Positions 1 through 64,000 are shown, counted from the stretch's first letter. The stretch: DNA of 64,000 nt from an uncultured Gammaproteobacteria bacterium (GCA_963714975.1 CAVQQD010000002.1:800001-864000), one strand, 5' to 3'. Numbers and translations are program-made. The notes: generated from the sequence alone by a model not told the origin.

Positions 1-1013
1 TCCTGCATTTCCCAATCATCTAAGCGGAGGCGGTTAGCGGCATCTCGTGCTGGAGGTTCTGAGGTATAAAGATGTTCCCTAAATAGGCGATTCATTTGTT
101 CAATACAACCCTCGTGAGTGCCTTTTTCTTTCATTATTTTAAATAATAACGAGATGTAGAGAGGTACCACAGGAATGGCAGAGCTGGCTTGGGTCACTAA
201 TGCCTTGTTGACGGCTAACAGAGCTTGGCCGCCATCACCCTTGAGCTGCTGGTTCAGCCGATCAGCGGTTTTTTGTAGGTCGTCTTTTGCGCGACCAATA
301 GTGCCATCTTTGTAAATGGCATGGGTTAATTCGGGCCCAATATAGGTATAGGCCAGGGTGGTAGCGCGAGGTGCTAATAGATTTTCCTGTTTAAGGAAAT
401 CAATCCACATTGCCCAATCTTCACCGCCCATGACTGCTATGGTATCGGCAATTTCTGCTGCAGTGGCAGGCTCAATGGTAATATCTTTGACGATCCCACG
501 CAGTGGATCGACTGTTTTGCCGGTAAAAGTTTGTCCAATGGGTTTTAATATTGAAGCGTGGATCTGTCCTGTTTGCGGATGCACGCGTCTGGGCGCAGCA
601 AGGCTATAGATAATCAGGTCGACTTGTTTTAAATCAGCACGAATTAGCTCAGCGGTTTTTTCTTTAATGTCCTGAGAAAAAGCATCGCCATTAATGCTTT
701 TAGCATATAAGCCTTGTTGATGAGCTAATCGCTCAAATGCAGCTGTATTGTACCAACCTGCCGAAGCCGTGCGATTATCGCCAGCCGGTTTTTCAAAGAA
801 GACACCAATAGTATTAGCCTTAGAACCAAAGGTAGCCGCAATTCGACTCGCTAGACCATAGCCTGTAGAGGCACCAATAATCAGAACATTTTTAGGTCCA
901 GAAAAATGCCCTTGCGATAGAGTGAAATTAACTTGTTCTGATACTGCTTCTGCACATCCTTCTGGATGTGCTGTGGTACAAATGAAGCCACGAACTTTGG
1001 GTTGGATAATCAT
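1..1013 (-). CDS. fabV: Enoyl-ACP reductase FabV (3' end runs off the window)
   Basis: Manual translation from ATG at 1013: MIIQPKVRGFICTTAHPEGC...VLIIGASTGYGLASRI, then TASAGWYN and YSLAAPRR, all FabV/Ter motifs. Absent from the ORF track because it is truncated. Confidence 0.95.
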   Translation of the reverse strand, partial: MIIQPKVRGFICTTAHPEGCAEAVSEQVNFTLSQGHFSGPKNVLIIGASTGYGLASRIAATFGSKANTIGVFFEKPAGDNRTASAGWYNTAAFERLAHQQGLYAKSINGDAFSQDIKEKTAELIRADLKQVDLIIYSLAAPRRVHPQTGQIHASILKPIGQTFTGKTVDPLRGIVKDITIEPATAAEIADTIAVMGGEDWAMWIDFLKQENLLAPRATTLAYTYIGPELTHAIYKDGTIGRAKDDLQKTADRLNQQLKGDGGQALLAVNKALVTQASSAIPVVPLYISLLFKIMKEKGTHEGCIEQMNRLFREHLYTSEPPARDAANRLRLDDWEMQ

Positions 1014-1046
1014 AATTTTATTAATTTTCCTCTTCAATATAAGTCA

Positions 1047-1397
1047 TTAGGGAGCAGGTGGTTGACGTTTTTTACATAGGTAAGCGATGAATATTAGTAG
1101 TATAAAAAATGGCATTATGATTGGAAATAAAATAGGGAATAATAGGATTGCTAATAACATCCAAATGAAGGCAAAACCACTCAGTAGGAAAATCATAAAT
1201 CCTGGTATGACAAAAAATAGCAGTAAGGCAATAGAGAACACGACAATGGTAGCAACAATGACTCCCCAGATAGTAGCACTCATTACAAAAACAATTCCTA
1301 ACAAAGGAAAAGCAAAATAAAAGCCAATTACGGAGAGAAAAATCAATGCAATAGCAAGTAGCAGCGCAAATCGAAACGGTGAATTATGAGGTTGCAT
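1047..1397 (-). CDS. Small hydrophobic membrane protein, unknown function
   Basis: 116 aa, almost entirely hydrophobic helices with a basic C-terminal tail. Confidence 0.65.
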   Translation of the reverse strand: MQPHNSPFRFALLLAIALIFLSVIGFYFAFPLLGIVFVMSATIWGVIVATIVVFSIALLLFFVIPGFMIFLLSGFAFIWMLLAILLFPILFPIIMPFFILLIFIAYLCKKRQPPAP

Positions 1398-1570
1398 GGT
1401 TCAATCCTTTTAAAGGGGGTGGTTGGTCATGGAGGATTGTATGCTTATTCAGGGAACTTGTGAATAGCTTGGCAATAAGGAATTTGAGACCGTCCCTGGT
1501 CCTTGCTTCGATAACGAGGAGTTTGCTATTATTCACTACTTATTTTTTTACACGGAAAACCAATTCGCCT

Positions 1571-1655
1571 GTCGTCCCGCGGCTTGTCCGCGGGATCCAG
1601 AAATGAGGTTTCTATTGGCCTTTACCTGGATCCCGCGGACAAGCTGCGGGACGAC
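1571..1655. repeat. CGTC-type/RPE-like palindromic repeat (paired inverted units)
   Basis: GTCGTCCCGCGGCTTGTCCGCGGGATCCAG ... CTGGATCCCGCGGACAAGCTGCGGGACGAC, near-perfect inverted pair. Confidence 0.85.
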
Positions 1656-1687
1656 GGCGCTTAGTTACTTATAAGGAGTGATACATT

Positions 1688-1870
1688 ATGGGTTTGATTC
1701 AAATTGTTTTAGTACTTATTATCATTGGTGTTTTGCTCTGGTTGATAAATGCTTATATCCCTATGGCGAGACCAATTAAAACTATTTTAAATATTTTAGT
1801 CATAATTTGTGTGGTCCTGTGGCTGTTATCTTTGTTTGGAATAATTAGCGGGTTAAACTTTAAACTATAG
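1688..1870 (+). CDS. Small two-helix membrane protein (Thivi_2564-like)
   Basis: 60 aa with the [10 protein letters not shown]...IKTILNI pattern; AAGGAG RBS upstream. Confidence 0.75.
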
Positions 1871-1880
1871 TAATCGCACT

Positions 1881-2837
1881 GTGATGATTATAAATAATAT
1901 TTTAGAAGCAATAGGGAAAACTCCCATCGTTAAACTAAATCGGGTGGGTGCTGAACTGCCTTGCTCGCTTTATGCGAAATGTGAATTTTTAAATCCCGGA
2001 GGTTCAGTCAAAGATCGAATCGCGCTTTATATGGTTGAGCAAGCGGAAAAGCGAGGTGAAATAAAACCAGGTGATACGCTGATTGAGGCAACTTCCGGTA
2101 ATACGGGTATTGGGATTGCTCTTGCTGGCGCGGTTAAGGGTTATCAAGTGATAATCACCATGCCGGAAAAAATGAGTCACGAAAAACAGGTCGTTTTGGA
2201 AGCACTAGGCGCTAAAATATATCGTACGCCTACTGCGGCTGCCTGGGACTCCCCAGAGAGCCATATTTCATTGGCTAAGCGTTTGCAGCAAGAAATTCCC
2301 AATTCTCATATTTTAGATCAATATAATAATCTCGATAACTGTGCCGCGCATTATTCCTGTACTGCTCAAGAAATTTTAGAAGATATGGATGGTCAGCTGG
2401 ATATGATCGTTATGACGGTGGGGACTGGTGGAACCATTACCGGCGTTGCTCAGCGGCTAAAAGAACATAATCCCAAAATTCGTGTTATTGGCGTTGATCC
2501 TATTGGTTCTATCTTGGGAGGTGGTACAGAGATTAAACCCTATTTAGTAGAAGGGATTGGCTATGATTTCTTTCCCAAAGTCTTAGATAATCGGCTAATC
2601 GATGAATATATTAAAATTAATGATCAAGATTCTTTCTTAATGGCGCGTCGCTTAATTAAAGAAGAAGGGCTTTTGGTGGGCGGGTCTTCCGGATCAGCTG
2701 TGTGGGCCATGCTGCAAACTGCCAAAACACTGCGCGTTGGACAGCGTTGTTTAGTAATTTTGCCAGATTCTATTCGTAATTATCTGACTAAATTTGTAGA
2801 TGAAAAATGGATGAGAGACCATCAATTTATAACTTAA
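1881..2837 (+). CDS. cbs: Cystathionine beta-synthase (PLP, catalytic core only)
   Basis: [45 protein letters not shown]; adjacent to a cystathionine lyase gene. Confidence 0.85.
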
Positions 2838-2852
2838 TATTGTGACATCCTT

Positions 2853-4016
2853 ATGACCCAAAACAAGTGCTACCATTTAGCTACCAGAGTTATTCATGGT
2901 GGCCAGCATCCAGATCCCTTAACAGGTGCAGTTATGGTGCCTATTTATGCGACTTCCACTTATGCCCAGGAAAGTCCCGGGCAACATCAGGGTTACGAAT
3001 ATTCTCGTACTAAAAATCCAACGCGGCTAGCCTATGAAGAATGCGTCGCTAATTTGGAGTCTGGAATACAAGGTTTTGCCTTTGCTTCGGGTATGGCTGC
3101 TACAGCCACCTTGTTGGAGTTATTGCAATCAGGGGATCATGTTGTCGTCATAGATAATGTCTATGGTGGCACTTATCGGTTATTTCAAAATGTGCGCCGG
3201 CGTTCCGCAGGATTGCAATTTAGCTTCATTGATTTTAGCGATCTTGCTTCGGTAAAAGCAGCAATTTTGCCCAATACGAAAATGATTTGGGTAGAATCTC
3301 CGACTAATCCACTATTAAAGTTAGTGGATCTGCAAGCTATTGCGCAAATAGCTAAGGAGTATGATTTGCTTTCTGTGGCGGACAACACCTTTGCTACCCC
3401 ACTAGCGCAGCGTCCGCTGGAATATGGTTTTGATATCGTGATGCATTCTGCAACTAAATATCTCAATGGCCACTCGGATATTATTAGTGGTATAGTAGTT
3501 GTGAATGATGCTAGGTTAGCAGAGCAATTAGGTTATCTACAAAATTCAATTGGCGGAGTTGCTAGCCCATTTGATAGTTTTTTAGCTTTACGTGGTTTAA
3601 AAACTTTGGATGTGCGGATGGAGCGGCATAGCAAAAATGCGCTTATTTTAGCAGAATGGTTAGAGGCCCACCCAAAGGTGATGCAAGTATTTTACCCAGG
3701 CTTGCCTAGTCATCCTCAATATGAATTAGCGCAGCGACAAATGGAATTGTTTGGTGGCATGATTAGTGTAAAGCTAAAGGCTGATTTGCAGCAAACCAGA
3801 AAAATGTTGTCCGAATGTAAGCTTTTTACCTTAGCAGAAAGCCTGGGGGGAGTGGAAAGTTTAATTGAACATCCTGGGTTAATGACCCATGCTTCTATCC
3901 CTGCAGCGGAGCGCGAACAAATGGGGTTTTCTGATAATTTTATTCGATTGTCAGTAGGTTTGGAAAATATAGAGGATCTTCGTGCGGATTTAGAGCAGGC
4001 TTTGGAGAAAATTTAA
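2853..4016 (+). CDS. Cystathionine gamma-lyase/synthase (Cys/Met metabolism PLP family)
   Basis: [44 protein letters not shown]. Confidence 0.92.
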
Positions 4017-4031
4017 AAGGAGCAGTTTGCT

Positions 4032-4760
4032 ATGGAAAAGCTTAAGTTAGTCTTGATTGCATTGCTAAGTGCTTTATGTGTTACTGCACAAGCACAGGAC
4101 GAAGAAATTTATTTAGTCCCAGTACCTCAACCTAGGGCAGTTATAGTCGTCCCATCAGCTATAGTCGCACCATCAGCTACAGTACTCCCGCTTCGAGAAC
4201 GGCAACCCATTAGGATGACCATTCAAAATGATTCTAATTTTGACATTAGCATGGTTAGTAGGGGTTATGATAATGTAAATGAGAAGGATGTGCACGCCCT
4301 AGAGGCACAAACCTTATATGCACACTCTACCCATCAATTTCTTATTGGCAGGGAGGGCTATCCAGCTCATTTATCTCTTGGATTTGCTATTTCCCCGACA
4401 GAAACGCAACGCTTGGATAGAATAATTGCGCAGTGGGAATATATTGAAGATGAAAACTTAGCAGACTCTTGCCATAATTACGGGGCGCGCACGGAACGCC
4501 AAACGACTGTTAGTTATGTGCCTGCAGAGACCTATGCTTATCCCTATGAAAATCCGTTATATCCTTACCCAGGCTATACTCCTTATTATTATTCTCCTTA
4601 TCCTAATTATGCCCCGGTTGCGACCTATGCTTATCCTCCGCCTGAGGTAGGTTACACGGCTGTTCCAGTCTACACCAACTCCACTCCCTTTTCGGTTAGG
4701 TGCTCAGGAGACAACAGTATTATCACCCCCATAGTACAGTTGGAGTTAGAGCATGTGTAA
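4032..4760 (+). CDS. Secreted hypothetical protein with a Tyr/Pro-rich tract
   Basis: Signal peptide ending in AQA; YPYENPLYPYPGYTPYYYSPYP segment; AAGGAG RBS. Confidence 0.7.
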   Translation: MEKLKLVLIALLSALCVTAQAQDEEIYLVPVPQPRAVIVVPSAIVAPSATVLPLRERQPIRMTIQNDSNFDISMVSRGYDNVNEKDVHALEAQTLYAHSTHQFLIGREGYPAHLSLGFAISPTETQRLDRIIAQWEYIEDENLADSCHNYGARTERQTTVSYVPAETYAYPYENPLYPYPGYTPYYYSPYPNYAPVATYAYPPPEVGYTAVPVYTNSTPFSVRCSGDNSIITPIVQLELEHV

Positions 4761-4767
4761 CAACAAT

Positions 4768-4810
4768 CCCCTTCTCGCTTTAGTGAGAAGGTGCCGAAGA
4801 CAAATGAGGG
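4768..4810. repeat. Short CCCTC/TTCTC-type palindromic repeat
   Basis: Reverse complement CCCTCATTTGTCTTCGGCACCTTCTCACTAAAGCGAGAAGGG resembles the inner unit of the element at 61504-61607. Confidence 0.55.
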
Positions 4811-4872
4811 ATTAGTATTACGCTAAATGCTGTGTTACCATGACTGAATTTTTCTGACAGGGAGTTGTTTTT

Positions 4873-7170
4873 ATGCCGAAGAACCAGGCCAAATCCGAAC
4901 AAATTGAGGCGGCAATCAAGGAAATACTCGAGAGTGGGGGAGAGCCCACCCTTGAATCTGCACGTCAAATGCTATCCATTAAAAATCTCACTACGACTGG
5001 ACCCCGATTTTATAAATATTTATACAGCAATCATCTATACGATGGCAGATTAAAACGTTCTGCAAAAGAAGCGCTGGGCGAGAAAGAAACAAAAGAAAGA
5101 ATTGGTGAACTAGAAAAAACTCTTTCCTTGGTAAAAGCTACCTTAGAGTCGACAGCGGATGGCCTGTTAATTCTTGATCGGGATGGAAAGCTAGTAAGCT
5201 GGAACCAGAAATTTGTAGAGATGTATCGGTTTCCTCCAGAAGTTTTGGAGACACGTGATGAGCGAGTTGCACTGCAATACATTTTAGATCAATTAAGTGA
5301 CCCGCAAGGTTTTTTTAATTCTGTAGCAAAATTATACGATCATCCAGAGGCAAAAGGAGAATTAGAAGATTTACATTTTAAAGATGGTCGGATTTTTGAG
5401 CGTTATTCACAGCCACAATTAGTAGGCGAGCAAATTGTAGGGCGGGTTTGGAGTTTTCGTGATGTCACGGAGCGACGAAAACAAGAAGAGCAGCTCCGTT
5501 TGCGTGAACGTGCCATTGAGGCTAGTACCCACGGCGTCATTATTACAGACAACACCACTCATCATAATATTTTATATGCTAACCCGGCTTTTGAACGTAT
5601 TACCGGCTATTCATTTTCTGAGATAAAAGAGCACCAGTGTTTTGTATGGTGCAAGGATGATCAACAACTACCCGCGATCCAAAATATCCGTTTGGCACTC
5701 AAAGAACAGCGTGAAGATCAAGTGATTATTCTTAATCACAAGAAAAACGGCGAGGAATTTTGGAGTGAAATTAATATTGCTCCAGTGCCTGATAGTACTG
5801 GTAAAGTTAACCATTTCGTTTGGATAATCAATGATATTACTCAGCGCAAAATCATGGAGGATAAATTATCCCACCAGGCGACCCACGATTATTTAACTGA
5901 ATTACCAAATAGATTATTGCTCCGAGATCGATTACAGCAAATTATTTTGAATGCAAAGCGATTAGAAGTAATTGCTTCTGTGTGGTTTATTGATTTAGAT
6001 CGTTTTAAATTAACCAATGATAGTTTGGGTCATGGTGCAGGTGATAAATTGTTACAAGTTATTGCTGAACGTTTAGTGAACAGCGTCCGTGAAACTGATA
6101 CGGTATCTCGACTTGGCGGGGATGAGTTTGTCGTAGTTTGTTTATTACAAAAAAATGAGTTTGATGCTATTCCATTAGTTCAAAAAATCTTAAAAAAAAT
6201 TTCTGAGCCTGTGCCAATTGATGACCGTATTATTAATATTACTGCAAGTATCGGTATTAGTTCTTATCCAAGTAATGGTGAAGATATTGATACCTTAATG
6301 CGACATGCTGATATTGCCATGTATCGTGCGAAAGATTTAGGGCGTGACAATTTTCAGTTTTTTACTCCCGAGATGAATGAGCAACTAGATAAACGTTTAA
6401 TGTTAGAGAGCGATTTACATCAAGCGTTAGAACGAAGTGAATTTGTCTTGTACTATCAACCTTTAATTTGTTTAAAGACGGGAACTATCAAGAGCTTTGA
6501 AGCATTGATTCGTTGGTTTCATCCTGAGAAAGGCTTGATACCTCCCTTAGAATTTATTCCTTTTGCTGAAGAAACCGGCTTAATAGTGCCCATTGGTGAG
6601 TGGGCCTTAACAGCAGCCTGTAGAGACTATCAGCTTTTTCGGGAAAAAATATCCACACCATTGCACATAGCTGTGAATGTATCAAGTCAACAATTTCGTA
6701 GAAATAATTTTATTGAAGTTATTGATCAGATCTTATCTAAGACTAAGATGCTCGCCAGCTGCTTAGATATTGAAATCACTGAAAGTATTTTAATCGAAAA
6801 TGTTGATAAAACCATGCTTACTTTTAATGAATTAAAAACCCGAGGGATCAATCTTATTTTAGATGATTTTGGTACCGGCTATTCAAGTTTAAGCTACTTA
6901 AAGCGCTTACCATTAGATAAACTAAAAATTGATAAATCTTTTGTAGATGGAATTGGTACTCATACCAATGGACCCGCCATTGTTCAGACCATTATTTCCA
7001 TGGCTCATGTATTAGGACTCAGTGTTGTGGCAGAAGGAGTAGAAACCAAAGAGCAATTAGAATTTTTGAAAGCCCACAATTGTGATCAAATGCAAGGCTT
7101 TTACTTTAGTCGGCCACTACCCCTGCAAGAAGCACTGAAATTATTACAACCAGAAGAAGTTTTAGTGTAA
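4873..7170 (+). CDS. PAS-PAS-GGDEF-EAL c-di-GMP cyclase/phosphodiesterase
   Basis: Two PAS/PAC domains; RETD I-site five residues before an intact GGDEF; EAL, DDFGTGYSS, AEGVE and QGFYFS intact. Confidence 0.95.
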   Translation: MPKNQAKSEQIEAAIKEILESGGEPTLESARQMLSIKNLTTTGPRFYKYLYSNHLYDGRLKRSAKEALGEKETKERIGELEKTLSLVKATLESTADGLLILDRDGKLVSWNQKFVEMYRFPPEVLETRDERVALQYILDQLSDPQGFFNSVAKLYDHPEAKGELEDLHFKDGRIFERYSQPQLVGEQIVGRVWSFRDVTERRKQEEQLRLRERAIEASTHGVIITDNTTHHNILYANPAFERITGYSFSEIKEHQCFVWCKDDQQLPAIQNIRLALKEQREDQVIILNHKKNGEEFWSEINIAPVPDSTGKVNHFVWIINDITQRKIMEDKLSHQATHDYLTELPNRLLLRDRLQQIILNAKRLEVIASVWFIDLDRFKLTNDSLGHGAGDKLLQVIAERLVNSVRETDTVSRLGGDEFVVVCLLQKNEFDAIPLVQKILKKISEPVPIDDRIINITASIGISSYPSNGEDIDTLMRHADIAMYRAKDLGRDNFQFFTPEMNEQLDKRLMLESDLHQALERSEFVLYYQPLICLKTGTIKSFEALIRWFHPEKGLIPPLEFIPFAEETGLIVPIGEWALTAACRDYQLFREKISTPLHIAVNVSSQQFRRNNFIEVIDQILSKTKMLASCLDIEITESILIENVDKTMLTFNELKTRGINLILDDFGTGYSSLSYLKRLPLDKLKIDKSFVDGIGTHTNGPAIVQTIISMAHVLGLSVVAEGVETKEQLEFLKAHNCDQMQGFYFSRPLPLQEALKLLQPEEVLV

Positions 7171-7190
7171 TCTATATAGGATTTACAATT

Positions 7191-7625
7191 ATGGCAAATT
7201 CATTAATGCAGGAAGTTCAAGTAATTCCTAGAAATGAAATACCGGCTATTTATTCGGTGAATCAAACAGGCATAGAACATAGAATTGGTGAATTAAGAGA
7301 TTTTCAATGGCATCCCTTATTAAAACAATTCATTCCAGAACAACTAGGCATTTCTTTTAGTTGGACTCGATTGCGAGGGGATGAAATTTTGCAGCCTCAT
7401 TTACATCCTGAGCAGTCAATTATTATCATTGTAAAAGGAAACGGCCGATTATTAGGTCAGAAAAATCTACCATTGACTGAAGGTGATACTGTGGTGGTTC
7501 CTCCTGGTTGTGCCCACGGTTTTCAGGGTGACGGGGGGGAAGGTTTTTGTGCTTTATCCATCCAATTTGCTGGTGGTCTTTATACGCATCCAGAACAAGC
7601 ACGTGTTGCATTTGTGGAGAAATAA
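7191..7625 (+). CDS. Stand-alone cupin domain protein
   Basis: PHLHPEQS and GDTVVVPPGCAHGF cupin motifs. Confidence 0.88.
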   Translation: MANSLMQEVQVIPRNEIPAIYSVNQTGIEHRIGELRDFQWHPLLKQFIPEQLGISFSWTRLRGDEILQPHLHPEQSIIIIVKGNGRLLGQKNLPLTEGDTVVVPPGCAHGFQGDGGEGFCALSIQFAGGLYTHPEQARVAFVEK

Positions 7626-7627
7626 AT

Positions 7628-8866
7628 ATGCTGACAAGGAAATACACCGCTATTGGCGCCGTTGTTTTCGCATTATGCCCGCAATTAGTTTTGGCTAGCA
7701 ATTTTCAATTTTTTTCGGGCATTGATTATAATAACCCCGCGGATTTAACTTTTTTAGTTCAAGATACTCAAATTATTTTAGGATTCGAGTATTTTCCTCC
7801 TGCACCCCATGTCACGTTTAAAGGCAGTGTAATGGTACCCGATCCTACTGGTATGGGTAATAATGTTGTGACTACAGGTACAGCCAAAAATATTGGGAAT
7901 TCCAGCTTTCCCTATGGGCGCATTGCAAAACGACTATCTAAACAATGGGTCGCTAGTTTGGATGTGACAGAGCCTTTTAAGTCGGACATTATTTATCCTG
8001 GAGATTCAATTGTAAGATATGTGGTAACCGATTCTATCATTCATTCTGTCGATGTCGCGCCTAGTGTGGCTTATCAATTTGGAGGGGGCTTATCAAATTT
8101 GGCAGTGGGTTTTGGATTGGATGCGATGTATATGAAAATTGCCTTGAATTCGAAGTACCCCTCTTTTCCTATACCTCCTAATATACCTTTTGGTGCTGGT
8201 CCTGATGCTATTTTTACTAATGGAGCATCAAGTTGGAACTATGGTTGGCACGCAGGAGCCATTTATCATGTATCTAAATCAACCATTTTGGCCGCGAGTT
8301 ATTTTTCAGCCATAAAACAAAAATTTTCTCACGGCGAAAGTACTTTTACTGGATTCCCAGACAGCCACGATTTTGCTACGAGTCTTAATTTACCTGCCAC
8401 AAGCAATTTTAGTCTTACTCAGTTTATTGGCGAAAAAATGATTGTTTTTGCACAGGCAAGTTATTCACAGTGGCATCGTTTGCAGCAAACAATATTGTAT
8501 AATACTGCCGGCCCAGCTTCAGAAATTGTGCTCAATTTTCATTACCGAAATACCTGGCGCTATGGTTTAGCTGGGCGCTATAGTCTCACGCCTGACCTAT
8601 CTTTAGGTGGCATCATTTGTTATGACTCTACTCCTACCAATAATGCTGATAGGAATTTGGCATTACCAGGAGCTAATTTGTTTATCTTAGGTGGGTCAGC
8701 TGAATATAAATTGACTAAGGAATTAGCTCTACAATTAGAATATGGTCATGCATTTACCATTAATGTACCTCTGAATAATGTAGAGGAGGGCTCTGGCATT
8801 ACCACCGTGGGTAATGCCAGCATTTACGGTAATATATTCGGGGTGCAGTTGTCCTTTAATATCTAA
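7628..8866 (+). CDS. FadL/OmpP1/TodX-family outer-membrane transporter for hydrophobic molecules
   Basis: True start is ATG 7628 (signal peptide). NNPADL hatch motif, LNLPA, YRNTW, YDSTP..DRNLALP and a C-terminal beta-strand. Confidence 0.85.
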   Translation: MLTRKYTAIGAVVFALCPQLVLASNFQFFSGIDYNNPADLTFLVQDTQIILGFEYFPPAPHVTFKGSVMVPDPTGMGNNVVTTGTAKNIGNSSFPYGRIAKRLSKQWVASLDVTEPFKSDIIYPGDSIVRYVVTDSIIHSVDVAPSVAYQFGGGLSNLAVGFGLDAMYMKIALNSKYPSFPIPPNIPFGAGPDAIFTNGASSWNYGWHAGAIYHVSKSTILAASYFSAIKQKFSHGESTFTGFPDSHDFATSLNLPATSNFSLTQFIGEKMIVFAQASYSQWHRLQQTILYNTAGPASEIVLNFHYRNTWRYGLAGRYSLTPDLSLGGIICYDSTPTNNADRNLALPGANLFILGGSAEYKLTKELALQLEYGHAFTINVPLNNVEEGSGITTVGNASIYGNIFGVQLSFNI

Positions 8867-9003
8867 TGTGGGGGGGGGCGGCGGTGGCCATTCAGCACAG
8901 GATAGAAACAGGCATCTATGGCGCCCCATCTATGGCCTATCTTTCGTTACTTCAACCTAGGCTCATAGCTGCCTGTTTTTGCCAACTTTGGCAATAGGGT
9001 GAG

Positions 9004-10590
9004 TTACACTAAGGTTTCTGCTTTCTTTTGATTATACAAGTGCTGCAAGTATTGATATTGAGAAGGCAGTTTTTCTGCTAATTCACCTGACTTGATTTGG
9101 ATTTCTTGTATAAGTTGTTCGCCTCTTTGCATAATATCATGGCGAAAATTAAGAATAGGCATAGCAGTATGGGGTAATTGACCGACGCCACATAAAATAC
9201 ATTGGTAATTAGTGTTTGTCCAAAAGGTTTCAAATTGAGCTGCGAAAGAGCTATACAGCTCATTATCGGGTTGTGTGCTTTGTCGAATAGGGAGCCCAGC
9301 TTTTTGACGATTCAATGTTTGCTGTAAATATTCAGGCATTTTTGTTTCGTACTTATTAGCCTTCCAAAATGGTGTGTCTTCACGTTGCGCAGTTTTAAAG
9401 TGCATGATAATAAAATTTTTCACATCTTCAACCATATAGGATATTTTTTGATTAAATTTATCCCGATAGACTGGATCAATATTTTTATTGGGGAAATTTT
9501 TAATTAATTGATAGAGTGCTGCGTAAATAAAGTAAATTCCAGTAGATTCCAGAGGTTCCAAAAAGCTACTAGATAGCCCAATGCCCACGCAATTGTTTAC
9601 CCAGGCATGGCGGCGTCTACGCGATTGAAATTTAATGAAACGAATTTTTGCTTGCTCGCCGCGTTTGCCAAAAAATGCTCTCACTTCTTTTTCTGCTTCA
9701 TCGTCGCTAATAAATTGGCTGGAATAGACATAGCCATTTCCTGTACGATAAAATAACGGAATTTCCCATACCCATCCCGCCTTAAGAGCGGTTGCTGAAG
9801 TAAAAGGGCGAATACCTTTAATTTCAGCAGATTCTTCAAAATTAATCGAAATTGCACGATCGGTTAATAAGCTTTCTTCAAATGAAACTATGGGCTCATG
9901 TAGAGTTTTTTCAATTAAAAACCCATTAAACCCTGAGCAATCAATAAATAGGTCTGCAGCATATTTTTTTCCAGATTCACTTACCACGCATTTAATATTC
10001 CCTTGTTCATCTAATTCAACATGCGTCAAATTATCAGACACATAATTAATTCCATGCTTAATCGACCATTTTTGTAAAAAATTAGCTAGTAATAGTGCGT
10101 CAAAATGGTATGCATAATGCTGTACTGGCGTGCCATTTAAAAATTTAGGAGATTTATTGAGTTCCCACGCTTTAGCAGTCGAAAAGCAGGCATGGTCCAT
10201 GGGAATATTAAAATTCTCTTCTAGTCGTTTTTTAATCCATATATGAGTTAATGGCACTTCGTCAATCGTTGGAACTTCACCGAAATTATGATGATAGCTA
10301 TCACCTCCAGTTTCAGGAGGGATTTTCCAATTAATAAATTTTACTCCCAGTTTGTAAGTGGCTTGACAACTTGGCATCCATTCTTCTTCCGAAAGTCCCA
10401 AGTGATCAAAAAATTCTGTTTTTATTGTAGGGATGGTAGCTTCTCCTACACCAATTCTAGGAACAGAGGGAGACTCGATAACAGTTATATTAACTTTAAA
10501 GCCTAAAGATTTTCCGATGTAAGCAGCAGACATCCAGCCGGAGCTTCCACCACCAACAATAATAATATTCTGAATTTTTTCTTGTTCCAT
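9004..10590 (-). CDS. Flavin-dependent tryptophan halogenase (PrnA/RebH-like)
   Basis: GGGSSG, GVGEATIP, catalytic Lys in ATYKLGVKF, WVWEIP (WxWxIP), FLEPLESTGIYFIYAALYQL. Confidence 0.95.
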   Translation of the reverse strand: MEQEKIQNIIIVGGGSSGWMSAAYIGKSLGFKVNITVIESPSVPRIGVGEATIPTIKTEFFDHLGLSEEEWMPSCQATYKLGVKFINWKIPPETGGDSYHHNFGEVPTIDEVPLTHIWIKKRLEENFNIPMDHACFSTAKAWELNKSPKFLNGTPVQHYAYHFDALLLANFLQKWSIKHGINYVSDNLTHVELDEQGNIKCVVSESGKKYAADLFIDCSGFNGFLIEKTLHEPIVSFEESLLTDRAISINFEESAEIKGIRPFTSATALKAGWVWEIPLFYRTGNGYVYSSQFISDDEAEKEVRAFFGKRGEQAKIRFIKFQSRRRRHAWVNNCVGIGLSSSFLEPLESTGIYFIYAALYQLIKNFPNKNIDPVYRDKFNQKISYMVEDVKNFIIMHFKTAQREDTPFWKANKYETKMPEYLQQTLNRQKAGLPIRQSTQPDNELYSSFAAQFETFWTNTNYQCILCGVGQLPHTAMPILNFRHDIMQRGEQLIQEIQIKSGELAEKLPSQYQYLQHLYNQKKAETLV

Positions 10591-10626
10591 AAGGGGTACT
10601 CCTATTTTGATTCGAAAATAATGGCA

Positions 10627-10719
10627 CGTTGTCCCTGCACGGAAGCAGGGATCCAGTCTTCAGGATGCAAAAGCTTCACGTCCTTGTTGCCTGGATCCTG
10701 GCATCCGTGCCAGGACGAC
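10627..10719. repeat. CGTC-type palindromic repeat
   Basis: GTCCCTGCACGGAAGCAGGGATCCAG ... CTGGATCCTGGCATCCGTGCCAGGACGAC; homologous to 25923-26016. Confidence 0.8.
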
Positions 10720-11785
10720 AGCGGTGCGTTAAGACATTAATTACTCTGTTGTTTTCATTTTTGTTTCCTAAGGTAATTCTAGCCGTGTTATGAAGCTCCT
10801 CAGGGCGCCACAGTACTTTAATGTTAGCATCATTAAAGCGATCAATTATTGTATGAGCATCAGTGAATTCGATGCAGATAAAATTAGTTTCACTAGAATA
10901 AATTTTTTTAATTAATGGAGAATTTTTAATTGCGTCTATAACCCGTATTCGTTCTTGTCGTATTTGTTCAATTCCATGATGTAGAAGTTCTGGATGATTC
11001 AGTTGTTGTTGTAACATATTCTCAATTGGACCCGGCATGTTATATGGAGGCTGGACCCGTTTCAGCGTGTCTATAATTTTTTCATTAGCAATTAATGCGC
11101 CAACCCGAAGGCTTGCCATTCCTAATGCCTTAGAACAAGTTCTAAGTATAATCAAATTAGGGTATTCTAATATTTTATTTAAATAGGAAGGCTTTTTTGA
11201 AAATTCGACATAAGCCTCATCAATAATAATTAGATTTGAAAATTTATCTAAAATGTTGATTATATTTTCGGGATTAATTCGCGATCCTAATGGATTATTG
11301 GGGTCACACAGTAACAAAAGTTTTGCCTTGTGGTTAATTATTTTTGTAATGGGTAATTGTGCTCCGTCAAGTTCAAGGTCGAACAGAACGGGGTGAATTC
11401 TATATAATTGAGCCCAATGGATAAAGGCACTAAAAGTAGGTGGAGTTAGGATTACTTCGTCCAGATTGGGTTCAGCAAATGCCTTAAATACTAGGTCTAA
11501 TGCATCGACAGCACCAGTAGAAAATAAAATATTACGAAAATTAAGTGGATTATCCTTAATAGGGAGGCTTTGAGTTTTTTGATCAAGTTTCCAAATAAAA
11601 TCTAGGTAATGTTGTTTAATACTTCTTTGATGAAGATCAGGGTAATGTTTAAAGGTCCCACCGAATGCATTAGTATTATTATTTAATAGCAACTGTGCGT
11701 TGTCAAAAACTTGATTTTCAGCTAGCGGTCCGGGGAAAGATAATTTTTTAACATTTTTTCTAGAAAGTTCATGAGCATTACTCAT
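10676..11785 (-). CDS. HisC-like class I/II PLP aminotransferase (outside any his operon)
   Basis: CDPNNPLG, DEAYVEF, LRTCSKALGMASLRVG (PLP lysine), ARIT. Confidence 0.88.
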   Translation of the reverse strand: MSNAHELSRKNVKKLSFPGPLAENQVFDNAQLLLNNNTNAFGGTFKHYPDLHQRSIKQHYLDFIWKLDQKTQSLPIKDNPLNFRNILFSTGAVDALDLVFKAFAEPNLDEVILTPPTFSAFIHWAQLYRIHPVLFDLELDGAQLPITKIINHKAKLLLLCDPNNPLGSRINPENIINILDKFSNLIIIDEAYVEFSKKPSYLNKILEYPNLIILRTCSKALGMASLRVGALIANEKIIDTLKRVQPPYNMPGPIENMLQQQLNHPELLHHGIEQIRQERIRVIDAIKNSPLIKKIYSSETNFICIEFTDAHTIIDRFNDANIKVLWRPEELHNTARITLGNKNENNRVINVLTHRCRPGTDARIQATRT

Positions 11786-12728
11786 ATTTTTTCTCCTTAT
11801 CCATTAATGAGTAAACTCTTGAGGAAAAAGCGTCTACCATTTTCCAAGATTCTTCCAATACTTCATTGATACGTTTTGCTGTGTGTAAATTTTCTATTAA
11901 CAATGGTTGTTCGTCATTTAAATTTGTTTTTATTAGGTTGAATGTTGTCGGAAATTTTATGTTAGTAATTTCATAAGATTCGCAAATATTAATAAATAAG
12001 TTAGTAACAGGTTTTGTGATTAAATGATTAATGGCTATTTTTTCCATTTGATCTAAAATGAGTGTTTGATAAATGAACCATTCTGCTAGAGATTCTAAGG
12101 TCAAGTCAAAAGATTTTTCTTCTATTGTCTGTCTTGAGAGGAAAGGTTCTTGACATTTGTTAAACCAAATTTGTATAGCATTAGAAAATATTTCTCGTTT
12201 TTTTAAATTATTTAACAGTCCAGATTTAATTTTTTTAAAGAGAAGATTAGAATAAAATTGATTTATATATTTTTGGTTTTTTTTAAGTGTTTGTGTCAAA
12301 ATTAATTTTTGCTTTGAGTTTGTTTTTGCTGTTGTATAAGTATCTTGATAAAACTCATTGCCTAATTGGATGCATACACTATGCAAACCTTTTGGGCCAG
12401 CAATGAAGGAGTGAGATTGTCCAGCTGGAATTAATACTGTATCACCTTCTTTTATTTTAGTATAAGAGTTTTCTCCAATAAATTTACCACTTCCAGAAAT
12501 AAACAATAATAGATGTGGAAATAAATTTTCATGGAGCGGCATAGTATGATCGGGTTTTAAATATCCTATGTTAATGGATAATGCAGAAATAGATGGTAAA
12601 ATTTTATGTAAGGATTCGTGCCATGTCAAATCCCTAAACTGTCCTATATGGTGGATTTTTCCTTGAAGTTCTATCCATTCTACAGGTGCTATATCCATTA
12701 ACTTTAAATGAATAATTTTTTTGGTCAT
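11778..12728 (-). CDS. Cupin plus degenerate heme-oxygenase-like domain fusion
   Basis: Cupin GDTVLIPAGQSHSF. The C-terminal helical domain aligns with 12753-13460 (WFIYQTLILDQMEK vs WFCYQMFVLDNIEK) but lacks the His/Glu ligand motifs. Confidence 0.75.
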   Translation of the reverse strand: MTKKIIHLKLMDIAPVEWIELQGKIHHIGQFRDLTWHESLHKILPSISALSINIGYLKPDHTMPLHENLFPHLLLFISGSGKFIGENSYTKIKEGDTVLIPAGQSHSFIAGPKGLHSVCIQLGNEFYQDTYTTAKTNSKQKLILTQTLKKNQKYINQFYSNLLFKKIKSGLLNNLKKREIFSNAIQIWFNKCQEPFLSRQTIEEKSFDLTLESLAEWFIYQTLILDQMEKIAINHLITKPVTNLFINICESYEITNIKFPTTFNLIKTNLNDEQPLLIENLHTAKRINEVLEESWKMVDAFSSRVYSLMDKEKKYE

Positions 12729-12752
12729 GTGGAACCTCCAAAGATTACTCCA

Positions 12753-13789
12753 TTAATCTTTTTGATCAGATAAAACCGCAATACGATTCAGCATGATATT
12801 TAGCATCTCCCAGCCTTTATCGATAACCTGGTGCAATCGTCGATAAGTAAGCGCATCTTGACCCTTAAGTAATTTTTTCCCCATTTGTGCATGTTCATCA
12901 TCTCCTTCCCCGTGAATATCGAAATAATTTGAATGAACATTTTTTCCTACTTTTTCCTTAGCCCAGTTTCCATAATAAGATCCTCCTGTTTCAAGGATTA
13001 AGTGGATTAGAGCAGTTTTTTCTATATTATCTAATACAAACATTTGATAGCAAAACCAACTAGAGCTTGCATGTAAAATAGGATCTTTAATAACATGCTT
13101 GTTTTCACGATTTGCAAGTAATTCATTATGCCCAAATTCTTCTTGAAGATGTTTTAGAAATAGTGGTATGTATGTTTTGTCTTCACAAGTTGCTTCTCTA
13201 CTAAACATAATGAGCTGAAAATAATCAGAAAATACCTGGACGCAATCTAAGAATCGTTGTTTTTTAAGAGAACTTAAGTGCGTTTTGTTTTTCAGAAGAC
13301 TGAAAAATTCATTGTTCAAGGTTTTTTTTAAGCGTAATTGATTGTGCAATAATAATCCATCAAAGGTAAGCGCATATGATTTATAATTATCGACAGGTGT
13401 TTTGTTTTTTTTAAATGTTTTGAGATTAAGTTGTATTTGTATGCCTTGTAGCCCTTCCACACTAATTTTATTGAAGCCATAAGGGCATTGCTGTGGGATC
13501 AGTAGTATGTCACCAGCACAGATTTTCGGATCTTAGTGCCTATAAGATTAGCTGATCCCTGATATATATAAATCAGGGTACCTAGCGGTTCAGTTCTAAT
13601 TGCTAATTCATTATTTTTTTGGCCAAAAATCCAAGAAACATTAAATTGCTTGTTATTAGGTAATAATTTTTTAAGGATAGCATGATGATGCAGAGTTTTT
13701 ATATTTCTTATACTTGGAATTTGTTCTTGATGAATAATTTTTGATTTTTCAAGCGTTACACTAGTCATTTTTTCCATAAACAACTCCAT
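12753..13789 (-). CDS. Cupin plus heme-oxygenase-like diiron oxidase (HDO) fusion, split by a 1-bp frameshift near 13525
   Basis: ORFs 13499-13789 and 12753-13460 join if one A is added to the A-run at 13523-13526, giving KICAGDILLIPQQCPYGF. HDO-type ligands HLQEEFGH, HLILE and HGEGDDEH (HxxxDxxH). Confidence 0.8.
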
Positions 13790-13829
13790 GTGTAGTCGTA
13801 ACTACTTACGCCATAGCCAGCTCAGTTCC

Positions 13830-13870
13830 GTCGTCCCGCTCCCGCGATCAAGTCGCGGGAGCGGGACGAC
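13830..13870. repeat. Nested CGTC-type hairpin repeat
   Basis: GTCGTCCCGC-TCCCGCGA-TCAAG-TCGCGGGA-GCGGGACGAC, a perfect hairpin. Confidence 0.8.
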
Positions 13871-13877
13871 AATAATG

Positions 13878-15164
13878 CTAGTAATAAATATATTTTTTTT
13901 CTTTTTTATATAATAAATTATACAATGGTGAGGTGATCATTGTCGTAATAATTGCCATAGTAACTAATATTGTAAATAAAGCGTGAGTTATAATGTGTTG
14001 TTGGAGCCCTATGTTGAGCACTATTAGCTCCATAAGGCCTCTTGTGTTCATGAGAATTCCTATTCCTATAGAGTCACGCCAGTTTATACCGGTAATTTTA
14101 GCTGCAAACATTGTGCTTAACCCTTTTCCTAGTATAGCAGTTAATAAGACGACTGCTAAAAGGCCTAACAAATCTATTGAATTTATTAAATTGATTTGTG
14201 TGTTTAGGCCTGAAAATACGAAAAATATGGGCAGTAATAATGAATTAGTGACATGTTCGAGTTTTTGTTTTATCTTAATACTCAAATCTCTAGCTCTAGG
14301 GATAATAATCCCAGCTATAAAAGCACCAAATACCGAATATGTTCCAGCATGATCAGTAAACCAAGAGCAAATCATTAACCCTGCTAAAATTGTTCCTAAT
14401 GTTGCATTAGAGTTTAATTTAATTTTATCGAACACGGAAAAAAATTTTCCTAGAGGTTTTTTTATTAATAACATAACCACTATAAACGACGTTGTTCCGA
14501 GTATAGCTAATAATGCAATGTTTATATTGCTTTTTAGACCACTTAATAAAATGGCGAAAATAATCCATGCTAACAAGTCACCTAATGTACCAGCAGACAA
14601 GGCAATTAATCCCAGTTCGGTATGTACCGCATTTTTTTCCTCTAAAATGCGTGCTAGTATAGGCAGAGCAGTAATTGAAAGTGCAGTACCAAGAAAGATA
14701 CTTTTAGATATATCAGAAATTGATTCATTGAATAAATTAAGCTGACTAGGTAAATATAGAAATAATACTACGCCCAATAAAAATGGGATACATGTTCCTA
14801 TGCTGGCAATAAAAGCTGCTGATTTGTATTGATTTTTTAAAATTTTAATATCAAGTTCTAAACCGACCTGAAACATATATAATACAATTCCTATCTGACT
14901 TATGGAAAATAATATTGACATTGATGGATTGGGGATCGTCTTATGGTTTGCCAGCAAGTATTCTGTAGTTGGGAAAATCCAGCTATGTAAATCAGGGAAG
15001 AGTAATCCGAAGAATGAGGGTCCTAATAAAATTCCGGCGACCATTTCACATATTACATTAGTTTGTGAAAAAAATTTATTACCAATATAACTGATAGCCC
15101 TGCAAAAAAATAAAATTATAGCAAGTTGGATAAAAAGTCTTAGTATTAAATCAGAATAAGACAT
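13878..15164 (-). CDS. Cation:proton antiporter (CPA2/KefB-like, of the type found in halogenase clusters)
   Basis: EMVAGILLGPS, SITALPILARIL, FGAFIAG, LLPIFFVFSGL, LMNTRGLMELIVLNIG. Confidence 0.92.
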   Translation of the reverse strand: MSYSDLILRLFIQLAIILFFCRAISYIGNKFFSQTNVICEMVAGILLGPSFFGLLFPDLHSWIFPTTEYLLANHKTIPNPSMSILFSISQIGIVLYMFQVGLELDIKILKNQYKSAAFIASIGTCIPFLLGVVLFLYLPSQLNLFNESISDISKSIFLGTALSITALPILARILEEKNAVHTELGLIALSAGTLGDLLAWIIFAILLSGLKSNINIALLAILGTTSFIVVMLLIKKPLGKFFSVFDKIKLNSNATLGTILAGLMICSWFTDHAGTYSVFGAFIAGIIIPRARDLSIKIKQKLEHVTNSLLLPIFFVFSGLNTQINLINSIDLLGLLAVVLLTAILGKGLSTMFAAKITGINWRDSIGIGILMNTRGLMELIVLNIGLQQHIITHALFTILVTMAIITTMITSPLYNLLYKKEKKYIYY

Positions 15165-15212
15165 TGGAAGTTACCTTTAGGCCACTGTTCAAGCCATAAC
15201 CAGCTTCACCAT

Positions 15213-15260
15213 GTCGTCCCCCGCGGACAATCCCGCGATCAAGTCGTGAGAGCAGACGAC
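15213..15260. repeat. Degenerate CGTC-type repeat
   Basis: GTCGTCCCCCGCGGACAATCCCGCGATCAAGTCGTGAGAGCAGACGAC; related to 13830-13870. Confidence 0.7.
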
Positions 15261-15276
15261 GGTGTGAGTAGTTACT

Positions 15277-16707
15277 CTATATTTCAAATTTTTGGGCTTC
15301 TCTTTCATATAAGCCTTCAAAGCGAACTACATCATCATCATTTATGTAACTCCCCATTTGTATCTCTAAAATTTCAAGAACTTCTTCTGAAGTATTTTCA
15401 ATACTATGCAGCATTTTTGGTGGAATATAAGTTGATTGGTTTTCATTTAAAAATAAAATTTCATCGCCACGGGTAATTTTAGCTTGCCCAGAAATGACAA
15501 CCCAATGTTCTCCTCGGAAGCGATGCATCTGCAAAGCAATGCAACCTCTGGGCAAAATACAGACATTTCGGATTTGATAATTAGTGTTAGATTCAATTAT
15601 TTTATAATGACCCCAAATGCGAAATACTTGCTGCGACATAGTTGCCTCAGGGCGATTTTTTTTCTCTAGTATTTTTACCATATTAGCAATTTCTTGGCTT
15701 GATTCTTTATCTGCAACTAAAATTACATCAGGAGTATCTACTACTACGATATCCTTAACTCCTACCGCAGCTATTAAACGCTTATCCGACCTTAAGTAAG
15801 AGTTTTTAGAATTCAATGCAACAACATTACCAATCGTAACATTTTGATCTTTATCTTTTTGAGTAATCTTATAAAGTGACTTCCAATTTCCTATATCAAT
15901 AAATTTGGTATTTAATTTTGTGGTCACAATATTTTGTGATTTTTCCATTACTGCATAGTCTATGGATATATCAGGGGCTTTTTCAAAGTCATCTCGATTG
16001 ACAAGTAATTTTTTGTTTTGTAACGTTTGATATTTTATTGCCTCTTTACAAGCATGAAATATTTTTGGAGAATGTTTTTCAAGTTCTTCTAAAATTACCG
16101 AAGCACGAAACATGAAAATTCCAGAATTCCACGTATATTTATCTTGGGTAAGGAATTTTTTTGCTGTTTGTAAATCTGGTTTTTCAATAAAACCATTAAC
16201 ATTGAATACATCATTGTTTGAAAAAACTTCTCCAGATTCGAGGTAACCGTAGTTCATATCGGCGTGATTAGGTTTCACACCAAAAGCAACTATTTTATTT
16301 TCTGTAGCCGCTTGTTTGGTTTTTTGAATCGCTTGGACTAATTTACGTGGATTTTGAATATAATGATCGATTGGCATTACTAATAAGATAGGATCTTTGA
16401 AATACTGTTTGGCACATAAAGCTGCAAGCGTAACAGCTGCAGCACTTCCACGGGCTACAGGTTCTAGAATTAAACATGAATAATCAAAATTTAATTCACG
16501 TACTTGTAAATCAATTATATAACGTCGGTTAAAATTACAAACAATAATGGGTGCTTTGATTTCCGAAAATTCTCGCAATCGTTCCAAAGTATTTTGCAAT
16601 AAAGATTTTTCATTATATAAAGACAATAATTGCTTAGGGTGTTGTTCGCGCGACAATGGCCATAAACGTTTTCCAAAACCACCAGACAATATGACAGGAA
16701 GGATCAT
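15277..16707 (-). CDS. manC: Mannose-1-phosphate guanylyltransferase/mannose-6-phosphate isomerase
   Basis: ILSGGFGKRLWPLSR..PKQ, FIEKP, WNSGIF, ISIDYAVMEK, C-terminal cupin LQMHRFRGEHW. Confidence 0.93.
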   Translation of the reverse strand: MILPVILSGGFGKRLWPLSREQHPKQLLSLYNEKSLLQNTLERLREFSEIKAPIIVCNFNRRYIIDLQVRELNFDYSCLILEPVARGSAAAVTLAALCAKQYFKDPILLVMPIDHYIQNPRKLVQAIQKTKQAATENKIVAFGVKPNHADMNYGYLESGEVFSNNDVFNVNGFIEKPDLQTAKKFLTQDKYTWNSGIFMFRASVILEELEKHSPKIFHACKEAIKYQTLQNKKLLVNRDDFEKAPDISIDYAVMEKSQNIVTTKLNTKFIDIGNWKSLYKITQKDKDQNVTIGNVVALNSKNSYLRSDKRLIAAVGVKDIVVVDTPDVILVADKESSQEIANMVKILEKKNRPEATMSQQVFRIWGHYKIIESNTNYQIRNVCILPRGCIALQMHRFRGEHWVVISGQAKITRGDEILFLNENQSTYIPPKMLHSIENTSEEVLEILEIQMGSYINDDDVVRFEGLYEREAQKFEI

Positions 16708-16742
16708 CCATTTTACTCCTATTAATTGGCTTCTATTAGGCG

Positions 16743-18560
16743 TTATTGTAACGCCTTGCTAATACCATGCTCAGTTTTATCCCAATAATTTGGTTTAAAA
16801 AATAATTGGTATAAGGCCCTATAACTTGCAATCGACATAAATAGCCAGTAAATAGGGGCAGTTAGAGCATGAAAAATTAAATAATATTTTTTCCTACGTA
16901 AGGCAGCAATTAGATTCAGAAGTATCATAATAAATAGCCCACCAATGAAATTAAAGAGTGCAATTTTTAATACTATCGGCGGAAATATTTGTTCTACGTA
17001 TTCTTTGTTAAGAAAAAAATAGCTAATAAAAAATATCCATAGTAACACATTTGCTAAATTACTTACAAAAGTACCTCCTACGAATAACTGAAATCCAATA
17101 AAGCCTTTTGTGCCTATTGCTCGCCATAACTTAAATGGATTACGCATGTGGACAAGGTAGGTCTGCATATAACCTTTGATCCATCGAGAACGCTGTTTTA
17201 TCCAATTATAGAGCTTGGTATTTGCTTCTTCATAGGTGGTTGACGGCATCACTTTTTCTTTATAGCCGAGACGATTAAGACGAATACCAATATCAGCATC
17301 TTCAGATACGTTGTAAGGGTCCCAAGCACGGATTTTTTTTAAACATTCAGTTTTAAAATGGTTGCTAGTACCCCCTAGAGGAATGGGCGCCCCAACATAT
17401 TCTAAAGCTGGAAGCATATAATCAAACCAATAAGAGTACTCGAGAGTGAACATTTTAGTTAACCAATTATCATTTGAATTGTAAAAATTTAAGCAGCATT
17501 GCACGCAGGCTAATTTTTGTTCATTCTCTCCATGGAATACGGCAAGAGCTTTTTTTAATTGCAAAGGATCTGGCTTATCTTCCGCGTCATAAATTGTCAG
17601 ATATTCGCCGCGTGCAAATTTTAAACCATAATTACAGGCCTTTGCTTTAGTCCGTGGAAGTTTATTTGGTATGTAAATGAATTCATAACATCCTGAAATG
17701 TGGAGATTTTTTAATATCTCAATTGTCTCAGTATCGTCGGACTCTAAAAGTATTTTAATATCAAGTTTGTGTTTTGGATAATCTAAATTGTTTAAATTAT
17801 TAATTAAAGCTTTTAAAATTACTTCTTTTTCTTGGTAAAGGGGGATTAAAACAGTATAAATGGGGAGGTTTTTAAGGTTAGCTTCTACTTGAGTAATGTC
17901 GATTTTGCGTGACAAAAACATCCCAATTAATGTTAACAAAAATTTGTAGATTAAAATACCAAACAAAATGAACGACAGAACTAGGTTGAATACGAGTAAA
18001 GTTCGCAGTGGATTAATACTCAAACAACTTACCAGGAAAATAAAAAAAATTGCTAGAAAAATTTTATGCCAGGTGCAAAAGGTTTTTTTGGCACTAAGAG
18101 ATTGATTACTTGTGTTTAATTCTGATATGGATTCCTCGATATAAGTTTCATCAAATACTTTTTGTAATGTCCATAAGATGTCAAATTTAGACGTGCATAC
18201 AATTTCTGCATTTCCACCCCATTCGGCATGAATAAGCTCAAAAGTTTCATCGCTAGGATTGGCTGTGGCAACTACTATTTGATGACCAGTTTGCTTAATA
18301 GGCAATACTAATTGAGAAAAATACATATTCCGTTGCTTAGACAATAGCAAATTTTGATCAATCTCAGTGTGGATTAGGTCAACAAATTTTAGTTGAAAGT
18401 GAGAGGCGATCGCTTGGTAATAGTCTAATGATCGCAGATTTTTTATTGAAAATAAAATATCTCCTAATTTTCCTCCAATTTTTTTTTGCGTTTCCAAGGC
18501 CAATTCAATTTCATCATTGCTTGCGAGTCCCTTTTTTACAAATATCTCACCAAGTTTCAT
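16743..18560 (-). CDS. Processive GT2 glycosyltransferase with an N-terminal MshEN-type c-di-GMP-binding domain
   Basis: N-terminus KLGEIFVKKGL..ALETQKKIGGKLGDIL (tandem MshEN motif); YDAED, SEDAD and QRSRW; several TM helices. Confidence 0.88.
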   Translation of the reverse strand: MKLGEIFVKKGLASNDEIELALETQKKIGGKLGDILFSIKNLRSLDYYQAIASHFQLKFVDLIHTEIDQNLLLSKQRNMYFSQLVLPIKQTGHQIVVATANPSDETFELIHAEWGGNAEIVCTSKFDILWTLQKVFDETYIEESISELNTSNQSLSAKKTFCTWHKIFLAIFFIFLVSCLSINPLRTLLVFNLVLSFILFGILIYKFLLTLIGMFLSRKIDITQVEANLKNLPIYTVLIPLYQEKEVILKALINNLNNLDYPKHKLDIKILLESDDTETIEILKNLHISGCYEFIYIPNKLPRTKAKACNYGLKFARGEYLTIYDAEDKPDPLQLKKALAVFHGENEQKLACVQCCLNFYNSNDNWLTKMFTLEYSYWFDYMLPALEYVGAPIPLGGTSNHFKTECLKKIRAWDPYNVSEDADIGIRLNRLGYKEKVMPSTTYEEANTKLYNWIKQRSRWIKGYMQTYLVHMRNPFKLWRAIGTKGFIGFQLFVGGTFVSNLANVLLWIFFISYFFLNKEYVEQIFPPIVLKIALFNFIGGLFIMILLNLIAALRRKKYYLIFHALTAPIYWLFMSIASYRALYQLFFKPNYWDKTEHGISKALQ

Positions 18561-18569
18561 TACATTCTC

Positions 18570-19364
18570 CTAAAAAGTGAACCAGGCAGCTAAAAATGGT
18601 GCAGTTCCTACTCCTAAATTTCTAGCATAGATATCTTGTGAGATACCTGCTTGCAGGGCAAAAGGTTTTTTTACCCAATAGACTAAGCTCGGAACAAGTG
18701 TAAATTGATCGTAATTTGTGCCTTTTGGCTGGGTTGGATTAACTAGGCTTAAAGTATTATAACTTTGTAGAAATACCCAAAGCTTTTGATCAAACAGCTT
18801 TATTCCAGCTTCCAAGTTGATTTGTGCTTGATCGCCTGCGCCATAGCGTTGAATGATGCCATTCGAGGTATCGAAAAACCAATAGACGGATGATTTTTTT
18901 CCAAAACTTCCTCCAGTCCCGTACAGAATAGCCTCTCCGGTATTCACGTGAGTGTTTTGTGGTGGAATATTTGCTGAAGCAGCCTTGCCAAAGAAATCGG
19001 CAAATGTTTGTGCGGAGATCACGCTATTTTTGCCACGCCAAATTTGATAGCGTGCCAGTATTTCATTGTCATTGGATCCTGTGATACCCGGAGGAGTTGC
19101 TGGATGGGTAGAGATGCCGGAGAAATAGGCGCCCAGAGTTAAATTAGTATTTACGCCAAATTCAAAATATTGGTCTACTTCATACTTGGCAAAACGCGGA
19201 GCACTGGTTAGCGTGCCATTACTAGTGCGAAAATGGGTGCTGACATAATGTTTAATAACGGAAATACTCAAACCCTGGCCAGGATCTTGAACCCAAGCAC
19301 CTGCAGATGCATCTTGCATAAAAAAAAATAGCAGTAATATAAATGCTAAAATTTTACTAAACAT
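18570..19364 (-). CDS. Putative outer-membrane beta-barrel protein
   Basis: Signal peptide (ASA), mature N-terminus GAWVQDPGQG, amphipathic strands, aromatic C-terminus AAWFTF. Confidence 0.7.
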   Translation of the reverse strand: MFSKILAFILLLFFFMQDASAGAWVQDPGQGLSISVIKHYVSTHFRTSNGTLTSAPRFAKYEVDQYFEFGVNTNLTLGAYFSGISTHPATPPGITGSNDNEILARYQIWRGKNSVISAQTFADFFGKAASANIPPQNTHVNTGEAILYGTGGSFGKKSSVYWFFDTSNGIIQRYGAGDQAQINLEAGIKLFDQKLWVFLQSYNTLSLVNPTQPKGTNYDQFTLVPSLVYWVKKPFALQAGISQDIYARNLGVGTAPFLAAWFTF

Positions 19365-19477
19365 TGTTGATGCTTATCCATTTTTGACAATGCATTTGCA
19401 TTTTTCATAAAATACCTGCATTGGGTGTTTCCCTAGCTGGGTATTATAGTCTAATTCACAATGAGGCAGAAGTTTAT

Positions 19478-21016
19478 TTACAACCTTTCTGTGATTTTGC
19501 GTTCATTAATCCAATCGTTGATAGTAATTAGCAAATTTTGCTTCTTTTCTATGGCATATTCTTGGGGTAAACAAGTACTGCATTGTCCACAACTTTTGGG
19601 GTTGTTATCGCCTAATGTTTGACACAAAATAACCATTAAACAATTTCGTGATTGTTCGGCATATTGTTGCATTAATGCTAATTCAAAATGTCGTATTTGT
19701 AATTGGAGCCCATAACGATGTAAGCTAGGCTGATTTTGTTTTCCGGTCAAGTGGTATATTTGCCTTCCATGGTGACTTGCTTTTCGTATGTATTCTTGCT
19801 CGATTAATTCTGTCACTACTACGGTTAAACGTGTTGCTTGAAGTCCGGTGATCTCTTTTAAGTTGGTAATGTTGAGAGGTGTTTTAGAGTTTTCTAGAAC
19901 ATTTAAGACCAATTTAAAGTCCTCCATCTGTGGTCGTGAAGCATCAATAAAATATTTTTGTATCTTGCAATCTTGAGCATCGTAAAGGAGAATCCCATTC
20001 GCCGAATTTCCATCTCTGCCGCATCGTCCTACTTCCTGATAATAAGCAGTAATTGATCCTGGGAAATCGAAATGAATAATAAAGCGTAAATTTGCTTTGT
20101 CTATTCCCATGCCTAAGGCATTTGTTGCAGCAACCACTTTATAATGGTCGAGGATAAAATTGTCCTGAATTTGTTGCTTTTTCTGCAAACCAATACCTGA
20201 ATGATATGCAATAGTATTTATGCCTTTGGAAAATAAATAATCGGCAACTAGCTCGGTATTTTCTCGGGTAGCACAATAAATTATGCCTGATCCTTTTAGT
20301 TTTGGTAATAAACTTTGTAAGGTTAATAGCTTCATGGCAGTGCCGGTTAGTGGAATAACAGATAGATGAATATTGGGACGATTCATAGCTTCGCGATGTA
20401 CTTCGATACATTTGTCGTCTATGCTTAGTTGCTGGATAATATCGGATTCTGTTTTTTGATTGGCTGTTGCTGTGAGCCCCAAGATTTTAATATTGGAGTC
20501 TTTTTTTGCCAAGGCGCGTGCTAATTGGGTGATTTGTCGATAGCTAGGACGAAAATCGTGTCCCCAAGTAGAAATGCAATGAGCCTCGTCAACCACTAAT
20601 AAACTAATGGGTAAGCTAAGTAAAAATTCGAAACGATCTATGTGTTCCAATTGCTCTGGAGAGATAAATAGGATGCGTACTTTCCCTGTTTGTACTGCTT
20701 GTCGTGCTGCCATATTTTCAGCATAACTTTGATCGCTATTAATGCTAATTGCAGATATATCGAAACGATTTTTTAACTGCATGATTTGATCTCTCATTAG
20801 AGCCAGCAAGGGTGATATCACTAAAGTAATACCGCTAAGCATTGTAGTAGGTAGTTGATATAGTAGTGATTTACCGTGACCCGTAGGTTGAATGCAAAGC
20901 AGCCGACCATGGACCATTAGGCTAATTAGTGCGTTCAGTTGTCCAGGACGAAATTGATTAAAGTGAAAATTATCTTGTAAAGCTTGAAGAAGAGCATTTC
21001 GAATTTCATTTTGCAT
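19478..21016 (-). CDS. RecQ-family ATP-dependent DNA helicase
   Basis: FRPGQ, PTGHGKS, DEAHCISTWGHDFRPSY, TATA, YYQEVGRCGRDG, C-terminal Zn cysteines (C..CGQCSTC); no HRDC domain evident. Confidence 0.93.
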   Translation of the reverse strand: MQNEIRNALLQALQDNFHFNQFRPGQLNALISLMVHGRLLCIQPTGHGKSLLYQLPTTMLSGITLVISPLLALMRDQIMQLKNRFDISAISINSDQSYAENMAARQAVQTGKVRILFISPEQLEHIDRFEFLLSLPISLLVVDEAHCISTWGHDFRPSYRQITQLARALAKKDSNIKILGLTATANQKTESDIIQQLSIDDKCIEVHREAMNRPNIHLSVIPLTGTAMKLLTLQSLLPKLKGSGIIYCATRENTELVADYLFSKGINTIAYHSGIGLQKKQQIQDNFILDHYKVVAATNALGMGIDKANLRFIIHFDFPGSITAYYQEVGRCGRDGNSANGILLYDAQDCKIQKYFIDASRPQMEDFKLVLNVLENSKTPLNITNLKEITGLQATRLTVVVTELIEQEYIRKASHHGRQIYHLTGKQNQPSLHRYGLQLQIRHFELALMQQYAEQSRNCLMVILCQTLGDNNPKSCGQCSTCLPQEYAIEKKQNLLITINDWINERKITERL

Positions 21017-21115
21017 TATTATAGTCCATCGAAAAATAAAAATAATCAGTCTTCAGCGGTTCCCGCTGAACCGCCCAGATCTTACCTCAAGGCCCTGGAA
21101 AACAAAACCTGGTAT

Positions 21116-21144
21116 TTGACATATATATGATTCTCTGATAGACT
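21116..21144 (+). promoter_or_regulatory. Sigma70-type promoter upstream of the small stress-gene cluster
   Basis: TTGACA (21116-21121), 17-bp spacer, TAGACT (21139-21144). Confidence 0.6.
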
Positions 21145-21232
21145 TCCGCAAGTATTTTTAGTTACTGCAGGTGTCCAGGATGGATCCCTGAGTAGTTGGT
21201 TATAAAATGCTCAACATTTAGGGAGAAATGGT

Positions 21233-21406
21233 ATGAGCCAAGAAAAATCGTTTGAAGTTCAAACTAATCAAGCATTTCCAAAGATATCAGATCAAATTGC
21301 TGATTATCATTCTACCGAAATTTCCTCAATTAAAAAAACGCGGAAATATCGTTCAAAACAGCGCCATATTTTACCCATCATCGATAAGCCATCTGGCGGT
21401 TCCTAG
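21233..21406 (+). CDS. Small hypothetical protein (57 aa, below the ORF-track cutoff)
   Basis: MSQEKSFEVQ...DKPSGGS with AGGGAGA RBS; first ORF after the promoter. Confidence 0.5.
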   Translation: MSQEKSFEVQTNQAFPKISDQIADYHSTEISSIKKTRKYRSKQRHILPIIDKPSGGS

Positions 21407-21479
21407 AGGTTTAATTTGTAAATTTTTGCGCTTATTTTTATAGTTTCACGATTGTTTTTCGTAATTTGGAGATAAATGA

Positions 21480-21695
21480 ATGAATAAGGAGATTAATAAG
21501 AGTTATCTCAATACCTTAGGAAAGTATGAAAACCTTTACTGGGAAAGTGTTTTAGAAGATGACTTAGATGATATAATTGAACCGTATGAGGAAATCGAAC
21601 GCCACCTACGGGAGCAATATGGTTATGACAAGGAACATGCTAGGAAGGAGCTATATTCTTCTCAGCAGAACGATGGGTGGGACGATGATTATTAA
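21480..21695 (+). CDS. Divergent CsbD/YjbJ-like stress protein
   Basis: W...EDDLDDI....EEIERHLREQYGYDKEHARKEL matches the CsbD pattern WGKLTDDDL...LQERYGYxKEQAEKE. Confidence 0.6.
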   Translation: MNKEINKSYLNTLGKYENLYWESVLEDDLDDIIEPYEEIERHLREQYGYDKEHARKELYSSQQNDGWDDDY

Positions 21696-21715
21696 TTTTT
21701 AAGGGAGGAATTTAT

Positions 21716-21958
21716 ATGACATCAATTGAATTAGATAGAGAAGTCGAAGCTAATAATCCAGATGCGAAATTTTATGATAAAAGTGAGAGTACTTTTGAAG
21801 AATTGAAAGAAATGTTAGAAGGAGCTGGCTATCAAGTGAAAAAAAAGACGGCTGCAACTAAGCAAGCAATCGAAAATTATAGTAAAACTCATCCATGGGA
21901 AGCAATTGTGATTTCAGCATTAGCAGGAGCAACACTTTCATTATTATTAAGAAAATAG
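21716..21958 (+). CDS. ElaB/YqjD (DUF883) family tail-anchored protein
   Basis: ENYSKTHPWEAIVISALAGATLSLLLRK C-terminus. Confidence 0.82.
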   Translation: MTSIELDREVEANNPDAKFYDKSESTFEELKEMLEGAGYQVKKKTAATKQAIENYSKTHPWEAIVISALAGATLSLLLRK

Positions 21959-21962
21959 CTAT

Positions 21963-22334
21963 ATGGATGAAAAAGAGATTAAAAACAGCTTACTACGTAA
22001 TTTTTTCAATATATTTCGAGGGTGCTCAGGGATCTATACGGAAATACTTGAGCTAATGAAGCTTGAATTGCAGTTGGCAAAGTTAAGTATTCTGTTTTTA
22101 TTGATTGTATCTTTGGCAATTTTTGTATTGTTGGGAATTTTTTGGTTTTTCTTGATGGCTTTGTTGACTGTATTTTTTTATTCAATTTCTGGTAATTGGT
22201 TCCTAGCATTAACTATTATTTTATTATTAAATCTTGTATTGATTGTTGCTTTAATAATTATTGCGATTAAGTTAGTTGGCAACCTTAAATTCTCTGCTAC
22301 ACGTCGCCAGTTATTATCACATAAGAAGGTTTAA
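21963..22334 (+). CDS. YqjE-like membrane protein
   Basis: LELMKLELQ followed by two TM helices and FSATRRQL; located directly after a yqjD-like gene. Confidence 0.75.
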   Translation: MDEKEIKNSLLRNFFNIFRGCSGIYTEILELMKLELQLAKLSILFLLIVSLAIFVLLGIFWFFLMALLTVFFYSISGNWFLALTIILLLNLVLIVALIIIAIKLVGNLKFSATRRQLLSHKKV

Positions 22335-22340
22335 AGTTCT

Positions 22341-22655
22341 ATGTTAATGATTAAACGTAAAATTAGTTTGCTTGAGTCTAAAATTGTTGCAAAAAAAATA
22401 TTGCTTGCTAATGATTTTTCTCAAACAAAAAAAATCCTTAGTTCCCCTAAATATATTGTAGGTTCGATACTGGGAGGATTGACTTTAGGCTTTATTTTAT
22501 TTGCCGTGAAAATAAAAAAAACCGGAAAAAATACCAAAAAAACCCCAAAAAATGTTAATCCTGGAGCTCTCCCAGACCTGCGTTATAAATTTGTTTTTTT
22601 ACTTTTAACTTTTTTAATTAGCATTATGCGTGTGATTCACTCGAGGGAGGGATAA
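22341..22655 (+). CDS. YqjK-like small membrane protein
   Basis: Basic N-terminal helix then a TM segment; follows the yqjE-like gene as in yqjDEK. Confidence 0.5.
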   Translation: MLMIKRKISLLESKIVAKKILLANDFSQTKKILSSPKYIVGSILGGLTLGFILFAVKIKKTGKNTKKTPKNVNPGALPDLRYKFVFLLLTFLISIMRVIHSREG

Positions 22656-22735
22656 TTTCTTACATTTCAAATGGTGTGGTTATTACATTTTAATTTTATT
22701 AAATGGTATTTGATTATTAAGTAAGTTAAATAACT

Positions 22736-23032
22736 TTGTTACACTTTATTGATTGTCAAATGGAGAACATAAAGATGCCAAGTCAAGACATTAATCAAGC
22801 CTCAGAGGCGTTAAAATCTCATCTTAATGGGGGGCGAGAAAGATTATCTAAAGCTATTAGCGATGCATTAGGTGACACTATGGAAATGTTAGAAAAACAA
22901 GGTCATCAGATGAAAAAGCAAAGCTTGCATGCGCGTGATTCAGTAGATAAGTATGTAAAATTAAATCCTTTTAAATCATTGAGTATGGCATTAGTCGCTG
23001 GTGCTATTGTGGCACTAATTTTACGACGATAA
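22736..23032 (+). CDS. ElaB/YqjD (DUF883) family protein, paralogue 2 (true start probably the ATG of MPSQD)
   Basis: DKYVKLNPFKSLSMALVAGAIVALILRR. Confidence 0.82.
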   Translation: MLHFIDCQMENIKMPSQDINQASEALKSHLNGGRERLSKAISDALGDTMEMLEKQGHQMKKQSLHARDSVDKYVKLNPFKSLSMALVAGAIVALILRR

Positions 23033-23148
23033 TCCGTTGGTATAGGTACAAGTAGCAGGATCGAATGATTACATTTATTTTACCTTTCTAGTCTTTAATT
23101 TGTTAATAAGATATTTGTTAAATTTTTTTAACCAAAGGAGAAAGCATC

Positions 23149-23313
23149 ATGACAAACAATTGGCAATCAAATAACCAACGTCAAGGTTCTGACAAAAATC
23201 AACAGCAACAATCTAAAGGAAGAGACCGTGATTCTAAGCAAAAGCAATGGAGTGACGATCCAAGTCGACAACAACACGAATCAGAACGAAGCGAGGGGGA
23301 AAGAAACAAATAA
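23149..23313 (+). CDS. Small hydrophilin-like stress protein (54 aa, below the ORF-track cutoff)
   Basis: MTNNWQSNNQRQGSDKNQQQQSKGRDRDSKQKQWSDDPSRQQHESERSEGERNK; AAGGAG RBS; followed by a terminator. Confidence 0.7.
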   Translation: MTNNWQSNNQRQGSDKNQQQQSKGRDRDSKQKQWSDDPSRQQHESERSEGERNK

Positions 23314-23325
23314 GCACATTTAAGT

Positions 23326-23368
23326 AAAAATAGCACGAAGAATATTATCGCTTCTTTGTGCTATTTTT
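23326..23368 (+). terminator. Intrinsic terminator, possibly bidirectional
   Basis: AAAAATAGCAC...GTGCTATTTTT inverted repeat. Confidence 0.65.
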
Positions 23369-23385
23369 ATTAGGAGATCATCTCA

Positions 23386-23604
23386 ATGGATGAACAAAAA
23401 TTAAATGCACAAAAATTAGCTGGGACAGCAGAAAATGTTGTTCAAGAAATTATCGATGTTATGGAAGAAAAAGGGTACCAAGTAAGAAAAGACCCTAATA
23501 AGATTCGTATGGCTGTAAAAACCTATGTAAAAAATAATCCTTTTAAAACTATTGGATTTTCGGCATTAATTGGGATAGTTATTGGTTTTTTATGGCGTCT
23601 TTAA
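23386..23604 (+). CDS. ElaB/YqjD (DUF883) family protein, paralogue 3
   Basis: KTYVKNNPFKTIGFSALIGIVIGFLWRL; shares the GYQV motif with 21716-21958. Confidence 0.82.
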   Translation: MDEQKLNAQKLAGTAENVVQEIIDVMEEKGYQVRKDPNKIRMAVKTYVKNNPFKTIGFSALIGIVIGFLWRL

Positions 23605-23610
23605 TCTTGA

Positions 23611-24213
23611 TTAAAACCAGTGGTGAGTAAATGCATAGCTTGCCGCCAAACCAGCTATGAATCCACATACATGCCCCTCCCAAGAGGTTCTTTCCTCGCT
23701 GGGAAATAAACTCAAGGCGATGCCACTAAAATAGTATAGACAGAGCAGTGCTAATAATATTGAGATGATGGAATGTTGTTGGTAAGCATTGCTAAGCAAA
23801 AATCCCCAATATCCCACAATCAGAGCGCTTGAGCCTATGTGAAGGGCAGGGCGACCAACTAGCCAAGTTAATATTCCACTTAAAATTATAATAAAAAGCG
23901 AGACCAGCAGAAAAACAATCTTGCCATTTACTAAGACTAGGGCGCCTAAAACAAAAAAAGGTAGGGCATTAAAAAAGAAGTGTTGGAAATTTCCATGTAA
24001 TAGGGGGGTTGTAAAAATCCCAATTAGACCATATATTTTTCTTGGGTATATTCCTAAGATGTTTAATCGATAGCCTAAAAGGCAATTGGCTATTTGTACA
24101 CCAAAGCCTATTATTACTAGCAAGGATAGAAAACGCCAGTTGGCTTGTACGCTACTAATGATTGTCCGCAGTGCTTCTGTTAGGCTCTCAAGCATATAGG
24201 ATAAGTGACCCAT
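23611..24213 (-). CDS. Rhomboid-family intramembrane serine protease
   Basis: PLLHGNFQHFFFN, HIGSS (GxS) and SWEGH motifs. Confidence 0.88.
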   Translation of the reverse strand: MGHLSYMLESLTEALRTIISSVQANWRFLSLLVIIGFGVQIANCLLGYRLNILGIYPRKIYGLIGIFTTPLLHGNFQHFFFNALPFFVLGALVLVNGKIVFLLVSLFIIILSGILTWLVGRPALHIGSSALIVGYWGFLLSNAYQQHSIISILLALLCLYYFSGIALSLFPSEERTSWEGHVCGFIAGLAASYAFTHHWF

Positions 24214-24319
24214 TAATTACTGGCAATAAACTAGAAAAAAGTCTAAAATGCTAGTATACGTTAGGATGCTACTATGACCCAAGGGGTTTTTTGGGGAACC
24301 TTAAACTAAACTTAAGAAA

Positions 24320-25891
24320 GTGCTCATGTTATCAAAATCTGATCGTGTTTATATTGAAAAAAATCAACGCTTGTCTAATTCTTGCCTATGGGATTTCCAA
24401 CGGGAATATTTCCACCGAGAGGGCGTAAAAGCCTGGGTAAAAGATGTTCCTTTTTATGTGACTAGTAATCCCTTTTTGGCGAATACTTATGCTCATATGG
24501 CCGTTCGATTAGCTCAAGATTGGGTTCGAAAATATCCTTCTGCTAAAGATCATCCTTTTTATATTATTGAATTGGGTACAGGGTCAGGAAGACTGAGTTA
24601 CTATATCCTAAAAAAAATCAAACAATTGCAACAACAACTGCAAATTGAAGATATTTCTATTCGATACATCATGACTGATTTTACGGAAAACAATATGCGA
24701 TTTTGGGATACCCATCCTGCCTTACGCCCTTTCGTTGCAGAAAACCGGTTGGACTTTGCCTTATTTAATATGGAAAGCGATACGAGTCTAAATTTAATAA
24801 AGTCTGGCATCACTTTATCTCCAGGGGGCGTAGTTAATCCAATCATAGCTTATGCTAACTATGTGTTTGATACGGTATCCCAAGACACTTTTGTAGTGGA
24901 AAATGGGGAGATATATGAATCCTTAGTGACTTCATTTACAGACTCTGAAAATATGCAGGATGGAAAAGTAATCAATATGGAAAAGATCCATGTTGAATAT
25001 GCTAAAGCCCCTGCCGCTGAAAAATTTTATGAGGATGATACGATTAATGCTGTGGTCAACAGCTACAAAGACAAGTTAAAGGATAGCCACTTTCTTTTGC
25101 CTATAGCTGGCATCAAAGCCATTTCTAATTTAAGAAAATTAAGTAATGACAAGCTTTTCCTTGTATCTACTGATAAAGGCAGCACTTACCTTGAAGAGTT
25201 GGAAAATTTAGATCAGCCCGATATCGTGTTTCATGGCAGTTTTTCCGTGATGGTTAATTTTCATGCTTTAGCGACTTACATTGAGCAAGCAGGAGGAACC
25301 GCCATTATTCAATCGTTACGTTCAGACATTAAAACGGTAGCTTTCTGTACGGGCTTCCAGATCAGTGATCTACCTGATTTTGCTACTGCTATAAGTGAAA
25401 ACATAGAACGATTAAGTCCCGCTGATTACTTTATTTTACACCGTAACATCAGTGAAAACTTTCAGCATGCCAAAATAAACACTTTAGTTTCTCATTTAGC
25501 TTTTAGCGATTGGGATCCTCATATTTATGAAAAATTAAGCCGACAAATCAACGAGCAAATTACTCATGCTGACCGAGTAACTACTGAGTATCTGGTTAAT
25601 CATATTCCAAATTTATCTAGTAATTTTTATTTTATGCCCCGTACTTACGATGTTAATTTTGACTTGGGTGTCTTATTGCATACCTTACATCGTTATAAAG
25701 AAGCTGCTGTGTATTATAAAAAGTCAGAACAGCATTTTGGGGAGCGCTTTAATTTGTTATATAACATGGCTATTTGTATCTATCATAGTGGGGATACTGA
25801 AGCTGCCTTAGCCACATTTAACCGGGCACTCTATCTTAATCCCGATTCTGCCGAAGCGAAATCCTGGGTAGAATTCTTAAGTAAAGAATAA
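24320..25891 (+). CDS. SAM-dependent methyltransferase-like protein (MidA/NDUFAF7-like) with C-terminal TPRs
   Basis: IIELGTGSGRL, YIMTDFT, ANYVFDT; TPR-like C-terminus (LYNMAIC...ALYLNPD). Confidence 0.75.
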   Translation: MLMLSKSDRVYIEKNQRLSNSCLWDFQREYFHREGVKAWVKDVPFYVTSNPFLANTYAHMAVRLAQDWVRKYPSAKDHPFYIIELGTGSGRLSYYILKKIKQLQQQLQIEDISIRYIMTDFTENNMRFWDTHPALRPFVAENRLDFALFNMESDTSLNLIKSGITLSPGGVVNPIIAYANYVFDTVSQDTFVVENGEIYESLVTSFTDSENMQDGKVINMEKIHVEYAKAPAAEKFYEDDTINAVVNSYKDKLKDSHFLLPIAGIKAISNLRKLSNDKLFLVSTDKGSTYLEELENLDQPDIVFHGSFSVMVNFHALATYIEQAGGTAIIQSLRSDIKTVAFCTGFQISDLPDFATAISENIERLSPADYFILHRNISENFQHAKINTLVSHLAFSDWDPHIYEKLSRQINEQITHADRVTTEYLVNHIPNLSSNFYFMPRTYDVNFDLGVLLHTLHRYKEAAVYYKKSEQHFGERFNLLYNMAICIYHSGDTEAALATFNRALYLNPDSAEAKSWVEFLSKE

Positions 25892-25922
25892 CTGCCCTAG
25901 CGTGTCCTCCCTGCAGCTAGTG

Positions 25923-26035
25923 CGTCTTCCCTGCAGGACGCAGGGATCCAGTCACCAGGATGTGAAAGTTTCGCTTCCTGCGCCGTGGATCCCGGCATCC
26001 ATGCCGCGGGATGACGAGCTTGAGCGGGGATGACG
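25923..26035. repeat. CGTC-type palindromic repeat
   Basis: CGTCTTCCCTGCAGGACGCAGGGATCCAG ... TGGATCCCGGCATCCATGCCGCGGGATGACG, plus an extra GGGATGACG end. Confidence 0.8.
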
Positions 26036-26103
26036 AAATACGGTATTGATCTTAAGTTTTTTTAAGCGAATAGTTTTCCTTTTTATTGAAAGGAAAACTC
26101 GCT

Positions 26104-28392
26104 ATGTATGTCTGGATAACGGCTTGGCTGTTTGGCATTACTGCCATTCGATGGATTTCTGTATTTCCTCCAATTACTTATCTCCTGATTGCTATTATCG
26201 TCTTAGTGGCTATAGGCTACTTTTCTCCTCGCGCAATTAAACCCGTTATCTTTTGGTTTCTGATTATGTTATTGGGTTTTACTTGGGTTGCTTGGCAGGC
26301 AAAGCGTGTTTTAGTTTGGCATCTACCGGATTTATATGAAGGAAAGCTAGTGCATATTTCAGGATATATTTCATCATTGCCCCAAGCTATAGACCATGGC
26401 ACGCAATTTGAGTTTAATTTATTAAAGCTTGAAGGTAAGGAACAATCGACTAAGTTGCGTCTAGCCTGGTATCAATTTTCAGGCTATAAATTACAGGTAG
26501 GCGATTTGTGGCAATTACAGGTACGACTAAAAAAGTCCCATGGTCTTTTTAACCCAGGAGGGTTTGATTATGAGCAATGGTTATTTGCAAAAGGTATTCG
26601 CGCGACCGGCTCTGTTGTTAATAGTCAGTATAATCAACGGCTAGCTTTTAACCAATATCATCATTTCATTGATCGTTGGCGGCAGCACTTACAAGTTAAA
26701 ATTCAAAAAATCTTATCTGGGCAACGCACAGCAGGATTGATTACTGCACTCATCATGGGAGCCCAAGATGATATTAACTTCGCGCAGTGGGAGATTATGC
26801 GTGCCACAGGCACAAACCATCTTATGGCAATTGCTGGAGTTCATATTGGTTTTGTATATGGATTTATTTATTTTTTAGCACAACGGATTTGGCGTCGTTT
26901 CCCTTATTTGCTTTTGTATTTACCAGCGTATCAGGCAGCTGCATTAATAGCATTTATAGCTGCCCTGGTCTATAGTGCTTTAGCTGGGTTTGCCCTACCT
27001 GCCCAACGGGCCCTGATCATGTTATCGGTATTTTTATCAGGACTTTTTTTGCGCCGAGAATTGTCTTCTTGGAATGCGTGGGCACTGGCTTTGGGTTTAG
27101 TGCTACTTTGGGATCCATTGGCCGTTTTATCGATTAGTTTTTGGTTATCTTTTATTGCGGTGGCGTCGATTTTGTATGGCATTGGCGGGCGGTTAAGACC
27201 CAAAGGCTTTTGGTGGAAATACGGGCGGGTTCAATGGGTGATTAGTCTAGGTTTAGTACCCGTGACCCTGTGGCTCTTTCAGCAAGCTTCCCTGGTTTCT
27301 TTATTAGCTAACTTAGTTGCAGTTCCAGCACTTGGTTTTTTGATTTTGCCCTTGTGTTTAACTGGGGCTTTAGCTTTGATGATTTCCGATTCATTGGCTT
27401 CTGGGTTATTGTTGGCAGCAGCCAAAATAATTGAATTGTTGTGGCAAGTGCTTGCTTGGTTTGCTCATCTCGGTGGGGCGGTGTGGCACAGTTCAGTATC
27501 CAATGGCTATTTGTTGTTAGCTACCAGCATCGGTGTCATTTTATTGTTGGTGCCCCGTGGATTTCCAGGCTATTGGTTTGGCCTATTTTGGCTGTGCCCG
27601 GTCATTTTTTATCAACCCGCCTCCCCCAAATTAGGAGCACTACGCTTTAGTTTGCTTGATGTAGGTCAAGGCTTAGCCACAGTCATACAAACTGCCAATC
27701 ATTCGCTTATTTTTGACACCGGTCCTCCAATGGGATCCCTCGACGACGCAGGCCAACGGGTGATTTTGCCATATTTACAAGCTGTGGGTATTTCTCGAAT
27801 TGATCAATTGATTGTTAGTCACGGAGATAGTGACCATAGTGGAGGTGCGCGCTCGCTGTTGAAGCATTTACCTATCACGAAAATTCTCACCAGTGTTCCA
27901 GAACGTTTTAGGCAATCCGCTCAGTTATGTATAGCTGGACAACATTGGCAATGGGATGGCGTTAATTTTGAGATTCTCTATCCTACGCTAACATGGCTGC
28001 ATCAGGGTAATAATAGTTCCTGTGTACTACGTATTGAGGTAGCTAATAGAGTAATTTTAATTCCAGGCGATATTGAAAAACCCGCTGAAGAGTATTTACT
28101 GAAACAAGCTACGTTACAGGCCGACATTTTAATAGCCCCCCATCATGGTAGCAAAACTTCTTCGACTTCGGGTTTTGTAAGTCAAGTCCATCCGCGCTAT
28201 GTCTTATTTCCTATTGGCTACAGAAATCGTTACCATTTTCCGCATAAAACGGTAATAGCAAGATATCAAAACATCCAGTCTCTGTTGTTCAATACCGCAG
28301 AGAGTGGGGCGATTATTGCCGATATCGATGCTAATGGGGTGATTAACATTACTCAGTATCGCCAACAAAATCGACGAATTTGGCATAATTAG
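26104..28392 (+). CDS. comEC: DNA internalization competence protein ComEC/Rec2
   Basis: NPGGFDYE, HLMAIAGVH, DVGQG, SHGDSDH, PHHGS. ATG at 26104 follows an AGGA RBS. Confidence 0.95.
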   Translation: MYVWITAWLFGITAIRWISVFPPITYLLIAIIVLVAIGYFSPRAIKPVIFWFLIMLLGFTWVAWQAKRVLVWHLPDLYEGKLVHISGYISSLPQAIDHGTQFEFNLLKLEGKEQSTKLRLAWYQFSGYKLQVGDLWQLQVRLKKSHGLFNPGGFDYEQWLFAKGIRATGSVVNSQYNQRLAFNQYHHFIDRWRQHLQVKIQKILSGQRTAGLITALIMGAQDDINFAQWEIMRATGTNHLMAIAGVHIGFVYGFIYFLAQRIWRRFPYLLLYLPAYQAAALIAFIAALVYSALAGFALPAQRALIMLSVFLSGLFLRRELSSWNAWALALGLVLLWDPLAVLSISFWLSFIAVASILYGIGGRLRPKGFWWKYGRVQWVISLGLVPVTLWLFQQASLVSLLANLVAVPALGFLILPLCLTGALALMISDSLASGLLLAAAKIIELLWQVLAWFAHLGGAVWHSSVSNGYLLLATSIGVILLLVPRGFPGYWFGLFWLCPVIFYQPASPKLGALRFSLLDVGQGLATVIQTANHSLIFDTGPPMGSLDDAGQRVILPYLQAVGISRIDQLIVSHGDSDHSGGARSLLKHLPITKILTSVPERFRQSAQLCIAGQHWQWDGVNFEILYPTLTWLHQGNNSSCVLRIEVANRVILIPGDIEKPAEEYLLKQATLQADILIAPHHGSKTSSTSGFVSQVHPRYVLFPIGYRNRYHFPHKTVIARYQNIQSLLFNTAESGAIIADIDANGVINITQYRQQNRRIWHN

Positions 28393-29310
28393 TTTTCAAT
28401 TAACCTCCGAGGGGTAATCCAACCATCCTCAAGCACTTCTCCCACCCCAAAAAATTGGCCACTACGGCGAACCAGGCGGAATCCAGCCTCTTGAAATATT
28501 GTTTGGAGGAACAATACGTTGACCGCGCTTTAAATAATAAATGGCTGCCTCGGATAATTCTAGCTCTGGCCAGGTACTAATTGAGGTATCTATAGGCAAT
28601 AAGTAGTTATCCAATTGCTCTCTAGCTTGGGCTTGGTGAAGAGTTTCCAGGTGAGATAGGGTATGCATTTGTTCTGCGAAATAAGGACCTGCTCTTAAAC
28701 GCCGCAGTGCTATGACATGGGCGCCACAACCTAAAGCTTTCCCTATGTCTTCTACTAAGGTACGAACATAGGTGCCCTTACTACAATGCACAGAAAAACG
28801 ACATTCATCTTCCCAATGTTGCAGGAGCGTTAAGGAATGGATAGTAATTTGCCGCGGTTCGCGTTCTATTTCAATTCCTTGGCGTGCTAATTTGTATAAG
28901 GGCTGTCCATGATATTTAATTGCAGAAAACATCGAGGGGATTTGTTCAATGGCGCCAATAAATGCTTGGAAAACATCCTCGAGTGCGCGAATAGAAAGGG
29001 CAGGGACGGGGTGCTGAGCTAACACTTTACCTTCTCGATCTCCAGTGGTGGTAGTCACACCTAGTTTTAAAGTTACAACATAGTGTTTGTCTGCTTCTAA
29101 AAGGTATTGACTAAATTTAGTGGCTTCACCAAAGCAAAGCGGCAACATACCACTGGCTAAAGGATCTAAGCTTCCGGTGTGGCCTGCTTTACGTGCCTGG
29201 TAAAGTCGTTTAACGATTTGTAAGGCGGCATTAGAAGACATACCTTCTGGTTTATCTAACAGCAGGATTCCATTCACCGCACGACCTGAATTGCGTGATT
29301 TAATAGACAT
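28389..29310 (-). CDS. truB: tRNA pseudouridine(55) synthase, frameshift near 28480
   Basis: GHTGSLDPLASG, SKGTYVRTL. The true C-terminus (GQFFGVGEV..PRRLIEN) lies in another frame ending at 28389. Confidence 0.92.
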
Positions 29311-29321
29311 GGGGGGCCTTC

Positions 29322-29663
29322 TTATTTTTTTAATGCTTCATCTATTAAAGTACTTAGATGAGCAGCGTTACTAATAGAGCTGTCGTAAACAAATTTTAAT
29401 TTTGGAGTAATGCGTAAATTAAGTGAATGAGCTAATTGCGTACGAAAAAACCCGCTGGCTTTATTGAGAGCAGCTAAAACTTTTTGCGGATGTGTTTCAT
29501 CGAGTAAACTGATATAAATGTTCGCGTGCGCCATGTCTACCGAGAGCTCTACAGCGGTTATGCTGACAAGACGAAAGCGAGGATCATTGGCTTTTGTTTG
29601 TAATAAACCAGAGAGGGTGTGTTGAATTTGATCCGCTACACGTTGGATATGAAAGGTAGTCAC
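29322..29663 (-). CDS. rbfA: Ribosome-binding factor A
   Basis: DPRF..VSIT.VELS.D, LNKASGF, LRITPKLKFVYD; between infB and truB. Confidence 0.93.
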   Translation of the reverse strand: MTTFHIQRVADQIQHTLSGLLQTKANDPRFRLVSITAVELSVDMAHANIYISLLDETHPQKVLAALNKASGFFRTQLAHSLNLRITPKLKFVYDSSISNAAHLSTLIDEALKK

Positions 29664-29675
29664 TTAAAATTACTC

Positions 29676-32121
29676 TTATAATTTTCTAGCTACTTCAGTG
29701 GTTTCGAAAACTTCTATTTGGTCACCTGGTCTGATATCGTTATAGTCTTTTACTCCAATACCACACTCTGTTCCGCTACGCACCTCGCTTACATCTTCTT
29801 TGAAGCGTCTCAATGATTCCAATTTGCCAGTAAACACCACTACATTGTCACGCAAAACACGAGTGGGATTATTACGTCGGATTGAACCATCAATGACCAA
29901 ACAACCTGCAATTGCTCCAAATTTTGAAGAACGAAAAACATCTCGGACTTCAGCAAGACCAAGGATGGTTTCACGATATTCAGGTTTGAGCATCCCACTA
30001 AGCGCTGCTTTGATCTCATCAATTAAATTATAAATAACGCTGTAATATCGCAGATCAACATCTTCGCTTTCTACTAGTTTTCGTGCACTATTATCAGCAC
30101 GCACATTAAACCCAATTAAAATAGCAGAAGAAGCAATGGCCAAATTGACGTCGGATTCGGTGATCCCACCAACCCCACTGGCAATAATATTAACTTTAAC
30201 TTCAGTTGTTGCAAGTTTCATTAAGGCGTCGTTGATTGCTTCTACGGAACCTTGAACGTCTCCTTTCAAGACCACGTTGAGGGTACTGATTTTTCCCTCA
30301 CCCATTTGCGAGAAAATATTTTCCAGCTTAGCAGCGCGTTGTCTAGCGAGTTTAATCTCCCGATATTTACCTTGTCTGAATAAAGCGACTTCACGCGCTT
30401 TTTTCTCGGAAGGTACTACCATTGCCTCATCGCCTGCGCTAGGTGTGCCAGATAAACCAAGAATTTCTACGGGAGTGGAAGGAGTAGCTTGATCCCGTAG
30501 CTTGACCTAAATCACCCACCATCGCTCGTACGCGACCATATTCTCCTCCTGCGAGTAAAATATCACCCTTATGTAACGTGCCCCTTTGTACCAAAATGGT
30601 GGCAACAGGGCCGCGTCCTTTATCTAGGCGCGATTCAATCACAATACCTCTGGCGGGGGTTGCAATAGGTGCTTTTAGTTCTAATATGTCAGCTTGTAGT
30701 AATATGCGGTCAAGTAACTCATCAATGCCCATGCCTGTTTTTGCTGAGATAGGTTGGAACATAGTATCTCCACCCCATTCTTCGGCAATGACCTCGTATT
30801 TAGATAGTTCTGTACGCACACGATCTGGGTCAGCATCAGGTTTATCCATTTTGTTAATGGCGACAATAATAGGAACTTTGGCAGCTTTCGCATGTTGAAT
30901 AGCTTCTATTGTTTGTGGCATCACGCCATCATCTGCTGCCACTACCAGGATCACGATATCGGTGCATTTGGCCCCTCGAGCACGCATGGCGGTGAATGCC
31001 TCATGCCCTGGAGTATCTAAGAAGGTAATCATCCCCTTGCGAGTATTAACTTGATAAGCACCAATATGTTGAGTGATGCCGCCAGCTTCGCTACTCGTTA
31101 CTTTGGTTCGACGGATATAATCGAGTAAAGAGGTTTTCCCATGATCAACATGGCCCATAATCGTCACGACCGGTGCACGCGACACTGATTCTTGTGCATT
31201 AGGCTGTTCCTGTAATAAGCTTTCTTCCAATGCATTCATACTGATCAGTTTTGGGATATGCCCCATTTCTTGCACAACAATGGCTGCTGTTTCTTGATCA
31301 ATCACTTGATTAATGGTGACGATGGCGCCAAGTTTCATCATGGCCTTAATAACTGCAGCAGCTTTCACGGACATTTTTTGGGCCAGATCAGCCACAGTAA
31401 TTGTTTCAGGTATCGGGACTTCACGGACAATCGGAGTTGTAGGTTTGGAAAAGGCATGTTCTCGTAGGGAATGAGCTTGTTTTTTGGTTTTCTATAGCGC
31501 GGAGTCTCAAACTCTTCCTCTGCATCTAAAGCTAAGTGCCCTCGTCGTTCTCCGGTTCGCCGTTCTTTTTTCTTTTTAGAAGGTTTCCTTTCTTCTTCGA
31601 AGGTGACAGGTTTGCTGGGTTTGGGTGGTTCTGCTGAAGGTTCTGCTGTTGTAACAGGAGATTCAACAGTTTTGATAGTCGCCCCGGCTTCAGAAGTAAT
31701 TGGTTCAACTGTCGTAGGGGTTGCCGCCTCAGCAACTGAAGCGGGAACTTCCGCTGGGGGAACTTCTTCCACAGGTTTTGCTGGAACAACGACTTGTTTT
31801 TTACGCTGGAAAATTACCTTAACTGAACTTTTCCCCCCTTGTTGACGTAGAGTATCTACCTTGGTATGAGTAAAAGTGACTTTTTTATCCGTGCTCGGCG
31901 TGGTAAGGGTGGCGCTACCTTGGGCACTTTTTAAGAACAGTCAATAAGGCTCTTTTTTGTTCCGCAGTCAGGGGTTGATTTGGGCTCGTCACAGTAACGC
32001 CTGCTTTTTGTAAAGACGCAAGTATCGTTTTTAACCGGTCTTCAGGGATACCCATCATTTTTAACCGGTCTTCAGGGATACCCATCATTTTTGCAAATTC
32101 TTTGACTGTGACATCCGTCAT
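29676..32121 (-). CDS. infB: Translation initiation factor IF-2, split by about three frameshifts (likely sequence errors)
   Basis: Fragments carry [35 protein letters not shown] and ECGIG. Frame breaks near 31943, 31485 and 30495. Confidence 0.93.
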
Positions 32122-32130
32122 GGTTTATTT

Positions 32131-33648
32131 TCACCTATATATTACTTTAGAACCCGATTCATCATCAACAAACCAGGGTGCGCGTGCTGCCATAATAAGT
32201 TCCGCGGCTAACTTTTCTGTCATTCCTTCAATATCGACTAATATCATCGATAGCTTGTTCTGCTAAATCTTCTTGGGTAATAATCCCATGCTTGGCAAGT
32301 TGATAAGCAAGCTTTTGGCTCATACCTGGCAAATCCAATAAATCTTGTGCTGGCTCTACAATTGTTAATTGCGCCTCTAACTCCCTGGTAAGCAAAATAT
32401 CACGAGCGCGATTATGAATTTCATGGACTATTTCTTCATTTAGACCTGGAATTGTAGCCATTTCCTCTGGAGATGAAAAAGCGAGCTCATCGATGCTAGT
32501 ATATCCTTCTTGGACTAGGGCATGTGCTATAGCTTCTTCTAAATGGAGTTCTTGAATAAATGTTTGAGTATAGCGTTCAGTTTCTTCCGCATGTTTTTGT
32601 GCGGCTTCAGCTTCAGCCATCACATTAAGCCGCCAGCCTGTTAATTCACTGGCCAAGCGAATATTTTGTCCATTCCGCCCAATAGCTTGCGATAGCTGAT
32701 CTTCTCTCACAGCGATGTCCATCACTTTCGTTTCTTCATTTGCCATGATAGAAGCGACTTCAGCTGGGGCCATGGCATTGATCACCAGTTGTACTGGATT
32801 ATCATCCCATAGCACAATATCAATGCGTTCGCCGCCTAATTCACCAGAAACAGCTTGTACCCGGGCGCCGCGCATACCAACACAGGCACCAATAGGATCG
32901 ATTCTTCCGTCATTAGTTTTGACCGCGATTTTAGCACGAGAACCCGGATCCCTGGCGACTGCTTTAATTTCAATCACTTGATCACCAATTTCTGGTACTT
33001 CAATTTCAAATAATCGAGCAAGCATTTGCTGGATGAGCGCGACTAAGTAAAAGTTGTGGACCTTTCTTATCGGCACGAACCGCATATAAATAAGCACGTA
33101 AACGATCTCCGGTGCGAACCAGCTCCCGGGGTATCATTTCTTCCCGCGTAATGAGTCCTTCAGCACCATCACCTAAATCTAAGATAATTTGGTCATGCAG
33201 CACTTTCTTCACAATGCCAGTCATGAGTTCGCCGACTCGTCTGAGATACTTGCTTTCTACTTTTTTACGTTCGGCCTCGCGAACTTTTTGCATAATGACT
33301 TGTTTGGCTTGTTGTGCAGCTATGCGTCCAAATTCAATAGACTCAATAGGCTCTTCAATGAGATCACCAGGCTAAAGCTCACTTTTTTCATCTTTAATTT
33401 GGTCAAATAAAAGATATTTTTCCGGAAAATCTTCAAATTCTTCTTTATCTGCAGTGACGGTCCAAAAACGAAAGCTTTCATAATCACCTGTTTTACGATC
33501 AATGGCTATCCGTAATTGAAACTTCTTCTGGGTATTGTTTGGCAGTGACAGCTGCCAAAGCGGTTTCTATAGCTTCAAAGATCACGGCTTTTTCTACGCC
33601 TTTTTCGTTTGAGATAGATTCTACTATTAATAAAATGTCTTTATTCAT
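32131..33648 (-). CDS. nusA: Transcription factor NusA, with about three frameshifts and one in-frame TAG (likely errors)
   Basis: [66 protein letters not shown]. Confidence 0.93.
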
Positions 33649-33649
33649 T

Positions 33650-34109
33650 CTAAAACCCCAAATCAGGTATGAGATTGGTTTTCTCAATATTGGCAAAAGG
33701 CAACTCTAAAAGCTGCCCATCGACTAAAATTTGTACCTGTGCTTCATCATCAGAGATGCTTTTAAGTTCACCGGTAGAAATTTCGTCTACCCTCCAGTGC
33801 TATACGAAGTTTAATTCGTACCCGTTTCCCTAAGAAACGGTGGTAATGCTCCGGTGTGATTAGTGGCCTATCTAAACCTGGGGAAGATACTTCCAAGTGA
33901 AACTGGCCAGTAATTAGATTGTTTACTTCCAACGAGGCACTAACTTGTTGGCTTACTCGTGCACAATCATCAGCACTTACACCCTCAGGTCCATCGATGT
34001 AGATGCGCAAAATTTTCTGGTGTCCTTCAGAGGCAAGCACCCAAGTTAGCAATTCAAAGCCGAGGGCTGTGACTGCAGGTGTTAGAATATGTTCTAAAGG
34101 AGCCGTCAT
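33650..34109 (-). CDS. rimP: Ribosome maturation factor RimP, frameshift near 33776
   Basis: LRIYID, LEVSSPGLDRPL. The C-terminus (NIEKTNLIPDLGF) is in another frame. Confidence 0.92.
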
Positions 34110-34118
34110 TATTAATCC

Positions 34119-34146
34119 AAATAAAAAATGGGCACTTGGCCCATTT
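34119..34146 (-). terminator. rimP-leader terminator/attenuator
   Basis: AAATGGGC-CAAGT-GCCCATTTTTTATTT on the - strand between tRNA-fMet and rimP. Confidence 0.7.
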
Positions 34147-34166
34147 CATTCAGCTTTTTACTATAC

Positions 34167-34243
<77 letters not shown>

Positions 34244-34285
34244 ATTTAGGCATCATATCTAAATTCATAGATAAATTCAAGCGAG

Positions 34286-34450
34286 TTGTCATCCCGAGCG
34301 CAGCGAAAGATCTCGCTGTCCAAAAAAGAGTTTTCATATAGGTTTTTTACCGTATGTTTTGTCACATTCATGAGATCCCTCGCTTCGCTCGGGATGACAA
34401 CTGCTCGGGACGACAACTGCTCGGGACGACAACTGCTCGGGATGACAACT
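34286..34450. repeat. CGTC-type palindromic element with four tandem 16-bp end copies
   Basis: GTCATCCCGAGCGCAGCGAAAGATCTC ... GAGATCCCTCGCTTC, then (GCTCGGGAYGACAACT) x4 at 34387-34450. Confidence 0.85.
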
Positions 34451-34460
34451 GGGGATGTCA

Positions 34461-34862
34461 TCAGGAATTGCTATTACTAACATAAAACCATTGGCCATTG
34501 ATGCAGTGAAACTCGCTGGTTTCTTCAAGTTTTTGTGGCTTGCCTTGAAAAACATAATAGGCAATAAAATGAACATAAGCGATATCAGCTGAGCTTGGAT
34601 GAGCAAAACTCTGTAATACTTTTAACCGGCGCCATTTGGCTGTTTTTGCCCAGATTCTGGCTTGTTCACTATTATAATCCTTGGCTGCTGGACCACACAT
34701 GGTTGCTTGAATATAATCAACATTAGCTTGAGTGTATGCCGTATAGCGCGATCGCATTAATGCTTCTGCAGTGGCTGGAATAGTTTGACCTTCTATATAA
34801 GGAAGGCAGCAATCTTTATAAGGCTTACCAGAACAGCAAGGACAACGGGTTGCATGAATCAT
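34461..34862 (-). CDS. ychJ: YchJ-family protein (SEC-C motif)
   Basis: CPCCSGKPYKDCC, TAEALMRSRYTAY, ETSEF...WFYV. Confidence 0.9.
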   Translation of the reverse strand: MIHATRCPCCSGKPYKDCCLPYIEGQTIPATAEALMRSRYTAYTQANVDYIQATMCGPAAKDYNSEQARIWAKTAKWRRLKVLQSFAHPSSADIAYVHFIAYYVFQGKPQKLEETSEFHCINGQWFYVSNSNS

Positions 34863-34874
34863 ATAAAATTAAAG

Positions 34875-34988
34875 GAAATCGCTTGGGCCACGGTGGCCTC
34901 CTTGCCTTTGGCATCAGTCCCTTGATGCTCCGTCCCTGGGAATTGGAATCCTACATGGATTCTAGTTTCCTGCGACCCAAGTGATTTC
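34875..34988. repeat. Structured palindromic intergenic element
   Basis: Terminal inverted repeat GAAATCGCTTGGG/CCCAAGTGATTTC enclosing two internal hairpins. Confidence 0.55.
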
Positions 34989-35075
34989 GGGACGAGTATT
35001 ACATCATAATTTTTTTAAGTTAAATGTCAGCAATTGTCGGAAAATTTTGTCAGAAAAGTCCTCAAATAGCGACTA

Positions 35076-36260
35076 TTAGGCCCCCGTAGGTAAGCCTGTA
35101 ATTAACCGAACTTGAATTACCCCGCTAATGCCTTTGAGTTCTTGAAGCAAAGAGTCATTTATCTCTTCGTCGACATCAACCAAGGTATAAGCAATTTCCC
35201 CCCGTGATTTATTCAGCAGGTCAATGATATTTAAGTGCGCTGTAGCTAGTTTGGTGGAAATTTGCGCTACCATGTTGGGAATATTAGCATTGGCTATTGC
35301 CAAGCGCACTCCCTTATTGAATGACATTTCTGCACTGGGAAAATTTACTGAATTGATGATAGTCCCAGACTCTAAATAACTCCTCAGCTGTTTAACGGCC
35401 ATAATCGCACAAGTTTCTTCAGCCTCTTTTGTAGACGCACCGAGGTGCGGTAGACAAATTACCTGAGGATGATTTTTTAAGTCAGCACAGGGAAAATCAC
35501 ACACATAGGCAGCAATATGCTTGTCGTTTAATGCGCTGAGAAGAGCCGCTTTATCGACAATAGCTTCTCTGGAAAAATTTAGCAAGATCATGCCTTTTTT
35601 TGCCAGTCGCAGTCGTGTATCTTCGATGAGTGATTTAGTTTCAGGAGTAAGAGGGATATGAAGACTGATAAAGTCGGCCTGAGTAATTAAACTTTCTAAA
35701 TTACGCATTTCCTCGACATTCGCTGATAATTCCCAGGCACGCTGCACCGTGATGGTAGGGTCGTAGCCAATGACCCGCATTCCTAAAGCAATGGCCGCAT
35801 TAGCCACTTTAACTCCAACATTTCCGAGGCCAATAATCCCAAGAGTTTTTCCTGGTAATTCAAAACCGGCAAATTGTTTTTTTCCTTGTTCCACTTGCTC
35901 GTTAATACCTTTATTATCCCCCGTTAAGTGGCGCGCATAATCCCAGGCCTGGCAAAGATTACGACAAGCAAGCAACATGCCTGCAATCACTAATTCTTTA
36001 ACTGCATTGGCATTTGCCCCGGGGGTGTTGAGCACTGGAATGCCAAGCTGAGTGAGTTTCTGAATTGGAATGTTATTAACACCGACTCCAGCACGAGCCA
36101 CTATTTTTAAATTAGCAGGCAAGGATTCTTCTTTTATGATCGCCGAGCGGACCAAGATCCCATCAGGATTAGGCTCATTCTCTGCCACGTGGTATAAATT
36201 AGCAGGTAATTGACGGAGCCCTAACGGATCAATGGAGTTAAGAGTTTGAATTTTAAACAT
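35076..36260 (-). CDS. serA: D-3-phosphoglycerate dehydrogenase with ACT domain
   Basis: ARAGVGVNNIP, NTPGANANAVKEL, GLGNVG, PHLGAST. Confidence 0.92.
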   Translation of the reverse strand: MFKIQTLNSIDPLGLRQLPANLYHVAENEPNPDGILVRSAIIKEESLPANLKIVARAGVGVNNIPIQKLTQLGIPVLNTPGANANAVKELVIAGMLLACRNLCQAWDYARHLTGDNKGINEQVEQGKKQFAGFELPGKTLGIIGLGNVGVKVANAAIALGMRVIGYDPTITVQRAWELSANVEEMRNLESLITQADFISLHIPLTPETKSLIEDTRLRLAKKGMILLNFSREAIVDKAALLSALNDKHIAAYVCDFPCADLKNHPQVICLPHLGASTKEAEETCAIMAVKQLRSYLESGTIINSVNFPSAEMSFNKGVRLAIANANIPNMVAQISTKLATAHLNIIDLLNKSRGEIAYTLVDVDEEINDSLLQELKGISGVIQVRLITGLPTGA

Positions 36261-36310
36261 AATTTGTTCCTCTAGCTTGGGAGCTGGTATCTTACAGGAA
36301 TTATAAAAAA

Positions 36311-37054
36311 ATGTCTCATTATGAACCTAAAAAACCGCTTGCAGCGGTTATCTTTGATTGTGATGGTACTTTAAGCTTTATCGAAGGCATCGATGAATTG
36401 GCTAGGACCAATCATGTGGGATCCCAAGTCCAAGCTTTGACTGCAGAGGCTATGGGGCACACCGGAATTAATCCGCACTTATACCAGCGACGTTTGGACT
36501 TAGTGCTCCCAACTAGGCAGCAAGTAGAACTATTAGGGCAGAGTTATTTTCAGCATAAAGCACCTGATGTATTGTCGGTGATTCAGATCCTTAAAAAATT
36601 GGGTAAGGTGGTATATGTGGTCTCTGCAGGCTTATTTCCTGCCGTTGCCAGTTTTGCAAAATTATTGGAGATCGATTCTTCTCATGTGTTTGCAGTCAAC
36701 ATTTATTTTGATTCCGGGGGCCATTATTTGGATTTTGACCGCAGCTCACCCCTGGTACATGCAGACGGAAAGCGGATAATTTCCCAGCAATTGAAACAGC
36801 GCCATGCACAGCTGGCCTTGATAGGGGATGGGTTAAATGACTATGATGCCCATGAGGTTGTGACACGTTTTGTAGGTTACGGGGGGGCATTTTATCGAGA
36901 AAATATCAAACAGAAGTGTCAATATTATATTGCCGCTCCTTCGATGCTCCAGTTATTGCCGCTGACATTAACAAGTCAAGAGGTTAAAACCTTATCTGAG
37001 TTAGAGTTAACTTATTACGATAAAGGCTTATCATTGTTGGAATCTTTTTCGTGA
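36311..37054 (+). CDS. serB: HAD-family phosphoserine phosphatase
   Basis: FDCDGT, EGIDEL, VSAG, IGDGLND; divergent from serA. Confidence 0.8.
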   Translation: MSHYEPKKPLAAVIFDCDGTLSFIEGIDELARTNHVGSQVQALTAEAMGHTGINPHLYQRRLDLVLPTRQQVELLGQSYFQHKAPDVLSVIQILKKLGKVVYVVSAGLFPAVASFAKLLEIDSSHVFAVNIYFDSGGHYLDFDRSSPLVHADGKRIISQQLKQRHAQLALIGDGLNDYDAHEVVTRFVGYGGAFYRENIKQKCQYYIAAPSMLQLLPLTLTSQEVKTLSELELTYYDKGLSLLESFS

Positions 37055-37096
37055 TAGTCTATAATTTTCGTTATTCTGCTTTAGAAGGAAATTGCG

Positions 37097-37501
37097 ATGA
37101 AAAAAAAATTTTTAAAAACTGTGATTTATCTTTCGACTATCCTGGTCATAGGGTGTGCAGGAGTTCCCTTACAACCTGGAGCAGAAAAAGTAGCGGTAAT
37201 AACATCCCAACCACCCGGTTATTGTAAGCATGTAGGACCTGTATCAAATTTTGATATCAATGGTTCAACCGTTTGGTATACCTCAGATCAAAATTTACAT
37301 GCCATGGAAGTTAACGCACTCAGAAATCAAGCAGTGGCTAAGGGAGCTAATTGTGTTGTGATTACTCATCATGTTTATACTAAAACTAACCATCCAGGTT
37401 TTACTTTAACGAATGCGCATAAATTAGCTGGTGTAGCGTATTCTTGCCCAAGAAATACCTACTTTAGTCAGACATTTGATGTTTATGCTCCAGATAAATA
37501 G
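37097..37501 (+). CDS. DUF4156-like lipoprotein
   Basis: Lipobox VIGC; NALRNQAVAKGAN and AYSCP motifs. Confidence 0.7.
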   Translation: MKKKFLKTVIYLSTILVIGCAGVPLQPGAEKVAVITSQPPGYCKHVGPVSNFDINGSTVWYTSDQNLHAMEVNALRNQAVAKGANCVVITHHVYTKTNHPGFTLTNAHKLAGVAYSCPRNTYFSQTFDVYAPDK

Positions 37502-37515
37502 CTACGGAGTAAGCA

Positions 37516-37830
37516 GTGGAGAAAAACAATATTGATCATGATGAAATAGGCTGGGAGGGGTTTTTGCAGTTATGTATCATCTCCCAGGATACGGAAAAAC
37601 TTACTTCGGTCTTCGACTTGTTATTAACATTTGAGGAAAGAAAAAATTTATCGTTACGCTATTTAATTATTCAAGGGTTATTGAGCGAGAAAGAAACTCA
37701 GCGCGAGCTTGCACAACGTTTAGGGGTGAGCATTGCAAAAATTACTCGAGGCTCAAATGAATTAAAACGTTTTAGCCCTGAAGCAATTGAATATTTTCGC
37801 AAACAGATGGGGCTATTAAAAAAACTGTGA
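37516..37830 (+). CDS. trpR: Trp operon repressor
   Basis: LLTFEER..L..R, TQRELAQRLGVSIAKITRGSNELK. Confidence 0.9.
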   Translation: MEKNNIDHDEIGWEGFLQLCIISQDTEKLTSVFDLLLTFEERKNLSLRYLIIQGLLSEKETQRELAQRLGVSIAKITRGSNELKRFSPEAIEYFRKQMGLLKKL

Positions 37831-38025
37831 GCTCAAACTGAACTGAAGTCCCGTCGCCTGCCTACGGGGTCCTGCCGCGCGTCACCCCTTCGGCTGCACC
37901 GCGTGACCTCCTGGTTGAGAAAAAATTTGAGAGCCTCCTCAAGTATGTGAAAATTCGGGTGTAATTAAAACTGCGGTCAGAAGAATCCCAGAAGCGTGCA
38001 CGGGTGGCGGGGCAGCTTCCTTCTA

Positions 38026-39468
38026 CTATAACTTATTTTTTAGTAACTCATTTACCCGCTGTGGGTTAGCTTTTCCCTTGGTTAATTTCATCACTTGCCC
38101 CACTAAAAAGCCAAACAGTTGTTCCTTGCCAGCACGGTACTGAGCCACTTGATCAGGGTGGTTGGCTATGATTTCAAGCACAGCGGCTTCGATGGCGCTG
38201 TCATCGGTAATTTGAGTTAAACCTTTTTGCGCAATAATTTGATCAGGATCACCTTCTCCCTTCCAGACTGCTTCAAAAACTGATTTGGCAATTTTTCCAG
38301 AAATAGTGTTATCAGCGATGCGATTAATAATGACAGCTAACTGTTCTGGTTTGATCGGGCAGGTGCTGATATCCAGACCCGCTTTATTAAGGGCTCCTAG
38401 TACCTCACCAATAATCCAATTTGCAGCCAATTTAGCAGATTTGGTTGCAGAGAATTTTATAACTTGCTCATAATAAAACGCTAATTCTTGTTGACCCGCG
38501 AGAATAGCGGCGTCATAAGCGCTCAGCCCATATTCGGTAATAAATCGTTGCTGTTTTTCCCGAGGGAGTTCTGGAAGAGTAGCACATACCTTTTCAATTT
38601 CTTCAGTGGTAATTACTAAAGGTAATAAGTCTGGATCCGGAAAATAGCGATAATCATTAGCTTCTTCTTTGCTGCGCATCGGACGAGTGACATTTTTGTC
38701 TACATCATACAGCATGGTTTGTTGATCAATTTTCCCGCCATTTTCCAATATGGCAATTTGTCGCTGAATTTCATAGTTAATCGCACGCTCAATAAAGCGG
38801 AAGGAATTCATATTTTTGATTTCAGTGCGTGTTCCTAGCCGAGTGTCACCTTTACGTCTGACAGAAACATTCGCATCGCAACGAAATGAGCCTTCTTGCA
38901 TATTAGCCTCACTAATGCCTAAATAGCGCACCAGGCTATGCAAGGTTTTTAGGTAGGCAACGGCTTCTTTAGCTGAGCGCAATTCGGGTTCGGATACGAT
39001 TTCTAGCAAGGGTGTCCCTGCGCGATTGAGATCAATTCCAGTCATGCCCTGAAAATCTTCATGCAAAGATTTGCCGGCATCTTCTTCTAAATGGGCGCGG
39101 GTAATATTAATTTCTTGCTCGATGCCATCTTCAAAGGCAATCTTGAGTGAGCCTCCACTCACCACAGGCAAGTCATGTTGACTAATTTGGTAGCCTTTGG
39201 GAAGGTCTGGATAAAAATAATTTTTGCGCGCAAAGACCGTGCGTGAATTAATGTTGGCGTTAATACTAAGACCAAATTTGATTGCCATATGCACGGCTGC
39301 TTGGTTTAGTGTTGGCAAGGTGCCTGGAAAGCCTAGGTCAATCAGCGAAGCTTGAGTATTGGGATCAGCTCCAAATGAGTTGGGTGCCCCAGAAAATAAT
39401 TTAGATTTTGTCGATAATTGGACATGCACTTCAAGTCCAATAACTGATTCCCATGCCATGGTGGTCAC
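38026..39468 (-). CDS. gatB: Asp/Glu-tRNA amidotransferase subunit B
   Basis: [44 protein letters not shown]. Confidence 0.98.
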
Positions 39469-40922
39469 CTTACGAAGTTAGAAGGAATTTTTCTGTGCCA
39501 ATCGGTAACTTGTTGATATTGATGTGCTAGATTTAGCAATTTTGCTTCTGAAAAGGCAGGTCCGATCAGTTGGATGCCAACCGGTAATTGATCAATAAAT
39601 CCTGCAGGAATAGCAAGGGCTGGTAAACCCGCTAAATTGGCAGGGACGGTATAGATATCCGAGAGATACATACCTACTGGATCAGTACTTTTTTCCCCTA
39701 ATTTAAACGCTGGGCTAGGGGTACTAGGACTCAAAATGACGTCAACTTCTTGAAAGGATTTGGCAAAATCATCACTGATCAAACGGCGAATTTTCTGGGC
39801 TTTTAAGTAATAAGCATCGTAAAAGCCGGCCGAAAGTACATAGGTTCCAATCATGATACGTCGCTTGACTTCTTCGCCAAAACCCTCGCTCCGGCTGCGT
39901 TCATATAAATCTAATAAGTCGCTAGGATTATCGCAGCGATAGCCATAGCGTACGCCATCATAACGTGCCAAATTAGCTGAGCATTCAGCTGGAGCCACAA
40001 CGTAATAGGCTGGTATTGATAAAGAAGTACTTGGTAAACTGACTTCTTTAAATTTAGCACCCAATTTTTCAAACTGAGCAATGGCTTCTTGAATGGCTTG
40101 AGCCATCTTAGTTTCTAAGCCCCCGTGGTAATACTCTACGGGTAAGCCAATGCGTAAGCCTGAAATTGCTTCTTTTAGGGTGAGGGAATAGTCTGGGACT
40201 GGATGATTGATACTAGTAGAATCTTTATCATCGTAGCCAGCCATCACGTTCAGTAACAAGGCGCAATCCTCTGCACTTAGCCCCATGATTCCTGCTTGAT
40301 CTAAGCTCGAAGCAAAGGCAATCATGCCATATCGGGATATTCGGCCATAAGTAGGTTTGATCCCAGTGATGCCACTAAAGGCAGCAGGCTGACGTACCGA
40401 ACCCCCAGTATCAGTACCTGTGGCTATTGGTGCTAAGCGGGCTGCTACCGCAGCCGCAGATCCTCCTGAAGATCCTCCTGGAACACGAGTGAGATCCCAA
40501 GGATTTTTACAAGGACCATAAAAACTCGTTTCATTGGAGGAACCCATGGCGAATTCATCCATGTTAGTTTTACCGAGTAATACTGTCCCAGCAGCATAGC
40601 AGCGCTCTACGGAGGTTGCATCATAAGGAGCAATAAAGTTATCCAGCATTTTCGAAGCACAAGAGGTGCGAACACCTTGAGTGCAAAAAATATCTTTTTG
40701 GGCGATAGGAATTCCAAGCAAGGGAGTGACTTCACCCCGCGCACGTCGTTGGTCAGCATTTTGTGCTTGGCTTATAGCGATTTCCTCAGTGACCGTGATA
40801 AAACTATTGAGTTGGGTATCGTATTTTTTTATACGTTCCAGGTATAACTGGGTTAATTCTAAGCTTGAAATTTTTTTCGCAGCTAGATTTTTGGCTAATT
40901 CGGAAATGGTTAGTTCATGCAT
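39465..40922 (-). CDS. gatA: Asp/Glu-tRNA amidotransferase subunit A
   Basis: [34 protein letters not shown]. Confidence 0.98.
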
Positions 40923-40936
40923 AGTAAAGGCCTTGA

Positions 40937-41236
40937 CTATTCAATTGCTTCGATAACTTGAGGAACCAGGTAAAGGCCAAAGGCTATGAGTGGCGCTAAG
41001 CTTTGCCAAAAGTCACGATGATTGCTTCTAATGACCTCATCAGCTCGCAGAGTTAAAGTGGCATCTCGGAAAGGAGAGCTCATCGGCTCAACCTTTGTCG
41101 TATCACAGTTATTAATATGGGCGATTAAATCTAAGATATTGGAAAGGCTATGCGTATAGGTAACAATATTCTTTTCATTAAGACGTAGACGGGCCAGCCG
41201 GGCTACTTTGGCTATTTCTTGCTCAGAGATTGACAT
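40937..41236 (-). CDS. gatC: Asp/Glu-tRNA amidotransferase subunit C
   Basis: [21 protein letters not shown]. Confidence 0.93.
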
Positions 41237-41400
41237 ACGATGGGCCTCCTTTTTTTGTAGGCGCTGATTATAGCGGCCTTGTTACCACGGATGTCAACAA
41301 AAAGTCTGTTGTGCGATGACAAAAAATTCGGTACCTTATCTTGCATTGATGCCTTCTCCAAAGGGGGGAAGGGAATAACAAATACAGGTGTCTTATTCTC

Positions 41401-42447
41401 ATGGTAATAAAACGACTTCGTGGCTATCTTTCAAATGCTTATGCAGTTGATCTCGGTACAGCAAATACCTTAGTTTGGGACGGGGAACTGAAGAAAATTG
41501 TCTTAAATGAACCTTCAGTAGTAGCAACTAGTACGGATGCGCATGGCCAATGCCGCGTAGTGGCAGTAGGGACTGAGGCAAAACGGATGTTGGGGCGTAC
41601 GCCTGCTAATATTACCGCGATCCGTCCTCTCAAAGAGGGAGTGATCGCCGACTTTTTTATTACTGAAAAAATGTTGCAGCATTTTATTCATAAGGTACAT
41701 AAGAATCGGCTTTTCAAGCCAAGTCCTCGTGTATTGGTCTCTGTCCCTTGTGGGTCTACGCAGGTAGAGCGTCGTGCAATTAGAGAATCTGCCTTAGGAG
41801 CTGGGGCTAGGGAAGTGTTTCTAATTGACGAACCAATGGCTGCAGCGATGGGAGCAGGCCTCCCCGTGGAAGAAGCTAGTGGTTCCATGGTGGTGGATAT
41901 TGGTGGTGGTACTACTGAAGTAGCCATTATTTCATTGAACGGCATTGTCTATTCTGCTTCAGTACGCATTGGTGGCGATCGTTTTGATGATGCGATTGTC
42001 AATTATGTCCGTCGTAATTATGGAACCTTAATTGGTGAGGCCACAGCTGAACGGATTAAGCAAGATATTGGAGCTGCTTTCCCAAGCAGTGAAGTTAAAG
42101 AAATAGAAGTGCGAGGGCGAAATTTGGCCGAAGGCGTTCCACGAAGTTTTGTGATGAATAGCAATGAAATTTTAGAGGCTTTGCAAGATCCATTGAGTGG
42201 CATTATAACCGCTGTACGTGACGCTCTGGAAAAAATTCCACCTGAATTATCCTCAGATATTGCTGAACGAGGGATGGTGCTAACTGGCGGAGGTGCTTTA
42301 TTGAAGGATTTGGACCGCTTGATCATGGAAGAGACAGGATTGCCGGTTATTGTTGCCGTAGATCCATTAACCTGTGTGGCTCGAGGAGGGGGAAGAGCTT
42401 TGGAAACAATGCACTTTTTTGGTGAAAGATTTCTCTCCAGAGAATAG
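41401..42447 (+). CDS. mreB: Rod shape-determining protein MreB
   Basis: [29 protein letters not shown]. Confidence 0.98.
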
Positions 42448-42470
42448 GTCTATTTACAGGAGTAAATACT

Positions 42471-43355
42471 ATTAAGCCGTTATTTAAGCGCAGGCCAATG
42501 TTTGGTTTGCGTGCGTTCATCTTAATTATTTTGGCTTTAGCCTTAATGTTCTTCAATCATCGTTCTGATGATTTTAAAGCAGCACGTTCTCAACTTTCGG
42601 TGGTGCTGGTTCCTTTGCAGTCTCTGGTAAATCAACCATTCCAATTTTTTCAATGGCTCAAGAGTAACTTTTCCACCCAACAAGATGCCTTGGAAGAAAA
42701 TGCTCGTTTGCGTGCTCGTCAACTATTACTGCAGGCTAAGTTGCAACGCCTTTTAGGTTTAGAAGCAGAAAATTCGCAACTGCGGGCCTTATTAGGCTCG
42801 CCAAGCCAATTTTCAGAAAGAATGTTGGTAGCGCAGCTATTAGATACCAATTTAGATCCATTAGCCCAGCAGGTTATCGTCGACAAAGGCGAACGCGAAG
42901 GAGTTTTTGTAGGTCAACCCGTTCTAGATGCTTATGGCGTGATGGGTCAGGTTGTCGATGTAAGCGTATTCTCAAGTCGGGTCCTTTTAATCACTGATGC
43001 ACGTAGCGCAATACCAGTGCAAAATAGCCGTAATGGGTTACGTGCTATTGCTGCAGGCACAAATTATTTAGATGAATTGGTTTTACTGCATATGCCTGCT
43101 ACTGCAGACATACGGGTGGGTGATCTCTATGTGACTTCGGGTTTAGGAGGTCGATTTCCATTTGGTTATCCGGTTGCCGTGGTTACTACGGTGAAACGAA
43201 CTGGGGATCGTTTTGTGGGTGTGGCACTCAAGCCCAATGCTCATATTAACAGTGCTCGTTTGGTAGTACTGATTTGGTCGGCCCAACGACGTGATGAATC
43301 TATTATGCCTGGTCTATCCGGTGCGGTTATCAAATCAAAATTATTGAGACCCTAA
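42471..43355 (+). CDS. mreC: Rod shape-determining protein MreC (probable ATT start at 42471; first ATG at 42498)
   Basis: ENSQLRALL, DKGEREGV, TSGLGGRFPFGYPV. The conserved KPLF N-terminus lies upstream of the first ATG. Confidence 0.93.
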   Translation: MKPLFKRRPMFGLRAFILIILALALMFFNHRSDDFKAARSQLSVVLVPLQSLVNQPFQFFQWLKSNFSTQQDALEENARLRARQLLLQAKLQRLLGLEAENSQLRALLGSPSQFSERMLVAQLLDTNLDPLAQQVIVDKGEREGVFVGQPVLDAYGVMGQVVDVSVFSSRVLLITDARSAIPVQNSRNGLRAIAAGTNYLDELVLLHMPATADIRVGDLYVTSGLGGRFPFGYPVAVVTTVKRTGDRFVGVALKPNAHINSARLVVLIWSAQRRDESIMPGLSGAVIKSKLLRP

Positions 43356-43357
43356 TT

Positions 43358-43837
43358 ATGAAGTCACTATTCGTGATTGGAGTAACTTTTGTAGTCGCTA
43401 TTATTTTAGAACTTATTCCTTTACCTGGATTTTTATTGTGGATCGAGCCTGAATGGGTCATTTTAACGCTAATTTATTGGTCCTTAGTGCTTCCTGATAA
43501 GGTGGGTTTATCGGTAGCATTTTTATTAGGACTAGTGATGGATTTGTTGATGGGCACTTTGCTTGGGCAACATGCACTTGCCTATGTTATAATCACCTGC
43601 CTGTGTATTCGTTTTTGTACGCGGATTCGTTTTTTGCCTTTGTGGCAACAAACAGTGACTATTTTCTTGATGGTTTTTGCATATCAAACATTCCAGTTTT
43701 TTATGCATGAATTTTCAGATTCGGAACAGGTAGTGGCAACATGGTTATTTTGGTTGCCTAGTTTTACTAGTTGCTTGCTTTGGCCATTCATCTATACTTT
43801 TTTACAGTCGTATCAAACGCGCTACAGGGTGTATTAA
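43358..43837 (+). CDS. mreD: Rod shape-determining protein MreD
   Basis: PEWVILTLIYW, GLVMDLLMGTLLGQHAL. Confidence 0.93.
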   Translation: MKSLFVIGVTFVVAIILELIPLPGFLLWIEPEWVILTLIYWSLVLPDKVGLSVAFLLGLVMDLLMGTLLGQHALAYVIITCLCIRFCTRIRFLPLWQQTVTIFLMVFAYQTFQFFMHEFSDSEQVVATWLFWLPSFTSCLLWPFIYTFLQSYQTRYRVY

Positions 43838-43842
43838 AAAGA

Positions 43843-46800
43843 GTGAAGCCATTTTATAAAAAATTATTACCTCGGATTGCTGAAGTAAGTATTGCGATCC
43901 TAGTACTCCTGGCTATTTTAATAGGTATAGCACGTTTTTTTTTACCTTATGTTGATCGTTACCACTCCAACTTCGAAGATTGGGCCAGCACAATTACCCA
44001 TCATCCCGTAAAGATAGAGAAGGTGAACGCAAGCTGGAAAGGCTTATATCCAATTTTTAGCTTAGAGCAGGTTGAAGTATTTGATGCTAATAAAACTACC
44101 AGGCTATTGCAAGTTACTCAGGTTCGTGTAGGCATTAATTTACTGGCTAGTCTGATTACATGGCAGTTTAAGCCCAGCTTGCTTCATTTAACTGGCACTC
44201 ATTTATCAGTGCGACAAATTGATCCCCACACTTTGGAGGTCAATGGTATTAAACTGCATTTGGCTTTACCCGAGCCTGCTAGCGGCAATACTATGGAGGG
44301 CTTAATTGCTTGGTTGTTAGCACAAGGCGAAATCATTATTGATGACGTTGGTGCTGATTGGTATGGAATGAATGGCTATCATTTGCCTTTGACTAATTTG
44401 CAAGTGAAATTTAGTAAGGGGTTAACCCAGCATCAGCTGATAGGTTCAGGGGTGATCGCTACCCAAAATCCAGGTCGCTTTCGCACTGTACTCAAGTTAC
44501 AAGGAAATATAGGTAATCGCAATATTAAGGTGCAGGGCTATCTTTACTTACGTAACATTGATTTAGTCCCATTGGCGAAGTTGGCTGCGTGGAATGGTTA
44601 TCAGCTGGTTCAAGGCCATTTAAAACAAGGGCGAGCTTGGTTAGAGTGGTCTAATAAACAAGTCCAGTTGTTACAAGCTACTTTTGATTTGGACCACGCG
44701 CTGTTGTTTTCGGAGCATTCACTAAAGCAGTTACCTCTTGATTCGCTGTCTGGTCATGCTGCTTGGCAAAAAGTGCAGGGTGGAATAAATGTTGCTGCTA
44801 ATCAATTAAAGATTCAGATCGCAGGCCAATCCTGGCCCACTGCACAAGTGAGTTTTCAGCATAAGGATGCCTCTTCTCATTCATCGTCGTTGCAGATTTT
44901 TCGTCTAGATAAGCTTAACTTAGCCAATGCAGAAGCCTTAGCCGCTTTTATTGTGCCTCGCACCAACGCAGGGACTTTTGCCAATACCAGTCAGGAATTA
45001 GTCACTGCTCTAGCGCCAAGTGGTGCTGTTGAAGATCTCTTAGTGCGCCGAGAATTCACTGCTCAAGAACAAAGTTTGCTATCTGCTTATGCTCGCCTTA
45101 ACCAATGGCAATGGAGAGCTGACAAAAAAGTTCCCGGGATACGAAACTTAAGTGGTCAAATAAAGTGGACCCCCAATGCAGGCGACATGCAGCTGGATGG
45201 CCAGCATTTTGAGTTGGATTACAATAGCTTATTTTCAGCCCCGCTAATGATCGACAATTACTCTGGAAGAATAGAATGGATTAATGTGCCAGCGGGTTTA
45301 AAAATCCGTGCCACTGAATTGGTTGCGAATAATTCTGATATCAGTGTTCGTGGGAATATCGATGTTTCTCAGCCACACCCTGGATCTGGAGACACATTCG
45401 TACGTCTACTGGGCTCTTTTACTAGTGATAAAATTAAGCATCTTGCTCTTTACTTGCCTCTTAAGGTGTTTCCAAAGCCCTTAGCGGTCTGGCTTAGTCA
45501 AGCTTTTGTGGGCGGGGGGAATGTGCAGGGAAGAGTATTATTGCAAGGACCTTTACATCACTTTCCTTTTGATGATCACAGTGGGCATTTTGAGATTGCG
45601 GCAAAGACTGAAAGTCTGAATATTAATTATGGAAAAGGCTGGCCCATGTTAACCGATCTTACTGCCGATGTGCATTTTGACGGCAGAAGTATGCAGCTAG
45701 ATAGTCCAAGTGCCAAAATTTTTGGTATGAGTACTAAGCCCATTCATGCCGAGATTGCGGACTTAAGCCGTGCGGAATTAGCCATTAAATCAGGGATTGA
45801 AGCGAGTTTACTAGATGCTAAGCGTTTTGTTTTTGCGAGTCCTTTAAAGAGCAGCTTGGGTGGTGCACTGAAGGAATTGCAACCCAACGGTATGATGCAA
45901 TTAGGTTTACATTTGCTGCTCCCTTTACACGAGGGTGAAACAGCGATGCGTGTCAATGGCAATCTTGCCATCATACCAGGAGCTAGCTTAACTCTACTGG
46001 ATTGGGATATTCGCTTTGAACAGTTGCAAGGGCAAGTCCAATTTACTGAAAACAGTGTCACGGCTGAAGACTTAAAAGCGACCTGGTTAGGGCAGCCAGT
46101 CCTCGCTCGAATTACTACCGAATTCCCCGGAGAGAAGCAACAGGTCCTTAAGATTGAAGGCCGTGGTAGTATGCCGCTCTCGTTGCTGGAACGTTATTAT
46201 AATGTAAGCTCTTTATCTGCTTATTTGCAGGGGACTATTAATTATGTGGCGACGCTACAAGCCAAAAAAAATAAAGGGCAAACCCAAACTTCATTGATTC
46301 TAGATTCGGATTTAACCGGTGTTAGCATTGATTTGCCGGCTCCCTTGAAAAAAACAGCAACCGAAAAAGCGCCTTCCCATATTGAATTGGCCTGGGGGGA
46401 ACCTCCAGTAAAATCTCTGCAGATGTCCGGTAATTATGATAAAAAATTAAGTGCCGCCTTGGCACTAAAAAATACCGCGGGTCAGTGGGCATTAGATAAT
46501 GGTAACCTTCGTTTTGGCGCCACGCCTGCAACACTGATGAAGGTTCCGGGATTAATTATTGATGGAGAATTAGCTAGCTTGGATTGGAATCAAGTGGAGA
46601 ATGATCTTTTGCCCCTCTTTGTGAAGAAAAAGACTTTGAAGCCGCAGACGCCAGCTTGGGTGCTGAACAAAATTAATTTAACGATTGGGCAATTAGCTGC
46701 TTTTGGAATGAATTTAAACCAGGCTCATGTGCAAATCCAACCTTTAAAGAATGCTTGGTCGCTACAAATTGATAGCCCCTTGATGGCTGGAAGATTGATA

Positions 46801-47748
46801 TTGTCCGAGGACCTACTGCATCAAGGAATTCAAGGAGAATTTACGCGTTTTACCTTACTGCCAGGTTCTTCCAAAGTAGTTTCTGATATTAATCCTGGGA
46901 AATTGCCACCTTTAAACCTGGTTATTCGCAGTTTTTATTATGGTGAAAAAGCTTTTGGGGAAGTGAGATTACGTACCTTTCCACAGTCTAATACCATGCA
47001 GATCGAACAGCTAGCAATTCGATCGCCTTATTATGAGCTTATTGCAGCAGGTCAATGGCGGCAGCTGGCCAAGGGTCGAGATCAAACCGTGCTGAATGGA
47101 GCGCTTACGACCACAAATTTAGGTGCGTCCTTGAGGAGCCTGGGTTTAACCGGGAGTTTGGAGGGATCCAAAGGTAAGGCTTCCTTTGCTCTAGCCTGGC
47201 CTGCTGCTGCATTTAATGCCGGTGCTGCGAATTTAAATGGTAATTTTTCCCTTGATTTCTTAGGAGGGCGGATCATCAATATCAGCCAAAGTACCGAGGC
47301 TGATATTGGTCTGGGGCGCTTGCTGAATTTATTTAGTTTGCAATCCATTCCTCGACGCTTAACTTTGGATTTTAGTGACTTAACCCAAAAGGGTTTTAAT
47401 TATGACGAAATGAAAGGGAATTTTGCTATCCACAATGGCCAAGTAACCACTAAAGATGCTTACTTAGATGGCCCGATTGCAAAAGTGGAAATTAAGGGCC
47501 GCATTGGTTTAGCGGCTAAGGATTATGATCTGCGCATGTTGATGACTCCCTATGTGACTTCGAGTGTTCCGGTGGTGGCTGCTTTTGCTGGGGGTCCGGT
47601 AGTTGGTGCTGCCGCTTTCGTTGCCCAAAAAGTATTGGGGAATGTGGTTGGCAAGATTACTAGCCATAGTTATCAGGTTACCGGTTCTTGGGCTAATCCC
47701 AATATTATCAAGCTTTCGCAATTAGATTTGCTACTCCCAAGGTCTTAA
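43843..47748 (+). CDS. yhdP: YhdP/AsmA-like lipid transport protein
   Basis: About 1300 aa beta-rich protein with an N-terminal TM; RRLTLDFSDL and YQVTGSWANP; between mreD and tldD. Start placed at in-frame GTG 43843. Confidence 0.9.
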   Translation: MKPFYKKLLPRIAEVSIAILVLLAILIGIARFFLPYVDRYHSNFEDWASTITHHPVKIEKVNASWKGLYPIFSLEQVEVFDANKTTRLLQVTQVRVGINLLASLITWQFKPSLLHLTGTHLSVRQIDPHTLEVNGIKLHLALPEPASGNTMEGLIAWLLAQGEIIIDDVGADWYGMNGYHLPLTNLQVKFSKGLTQHQLIGSGVIATQNPGRFRTVLKLQGNIGNRNIKVQGYLYLRNIDLVPLAKLAAWNGYQLVQGHLKQGRAWLEWSNKQVQLLQATFDLDHALLFSEHSLKQLPLDSLSGHAAWQKVQGGINVAANQLKIQIAGQSWPTAQVSFQHKDASSHSSSLQIFRLDKLNLANAEALAAFIVPRTNAGTFANTSQELVTALAPSGAVEDLLVRREFTAQEQSLLSAYARLNQWQWRADKKVPGIRNLSGQIKWTPNAGDMQLDGQHFELDYNSLFSAPLMIDNYSGRIEWINVPAGLKIRATELVANNSDISVRGNIDVSQPHPGSGDTFVRLLGSFTSDKIKHLALYLPLKVFPKPLAVWLSQAFVGGGNVQGRVLLQGPLHHFPFDDHSGHFEIAAKTESLNINYGKGWPMLTDLTADVHFDGRSMQLDSPSAKIFGMSTKPIHAEIADLSRAELAIKSGIEASLLDAKRFVFASPLKSSLGGALKELQPNGMMQLGLHLLLPLHEGETAMRVNGNLAIIPGASLTLLDWDIRFEQLQGQVQFTENSVTAEDLKATWLGQPVLARITTEFPGEKQQVLKIEGRGSMPLSLLERYYNVSSLSAYLQGTINYVATLQAKKNKGQTQTSLILDSDLTGVSIDLPAPLKKTATEKAPSHIELAWGEPPVKSLQMSGNYDKKLSAALALKNTAGQWALDNGNLRFGATPATLMKVPGLIIDGELASLDWNQVENDLLPLFVKKKTLKPQTPAWVLNKINLTIGQLAAFGMNLNQAHVQIQPLKNAWSLQIDSPLMAGRLILSEDLLHQGIQGEFTRFTLLPGSSKVVSDINPGKLPPLNLVIRSFYYGEKAFGEVRLRTFPQSNTMQIEQLAIRSPYYELIAAGQWRQLAKGRDQTVLNGALTTTNLGASLRSLGLTGSLEGSKGKASFALAWPAAAFNAGAANLNGNFSLDFLGGRIINISQSTEADIGLGRLLNLFSLQSIPRRLTLDFSDLTQKGFNYDEMKGNFAIHNGQVTTKDAYLDGPIAKVEIKGRIGLAAKDYDLRMLMTPYVTSSVPVVAAFAGGPVVGAAAFVAQKVLGNVVGKITSHSYQVTGSWANPNIIKLSQLDLLLPRS

Positions 47749-47896
47749 AAGAGAGGCAAGCGAGCTGTAACAATTCCGTAACAATTCGTTAAGTTTTGTG
47801 ATACAATGCTTTTTATTTTTGTAACCGATAAGACAGGAAGTTTTGTCAGTCTCTGGGCACTACTGGCGTAGTTGGATTTAGTCCAGTATTAGGAAG

Positions 47897-50224
47897 GTGA
47901 TATTTATGAGCTCTGATATCACAGCACAAGAAGTAACTTCTCCTCGCAAGCTTTTTGCTATCCCCTTGTTGTCTACTAGGTTAGACCCTACTGTAGAAAC
48001 GAAAGAAAACTCAAGTACTCCCACTCAAGAATACACACTACTTAGGGAAAAGGATAAACAAAGCAGCGATGAGCGTTCTGCTTTTATTAATGGCAAGGTC
48101 GGAGCCCTAGATGTTCTCACCCTGACCCCTATAATTCGCCTAGGTGATCAAGTATTTACTAAGCTTTTCACTGATAGAATGCCACTCACGGAATTTTTGA
48201 ATGAAAATCCTGAGTGTGTCACGTTATTTATTGCCTTAGCTTTAGCTGGGATTTATTGTTATTACCGATTAAATGAAGCCAGAGAACTAAAGAATAGCCC
48301 AACTAGACTGGCAAAACGCCTTGAGGAAAAAAAACTAAGATTTTATGGTGAAGCAACATTGGCGGCTTATCAACAATCAGTGCAATATATCTATGATCAT
48401 GATTTAGAACTGAAAAATGCCTATCACAACATTGCCGTGGAAGTTATTCCTGACCAGCAGGGCAACACGCACATTTGCTTAATCCCAACCCCTAGTTCGA
48501 AACCTATCTTGCCAGAACCTGAAAGAAATACCCTTGAAGAAAAATTCGTCGACAAAATTAAGGTGGTGGCGCCTCTGGGTTATGCAGTTTGGTATGCGGT
48601 TAATTTTCCTGCAGTTAATTATTGGATTGGCTGGGGTTTTCGCGGCGTTCTTCAAACAGGTGGTCTTGATATTGGCTTCAGCACTGGACTTGATCCCTAT
48701 TTTGTAGCATTTGGGGTGGTGATACCGGTCTTAATGGCAATAGGCCTATATGCGCCAAAATTTGCTAATTATGTGAATAATAATTACGGCATTAAGAGTT
48801 CTGCATGGAAATCGCTAGATAAGACCTTGCTTAAACCCATACCTAATCCAGTACAAAATAAATGGCTCCGCTTTCCGGCTTATATACTGCTTGGTTTGAT
48901 TGATCACATTCGTTCTATTGTCGGGGTAATTCCTGCAGTGTTGATGGCAAGTTATTGCAAATTAACCCAAGAGCCTCTCAAGAAAGAATCCGAGCAGAAA
49001 CGCAAGGCACAAGTCGAAAAGGATATGGCGGAGGTGATGCGACGGGTTTTCTTGCTTGATGCCTATAAAAATGCGGGCTTGAAATTAGATTTAGAAATTC
49101 CAGAAGTCAGTTCTGAAAATTCTGACAACCAGTCGAAACTAGTAACTACTGATAGCACAAATGCAGCTGCTCTGCAGTCTATGTACGCTGCTAACAATCC
49201 AGCAAATCCACCAGGCGCATTTTTGGCGTTTTTTTTACTTAAATCCGCCCAGGCTTACGTGTGGATTGAGTTTACTTGGTGGTGGATGTCCGATGTCCAT
49301 AGTATGCATTATTTGGGGATGAATCCAGATTGCGATCTTTATGAGAAAGATTTTTTTAATAACTCAACCATGGCCTGGTTGCTGATAGGAATTGCTTTTT
49401 TTTATGGGATATGCGCTGTTATTCACAGAGAAAAAGATTCATTGCGGATCGAGGAAAAACGAGCGGAATTAATCAAGCTCCAGCAACTCAAATCAAAAAT
49501 TACTCAATTGGAACAAGATCCTGAATTGATGAGGGTGTTGGCTGAAAATCCTGCCTATCAAAAATGTCCGGAAAATAACGACCCTTATTACGCGAAAGAT
49601 CTTGAAATTACTTATAAGCAACCGAAGCGCCATTATCTAGCGTTTTATTTTGTTTTTATGCTTGGTTTCGGTGCTTTGCAGGGAGGCTATTGGATTGGCA
49701 GGGGATTTAATATTGGAGGGACAGCCAATATGATGTTTACCGATAAGCCTTGGTTGCTGCATACAGATTATTTTTCCCATTCAAAGGTTGGTCAAAATTG
49801 GGCTATTTTTCTAACCTGTACCGCTATAGCATTTCTTTATACCACAGGAACCTGGTATTTTAATCGGAAGGATCTAGAAATAGAGAATTTTTTAGATAAT
49901 TATGGGGGTACTCGCTTGAATCTCCAGGCCCAAGCTGATTTGATGGAGCAAACTGCTTTATTGCAACAAAAAAAGGCAAATGAGAAACCAGTAGGCAATA
50001 CTCCTTCTACCGAATTGGATACATCCTCCAGTGAAGAGGGTAATACGCCAAAAAGTCGTAATAGCTCCTCACCGTCGCAAAATGGCAGACCCCCAACACC
50101 CATGACGAATTTATTGACAGCAGTTGGATCATTTCCTAATCCTAAAATGCCGAAAGGAGCAGCACCTGCGACAAACAACCAGTTGAATCGGATCTCTATT
50201 GAAACGACTTTACCTTTTAACTAG
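47897..50224 (+). CDS. Hypothetical multi-pass membrane protein, effector-like
   Basis: 775 aa with several TM segments, coiled coils and a Ser/Pro-rich disordered tail; no family recognised. Confidence 0.75.
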   Translation: MIFMSSDITAQEVTSPRKLFAIPLLSTRLDPTVETKENSSTPTQEYTLLREKDKQSSDERSAFINGKVGALDVLTLTPIIRLGDQVFTKLFTDRMPLTEFLNENPECVTLFIALALAGIYCYYRLNEARELKNSPTRLAKRLEEKKLRFYGEATLAAYQQSVQYIYDHDLELKNAYHNIAVEVIPDQQGNTHICLIPTPSSKPILPEPERNTLEEKFVDKIKVVAPLGYAVWYAVNFPAVNYWIGWGFRGVLQTGGLDIGFSTGLDPYFVAFGVVIPVLMAIGLYAPKFANYVNNNYGIKSSAWKSLDKTLLKPIPNPVQNKWLRFPAYILLGLIDHIRSIVGVIPAVLMASYCKLTQEPLKKESEQKRKAQVEKDMAEVMRRVFLLDAYKNAGLKLDLEIPEVSSENSDNQSKLVTTDSTNAAALQSMYAANNPANPPGAFLAFFLLKSAQAYVWIEFTWWWMSDVHSMHYLGMNPDCDLYEKDFFNNSTMAWLLIGIAFFYGICAVIHREKDSLRIEEKRAELIKLQQLKSKITQLEQDPELMRVLAENPAYQKCPENNDPYYAKDLEITYKQPKRHYLAFYFVFMLGFGALQGGYWIGRGFNIGGTANMMFTDKPWLLHTDYFSHSKVGQNWAIFLTCTAIAFLYTTGTWYFNRKDLEIENFLDNYGGTRLNLQAQADLMEQTALLQQKKANEKPVGNTPSTELDTSSSEEGNTPKSRNSSSPSQNGRPPTPMTNLLTAVGSFPNPKMPKGAAPATNNQLNRISIETTLPFN

Positions 50225-50284
50225 TACTCCTTGCCATTATATCCTAGAATAATCCCTCTTCTGCACCCTAGAGGTACTTTTATT

Positions 50285-51730
50285 ATGACTGCATCTTCCT
50301 TAGCCCTTGTTGAAGAAACCCTGCTAAATCCAGGTGGTTTAACCAATCATATGTTAGAAAATGTGCTCAATAATCTCCTGAGCACAAGCATTGATTATGC
50401 CGATCTGTTTATGCAATCAGCTCATTATGAGTCCTGGGTGCTAGAAGATAGCCTGGTGAAACACGGCAGTTTTAATATTGATTGTGGTGTTGGGTTAAGA
50501 GCAATCAGCGGTGAAAAAACCGGTTTTGCTTATTCGGATGAATTGCGGCTCCCCGCTTTAGAACAAGCGGCCAGAGCGGCGCGCAGCATTGCTTTGCAAG
50601 GTGGCTCCTCGCAAGCCGTAACACCCAGTAAATTAGTGCAGTCCCGCCAGCTTTATCCCATCATCAATCCCTTAGATACCTTGAAGGAGCAAGATAAAAT
50701 TAATTTATTGATGCAAATTGATGCCAAGGCCAGAAGGCTTGATTCTCGCATTACCCGAGTGAATGCCAGTTTAAATTCTGTATACGAAATGGTGCTAATC
50801 ATTAGTAGTGATGGCGTATATTCCTGGGATATTCGCCCGTTGGTGCGGTTGAACGTGAGTGTCATCGCAGAAAGCCACCACCGACGTGAGCAAGGATCTT
50901 CAGGTGGGGGCGGTAGAGGGGGATATTCTTTGCTTTTAGAGCAAGACCTGGTAACGCGCTACACCGAAGAAGCGGTGCGTCAAGCATTAATTAATTTAGA
51001 AGCCAAAGAAGCGCCTGCCGGCGTTTTTCCTGTGGTTTTGGGCCCTGGTTGGCCTGGAGTGTTATTGCATGAAGCGATAGGTCATGGTTTAGAGGGAGAT
51101 TTTAATCGCCGAGGCTCATCTGCCTTTACCGGAAGAATAGGCGAGCGAGTTGCTACCCCAGGGTGCACCGTCGTAGATGATGGAACGTTGCCAGGTCGAC
51201 GTGGCTCTTTAAATATTGATGATGAAGGCACCCCGACCCAGTGTACGGTGTTAATTGAAAATGGCATTTTGAAAGGCTATATGCAGGACAAACACAATGC
51301 ACGTTTAATGGGAGTACAATCGACAGGTAATGGTCGGCGTGATTCTTATTCACATTTGCCGTTACCGCGCATGACCAATACTTATATGTTGCCAGGAAGC
51401 TATGCTCCAGAAGAAATTATTGCCTCAGTAGATCACGGTATTTATGCAGTAAATTTTTCTGGCGGCCAGGTGGATATTACCTCAGGAAAATTTGTATTTA
51501 CTACCAGTGAAGCTTATATGATTGAAAAAGGTCGTGTTACTTATCCAGTGAAAGGGGCTACCTTAATTGGTAATGGCCCGGAGATACTATTAGGAGTCAG
51601 CATGGTTGGTAATGACTTGGAGTTAGATTCTGGAGTCGGGGTATGTGGCAAAGACGGGCAAAGCGTACCGGTGGGAGTAGGGCAGCCTACTTTACGGGTG
51701 GATGCTTTGACTGTAGGTGGAACTAGCTAA
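50285..51730 (+). CDS. tldD: Metalloprotease TldD
   Basis: [37 protein letters not shown]. Confidence 0.96.
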
Positions 51731-51791
51731 GCCCCCTCTCCCCCGCCTGAGCGCCAGCGAAGGAAGGTGGGAGAGGGTTAGGGAGAGGGGG
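51731..51791. repeat. CCCTCTCCC...GGGAGAGGG palindromic repeat
   Basis: GCCCCCTCTCCCCC ... GGGAGAGGGTTAGGGAGAGGGGG. Confidence 0.75.
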
Positions 51792-51792
51792 T

Positions 51793-52941
51793 ATGAAAGA
51801 AGTCGCATTTAATAAGCCTTTTTTGACAGGTCGCGAGCAGGATTATATTTTACAAGCCTGTCAGCTTAATAAATTATCAGGTGATGGTGGTTTTACTAAA
51901 AAATGCCAAGCTTGGTTAGAGCAGTACACCGGCTCGCCCAAGGTTCTGTTAACCCAATCTGGCACAGCAGCGCTTGAGATGGCGGCAATCTTAATCGACA
52001 CCCAACCGGGTGATGAGATTATCATGCCTTCCTTCACCTTTGTATCAACGGCCAATGCTTTCTTATTGCGAGGAGGAGTGCCGGTTTTTGTTGATGTACG
52101 CGCAGATACCCTCAATCTTGACGAAACCCAAATTGAAGCCGCCATCACCCCCAAAACTAAGGCGATTGTGCCTGTGCATTATGCTGGAGTAGGCTGTCAC
52201 ATGGAAGCCATTTTGGCGATTGCCGAACGGCATAATCTCTATGTGATCGGAGACGCTGCGCAAGGCATGCTGGCTTCGTACCAACATAAGCCACTAGCGG
52301 GTTGGGGCCATTTAGCGGCGGTAAGTTTTCATGATACAAAACACATTATTTCTGGGGAGGGGGGTGCATTATTCATTAATGACCCTAAGTTTATTGAAAG
52401 AGCGGAAATTATCCGTGAAAAAGGGACAGACCGCAGTCGATTTGTTCGTGGAGAAATTGATAAGTATACTTGGCAAGATATCGGTTCTTCCTTTTTGCCC
52501 AGTGAACTCATGGCTGCTTTTTTATTGGCACAGCTCGAAGCAGCTGAATCTATTGTTTCTCGCCGTTTACAAATTTGGCATCGCTATGCCCAAGAATTGC
52601 AAGCTTTAGTCCGGCAAAATTTATTACGTGGTCCCATTATTCCTGACGATTGCCAACATAATGCACATATGTATTATTTGTTGCTGCCGGATAGTCAAAA
52701 GCGTGCTGAATTGAGAATTTTTCTACAAGATCAAGGAATTGCTACTGCCACGCATTATGTTCCTCTGCACAGTTCTCCTGCAGGCAGTCGTTATGCAAGA
52801 TCTCACGGTGACTTACCTCAAACTAATCATTTATCAGATCGCTTATTACGTTTACCGCTATGGATTGGCGTGGAGCAGCAGATGGATTCTATTATTCACT
52901 TGATACAACAATGGGCGCATGGTATAAAGTTGCTTCTTTAA
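51793..52941 (+). CDS. wecE: dTDP-4-amino-4,6-dideoxygalactose transaminase
   Basis: SGDGGFTKKC, SGTAALEMAA, SFHDTK, EKGTDRSRF..GEIDKYTW, HYVPLHSSP. Confidence 0.92.
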   Translation: MKEVAFNKPFLTGREQDYILQACQLNKLSGDGGFTKKCQAWLEQYTGSPKVLLTQSGTAALEMAAILIDTQPGDEIIMPSFTFVSTANAFLLRGGVPVFVDVRADTLNLDETQIEAAITPKTKAIVPVHYAGVGCHMEAILAIAERHNLYVIGDAAQGMLASYQHKPLAGWGHLAAVSFHDTKHIISGEGGALFINDPKFIERAEIIREKGTDRSRFVRGEIDKYTWQDIGSSFLPSELMAAFLLAQLEAAESIVSRRLQIWHRYAQELQALVRQNLLRGPIIPDDCQHNAHMYYLLLPDSQKRAELRIFLQDQGIATATHYVPLHSSPAGSRYARSHGDLPQTNHLSDRLLRLPLWIGVEQQMDSIIHLIQQWAHGIKLLL

Positions 52942-53001
52942 ATTGGTGGGCAAAATTTGGATGCTCAATTTTCGTTTACTAAATGGAATATGAGGAAAAT
53001 T

Positions 53002-53304
53002 ATGGCTGAGAAAAAAAAGGCAGAGAGAAAAAGCAAGAATGATCTTGTGAATACCATTGCCGAAGCAAATGGTTTGACAAAATCGTTGGCAACTAAAATT
53101 CTTGACTCCACTTTTGAAACCATCCAAGACTGGGTAGCAAGTGGCAAAGAACTTAATATCATTGGATTTGGTACATTTACCTTCAGTAATCGAGAAGAGC
53201 GCACAGGTAAAAACCCTTTGACTGGAGCAATGATTACCATTGCTGCCTCTAGGTTACCAAAATTTAAAGCGGGTAAAGCATTTAAAGACGCAGTGAACAA
53301 GTAA
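53002..53304 (+). CDS. hupB: HU-family DNA-binding protein
   Basis: IGFGTF, RTGKNPLTG, PKFKAGKAFKDAVN; upstream of tRNA-Val/Asp and ppiD. Confidence 0.9.
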   Translation: MAEKKKAERKSKNDLVNTIAEANGLTKSLATKILDSTFETIQDWVASGKELNIIGFGTFTFSNREERTGKNPLTGAMITIAASRLPKFKAGKAFKDAVNK

Positions 53305-53316
53305 GAACTATTTTAT

Positions 53317-53432
53317 AACTCGCCAGGCTGAGCTGTAGATTGCTTTTTTGAGAACCGTAGCGCAGCATACAATTTAGTATGTGAGCAACGGATCGCAAAA
53401 AATCAGCAAGATACAGCCAGCATAGGAGAGTT
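53317..53432. repeat. RPE-like palindromic element
   Basis: Core GCAGCATACAATTTAGTATGTGAGCA flanked by complementary arms (GCTG..TTGCTTTTTTG / CAAAAAATCAGCAA..CAGC). Confidence 0.5.
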
Positions 53433-53433
53433 A

Positions 53434-53509
53434 GGGTGCTTAGCTCAGCTGGTAGAGCATCGCCCTTACAAGGCGAGGGTCGTAGGTTCGAGCCCTACAG
53501 CACCCACCA
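53434..53509 (+). tRNA. tRNA-Val (TAC)
   Basis: GGGTGCTTAGCTCAG...CCTTACAAGG...GTTCGAG...CACCCACCA. Confidence 0.97.
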
Positions 53510-53525
53510 TATTTTATGCGGTTTT

Positions 53526-53602
53526 GGAGTGGTAGTTCAGCTGGTTAGAATACCGGCCTGTCACGCCGGGGGTCGCGGGTTCGAGTCCCGTCCACTCCGC
53601 CA
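53526..53602 (+). tRNA. tRNA-Asp (GTC)
   Basis: GGAGTGGTAGTTCAG...CCTGTCACG...GTTCGAGTCCCGTCCACTCCGCCA. Confidence 0.97.
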
Positions 53603-53697
53603 TTTGGCTTTCCAATAAAGACCAAAGGGTAACAAGACACAAATAAGGTCGTGAATTAATTTCCCGCCCACGCCATTTTCATTGAAGTGAATCAAAA

Positions 53698-55275
53698 ATG
53701 TTGCAAAATTTAAGGCAGCACGCCCAGGGTTGGATTGCAGGCATTATTGTAGCCATTCTTTGCCTGGCCTTTGCTTTATGGGGGGTTGAATATTACGTTA
53801 CCCAAAGTCAGACCACTTCAGCGGTCGCCAAGGTAAATGGTGTCAAAATTACTCAAGAAGAGTGGGATTCTGCTTATCGTCGCTTACGCCAACAACAAAA
53901 ACTGCCAGAAGAGTCAGGGGCGCTTAGTGAGGCGATGCAAAAACAGCTACAAACCGTGGCATTAAATAAATTAATTGCCCAGCAAGTATTGTCTGATGCG
54001 GCAACCCGAGAAGGATTTAGCATCAGTCCAGAACAATTGGGTTCCATCATCGCGCAAACTCCTGTCTTTCAAGAAAATGGTCAGTTTTCTCCGTGGCGCT
54101 ACCAACAACTGGTTAGACAGTTGTATCCTTCAGAACAAGAGTTTCTAGCGGCACTCAAGCAAGAAGCCTTAATTTGGCAACCTAAGATTGGCATAGAGAC
54201 CAGTGCTTTTGTACTGCCTGAAGAATTAGACCGGGTCCTGGCCTTGCTTTTGCAGAAGCGTAATTTTGCTTATCTGCTTATACCGGCTGCTGCTTTTTTA
54301 TCACAAGTTGCAGTTAATCCTGATGAAATTAAAGCTTATTATTCAGCTCACCAAGATCGTTTTTTAAGCCCGGAACAGCTGAGCTTGCAATATATTGAGC
54401 TGTCAGCTCCTGCACTCAGCAACGCAGCCAATGTCAACGAAAATGAAATTAATCAATATTATCAAGAACATGCGAGTGATTTTTCTGGAAAATCCGTAGC
54501 TCAAGTCCACGATGAAATTGCGAAAAATCTACGTCAACAAAAAACAGAACAATTACTGGTAGAAAAAACAGATCAATTAGCCAACCTAGCTTATACGAAC
54601 CCTGATACTTTAACGGCTGCGGCTCAAGCCACAGGATTACCGATAAAAACTACTGGCTTTTTTGCTCGAGGTGCACGAACAGGTATAATGGCTAATCCGA
54701 AGATTGTTATGGCGGCTTTTAGCGATACGGTATTAAAACAACGTAATAATAGCGATATTATTCCCCTGGATAATCAAAGCGTTATTGTGCTGCGAGTGGG
54801 TAGTTATAAACCGCCGCAACTACAGCCAATCGCGGAAGTAACCCCACTGATTCAAGAACAGTTGCAGAAGATTGCAGCCCAGAAAAAAGCCCAAGTTTTA
54901 GGCAATACTATTTTGACCGAGTTAAAACAAGGCGCTGCTTTAACTGCAGTAGCGGCAAAGCAACATGTCACTTGGAAAGAGGGGAATGGCATCATGCGCG
55001 ATCATCCTGCAGATGTGCCTGCCGACATTGTGCAATTTGGGTTTACCTTGGCAAAACCTACAGAAAAAATGCCCAGTTTTGCTGCAACAGCTTTAAGTAA
55101 TGGTGATTATGTTGTGGTAGCGTTACTTAAGATTGAAAATGCTGTTCCCAGTAACGTAGCTGCAGCAGAACGTCAACGCATCCGAGCGGATTTGGCTTCG
55201 CAGCAGGGCCAGCTCGATTATCTGCAATATGTCACAGCAGCTATGCACGAAGCCAAAATAAAGCAGTCCCGCTGA
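53698..55275 (+). CDS. ppiD: PpiD-like periplasmic chaperone (SurA-N domain; parvulin domain apparently missing)
   Basis: MLQNLRQHAQGW..FALWGV, VAKVNG, FQENGQFS; canonical position after HU and tRNAs. Confidence 0.85.
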   Translation: MLQNLRQHAQGWIAGIIVAILCLAFALWGVEYYVTQSQTTSAVAKVNGVKITQEEWDSAYRRLRQQQKLPEESGALSEAMQKQLQTVALNKLIAQQVLSDAATREGFSISPEQLGSIIAQTPVFQENGQFSPWRYQQLVRQLYPSEQEFLAALKQEALIWQPKIGIETSAFVLPEELDRVLALLLQKRNFAYLLIPAAAFLSQVAVNPDEIKAYYSAHQDRFLSPEQLSLQYIELSAPALSNAANVNENEINQYYQEHASDFSGKSVAQVHDEIAKNLRQQKTEQLLVEKTDQLANLAYTNPDTLTAAAQATGLPIKTTGFFARGARTGIMANPKIVMAAFSDTVLKQRNNSDIIPLDNQSVIVLRVGSYKPPQLQPIAEVTPLIQEQLQKIAAQKKAQVLGNTILTELKQGAALTAVAAKQHVTWKEGNGIMRDHPADVPADIVQFGFTLAKPTEKMPSFAATALSNGDYVVVALLKIENAVPSNVAAAERQRIRADLASQQGQLDYLQYVTAAMHEAKIKQSR

Positions 55276-55380
55276 TCTGGTCCCGCCCCTCCCCAGCGTG
55301 TTAAGGCACAAGCCTAACCTCCTGAAGAGCTACGAGCACAGCGGATTGTCCGCGCTAAATCCCTTCAGCGGAGAGCTGGA

Positions 55381-55638
55381 TCAAGCAATTTCAATACTCA
55401 GCGCATGGATTTCTTGGTCCATTAAGTGGCCTAGGGCTCGATAGATCAAGCGATGGCAGGCGACAGGGCTAAGAGAGGTAAATTGGGGAGAGGAGATAAC
55501 CAACTTAAAATGCCCGGCACCCCCACTAGCCCCTGCATGGCCAACATGAAATTGGCTCTGATCGATAATTTCTAATCGAGTAGGGGAGAGTGCCTGGAGT
55601 TGGTCTTGTATAGTCTTAATGCGTTGTTCTGGATTCAT
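55381..55638 (-). CDS. bolA: BolA-family protein
   Basis: DQSQFHVGH, GHF, HRLIY, IHALSI; start at ATG 55638 overlapping the yciB stop. Confidence 0.9.
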   Translation of the reverse strand: MNPEQRIKTIQDQLQALSPTRLEIIDQSQFHVGHAGASGGAGHFKLVISSPQFTSLSPVACHRLIYRALGHLMDQEIHALSIEIA

Positions 55639-56177
55639 TTCGTTTCTCGCTGCGGTTTTAGGTATTTTGCCATATAAATTGCTTGAGCAATCAGGAAAAG
55701 CAAAGTCATTCCCATGGTGCCAAATAGCTTGAAATTGACCCAAGTTGAAGTGCTGAAGTTATATAACACATAAATGTTGAGCGCCCCCATCAAGGCAAAG
55801 AACCAAATCCAGCTTAAGTTTAAACGTCGCCAGACTAAAGTTGGTAAAGTCAATTTCCCATCCAAGAGCCTTTGAATTAAGGTTTTTTGTCCAATATAAC
55901 GACTTGTCAAGAAAAGTAACGCAAATACCCAATAAATAGCTGTGGGCTTCCATTTAATGAATAATTCATTATGCAATAATAGGGTAGACCCACCCAGCAA
56001 AATTACCATGGCTAAGGTGATCAGGTGCAGGCTTTCAAAGCGGCGATAGATCAGCCAATAAGCTGCGACTTGCACTAAAGAGGCTGCCATAGTGACTGCG
56101 GTAGCGATAAAAATGCCAAATAATTTAAAGGCAATAAAAAAGAGCAGAATGGGGAAGAAGTCAAAGAGAAGTTTCAT
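55635..56177 (-). CDS. yciB: Inner-membrane septation protein YciB/IspZ
   Basis: MKLLFDFFP, FIKWKPT, WVNFKLFG. Confidence 0.95.
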   Translation of the reverse strand: MKLLFDFFPILLFFIAFKLFGIFIATAVTMAASLVQVAAYWLIYRRFESLHLITLAMVILLGGSTLLLHNELFIKWKPTAIYWVFALLFLTSRYIGQKTLIQRLLDGKLTLPTLVWRRLNLSWIWFFALMGALNIYVLYNFSTSTWVNFKLFGTMGMTLLFLIAQAIYMAKYLKPQRETK

Positions 56178-56250
56178 TAAAATATTTTCCAGCGTAAAAA
56201 GTTGCAATAAAACACTGCCAGATTATATCATAACCTGAGGAGATTGTCCC

Positions 56251-56871
56251 ATGACCCAAGTAATACAAATTCATCCCTTGCATCCCCAGCACAGGCTGAT
56301 CAACCAAGCCGTCGCCCTGATTCGCAAAGGCGGAGTGATTGCCTATCCTACGGATTCTACCTATGCGCTAGGGTGTCGGCTTGGTGATTCGCAAGCTACC
56401 GATCGGATCAAATCCTTACGTCAATTGCCCAAAAATCACCACTTTACATTGGTTTGTCAAAGCCTTTCAGAATTAAGTAGCTATGCCTATGTGAACAACT
56501 CAACGTTCCGTTTACTCAAGGCCCACACTCCAGGACCTTATACCTTCATTTTACCTGCTAGTTCCGAAGTCCCACGGCGTTTACAACACCCCAGGCGTAA
56601 AACCATAGGTCTGCGAGTACCGATAAATAACATTGCCCAAGAGATTTTAAAGGTATTAGGAGAGCCCTTAATGAGTGTCACATTAATGCTCCCTGGAGAA
56701 GAGTGGCCACTAGCCTATGCCGATGAAATTTATCAGCGCTTAGCTGGCAAGCTGGATTTAATTATTGATGGAGGCTCTTGTGGGACAGAATTCAGTACCG
56801 TCGTTGATCTAACAGAAGGTGCTCCTCGCTTGATTAGGGTCGGTAAGGGGGATGCAACTCCTTTCGAATAA
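56251..56871 (+). CDS. yciO: SUA5/YciO-family threonylcarbamoyl-AMP synthase-like protein
   Basis: YPTDSTY, HHFTL, TPGPYTFIL, RKTIGLRVP. Confidence 0.9.
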   Translation: MTQVIQIHPLHPQHRLINQAVALIRKGGVIAYPTDSTYALGCRLGDSQATDRIKSLRQLPKNHHFTLVCQSLSELSSYAYVNNSTFRLLKAHTPGPYTFILPASSEVPRRLQHPRRKTIGLRVPINNIAQEILKVLGEPLMSVTLMLPGEEWPLAYADEIYQRLAGKLDLIIDGGSCGTEFSTVVDLTEGAPRLIRVGKGDATPFE

Positions 56872-56882
56872 ACTTAGCAATA

Positions 56883-57020
56883 AAGTCTCCGGCCTTTAGG
56901 CCGGAGTAAATTTAGGCCAGGAAGGGGTGGGTGTGCGTCCCTTCCTGGCCCGCGACTTCGAAATCCCGGCCTTCAGACCGGGGTGAGTCGCTTCCTTCCG
57001 CCCTAAAGGGTGGGGTTTCT
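56883..57020. mobile_element. IS200/IS605-family end-hairpin remnants, no transposase
   Basis: CTCCGGCCTTTAGGCCGGAG, GAAATCCCGGCCTTCAGACCGGGG and TTCCTTCCGCCCTAAAGGGTGGGGTTTC hairpins. Confidence 0.55.
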
Positions 57021-57039
57021 GACCTCTAAGGAAATTGCG

Positions 57040-58017
57040 ATGAATAACATATATCCTTGGCAAGCAAAGCAGTGGCGACAAGCACTCACTTATGTGCAAG
57101 CTAATCGCTTACCATCAGGAGTATTATTAGTAGGACCCAAAGATATTGGTAAGACAACTTTTACTCAAGTATTTGCCAAACGTGTTTTATGTTCTACTCA
57201 AGAGGAATTTTCATGTGGGCTTTGTACCAGCTGTCAATTAATGCAGTCAGAAAGCCACCCAGATTTTATTGCACTTCAACCGGCAGCAGAAGGAAAAGTA
57301 ATTTCTGTTGATCAGGTGCGAGAAGTCGTTGCTAGTGTCAATCAAACCGCGCAGCAAAGTGGCTGGCGTGTCGTTATTATAACGCCTAGCGAAGCAATGA
57401 CCGTCGCTGCGGCCAATGCATTATTAAAGACCTTGGAAGAACCTCCAGCAAAAGTATTGTTCTTATTGGTAAGCCACCAATCGGCTTTGCTTCCAGCAAC
57501 GATACGGAGTCGTTGCCAGAAAATTATTTTTTCTGTGCCTACTCAAGAAATGAGCGCTAATTGGTTACAACAGCAGCTTTCCCAATCTTTTTGGAGTAAA
57601 ATCCCTGAGCTATTAACTTTAGCAGAAGGACTGCCATTGCGGGCATTGCTTTGGAGTGAAGAACAGCGCTTCACGGCGCGTGAATTAGTGCTTGATCATT
57701 TTATTAGAATGAACACAGGGATAATCAGCCCGACTGAAGCGGCCGCAATGGGTACACCGCTGGAGTTGGCGCTTATATTCGACACTTTATGGTCAATTTT
57801 TGCCGATTTATTGCGTTTAAAAGCAAATCCAGGGGGGGGGTTATTAACAAATTCCCACCAATCACACGCTTTGAAGCTAATTAGTACTAAGCTATCTTAT
57901 GAAAAGCTATTCGAATGTTTAGATGTAATGACGGAAATAATGCATTATATTCAACGCAATATTAATCTCAATGTTCAGCTGCTTTTGGAAAAGCTGTATA
58001 TTGCCATTATTACCTAA
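57040..58017 (+). CDS. holB: DNA polymerase III delta' subunit
   Basis: IYPWQ, Zn cysteines CGLCTSC, HPDF, AANALLKTLEEP, TIRSRC. Confidence 0.95.
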   Translation: MNNIYPWQAKQWRQALTYVQANRLPSGVLLVGPKDIGKTTFTQVFAKRVLCSTQEEFSCGLCTSCQLMQSESHPDFIALQPAAEGKVISVDQVREVVASVNQTAQQSGWRVVIITPSEAMTVAAANALLKTLEEPPAKVLFLLVSHQSALLPATIRSRCQKIIFSVPTQEMSANWLQQQLSQSFWSKIPELLTLAEGLPLRALLWSEEQRFTARELVLDHFIRMNTGIISPTEAAAMGTPLELALIFDTLWSIFADLLRLKANPGGGLLTNSHQSHALKLISTKLSYEKLFECLDVMTEIMHYIQRNINLNVQLLLEKLYIAIIT

Positions 58018-58025
58018 GGGATTTT

Positions 58026-58628
58026 ATGGATAGAATTGATGAAATTTTACATTATTGGTTTGGTCATATTGAACAAACTGCCTTACCCTCAGAACATCGA
58101 ACCAGAGTTTGGTTTAGCGGTGACCCAGGGGTTGATGCAGAGATCCGAGAAAAATTTTATGATGATTTTGTCAAAGCAGTTCATGGGGATTATGCAGAAT
58201 GGACGCATACTGCGCGTGGTTCTTTATCTTTGATTATTTTGTTTGATCAATTTTCTCGCCATATTTATCGAGGTACGGCACTAGCCTTAGATCAAGACCA
58301 GAAAGCTTTAGATGTGTGCTTGAAAGGGATTGATGCTAAACACGATCATATGCTCAGTTTAATTGAACGAGTTTTTTTCTACTTCCCTTTAATGCATACG
58401 GAAAATGCTGAAATGCAAGCTTTATCGTTGCGGGCCTATGATATGTTGCTGAACCTCTCTTTTTCTGAAACACGTCCCATGTTTGAGAAATTCTTAGAGC
58501 AGGCTACAACAAACCATGAAGTTATTTCGCGTTTTGGGCGATTCCCACAACTTAACGAGATACTTAACCGTACTTCTACGTTAGAAGAATTAGAGTATTT
58601 GAAAAGTAAACAAGATCACTCCCCCTGA
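58026..58628 (+). CDS. DUF924 family protein
   Basis: IILFDQFSRHIYR, FFYFPLMHTE, RFGRFPQLNEILNRTST. Confidence 0.88.
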   Translation: MDRIDEILHYWFGHIEQTALPSEHRTRVWFSGDPGVDAEIREKFYDDFVKAVHGDYAEWTHTARGSLSLIILFDQFSRHIYRGTALALDQDQKALDVCLKGIDAKHDHMLSLIERVFFYFPLMHTENAEMQALSLRAYDMLLNLSFSETRPMFEKFLEQATTNHEVISRFGRFPQLNEILNRTSTLEELEYLKSKQDHSP

Positions 58629-58683
58629 GCGGGGGAGCAATTATATAGTATCCAGCACAGGCCAGACGCAAGCAGCTACTTCA

Positions 58684-58866
58684 CTATTGTGATGCGCCAG
58701 TTGAATCTGTTGATTGAGTGGTGGTGGTAGAGGTTGTAGCAGCTGGTTGAGTAGAAGTAGCTGGTTGAGTAGTAGTGGTTTCACTTGTAGTTTCTTTTGG
58801 CTTGCAAGCGCTAATGCCAACTACTAATAATGATGCTGCAAATAAACCAACAATAATTTTTTGCAT
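58684..58866 (-). CDS. Small Thr/Ser-rich lipoprotein
   Basis: Lipobox ISAC followed by a low-complexity TTTQPA tail; GGGAG RBS. Confidence 0.75.
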   Translation of the reverse strand: MQKIIVGLFAASLLVVGISACKPKETTSETTTTQPATSTQPAATTSTTTTQSTDSTGASQ

Positions 58867-59082
58867 GATGTACTCCCTGGATTGTGTTGTTTGAGATTTT
58901 ACTTTTTTCCGCGCAAAGAAACAGTATCGCGTCTTTGACCCTGTGGATAGTAAGGGTCAGTTAGAGTAAAGTCAAGGGTTTCGCTAGCTTAAATACTCAT
59001 CATGCCGCAGTTCTTCAGGACTTTTTTCATTATCAAGAAGTCTAGGAAGTGAGAGTTTTATGACAAATAATCATTTTTCTTG

Positions 59083-59110
59083 TTGACTCTATCAAAAATT
59101 CCTGTACATT
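59083..59110 (+). promoter_or_regulatory. Putative sigma70 promoter for the DEAD-box helicase
   Basis: TTGACT, 16-bp spacer, TACATT. Confidence 0.4.
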
Positions 59111-59154
59111 AACTTCTCGATTTTCAATATTCTTTGCACCTTATCAGGAAAATT

Positions 59155-60378
59155 ATGATTCACTTTCAAACGCTGGGTTTACCTCAGCAACTTATGTATT
59201 CTCTCGATCAAATGAAATTCATTCGACCAACACCTATTCAATCACAAGCAATTCCACTTGCACTGCAAGGAAAAGATATTTTAGGTTCCGCTCAAACGGG
59301 TACAGGTAAAACCGGGGCTTTTGGTATTCCTCTCATCACGCGTTTAATTAGCCATAAACATGGATCTGCTTTAGTGCTGACCCCAACTCGTGAGCTTGCC
59401 ACCCAAGTTATGCAAATGTTAAAACAGATGCTCGGTAAAAATAGTTCGATTAAAACCGCCCTAATTATTGGGGGGGAACCCATACTGAAGCAAATTCAAC
59501 AGCTTAAGGTAAAGCCACGTTTAATTATTGGCACCCCAGGGCGTATCAATGATCTTTTAGCGCGTGGTTCTTTGGTTTTAGGTGAGGCTGGTTTCTTAGT
59601 CTTGGACGAAACTGACCGTATGCTTGATATGGGTTTTGGTGTGCAGTTGGAGAAAATCTTTAAACATTTACCACAACAACGCCAAACTTTGATGTTTTCT
59701 GCAACATTGCCTGCGGGTATTGTGAAATTATCAGCTAAATATCTTAAAGATCCTGTGCGAGTATCCATAGGCTCTTCTATACAGCCTGCAACTAAAATTA
59801 AACAAGAAACTATTCGCACTTCAGATGCTGCAAAATACGATGAATTAGTGACTCAGTTACAGCAGCGTACAGGCTCTGTTTTGGTTTTTGTGAAAACAAA
59901 GCATGGTGCTGAAAAATTAGCCCTTAGATTACGCCGCGAAAATCACAGTGTGGATGCTCTCCATGGTGATTTGCGTCAAAATAAACGCGAACGGGTGATT
60001 AATGCATTTAGAGATCAAAAGCGTCCTCCTCGTATTTTGGTGGCAACTGATATTGCTGCGCGCGGCTTAGATATTCCTCATATTGAACACGTCGTGAATT
60101 ATGATTTGCCGCAATGTCCTGAAGATTATATTCATCGTATTGGACGTACAGGACGTGCTGGTGCTGAAGGTAATGCAGTTAGTTTAATTACTTCACAAGA
60201 TGCCGCAAAATGGAAAGCTATTCATAGAGTAATCAATCCAGGTGAAAAGATCACTGGTGACACATCAGATTTCAATCGATCCAATAGACGCGCTCGTCCT
60301 GCTGTCAAAAAAGCTCAAAAGCCAATCGGTAAAAAGCCATCCTCTGCACGGCGTCATGGAAAAAAACGGTCTTCATAA
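59155..60378 (+). CDS. DEAD-box RNA helicase (DETD variant, RhlE-like)
   Basis: PTPIQ, AQTGTGKT, PTRELA, DETD, SAT, ARGLD, HRIGRTGR. Confidence 0.93.
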   Translation: MIHFQTLGLPQQLMYSLDQMKFIRPTPIQSQAIPLALQGKDILGSAQTGTGKTGAFGIPLITRLISHKHGSALVLTPTRELATQVMQMLKQMLGKNSSIKTALIIGGEPILKQIQQLKVKPRLIIGTPGRINDLLARGSLVLGEAGFLVLDETDRMLDMGFGVQLEKIFKHLPQQRQTLMFSATLPAGIVKLSAKYLKDPVRVSIGSSIQPATKIKQETIRTSDAAKYDELVTQLQQRTGSVLVFVKTKHGAEKLALRLRRENHSVDALHGDLRQNKRERVINAFRDQKRPPRILVATDIAARGLDIPHIEHVVNYDLPQCPEDYIHRIGRTGRAGAEGNAVSLITSQDAAKWKAIHRVINPGEKITGDTSDFNRSNRRARPAVKKAQKPIGKKPSSARRHGKKRSS

Positions 60379-60413
60379 TACAGTAGGCGTTCCTAAATGT
60401 TTGTGGAATAATA

Positions 60414-60448
60414 AGCTCTTTCGGTGGGAAGAGCTGCTGTTTTTTTTT
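60414..60448 (+). terminator. Intrinsic terminator
   Basis: AGCTCTTTC-GGTG-GGAAGAGCT followed shortly by a T-run. Confidence 0.5.
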
Positions 60449-60468
60449 ATTAATGAGAGGAAGTTGCG

Positions 60469-61500
60469 ATGGATGATCAAAGAAAAAAAGCGTTAGATAT
60501 GGCGCGTAGCCAAATTGAGCGTCAATTTGGGAAAGGTTCTGTAATGCTCTTGGGTGAGGGCGGCATTGCAAAAGACATTGAATTTATTCCCACAGGCTCT
60601 CTAGGCTTAGATATTGCTTTAGGGATTGGTGGCTTACCCAAGGGACGGGTAGTAGAAATTTTTGGTCCTGAATCTTCGGGGAAAACTACTTTAGCTCTGC
60701 AAGTAATAGCCCAATCGCAAAAGCAAGGGGGTACCGCTGCTTTTGTAGATGCAGAACATGCATTAGATTCTCAATATGCACGCAAGCTCGGAGTTAATAT
60801 TGATGAGCTTTTAGTTTCCCAGCCGGATACAGGGGAACAAGCGCTTGAAATTACTGATATGTTGGTACGCTCAGGCGCCATCGATGTAATTGTCATTGAT
60901 TCCGTAGCAGCACTGACTCCAAAAGCAGAAATTGAAGGAGAAATGGGCGATCAGCATATGGGATTACAAGCTCGTTTAATGTCTCAAGCTTTACGTAAAC
61001 TCACAGCCAATATTAAGCGCTCTAATACTCTGGTCATCTTTATCAACCAAATTCGCATGAAAATTGGGGTTATGTTTGGTAACCCAGAAACCACAACAGG
61101 GGGCAATGCACTTAAATTCTATGCTTCAGTTCGTTTGGATATTCGACGCACAGGGGCTATTAAGCGAGGTGACGAAATCCTTGGCAATGAAACGCGAGTG
61201 AAAGTGGTCAAGAATAAAGTAGCGCCTCCCTTTCGACAAACTGATTTCGACATTTTCTATGGCCAAGGTATATCTCGTGAAGGAGAAATTCTTGATTTGG
61301 GTGTGTCCACAGGTTTGCTCGAAAAATCAGGTACTTGGTATAGTTATGGTGATAAGCGACTAGGCCAAGGCAGGGAAAACACCTGCCAGTTTTTGCGCGG
61401 TAATGCCGACATAGCGGCTGGGATTGAAGCTAAGATTCGAGCTAAACTCCTCCAACCTGCCACTCAGGTAGTTACGGAAGAGCTTGAGCCAGTTGAGTAG
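60469..61500 (+). CDS. recA: Recombinase RecA
   Basis: [42 protein letters not shown]. Confidence 0.99.
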
Positions 61501-61503
61501 TAA

Positions 61504-61607
61504 GCCCCTCTCCCCAACCTTCTCAAATCCCCCTCATCCGGCCTGCAGCCACCTTCTCCCACAAGGGGAGAAGGAATAATGCCGGGGGTTAATGGGGAGA
61601 GAGGGGG
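61504..61607. repeat. Nested CCCTCTCCC-type palindromic repeat
   Basis: GCCCCTCTCCCCAACC...CCCTCATCCGGCCTGCAGCCACCTTCTCCCACAAGGGGAGAAGG...GGGGAGAGAGGGGG. Confidence 0.75.
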
Positions 61608-62028
61608 CTTGGGATATTCATATGCTCTGCGCTTGTTGGCACGCCGAGAACACTCAGAGCATGAATTACGGCAAAAACTTTTGCGACGGAAGTTCCCCCT
61701 TGATGAAATTAAGCAAGTCATTAAAGAATTAGCAAGTCAAAATTGGCAAAGTGACACGCGTTTTGCCCAAGCTTATTTTAACAGTCGAGTCCAACAAGGC
61801 TTTGGACCCGTTAAAATTGCCTACGAATTACGGCAGCGGGGTATTGCGAATGACCTGATTAATCAAGTCATTATGCGTGATGAGGCATTTTGGCAGGAAC
61901 AACTAGATTGGGTGTGGGATAAAAAATATTCGACACGAGAAGAAGCATCACCCCAACAAATTCGGTTCCTATTATCACGAGGCTTTACTCAAGAGCACAT
62001 TAAGAAATTATTTTATGAAAAGCAATGA
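61579..62028 (+). CDS. recX: Regulatory protein RecX
   Basis: [42 protein letters not shown]. Confidence 0.93.
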
Positions 62029-64000
62029 TTTACGGAAATTATTTTTAGAATATTTTCAAAAACACCATCATACTATTGTGCCTAGCAGCTCCTTGGTCCC
62101 AGTAGACGATCCTACTCTATTATTTACCAATGCAGGGATGGTGCAATTTAAAAATTTCTTTCTGGGTAAGGAGCAGCCTTCCTATGTGCGAGCAGTAAGC
62201 TCGCAACGTTGTGTTCGTGCCGGTGGCAAACATAATGATCTAGAAAATGTTGGTTATACTGCGCGTCATCACACCTTCTTTGAGATGCTCGGTAACTTTA
62301 GTTTTGGTGATTATTTTAAGCGCGAAGCTATACATTTAGCATGGACCTTCCTCACTGAGGTACTACAAATTCCCACGGAAAAATTATGGGTTACGGTCTT
62401 TCGAGAAGATGATGAAGCGGCTGACATTTGGTTAAAAGAAATAAAATTAGATTCTTCACGTCTATCTCGTTGTGATGAAAAAGATAATTTTTGGTCTATG
62501 GGAGATACGGGTCCCTGTGGACCTTGTACTGAAATTTATTATGATCATGGGCCTAGCATTCCAGGCGGACCTCCAGGGAGTGAAACAGAAGGCGATCGTT
62601 ATGTGGAAATTTGGAACTTAGTTTTTATGCAATTTGACCGTGCAGCTGATGGCGCCATGACCCCATTGCCGAAGCCTTGTGTAGATACAGGTATGGGTCT
62701 GGAACGTGTTGCTGCCATTATGCAGGGAGTACATAGCAATTATGACATTGACAGCTTTCGTTATTTGATCCAGGCTGTTGCTGACCTTACAACAGAGCGA
62801 GCAATAGCTGCGACAGCCCATGCCACCTCTTTACGTGTGATTGCTGATCATATTCGTTCCTGTGCATTCCTTATCACTGATGGGATTACCCCTTCTAACG
62901 AAGGAAGAGGTTATGTATTACGGCGTATCATTCGCCGAGCTATCCGTCATGGTCATAAGTTAGGGTTAAAAGAACCTTTTTTCTTTCGCTTAGTCTCTCC
63001 TTTAGTCACTCAAATGGGCGAAGCTTATCCTGAGTTAATCAAAGCGCAGCCCATGATAGAGCGCGTACTTCAGCACGAAGAAATCCAGTTTGGGGAAACC
63101 CTAGATCAGGGGATAAAGGTGCTTGAACGTTCACTGTATAAGCTGAGAGATAAAATAATTCCGGGTGAGGTGGTTTTTTTGTTATATGACACCTATGGCT
63201 TTCCCCCTGATCTTACAGCAGATACGGCTCGTGAGTTGGGTTTAGAGATTGACTATGCTGGCTTTGAGGTCGAAATGGAAAAGCAGCGACAAAAATCGCA
63301 AGCAGCAAGTCAATTTTCCGCAGATTACCGTGCAAGATTACAGATCCCTGGGGAAACAGAATTTACGGGTTATGAGCGGCTCAGTGATGAGGGGATGGTG
63401 GTAGCCCTAGTACAAGGAGAAAAATTAATTGAGGAATTATCTCCCGGAGATCAAGGAATGGTAGTCCTTGATCGAACTCCTTTTTATGCCGAATCGGGAG
63501 GTCAGGTGGGCGATCAAGGGAGCTTTTATTTTGAAGGAGGGTGTTTCAAGGTTACTGATACTCAGAAGCAAGGCTTAGTGTTCCTGCACTTGGGTCAGCT
63601 TGAATCCGGTATTTTAAGAGTGGGCGATAAAGTCAGTGCCGAAGTAAGTGCCAGACGTCATGCCATCATGCTAAACCACTCTGCCACCCATTTATTACAT
63701 GCTGCCTTGCGGCATTTATTAGGCGAACAGGTAATACAAAAAGGCTCCTTGGTTGAAGAGAAGCGCTTACGTTTTGATTTTTCACATTTTGCGCCTTTGA
63801 CGGCTGAGGAAATCCAAGAGCTAGAGTGGCTTATCAATCAGCAGATTCGGGCAAATTTGCTATGCCATACGCAGTTTATGTCTGCAAAAGAAGCTAAAGA
63901 GACCGGAGCATTGGCTCTTTTTGGGGAAAAATATGGGGAAGAGGTCCGGGTGTTGAGTATGGGGAAATTTTCCGTCGAACTATGTGGAGGTACTCACGTT
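62015..64000 (+). CDS. alaS: Alanine-tRNA ligase (3' end runs off the window)
   Basis: Manual translation from ATG 62015: [47 protein letters not shown]. Confidence 0.98.

Follow-up and report, generated by a model that had tools for sequence, protein, structure and literature searches.

The 14.5-kb stretch described here (positions 4873–19364) most probably consists of three juxtaposed units. Two of them, a c-di-GMP enzyme operon and a small biosynthetic operon, form a linked association, and the third, an independent XagB-type polysaccharide module, adjoins them here only. We assign this reading a probability of about 0.55. The window is the whole 64-kb stretch of DNA that was analysed. A preliminary description had seen one circuit; its halotryptophan genes and its link between HDO and PAS-GGDEF-EAL genes are retained, but not the closed, self-contained unit that included the polysaccharide module. 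The features are:

4873–7170, plus strand: PAS-PAS-GGDEF-EAL protein, 765 aa (Pfam, catalytic motifs)
7191–7625, plus strand: stand-alone cupin, 144 aa (Pfam; HxHxE and PxGxxH metal motifs)
7628–8866, plus strand: FadL/TodX-family outer-membrane channel (Pfam Toluene_X)
9004–10590, minus strand: flavin-dependent tryptophan halogenase of the PrnA/RebH/ThaL type, 528 aa (Pfam, PrnA similarity)
10676–11785, minus strand: HisC-family class I/II PLP aminotransferase, 369 aa (Pfam, PDB HisC match)
11778–12728, minus strand: cupin-HDO paralogue A, 316 aa (alignments, AF2 model)
12753–13532 (open frame), minus strand: cupin-HDO paralogue B, C-terminal part, HDO domain (alignments, AF2/Foldseek)
13499–13789, minus strand: cupin-HDO paralogue B, N-terminal part, degenerate cupin (alignment to intact orthologues)
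13830–13870, no strand: perfect GC-rich palindrome, 18-nt arms and 5-nt loop, separating the antiporter gene from gene B
13878–15164, minus strand: CPA2 cation/proton antiporter, 428 aa (Pfam Na_H_Exchanger, 8.6e-57)
15277–16707, minus strand: ManC, bifunctional mannose-1-phosphate guanylyltransferase/mannose-6-phosphate isomerase (TIGR01479)
16743–18560, minus strand: XagB-family membrane GT2 synthase with N-terminal MshEN-like domain, 605 aa (Pfam MshEN and GT2)
18570–19364, minus strand: putative small beta-barrel of the outer membrane, 264 aa, immediately upstream of the synthase gene; its start resembles a signal peptide

ORF calls, Pfam and NCBIfam place every gene named in the preliminary description where it had been put, in three units instead of the two convergent blocks proposed. 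Unit 1 (4873–8866) would be an operon-like trio of the PAS-PAS-GGDEF-EAL enzyme, the lone cupin and the FadL channel; unit 2 (9004–13789) a small biosynthetic operon; and unit 3 (13878–19364) an independent XagB-type module of barrel, MshEN-GT2 synthase and GDP-mannose supply. The palindrome and a 112-nt gap split the polysaccharide and antiporter genes from the biosynthetic genes; two arm matches are observed, against none expected from shuffled sequence. For comparison we used 39 other distinct loci carrying cupin-HDO or HDO relatives, many of them on short contigs. The antiporter has a homologue in none of these, and nothing supports its membership in either neighbouring unit.

The halogenase matches PF04820 (2e-150, 502 bits), aligns with PrnA over its full length (residues 5–519, 525 bits) and scores about 499 bits against ThaL and RebH. 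Its translation contains the GxGxxG and WxWxIP motifs, and the alignment to PrnA preserves the equivalents of K79 and E346, to which we assign the catalytic roles of Lys79 and Glu346 taken over from the PrnA literature. These features uphold, at the level of sequence, the earlier reading of a tryptophan-halogenating enzyme. Homologues 72% identical occur in L005 and L039, and a PrnA-like halogenase lies beside cupin-HDO genes in five of the 39 loci. The aminotransferase scores 227 bits against TIGR01141, under the cut-off of 276.55, and has HisC as its PDB match; its reading frame opens at an ATG 8 nt before the end of gene A. The genes for halogenase, aminotransferase and A are each intact and are coupled in translation, and the cyanobacterial locus L010 has the same order of cupin-HDO, aminotransferase and halogenase. 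Among the relatives, tryptophan synthase genes adjoin L008, an aromatic amino acid hydroxylase is encoded in L024, and P450 and O-methyltransferase tailoring genes are found.

The two cupin-HDO fusions of the preliminary description differ in state: A is a single ORF without diiron motifs, and B is split by a frameshift. The N part of B (13499–13789) and its C part (12753–13532) are not in frame with each other. Alignments with intact orthologues of 346 aa cover both, with the switch between residues of about 86 and 94, and the frameshift falls near 13520–13532, at an A4 run. The pathway is thus not intact as assembled and may be impaired. The ORF listed for B is 235 aa long, from a GTG at 13460. 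Its C part, 48–51% identical to the unbroken B proteins of L039 and L005, keeps EFGH and DDEH and has Gly at a family-conserved His; its N part is a degenerate cupin with the His ligands missing. The AF2 model of the C part has a pLDDT of 82.3. Its top Foldseek matches are UndA, CADD, TenA, PqqC and AetD (E 1e-4 to 1e-2, TM about 0.6, a level that can be generic for helical bundles), headed by UndA, at 13% identity, which we take to be an HDO fatty-acid decarboxylase. PF14518 reaches 15.0 bits in the C part (E 0.023) and has no match in A; no protein of the window attains the gathering cut-off of 28.9 bits, which the relatives L018 (31.0 bits) and P0139 (35.7 bits) pass.

Protein A combines a cupin domain (HxN...H, with HxN instead of HxH) and a helical HDO-fold domain. 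Alignments show neither the ExxH-bearing segment nor the DxxH of the family, so the HDO ligand set is missing from A; the assignment of ExxH and D/ExxH as diiron ligands is one we adopt from the HDO literature. In its AF2 model (pLDDT 85.5) the cupin is matched with Z 14.7, and residues 137–315 match AetD (8twn; Z 11.5, 168 aligned, rmsd 3.7) and HamA (Z 10.7), a range that can be generic for helical bundles. Both A and B are accordingly modelled with a heme-oxygenase-like helical fold, at match levels that are possibly generic. The ExxH segment is missing in A, P0002, L005_A and L039_A and is kept in B, which has no cupin His. This complementary loss of metal sites in paired paralogues suggests a split two-site enzyme acting on halotryptophan. 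The pairing is inferred from that loss and from P0123 (683 aa), a natural B-A fusion whose N half is 50% identical to L039_B over 343 aa.

In the mechanism we propose, the PrnA-type halogenase would make halotryptophan, the HisC-type aminotransferase would interconvert amino and keto acids, and the cupin-HDO pair would act as one oxidase, with the diiron HDO site from B and the cupin metal site from A. By analogy with AetD and SktA, and with SznF and its HDO plus cupin, the pair may oxidatively remodel the side chain. The available parts of two papers describe AetD and SktA as HDO enzymes acting on bromotryptophan and mention no c-di-GMP gene with them (PMC11869266, PMC13108848). As here, a flavin-dependent tryptophan halogenase and an HDO-fold enzyme share a small cluster, and AetD is the best helical match of A (Z 11.5) and is among those of B (TM 0.60–0.64), again at a level that can be generic. 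AetD and SktA are single-domain HDOs, whereas the family here carries its cupin at the N-terminus and is found in paralogous pairs alongside an aminotransferase. SznF, which acts in streptozotocin N-nitrosation, shares with our pair a diiron HDO and a cupin metal site, used for successive steps on one amino-acid substrate. According to the available parts of a 2026 review, it is the only characterised HDO with a cupin domain, and its single chain houses both sites, with the HDO in the centre and the cupin at the C-terminus (PMC13108848). In the proteins described here, by contrast, the cupin is N-terminal and the sites are apparently divided between two paralogues; SznF is not among the listed fold matches of A or B. 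The N-terminal-cupin/HDO family is uncharacterised.

Unit 1 encodes the signalling enzyme. Pfam detects PAS_7 (3e-10), then a LOV-like PAS_9 (6e-23), GGDEF (2e-44) and EAL (1.1e-73). Judged from its motifs, both active sites appear complete, as first described: RxxD-5-GGDEF, EAL.R, VNVS, EITE, DDFGTG, KID and EGVE are all present, the pattern expected of a bifunctional enzyme (GG(D/E)EF, RxxD I-site, and the EAL catalytic residues EAL.R, N, ExxE, DDFGTG, KxD and EGVE). A profile search of the genome finds three GGDEF, one EAL and two MshEN domains, the latter both in GT2 proteins, and no PilZ or HD_5. The sole EAL domain is that of the protein at 4873–7170. Two GGDEF genes and a second MshEN-glycosyltransferase lie outside the locus, which is therefore not self-contained, as had been supposed. 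Coupling of the locus to c-di-GMP is plausible.

The paralogy of the stand-alone cupin to the opposite genes is real: it matches A with E 2.8e-12 at 28% identity and is 45–54% identical to the N-terminal cupin domain of many full-length cupin-HDO relatives. It looks like the cupin half of such a protein minus the HDO half, and a search of 5.8 billion clusters brought up only one further short relative. The FadL gene starts with the ATG at 7628, 2 nt past the cupin stop and behind GGAG; the upstream TTG at 7547 is not its true start. Its product matches Toluene_X (4.8e-32, 111.4 bits against a cut-off of 29.7), has an N-terminus that is signal-peptide-like by eye, and stays below the cut-off of the equivalog NF007988 (41 bits against 585). 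Homologues 55% identical are encoded in L005 and L039, and Pfam detects FadL in L007. Members of the FadL family are mainly known as uptake channels.

The link between units 1 and 2 is supported by other loci. A full-length PAS-GGDEF-EAL homologue (35–57% identity over 503–781 aa) adjoins HDO genes in 5/39 (L005, L039, L007, L011 and L045), in three gene orders: in L007 it is convergent, in L011 and L045 it follows downstream in the same direction, and in L005 and L039 it lies upstream of a stand-alone HDO gene. The flanks vary (glutathione genes, type IV pilus genes, GST/helicase). The linked gene provides one of two EAL matches in the L005 genome and one of three in that of L007. L044 carries a REC-EAL gene, and 33 of the 39 loci, many on short contigs, have no c-di-GMP gene. 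All five linked loci are MAG or metagenome contigs, three titled proteobacterial and two of these gammaproteobacterial, so shared descent inflates the count. Of the co-occurrences expected from the preliminary description, those with PAS-GGDEF-EAL, with FadL (three of the five linked loci) and with the halogenase are found, but that with MshEN-GT2 is not (0/39). L005, L039 and L007 share a linked core of FadL, acyl-CoA synthetase, stand-alone HDO and IlvE-type aminotransferase; the last three are absent from the window.

There is a precedent in print: the adjacency of undA and rbdA, cited in the preliminary description, is reported as constant across Pseudomonas in the available part of PMC10614000, citing Rui 2014. 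There too an HDO-fold oxidase gene lies beside a PAS-GGDEF-EAL gene. The present locus differs in that its HDO is fused to or paired with a cupin and accompanied by a tryptophan halogenase and aminotransferases, and its proteins form a distinct sequence family. The available literature pairs 1-undecene and c-di-GMP in passing, and we found in it no functional HDO/c-di-GMP link for either system. We suggest that units 1 and 2 represent one conserved association, in which HDO-family genes and the PAS-GGDEF-EAL gene would move together through varied genomic contexts, and that, most likely, a small hydrophobic product or substrate of the oxidases determines whether synthesis of c-di-GMP or its breakdown prevails.

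Unit 3 has a different distribution. The synthase matches Pfam MshEN (8.9e-9, 35.7 bits against a cut-off of 23.1) and falls just under the cut-off of NF053729 (36.3 against 38). MshEN is a tandem of two 24-residue motifs with a 5-residue spacer, and its binding of c-di-GMP is established, as the preliminary description stated (PMC5013675). The published relaxed motif matches residues 2–25, and the second half fits partly by eye. In a homology search 7967 of 8000 scored candidates had E ≤ 0.001, and the synthase is about 45–51% identical to homologues named 'glycosyltransferase XagB' by JGI; full-length homology and the MshEN-GT2 architecture place it in the XagB family. Relative to XagABCD of Xanthomonas, it shares GT2 and MshEN (44–45% identity to Xanthomonas proteins), and differs in having a small barrel and ManC alone beside the synthase. 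NfrB carries MshEN at the C-terminus, the synthase here at the N-terminus. According to the available part of PMC3609779, the xag genes are responsive to RpfG, a phosphodiesterase of c-di-GMP, and play a part in biofilm; the available xag literature contains no statement on c-di-GMP binding by XagB. In five of six sampled class genomes with full-length XagB, the operon comprises a BcsB-like protein, XagB, a 514-aa protein, GH113, a 281-aa protein and CotH, and these five partners have no match in the window. ManC scores 557.7 bits against TIGR01479 (cut-off 372.95). The barrel has no Pfam match; its Atlas neighbours are 'Transporter' clusters, with PF13557 on 34% of one cluster (score 0.98). 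In G128 a 25% identical barrel homologue immediately precedes the XagB homologue, a barrel-synthase form shared with the window. XagB, ManC and the barrel, like the antiporter, occur in 0/39 cupin-HDO loci, and a search for XagB in the three genomes to which L005, L007 and L011 belong was negative, which argues against one evolved unit. The module is nevertheless a likely c-di-GMP target, since one EAL domain is all that the genome shows and no receptors other than the two MshEN-glycosyltransferases are recognisable in it; XagB would then be activated by c-di-GMP.

The circuit first proposed would be a co-evolved, self-contained unit: a halogenated indole signal made by the locus would travel through FadL, be perceived by the PAS domains and switch the adjacent polysaccharide through c-di-GMP. 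In its favour, 14.5 kb contain all its parts, the association of HDO with PAS-GGDEF-EAL and FadL is a conserved one, and the c-di-GMP network is minimal. We nevertheless consider it improbable, given the distribution of unit 3, the GGDEF and MshEN-GT2 genes elsewhere, the frameshift in B and the uptake role usual for FadL. In another arrangement, a hydrophobic acid or aromatic compound from outside the cell would enter through FadL and be transformed by the HDO and cupin proteins, in relatives with the help of an acyl-CoA synthetase and an IlvE-type aminotransferase, and the PAS-GGDEF-EAL enzyme would report that this environmental compound is present. The linked core of L005, L039 and L007 resembles a FadL/FadD uptake-activation pair, and the top fold match of B is a fatty-acid enzyme. 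A dedicated halogenase and the relatives' tailoring genes, however, point to biosynthesis, and the synthetase and IlvE-type genes are missing from the window's locus; we regard this arrangement as unlikely, if somewhat less so than the closed circuit.

A more serious possibility, though still a doubtful one, is that the biosynthetic operon is a decaying remnant, defunct in this organism, with only the c-di-GMP enzyme and polysaccharide genes in use. The frameshift and lost His in B, the resemblance of the lone cupin to a truncated cupin-HDO, and the missing synthetase, IlvE-type and stand-alone HDO genes would fit. Yet an assembly error at the A4 run could account for the frameshift, the rest of the operon is intact, and the 235-aa ORF still covers the whole HDO domain, at the size of the relatives' stand-alone HDOs. 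The three units might also have no functional relation to one another and simply adjoin on a low-GC stretch gained by horizontal transfer: the minus-strand units have a GC content of 34.0% and 34.4%, against 40.8% for the window, and among 60 relatives none has cupin-HDO and one has XagB. Because HDO and PAS-GGDEF-EAL genes adjoin repeatedly, in varied orders and surroundings, we consider this as improbable as the closed circuit. The linked association of units 1 and 2 beside an independent unit 3 is the reading we prefer.

More speculatively, an N-terminal-cupin/HDO split oxidase may make a (halo)tryptophan-derived compound that is the dedicated ligand of the co-inherited PAS-GGDEF-EAL enzyme, feeding, in this organism, into MshEN-type polysaccharide synthases. 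We regard this as rather unlikely. If true, it would constitute a c-di-GMP-coupled autoinducer system in genome-reduced proteobacteria.

The genes fall into three units, and the gene list of the preliminary description was borne out by ORF listing and family scans. The plus-strand unit carries the c-di-GMP enzyme:

4873–7170, plus strand: PAS_7-PAS_9-GGDEF-EAL protein, 765 aa (ORF listing and family scans)
7191–7625, plus strand: cupin144, a stand-alone cupin of 144 aa (ORF listing and family scans)
7628 (ATG), plus strand: FadL/Toluene_X protein, starting 2 nt past the cupin stop and preceded by GGAG (family scans)

The two minus-strand units, in transcription order with the barrel gene first and the halogenase last, are:

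18570–19364, minus strand: signal-peptide protein (putative barrel), 264 aa (ORF listing and family scans)
16743–18560, minus strand: MshEN-GT2 synthase (family scans)
15277–16707, minus strand: ManC (TIGR01479, over cut-off)
13878–15164, minus strand: CPA2 antiporter (family scans)
13830–13870: perfect GC-rich palindrome with 18-nt arms and a 5-nt loop, in an AT-rich intergenic gap
N part 13499–13789, HDO part open from 13532 with an ORF from GTG at 13460, minus strand: cupin-HDO B, in two frames
11778–12728, minus strand: cupin-HDO A
10676–11785, minus strand: HisC-type aminotransferase, overlapping A by 8 nt
9004–10590, minus strand: tryptophan halogenase

The palindrome is the sole copy within the window. 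Neither promoter-like sites (63, with 56.6 expected) nor terminator-like sites (6, with 11.1 expected) rise above shuffled sequence. Between a cystathionine gamma-lyase-type gene and the PAS-GGDEF-EAL gene lies a 242-aa ORF (4032–4760) with no match in Pfam and NCBIfam scans.

A and B combine a cupin with a helical domain assigned to the heme-oxygenase-like diiron oxidases/oxygenases (HDO; PF14518). All window proteins fall short of the PF14518 cut-off (B scores 15 bits); two relatives exceed it, at locus L018 (31.0 bits) and in protein P0139 (35.7 bits). The AF2 model of A (pLDDT 85.5) has a cupin match (Z 14.7) and a helical domain whose best solved matches in VIA-align are AetD (Z 11.5, 168 residues, rmsd 3.7) and HamA (Z 10.7), scores that are moderate for helical proteins. 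The model of the C part of B (pLDDT 82.3) matches UndA, CADD, TenA, PqqC and AetD. Only VIA-align revealed the HDO domain of A: Foldseek with the whole model returned cupins only, as did a 35-sequence alignment profile (A3) against PDB chains, and searching PDB chain sequences with A and the C part of B gave nothing useful. Combined with the motifs and with the Pfam hits of the family, the fold matches make the HDO assignment sound. The same genome encodes another HDO paralogue on contig 3 (L060:6777-8419; 251 aa, PF14518 E 4.8e-5), its neighbours being an MFS transporter and an apparently split styrene-monooxygenase-like gene (118-aa and 222-aa ORFs), an arrangement resembling Pseudomonas loci L018 and L021.

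A three-sequence HMMER profile brought up 318 representatives of the cupin-HDO family at E ≤ 0.001 among 1.84 billion (233 at 1e-10 and 97 at 1e-30), most of them 330–375 aa long. A word-index search with A returned only itself and one relative, P0002, and thus understates the family. Full-text searches found no literature on characterised members.

The two paralogues have lost complementary sites. A has a cupin with HxN...H; the segment of about 30 residues that bears ExxH has been deleted from it, and DxxH has been lost. In B, EFGH and DDEH are retained, a Gly stands at a family-conserved His, and the cupin is without His ligands. The same division recurs in relatives: A, P0002 and the A proteins of loci L005 and L039 all lack the ExxH segment and keep the cupin, and the B proteins preceding them keep the HDO motifs and lack the cupin His residues. 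B had been described as a second fusion in one ORF, which does not hold, as its N and HDO parts sit in different frames. Intact 346-aa orthologues (L005, L039) align to both frames, with the switch between residues ~86 and 94, at an A4 run; the cause may be either a genuine mutation or an assembly error in the homopolymer. A 683-aa metagenomic protein, P0123, is a natural single-chain fusion, B-type then A-type, matching the window's gene order. The N-terminal half shares 50% identity with the B protein of L039 across 343 residues and retains ExxH; the C-terminal half combines a complete cupin with the deletion typical of A. Motif complementarity and this fusion, a Rosetta-stone pattern, are the basis for pairing A with B and suggest that they would act as one complex, a split two-site enzyme. 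Fused proteins of 500–525 aa were considered as aminotransferase fusions and rejected; they carry an extra cupin instead.

We then considered the substrate. The alignment of the halogenase with PrnA (525 bits) runs from end to end, and the equivalents of the catalytic Lys79 and Glu346 and most substrate-pocket residues are conserved. The enzyme groups with the free-tryptophan 7/6-halogenases; divergent indole halogenases score only ~255 bits. The tryptophan halogenation proposed earlier therefore stands. A cyanobacterial locus (L010) shares the window's order of cupin-HDO, HisC-type aminotransferase and halogenase; tryptophan synthase genes adjoin at L008, and an aromatic amino acid hydroxylase at L024. 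AetD and SktA are described as single-domain HDOs that convert bromotryptophans made by neighbouring halogenases (PMC11869266, PMC13108848). SznF, which couples an HDO step to a step in a C-terminal cupin, is named in a 2026 review as the sole characterised HDO with a cupin (PMC13108848). Given the PrnA-type halogenase, these neighbours and these precedents, our best guess is that the cluster makes a halotryptophan-derived compound.

To sample neighbourhoods, one conserved peptide pattern from a 7-sequence alignment was used to collect 22 loci from species genomes and 19 from metagenomes; two were duplicates, leaving 39 distinct loci. Neighbours were counted by tblastn (E ≤ 1e-10) with the window proteins and those of L007 and L012. 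Pfam scans covered 66 ORFs (all those picked from L005, L007 and L011 and part of those from L010 and L026, with L009 left out) and, in further subsets, 61 of 113 and 39 of 63 picked ORFs.

Table. Genes near the HDO match in 39 loci; many contigs are short, so that absences are weak evidence.
IlvE-type class IV aminotransferase: 20/39
O-methyltransferase: 12/39
P450: 10/39
Full-length PAS-GGDEF-EAL: 5/39 (L005, L039, L007, L011, L045)
EAL only: 1/39 (L044, REC-EAL by Pfam)
Halogenase: 5/39 (L005, L039, L010, L044, L048)
HisC-type aminotransferase: 3/39 (L009, L010, L013)
Acyl-CoA synthetase: 3/39
FadL: 3/39 (L005, L039, L007)
XagB, ManC, barrel or antiporter: 0/39

There are two recurrent layouts. 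The one that crosses phyla (Mycobacterium, Myxococcota, actinomycete MAGs) has the order B-type cupin-HDO, class IV aminotransferase, cupin-HDO, P450 and O-methyltransferase. MAG and metagenome loci with the c-di-GMP gene contain FadL, acyl-CoA synthetase, a stand-alone HDO, an IlvE-type aminotransferase (over the IlvE cut-offs), cupin-HDO and PAS-GGDEF-EAL. With no homologue in the 39 related loci, the antiporter was discarded as a pathway exporter.

The position of the PAS-GGDEF-EAL gene varies. It is convergent with the cupin-HDO at L007, directly downstream of the HDO genes on the same strand at L011 and L045, directly upstream of a stand-alone HDO at L005 and L039, and upstream of the cupin in the window. 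The flanks also differ: glutathione synthesis (L007), type IV pilus genes (L011, L045), a GST and a helicase (L005), and transsulfuration genes and RecQ (window). Of the EAL matches in the genomes of L005 and L007, two and three respectively, the linked gene accounts for one in each. That the genes stay adjacent although they have been rearranged and moved, in genomes where genes of this kind are so scarce, speaks for a functional tie between the HDO genes and the PAS-GGDEF-EAL enzyme, as judged from gene order. The five loci may all come from one broad lineage. The small-molecule/c-di-GMP tie put forward in the preliminary description is thus upheld by the repeated adjacency, and its undA–rbdA precedent is in print: in Pseudomonas, undA is reported to occur always in association with rbdA (PMC10614000, citing Rui 2014). 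That the product is the PAS ligand and the cargo of FadL, as also put forward there, is conjectural. A full-text search found no literature joining 'heme oxygenase-like' and 'GGDEF'. At L011 and L045 the cluster directly adjoins the type IV pilus genes (L011:4342-12378, L045:92-8781). Among those of L011 are genes for a PilZ protein and for a PilB ATPase that bears an MshEN domain, so that c-di-GMP receptors of another kind neighbour the module there. At L005 the PAS-GGDEF-EAL gene is split into two ORFs (L005:17929-20227), probably by a frameshift or an assembly error of that MAG; the near-identical L039 layout has one 752-aa ORF.

In the window's PAS-GGDEF-EAL protein, a motif check found the RxxD-5-GGDEF site and EAL.R, VNVS, EITE, DDFGTG, KID and EGVE, and both catalytic domains therefore look intact. 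The second PAS domain (residues 212–336; window 5506–5880) matches a YtvA-family LOV model at E 5e-25 and keeps a Cys. A true LOV flavin sensor was rejected, as by eye the flavin-binding residues flanking the Cys are replaced (QCFVWC context); the domain is LOV-derived and probably binds something other than flavin. Cupin144 carries the full HxHxE/PxGxxH set and shares 45–54% identity with the cupin domains of many relatives of full length. It has one other short relative only among 5.8 billion clusters, and looks like a cupin-HDO without its HDO half.

The polysaccharide unit behaves differently. At least 7967 relatives of the synthase were found, several of them under the name XagB; its identity to Xanthomonas proteins is 44–45%. 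The xagABCD genes are described as a biofilm polysaccharide operon that is de-repressed on loss of the c-di-GMP phosphodiesterase RpfG (PMC3609779). An XagB homologue was found in 1 of 60 relatives and in 7 of 399 other sampled genomes of the class, one match lying in a short open frame. Five of the six class genomes with a full-length match share a six-gene operon of BcsB-like protein, XagB, 514-aa protein, GH113, 281-aa protein and CotH kinase-like protein (L038 and L067–L070; G055, G263, G293, G285, G357); in G128 the barrel gene precedes the synthase gene, as in the window. GH113 enzymes are mannanases; together with ManC in the window, this points to a polymer of mannose. The published relaxed MshEN motif matches residues 2–25 of the synthase and the second half-motif fits only in part; of 120 listed homologues, 71 match the motif at least once and 13 twice. 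A search of the three genomes that carry the HDO–GGDEF-EAL link turned up no XagB homologue, from which we infer that the polysaccharide unit is not part of the conserved association. Nor is a co-evolved polysaccharide output supported by the 39 loci, in which XagB, ManC and the barrel gave no match.

Coupling within this genome is a separate matter. A census of the genome (2.56 Mb, 93.75% complete) found three GGDEF domains, on the window's PAS-GGDEF-EAL protein and on a 462-aa PAS-GGDEF and a 198-aa GGDEF protein encoded ~15 kb beyond the window. The single EAL domain found is on the window's protein, and the census returned no PilZ or HD_5 domains. Both MshEN domains are on GT2 synthases: that of the window and an NfrB-like 615-aa protein with a C-terminal MshEN (L059:76-1923; contig 1, 145076–146923). 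Provided that c-di-GMP is active at all, the sole phosphodiesterase that can be recognised must have an effect on the sole recognisable receptors, and c-di-GMP coupling of the PAS-GGDEF-EAL protein to the MshEN synthases is plausible here. With two further GGDEF genes and a second MshEN-GT2 synthase elsewhere in the genome, the circuit is not self-contained as had been proposed.

The two minus-strand units have a GC content of 34.0% and 34.4%, compared with 40.8% for the window, and no cupin-HDO turned up in the 60 relatives searched. Both observations fit horizontal acquisition.

The most interesting results are a cupin-HDO family, so far uncharacterised, whose paralogues complement each other, and the recurrence of this family beside a PAS-GGDEF-EAL enzyme. 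The complementary loss of sites and the natural fusion lead to a clear hypothesis, that of new oxidative chemistry on tryptophan. The ligand is known for very few PAS-GGDEF-EAL enzymes, and a biosynthetic cluster travelling with one would name a candidate ligand and the route to it. In this organism, cause and effect would be unusually simple to follow in a c-di-GMP network so small, with one EAL and no PilZ domain.

Follow-up and report, generated by a model that had tools for sequence, protein, structure and literature searches.

Heme-oxygenase-like diiron (HDO) enzymes bind two metal ions and activate O2. Their ligands are three histidines plus three or four carboxylates carried by the core helices (ExxH and HxxxDxxH motifs), and their chemistry on amino acids has repeatedly been unprecedented, yielding for example nitriles, skatole, alkynes, N-nitroso groups and azetidines. 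AetD is the nitrile synthase of aetokthonotoxin and SktA is a skatole synthase. PMC11869266 gives 39% identity between SktA and AetD and, together with a 2026 HDO review, describes both as using bromo-tryptophan made by a clustered halogenase. According to the review, no characterised HDO other than SznF has a cupin domain, which in SznF is C-terminal. In the β-methyltryptophan enzymes StnR/StnQ1/StnK3 (PMC4742848), the aminotransferase shuttles between L-Trp and modified indolepyruvate, and the cupin acts on the keto acid. A full-text search of the literature found no described equivalent of the cluster presented here.

Organisation of the locus

The window is a stretch of 64,000 nucleotides from an uncultured Gammaproteobacteria bacterium (GCA_963714975.1, CAVQQD010000002.1:800001-864000). 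A previous sequence-only reading had proposed a cluster for a halo-tryptophan metabolite at 9004-15164, and open frame positions indeed place five co-oriented genes on the minus strand at exactly these limits. The core is a four-gene operon composed of cupA-HDO, cupB, an aminotransferase and a halogenase, with a 24-nt gap, an 8-nt overlap between the cupB stop and the aminotransferase start, as the previous reading had it, and an 85-nt gap between aminotransferase and halogenase. The fifth gene, at 13878..15164 (minus strand), was correctly described as a CPA2 cation/proton antiporter (PF00999, E 8.6e-57), but no homologue was present in any of the 58 related loci examined. It was rejected as a cluster member on this ground and probably lies outside the system. 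A GC-rich perfect palindrome (13830..13875) is located between antiporter and cupA; it is a repeated element whose 20-mer core has 7 matches in the genome, both strands counted, and it carries no 3′ T-run and is absent from the terminator-like list. Promoter and terminator scans stayed at background (55 found where 47.7 were expected, and 6 for an expected 8.2, respectively).

In agreement with the previous reading, the ORFs annotated between 4.8 and 21 kb included no NRPS, PKS, prnB/C/D-like or flavin reductase gene, and a search with PF01613 found no flavin reductase in the 94%-complete genome. A pyrrolnitrin-like cluster was rejected for want of prnB/C/D.

Fold and metal sites of the two cupin-HDO paralogues

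The fold of cupA-HDO was examined on P0002, an intact homologue of 345 aa which is 82% identical to the downstream cupA-HDO frame (model pLDDT 88). Residues 138-345 matched the solved HDOs CtCADD (Z 18.4), AetD (Z 18.2, rmsd 3.0, 201 residues aligned), HrmI (Z 17.9), UndA and BesC (Z 17.2) and FlcD (Z 17.0), and seven HDOs (Z 17.0-18.4) were among the top 8 structural matches of the model. The HDO fold predicted earlier was therefore found with Z of 17-18 against AetD, BesC, CADD and UndA, and with Z 13.0 against SznF. Residues 14-134 correspond to a cupin (Foldseek E 5e-6; Z about 13). At the level of the model, these comparisons confirm an N-terminal cupin followed by a C-terminal HDO domain, an order which is new to the literature searched.

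Profile searches gave a fainter picture. P0002 scored 13.4 bits with PF14518 (Haem_oxygenas_2), below the cut-off of 28.9; the same profile matched 12 of the 14 members of alignment A2 at E<=1 (best 2e-7). The cupA fragments had no Pfam match at E<=0.01, no NCBIfam family matched cupA or cupB, and when the PDB, which includes AetD (8twn), was searched with the family profile, there were 0 matches at E<=10.

H214, E218, H221, E267, H293, D297 and H300 (P0002 numbering) are invariant in alignment A2, and the HDO ligand pattern (ExxH, HxxxDxxH) is present in cupA and P0002 and absent from cupB. The 3-His cupin pattern, with HxH in motif 1 and a further His in motif 2, is absent from cupA (K, E and Y in P0002) and incomplete in cupB (H, N and H). 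The intact cupB (11778..12728, minus strand, 316 aa) is of the B′ type defined below, with a cupin (AraC_binding/Cupin_2 over residues 59-130) and a ligand-less HDO-like domain. In its model (pLDDT 86), the cupin domain reached Z 13.6 and the C-terminal domain matched AetD with Z 12.0 over 164 aligned residues. All seven ligand columns are lost, including the ExxH segment, and the label ‘pseudo-HDO’ previously given to this protein was thus appropriate. cupB and cupA-HDO are paralogues (24% identical, E 7e-14), and neighbouring paralogues of this kind show a clean complementarity of dead and live metal sites.

The cupA-HDO gene is interrupted by a frameshift

The N-terminal cupin part of cupA-HDO is encoded by an upstream frame (13499..13789, minus strand, 96 aa; 73% identical to P0002 residues 1-85), and the cupin end and whole HDO domain by a downstream frame with 259 open codons (12753..13532, minus strand). 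A -1 frameshift near 13520-13532 divides the gene and leaves the 259-aa part in the -1 frame; the two frames overlap at 13499-13532, with an A4 run at 13523-13526. Intact homologues measure 341-355 aa. The previous description as a ‘cupin-HDO’ was right as to domain content, and the fragment keeps all seven residues listed above, but it missed the absence of a single open frame. This interrupted gene is the only HDO copy at the locus with iron-binding residues.

The frameshift is likely real, and not a sequence error, because long frames abound genome-wide (93 open frames reach 800 aa or more, the longest 6164 aa; open-frame cover 86-88%) and no long housekeeping gene within the window is interrupted. 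Since it falls in the sole ligand-bearing HDO, the pathway in this genome is probably inactive, at best leaky. It may even be dead here, and a product in this organism is doubtful. The copy in this genome could be a remnant, given the broken cupA and a cupB devoid of one cupin His and of all diiron ligands.

Alternatively, the operon could be intact and working, the break in cupA-HDO being either an assembly artefact of one base within the A4 run or bypassed to a low degree through -1 slippage of tRNA-Lys on A-AAA. We give this a minor though appreciable chance. Both halves are open with no further stop (96 + 259 codons, long for DNA of 32% GC), a single -1 step across the junction restores exactly the P0002 length, the other three operon genes are full length, and an assembly of 3 contigs is in the style in which homopolymer indels arise. 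However, indel errors must be rare in a genome with frames of such length, A4 is short for error or programmed slippage, and no stimulatory structure was seen. Moreover, at locus L004 the Smoa-like flavoprotein, an HDO-linked accessory gene, is split too, with its first 63 residues missing, which indicates real decay of HDO-linked loci. We retain a genuine frameshift as the preferred reading, and intact cyanobacterial or metagenomic sets are preferable to the window as starting points, its key gene being broken.

Halogenase and aminotransferase

The halogenase (9004..10590, minus strand, 528 aa, intact; PF04820, E 2e-150) aligned best with PrnA (2apg, E 1.6e-156 over residues 5-519), followed by Thal and RebH, as expected from its earlier description as PrnA-like. 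It presents the features of tryptophan halogenases (GxGxxG, WxWxIP, catalytic Lys79 and Glu346) and keeps equivalents of PrnA K79, H101, F103, E346, F454 and W455. PrnA Y443 and E450, which hold the amino-acid end of Trp, are not kept; they are replaced by L and Q and are variable across the halogenase clade. The substrate may therefore be other than free L-Trp. The clade is separate, with 120 relatives among the matches listed all scoring above PrnA.

Gammaproteobacteria and Legionellaceae MAGs, together with Legionella oakridgensis, account for over 60 protein clusters with 60-73% identity to the halogenase, and the earlier claim that the system is unusual for the lineage was not supported. 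Nor was the ‘Legionellales-like’ assignment of the host: its nearest GatB relatives (at most 81% identity) are Gammaproteobacteria MAGs, and its order counts only 9 species in the collection compared.

The class I/II aminotransferase of the HisC family (10676..11785, minus strand, 369 aa; PF00155, E 8.8e-35) has E. coli HisC as its best PDB match (E 6.8e-41). It scored 227 bits with TIGR01141, below the HisC equivalog cut-off of 276.55, and the housekeeping hisC (332 bits) is located elsewhere, beside hisD (C2:1014287-1016565). A housekeeping role was rejected on these two grounds; judged by sequence, the gene is a specialised second HisC paralogue.

A widespread family with recurring partners

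At E<=0.001 the cupin-HDO family comprises 726 representatives, of which 254 remain when the threshold is set at E<=1e-30. It is sizeable, with hundreds of 50%-identity clusters, and bears no functional name. Type A carries a His-less cupin and an HDO with all ligands, type B a 3-His cupin and an HDO with all ligands, and type B′ a cupin and a ligand-less HDO. Among 180 distinct sequences, 78 had a 3-His cupin with full HDO, 25 a His-less cupin with full HDO and about 30 a cupin with degenerate HDO, while 31 were free HDOs. The three types form three clades in the tree (support 0.99, 0.993 and 0.919), and A and B/B′ genes are usually adjacent.

The 58 related loci consist of 39 plus 19 metagenome loci obtained in a scan with alignment A7; the metagenome scan with P0002 alone as query found no relative. 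Partners were counted in the 30 loci with fused proteins, many of them on short contigs. The two cupin-HDO genes were adjacent or flanked an aminotransferase in 18 of the 30. An aminotransferase was found in 15 (HisC type in 6, class IV in 9) and was out of reach in the other half. A Trp halogenase occurred in 8, from three halogenase clades (about 72%, 42% and 40% identity), and was absent from most. Over all related loci the halogenase count was 9/58, so that the association of the oxidase family with Trp halogenases, which the previous reading implied, is recurrent. Sister loci also contained O-methyltransferases, P450s, ATP-grasp ligases and a pterin-type hydroxylase of aromatic amino acids; SAM methyltransferases adjoin family members in L020 and L037. 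A mycosporine-like or scytonemin identity for the cyanobacterial loci was considered and dropped, as both methyltransferase type and core genes differ.

The same gene combinations were found in cyanobacteria, myxobacteria, other gammaproteobacteria and metagenome contigs. With the gene set recurring in unrelated lineages, the arrangement goes beyond chance, and the cluster proposed earlier is real.

Beyond the five genes, the wider locus includes, on the plus strand, a stand-alone 3-His cupin, a FadL-type porin and a PAS-GGDEF-EAL gene, in a synteny common to two metagenomic relatives. The free cupin (7191..7625, 144 aa; Cupin_2 36.9 bits for a cut-off of 27.2) has both His motifs of the 3-His site; its identity is 51% to the L006 B′ protein over the cupin domain of the latter and 43% to the free cupin in L042. 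It lies outside 9004-15164 and had been overlooked. The FadL/TodX-type outer-membrane channel (7547..8866; PF03349, E 4.8e-32; homology beginning near 7634) is 55% identical to the FadL gene adjoining the halogenase in L006 and L046. The PAS-GGDEF-EAL protein (4873..7170; NCBIfam DibA-like, E 1.1e-161) is a conserved neighbour, 57% identical to its L006 counterpart; homologues adjoin the cassette in L046 and L059, and a PAS-GGDEF gene is present by Pfam in L019.

Proposed function and alternatives

Taken together, the gene content, folds, ligand patterns, family size and recurring partners point to a widespread two-protein oxidase system with an aminotransferase, which would act on ring-modified aromatic amino acids, here by a Trp-halogenase route. 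We consider this explanation probable, with considerable room for doubt, and from it we infer a substrate, an order of steps and a product. The FADH2-dependent halogenase would add Cl or Br to the indole ring of its substrate, tryptophan or something closely analogous, and the HisC-like aminotransferase would interconvert halo-Trp and halo-indole-3-pyruvate. The HDO and cupin centres would then oxidise the side chain of the keto or amino acid, by β-carbon oxidation or by C-C cleavage/decarboxylation. In this division of labour, the A partner would provide the diiron HDO site with a cupin lacking metal ligands, and the B/B′ partner the 3-His cupin, its HDO working or not. The outcome could be an unusual amino acid, formed by re-amination, or else a halo-indole small and hydrophobic enough to pass through the FadL-type channel.

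The HDO might instead act directly on halo-tryptophan in the manner of AetD and SktA, cleaving its alanyl side chain so that a nitrile, a methyl or a comparable group is left, with the aminotransferase supplying or salvaging substrate and the cupins being structural. The joint top structural match of AetD (Z 18.2), the bromo-Trp from a clustered halogenase used by AetD and SktA (PMC11869266) and the A-type cupin without metal ligands are all consistent with it. We nevertheless find it unlikely: family and AetD have no sequence-level relation, and the 3-His cupin is conserved in 78/180 family members and kept as a separate gene both at this locus and in L042. In addition, aminotransferases of two unrelated folds have been recruited beside the family, so that a keto-acid step is likely required.

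Import or turnover of an aromatic or indole compound, perhaps a signal, seems less likely still. FadL/TodX channels usually import hydrophobic substrates, and here FadL would import the compound and the PAS-GGDEF-EAL protein couple it to c-di-GMP. FadL, AMP-ligase and GGDEF-EAL genes do surround the cassette in L006 and L046, and a GGDEF gene lies 3′ of it in L019 and L059. However, the Trp halogenase, and the O-methyltransferases, P450s and ATP-grasp amino-acid ligases of sister loci, are typical of biosynthesis, and no ring-cleavage or β-oxidation gene was found among the annotated ORFs. Finally, a chance neighbourhood with no joint function, for which one might invoke the 85-nt gap before the halogenase, is most improbable in view of the tight 8-nt overlap and 24-nt gap and of the recurrence of these combinations across the lineages named above.

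Returning to the two-protein oxidase, we tentatively suggest that A and B′ could be halves of one oxidase with two metal centres, arisen by duplication and reciprocal loss (A retaining only the diiron site and B′ only the 3-His cupin). Such a heteromer might act on arylpyruvates supplied by the aminotransferase and be coupled, in this lineage, to the FadL channel and the c-di-GMP enzyme; this is rather speculative. If true, it would represent a new route either to indole signals or to halogenated aromatic amino acids with a β-oxidised or shortened chain. The recurring aminotransferases, halogenases, hydroxylases, methyltransferases and amino-acid ligases make the family a directly testable source of new aromatic amino-acid chemistry. 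Overall, the halo-tryptophan cluster of the sequence-only reading stands as to HDO fold, halogenase link and lack of a described equivalent, but not as to antiporter membership and lineage rarity, and its sole ligand-bearing HDO is frameshifted.

Comparison with characterised systems

The halogenase resembles PrnA, RebH and Thal over its full length (E 1e-148 to 1e-156), with FAD motif, WxWxIP, catalytic Lys/Glu and indole-stacking residues all kept. It differs from PrnA, a tryptophan 7-halogenase, by its separate clade, the loss of Y443/E450 equivalents and a context without prnB/C/D genes.

The Stn enzymes share with this locus the aminotransferase shuttle and a cupin acting on indolepyruvate. 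In contrast, StnK3 is a free cupin epimerase, and the Stn pathway has neither HDO nor halogenase. The Mar enzymes of maremycin are presumably the counterpart of this set.

As here, AetD and SktA combine a heme-oxygenase-like diiron fold with a gene position beside a tryptophan halogenase, and they act on halogenated Trp (PMC11869266 and the 2026 review). Unlike the present proteins, both are without cupin domain, paired paralogue or aminotransferase partner, the SktA cluster having a flavin monooxygenase instead (PMC11869266), and no sequence similarity to AetD was detected (phmmer and PDB profile search, E<=10).

SznF, according to the 2026 review, unites an HDO and a mononuclear cupin in one polypeptide for the successive oxidations of streptozotocin N-nitrosation, and its HDO domain matches the P0002 model with the Z of 13.0 given above. 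Its order is helical domain-HDO-cupin, whereas here the cupin comes first and there is no N-terminal helical domain. The functions are here spread over two paralogues with one dead site each, and the context points to aromatic amino acids, in contrast to the arginine of SznF.

Organisation of the operon

The genes of the operon are all carried on the minus strand. A tryptophan halogenase gene (10590..9004) lies downstream of a class I/II aminotransferase gene (11785..10676), the start of which overlaps by 8 nt the stop of cupB (12728..11778), whose 316-aa product has a cupin at its N-terminus. With 227 bits, the aminotransferase represents a second paralogue of HisC; the true hisC scores 332 bits and is located beside hisD. 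Upstream of cupB, the cupA gene for a cupin fused to a heme-oxygenase-like diiron oxidase (HDO) domain is split into a 96-aa ORF (13789..13499) and a 235-aa ORF within a 259-codon open frame (13532..12753). ORF and domain annotation identified a CPA2 antiporter gene at 15164..13878. The limits of the cluster, 9004-15164, are exactly those proposed in the sequence-only reading. The antiporter, counted there as a member, is probably only a neighbour, since none of the 58 related loci has a counterpart. Beyond these limits, a free cupin of 144 aa (7191-7625, plus strand) with a full 3-His pattern shares 51% identity with the cupin domain of a cupB-like protein in related locus L006.

The AT-rich DNA that separates the antiporter gene from cupA contains a perfect palindrome, rich in GC and with 18-bp arms (13830-13875); its 20-mer core has 7 matches in the genome, both strands counted, and it is therefore a REP-like repeat. 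A low-GC block extends over about 10-24 kb of the window (GC 0.32-0.37, compared to 0.42-0.45 in the flanks). It also includes, at 16743-18560 (minus strand), a family-2 glycosyltransferase with an N-terminal MshEN domain, a domain which binds c-di-GMP, adjoining a ManC-type GDP-mannose enzyme.

The source genome (2.56 Mb, 3 contigs) belongs to an order with 9 species in the genome collection searched, and among these it alone harbors the halogenase. The nearest relatives of its GatB are Gammaproteobacteria MAGs, with at most 81% identity, and no link of the genome to a named pathogen emerged. Its two longest open frames reach 6164 and 6059 aa, and AMP-binding-domain matches are numerous on contigs C2 and C3; this genome, though small, thus seems rich in NRPS-like genes, none of them in the halogenase cluster.

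A frameshift in cupA

The 96-aa and 259-aa pieces correspond to a single cupA gene in two frames: the first piece stops within a cupin strand and the second resumes the same strand in the -1 frame. Both pieces are covered by intact homologues, 341-355 aa long, with 82% (P0002, 345 aa), 70% (P0003) and 51% (P0004 and P0005) identity. The two frames share positions 13499-13532, including an A4 run at 13523-13526, and a single -1 step at this overlap gives a length across the junction equal to that of P0002. That the break arose in the assembly, or is tolerated through slippage, is possible but rather unlikely. Indirect arguments favour a real mutation, since 93 open frames in the genome reach 800 aa or more (up to 6164 aa), those of 120 aa or longer span 86-88% of every contig, and long housekeeping genes of the window, YhdP (1325 aa), AlaS and GatA/B, are whole. 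At a second locus of the same genome (L004, contig C3:677327-680920), an HDO-linked flavoprotein resembling styrene monooxygenase is also split in two frames, with its first 63 residues absent. The pathway is probably off in this genome.

The split flavoprotein of L004 adjoins a second member of the cupA/cupB family, a free HDO of 251 aa with complete ligands. This pair is intact in two relatives (L002 and L003), and homologues of the free HDO are found in records of Rickettsiella, Aquirickettsiella, Legionellaceae and Pseudomonas.

Folds and metal sites of the two paralogues

CupA and CupB are paralogues with 24% identity (E 7e-14). As a proxy for CupA we used an AlphaFold model of P0002 (input alignment of 34 rows, pLDDT 88). 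Its residues 14-134 form a cupin (Foldseek E 5e-6; Z about 13), and residues 138-345 best match solved HDO structures: CtCADD (Z 18.4), AetD (18.2), HrmI (17.9), HamA, UndA and BesC (17.2), FlcD (17.0), RohS (16.1) and SznF (13.0). Positions H214, E218, H221, E267, H293, D297 and H300 are invariant across 14 family members; in the HDO ligand scheme they make up an ExxH and an HxxxDxxH motif. CupB, in contrast, lacks the ExxH segment, and its remaining ligand columns read K, K, N and Q. In its model (pLDDT 86) the cupin is retained (Z 13.6), next to a reduced heme-oxygenase-like bundle, which aligns with AetD over 164 residues (Z 12.0). Together, the P0002 model and ligand columns and the ligand loss and bundle of CupB bear out the labels 'HDO' and 'pseudo-HDO' given to the two proteins from sequence.

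The cupin sites vary in the opposite way. CupA-type proteins have no His at any of the three cupin ligand columns, whereas most CupB relatives keep all three; CupB of the window itself has H-N-H.

Types within the cupin-HDO family

When 1.84 billion representatives were searched with a profile, 726 proteins matched at E<=0.001; 381 of them passed E<=1e-10 and 254 passed E<=1e-30. They are mostly of 330-380 aa. Types were assigned for 180 distinct sequences, the best 150 representatives of this search plus those of related loci. A 3-His cupin with all seven HDO ligands (type B) was found in 78 and a His-less cupin with Tyr in motif 2 and all seven ligands (type A) in 25, while 31 were free HDOs with all ligands. 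About 30 combine a cupin with a degenerate HDO (type B': 27 full-length sequences, that of the window and a few that are short); the rest showed other or partial patterns.

In a midpoint-rooted FastTree of the HDO domain (175 sequences, 24 leaves lacking a type label), the types sort into three supported clades: B' (40 leaves, support 0.99, including CupB), B (94 leaves, 0.993, also including free HDOs) and A (36 leaves, 0.919, including P0002). From this sorting, loss of the HDO ligands appears to be an old state inherited in one lineage and not scattered decay, with long-branch effects possible. Look-alike clusters in a protein atlas bear automatic names only, such as 'cupin domain-containing' or 'iron-containing redox enzyme family'. 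The top match of the family profile, P0012 (683 aa, from the representative library), has three matched stretches and resembles a fusion of two cupin-HDO units, as would be consistent with A and B acting together.

Genes associated with the family

We examined 58 related loci, 39 from species genomes and 19 from metagenome contigs, of which 30 carry fused proteins. In 18 of these 30, two family genes are adjacent or on either side of an aminotransferase gene (L006, L007, L010, L011, L014, L015, L017, L018, L037, L046-L050, L052-L055). A HisC-like aminotransferase is present in six (L009, L012, L013, L016, L020, L021), a class IV aminotransferase in nine (L006, L008, L010, L019, L046, L047, L050, L051 and L059, the latter an apparent second copy of L019) and a tryptophan halogenase in eight (L006, L009, L013, L021, L046, L050, L051, L055). 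A ninth halogenase locus, L042 from a Legionellaceae MAG, has four genes in a row, for a free cupin, a GST, a free HDO and a halogenase of 64% identity.

Other neighbours include an FAD monooxygenase, an O-methyltransferase and an ATP-grasp enzyme (Nostoc, Roholtiella and Aphanothece loci); an O-methyltransferase, a pterin aromatic amino-acid hydroxylase, a SAM methyltransferase, an ATP-grasp enzyme of the L-amino-acid-ligase type and an ABC exporter (L020); a hydroxylase, a methyltransferase, a P450 and an O-methyltransferase (Sorangium); and a P450 and an O-methyltransferase (Mycobacterium).

L006 and L046 share a wider synteny with the window. In both, GGDEF-EAL (57-64% identical) and FadL (55%) genes are convergent to those of the halogenase (72%), B' and A. 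The stretch from GGDEF-EAL to FadL additionally holds, in these two loci, genes for a free HDO, for a class IV aminotransferase and for an AMP-ligase; in the window, this position is occupied by the free cupin alone.

The halogenase

The window halogenase can be aligned over its whole length with PrnA, Thal and RebH; the catalytic Lys and Glu are conserved, as are the indole-stacking His, Phe, Phe and Trp. Its clade comprises more than 60 clusters at 60-73% identity, from Gammaproteobacteria or Legionellaceae MAGs or Legionella oakridgensis where the source is named. PrnA Y443 and E450, which bind the amino-acid end of Trp, are replaced by L and Q. Among 124 aligned relatives the E450 column contains Q, G, L, R, S or A, and E in one only. 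As a lead from these substitutions, the true substrate might thus differ from free L-Trp.

A search for a PF01613 flavin reductase gave no match in this 94%-complete genome and was positive in 13 of 14 control genomes. SktB, as described in PMC11869266, is a canonical-looking Trp halogenase able to work without a separate reductase.

Proposed pathway and comparison with known systems

The operon brings together a Trp halogenase and an aminotransferase with an A/B' oxidase pair, the family of which is regularly accompanied by enzymes modifying aromatic amino acids. In the pathway we propose, Trp would be halogenated and then transaminated to halo-indolepyruvate; the diiron and/or cupin centre would oxidise the side chain, and re-amination would give an unusual amino acid, unless a small halo-indole is released. 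The main chemical rival is a direct cleavage of halo-Trp, as by AetD or SktA. The recruitment to this family of aminotransferases of two unrelated folds argues that the keto-acid step is essential. For the route through halo-indolepyruvate, StnR/StnQ1/StnK3 offer a precedent: in that system (PMC4742848), an aminotransferase shuttles Trp and modified indolepyruvate and a cupin acts on the keto acid.

Our search of open-access full texts returned no description of an HDO with an N-terminal cupin. According to a 2026 review, SznF, unlike other characterised HDOs, bears a cupin domain, which is C-terminal. An extended-data legend of a 2026 paper mentions a 'haem oxygenase and tryptophan halogenase' neighbourhood, the function of which is given there as not known. 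HDO chemistry on halo-Trp and the combination of HDO and cupin are thus already known, each separately. New, as far as the texts searched go, are the order of the domains, the pairing of paralogues whose dead sites are complementary, and the association with an aminotransferase.
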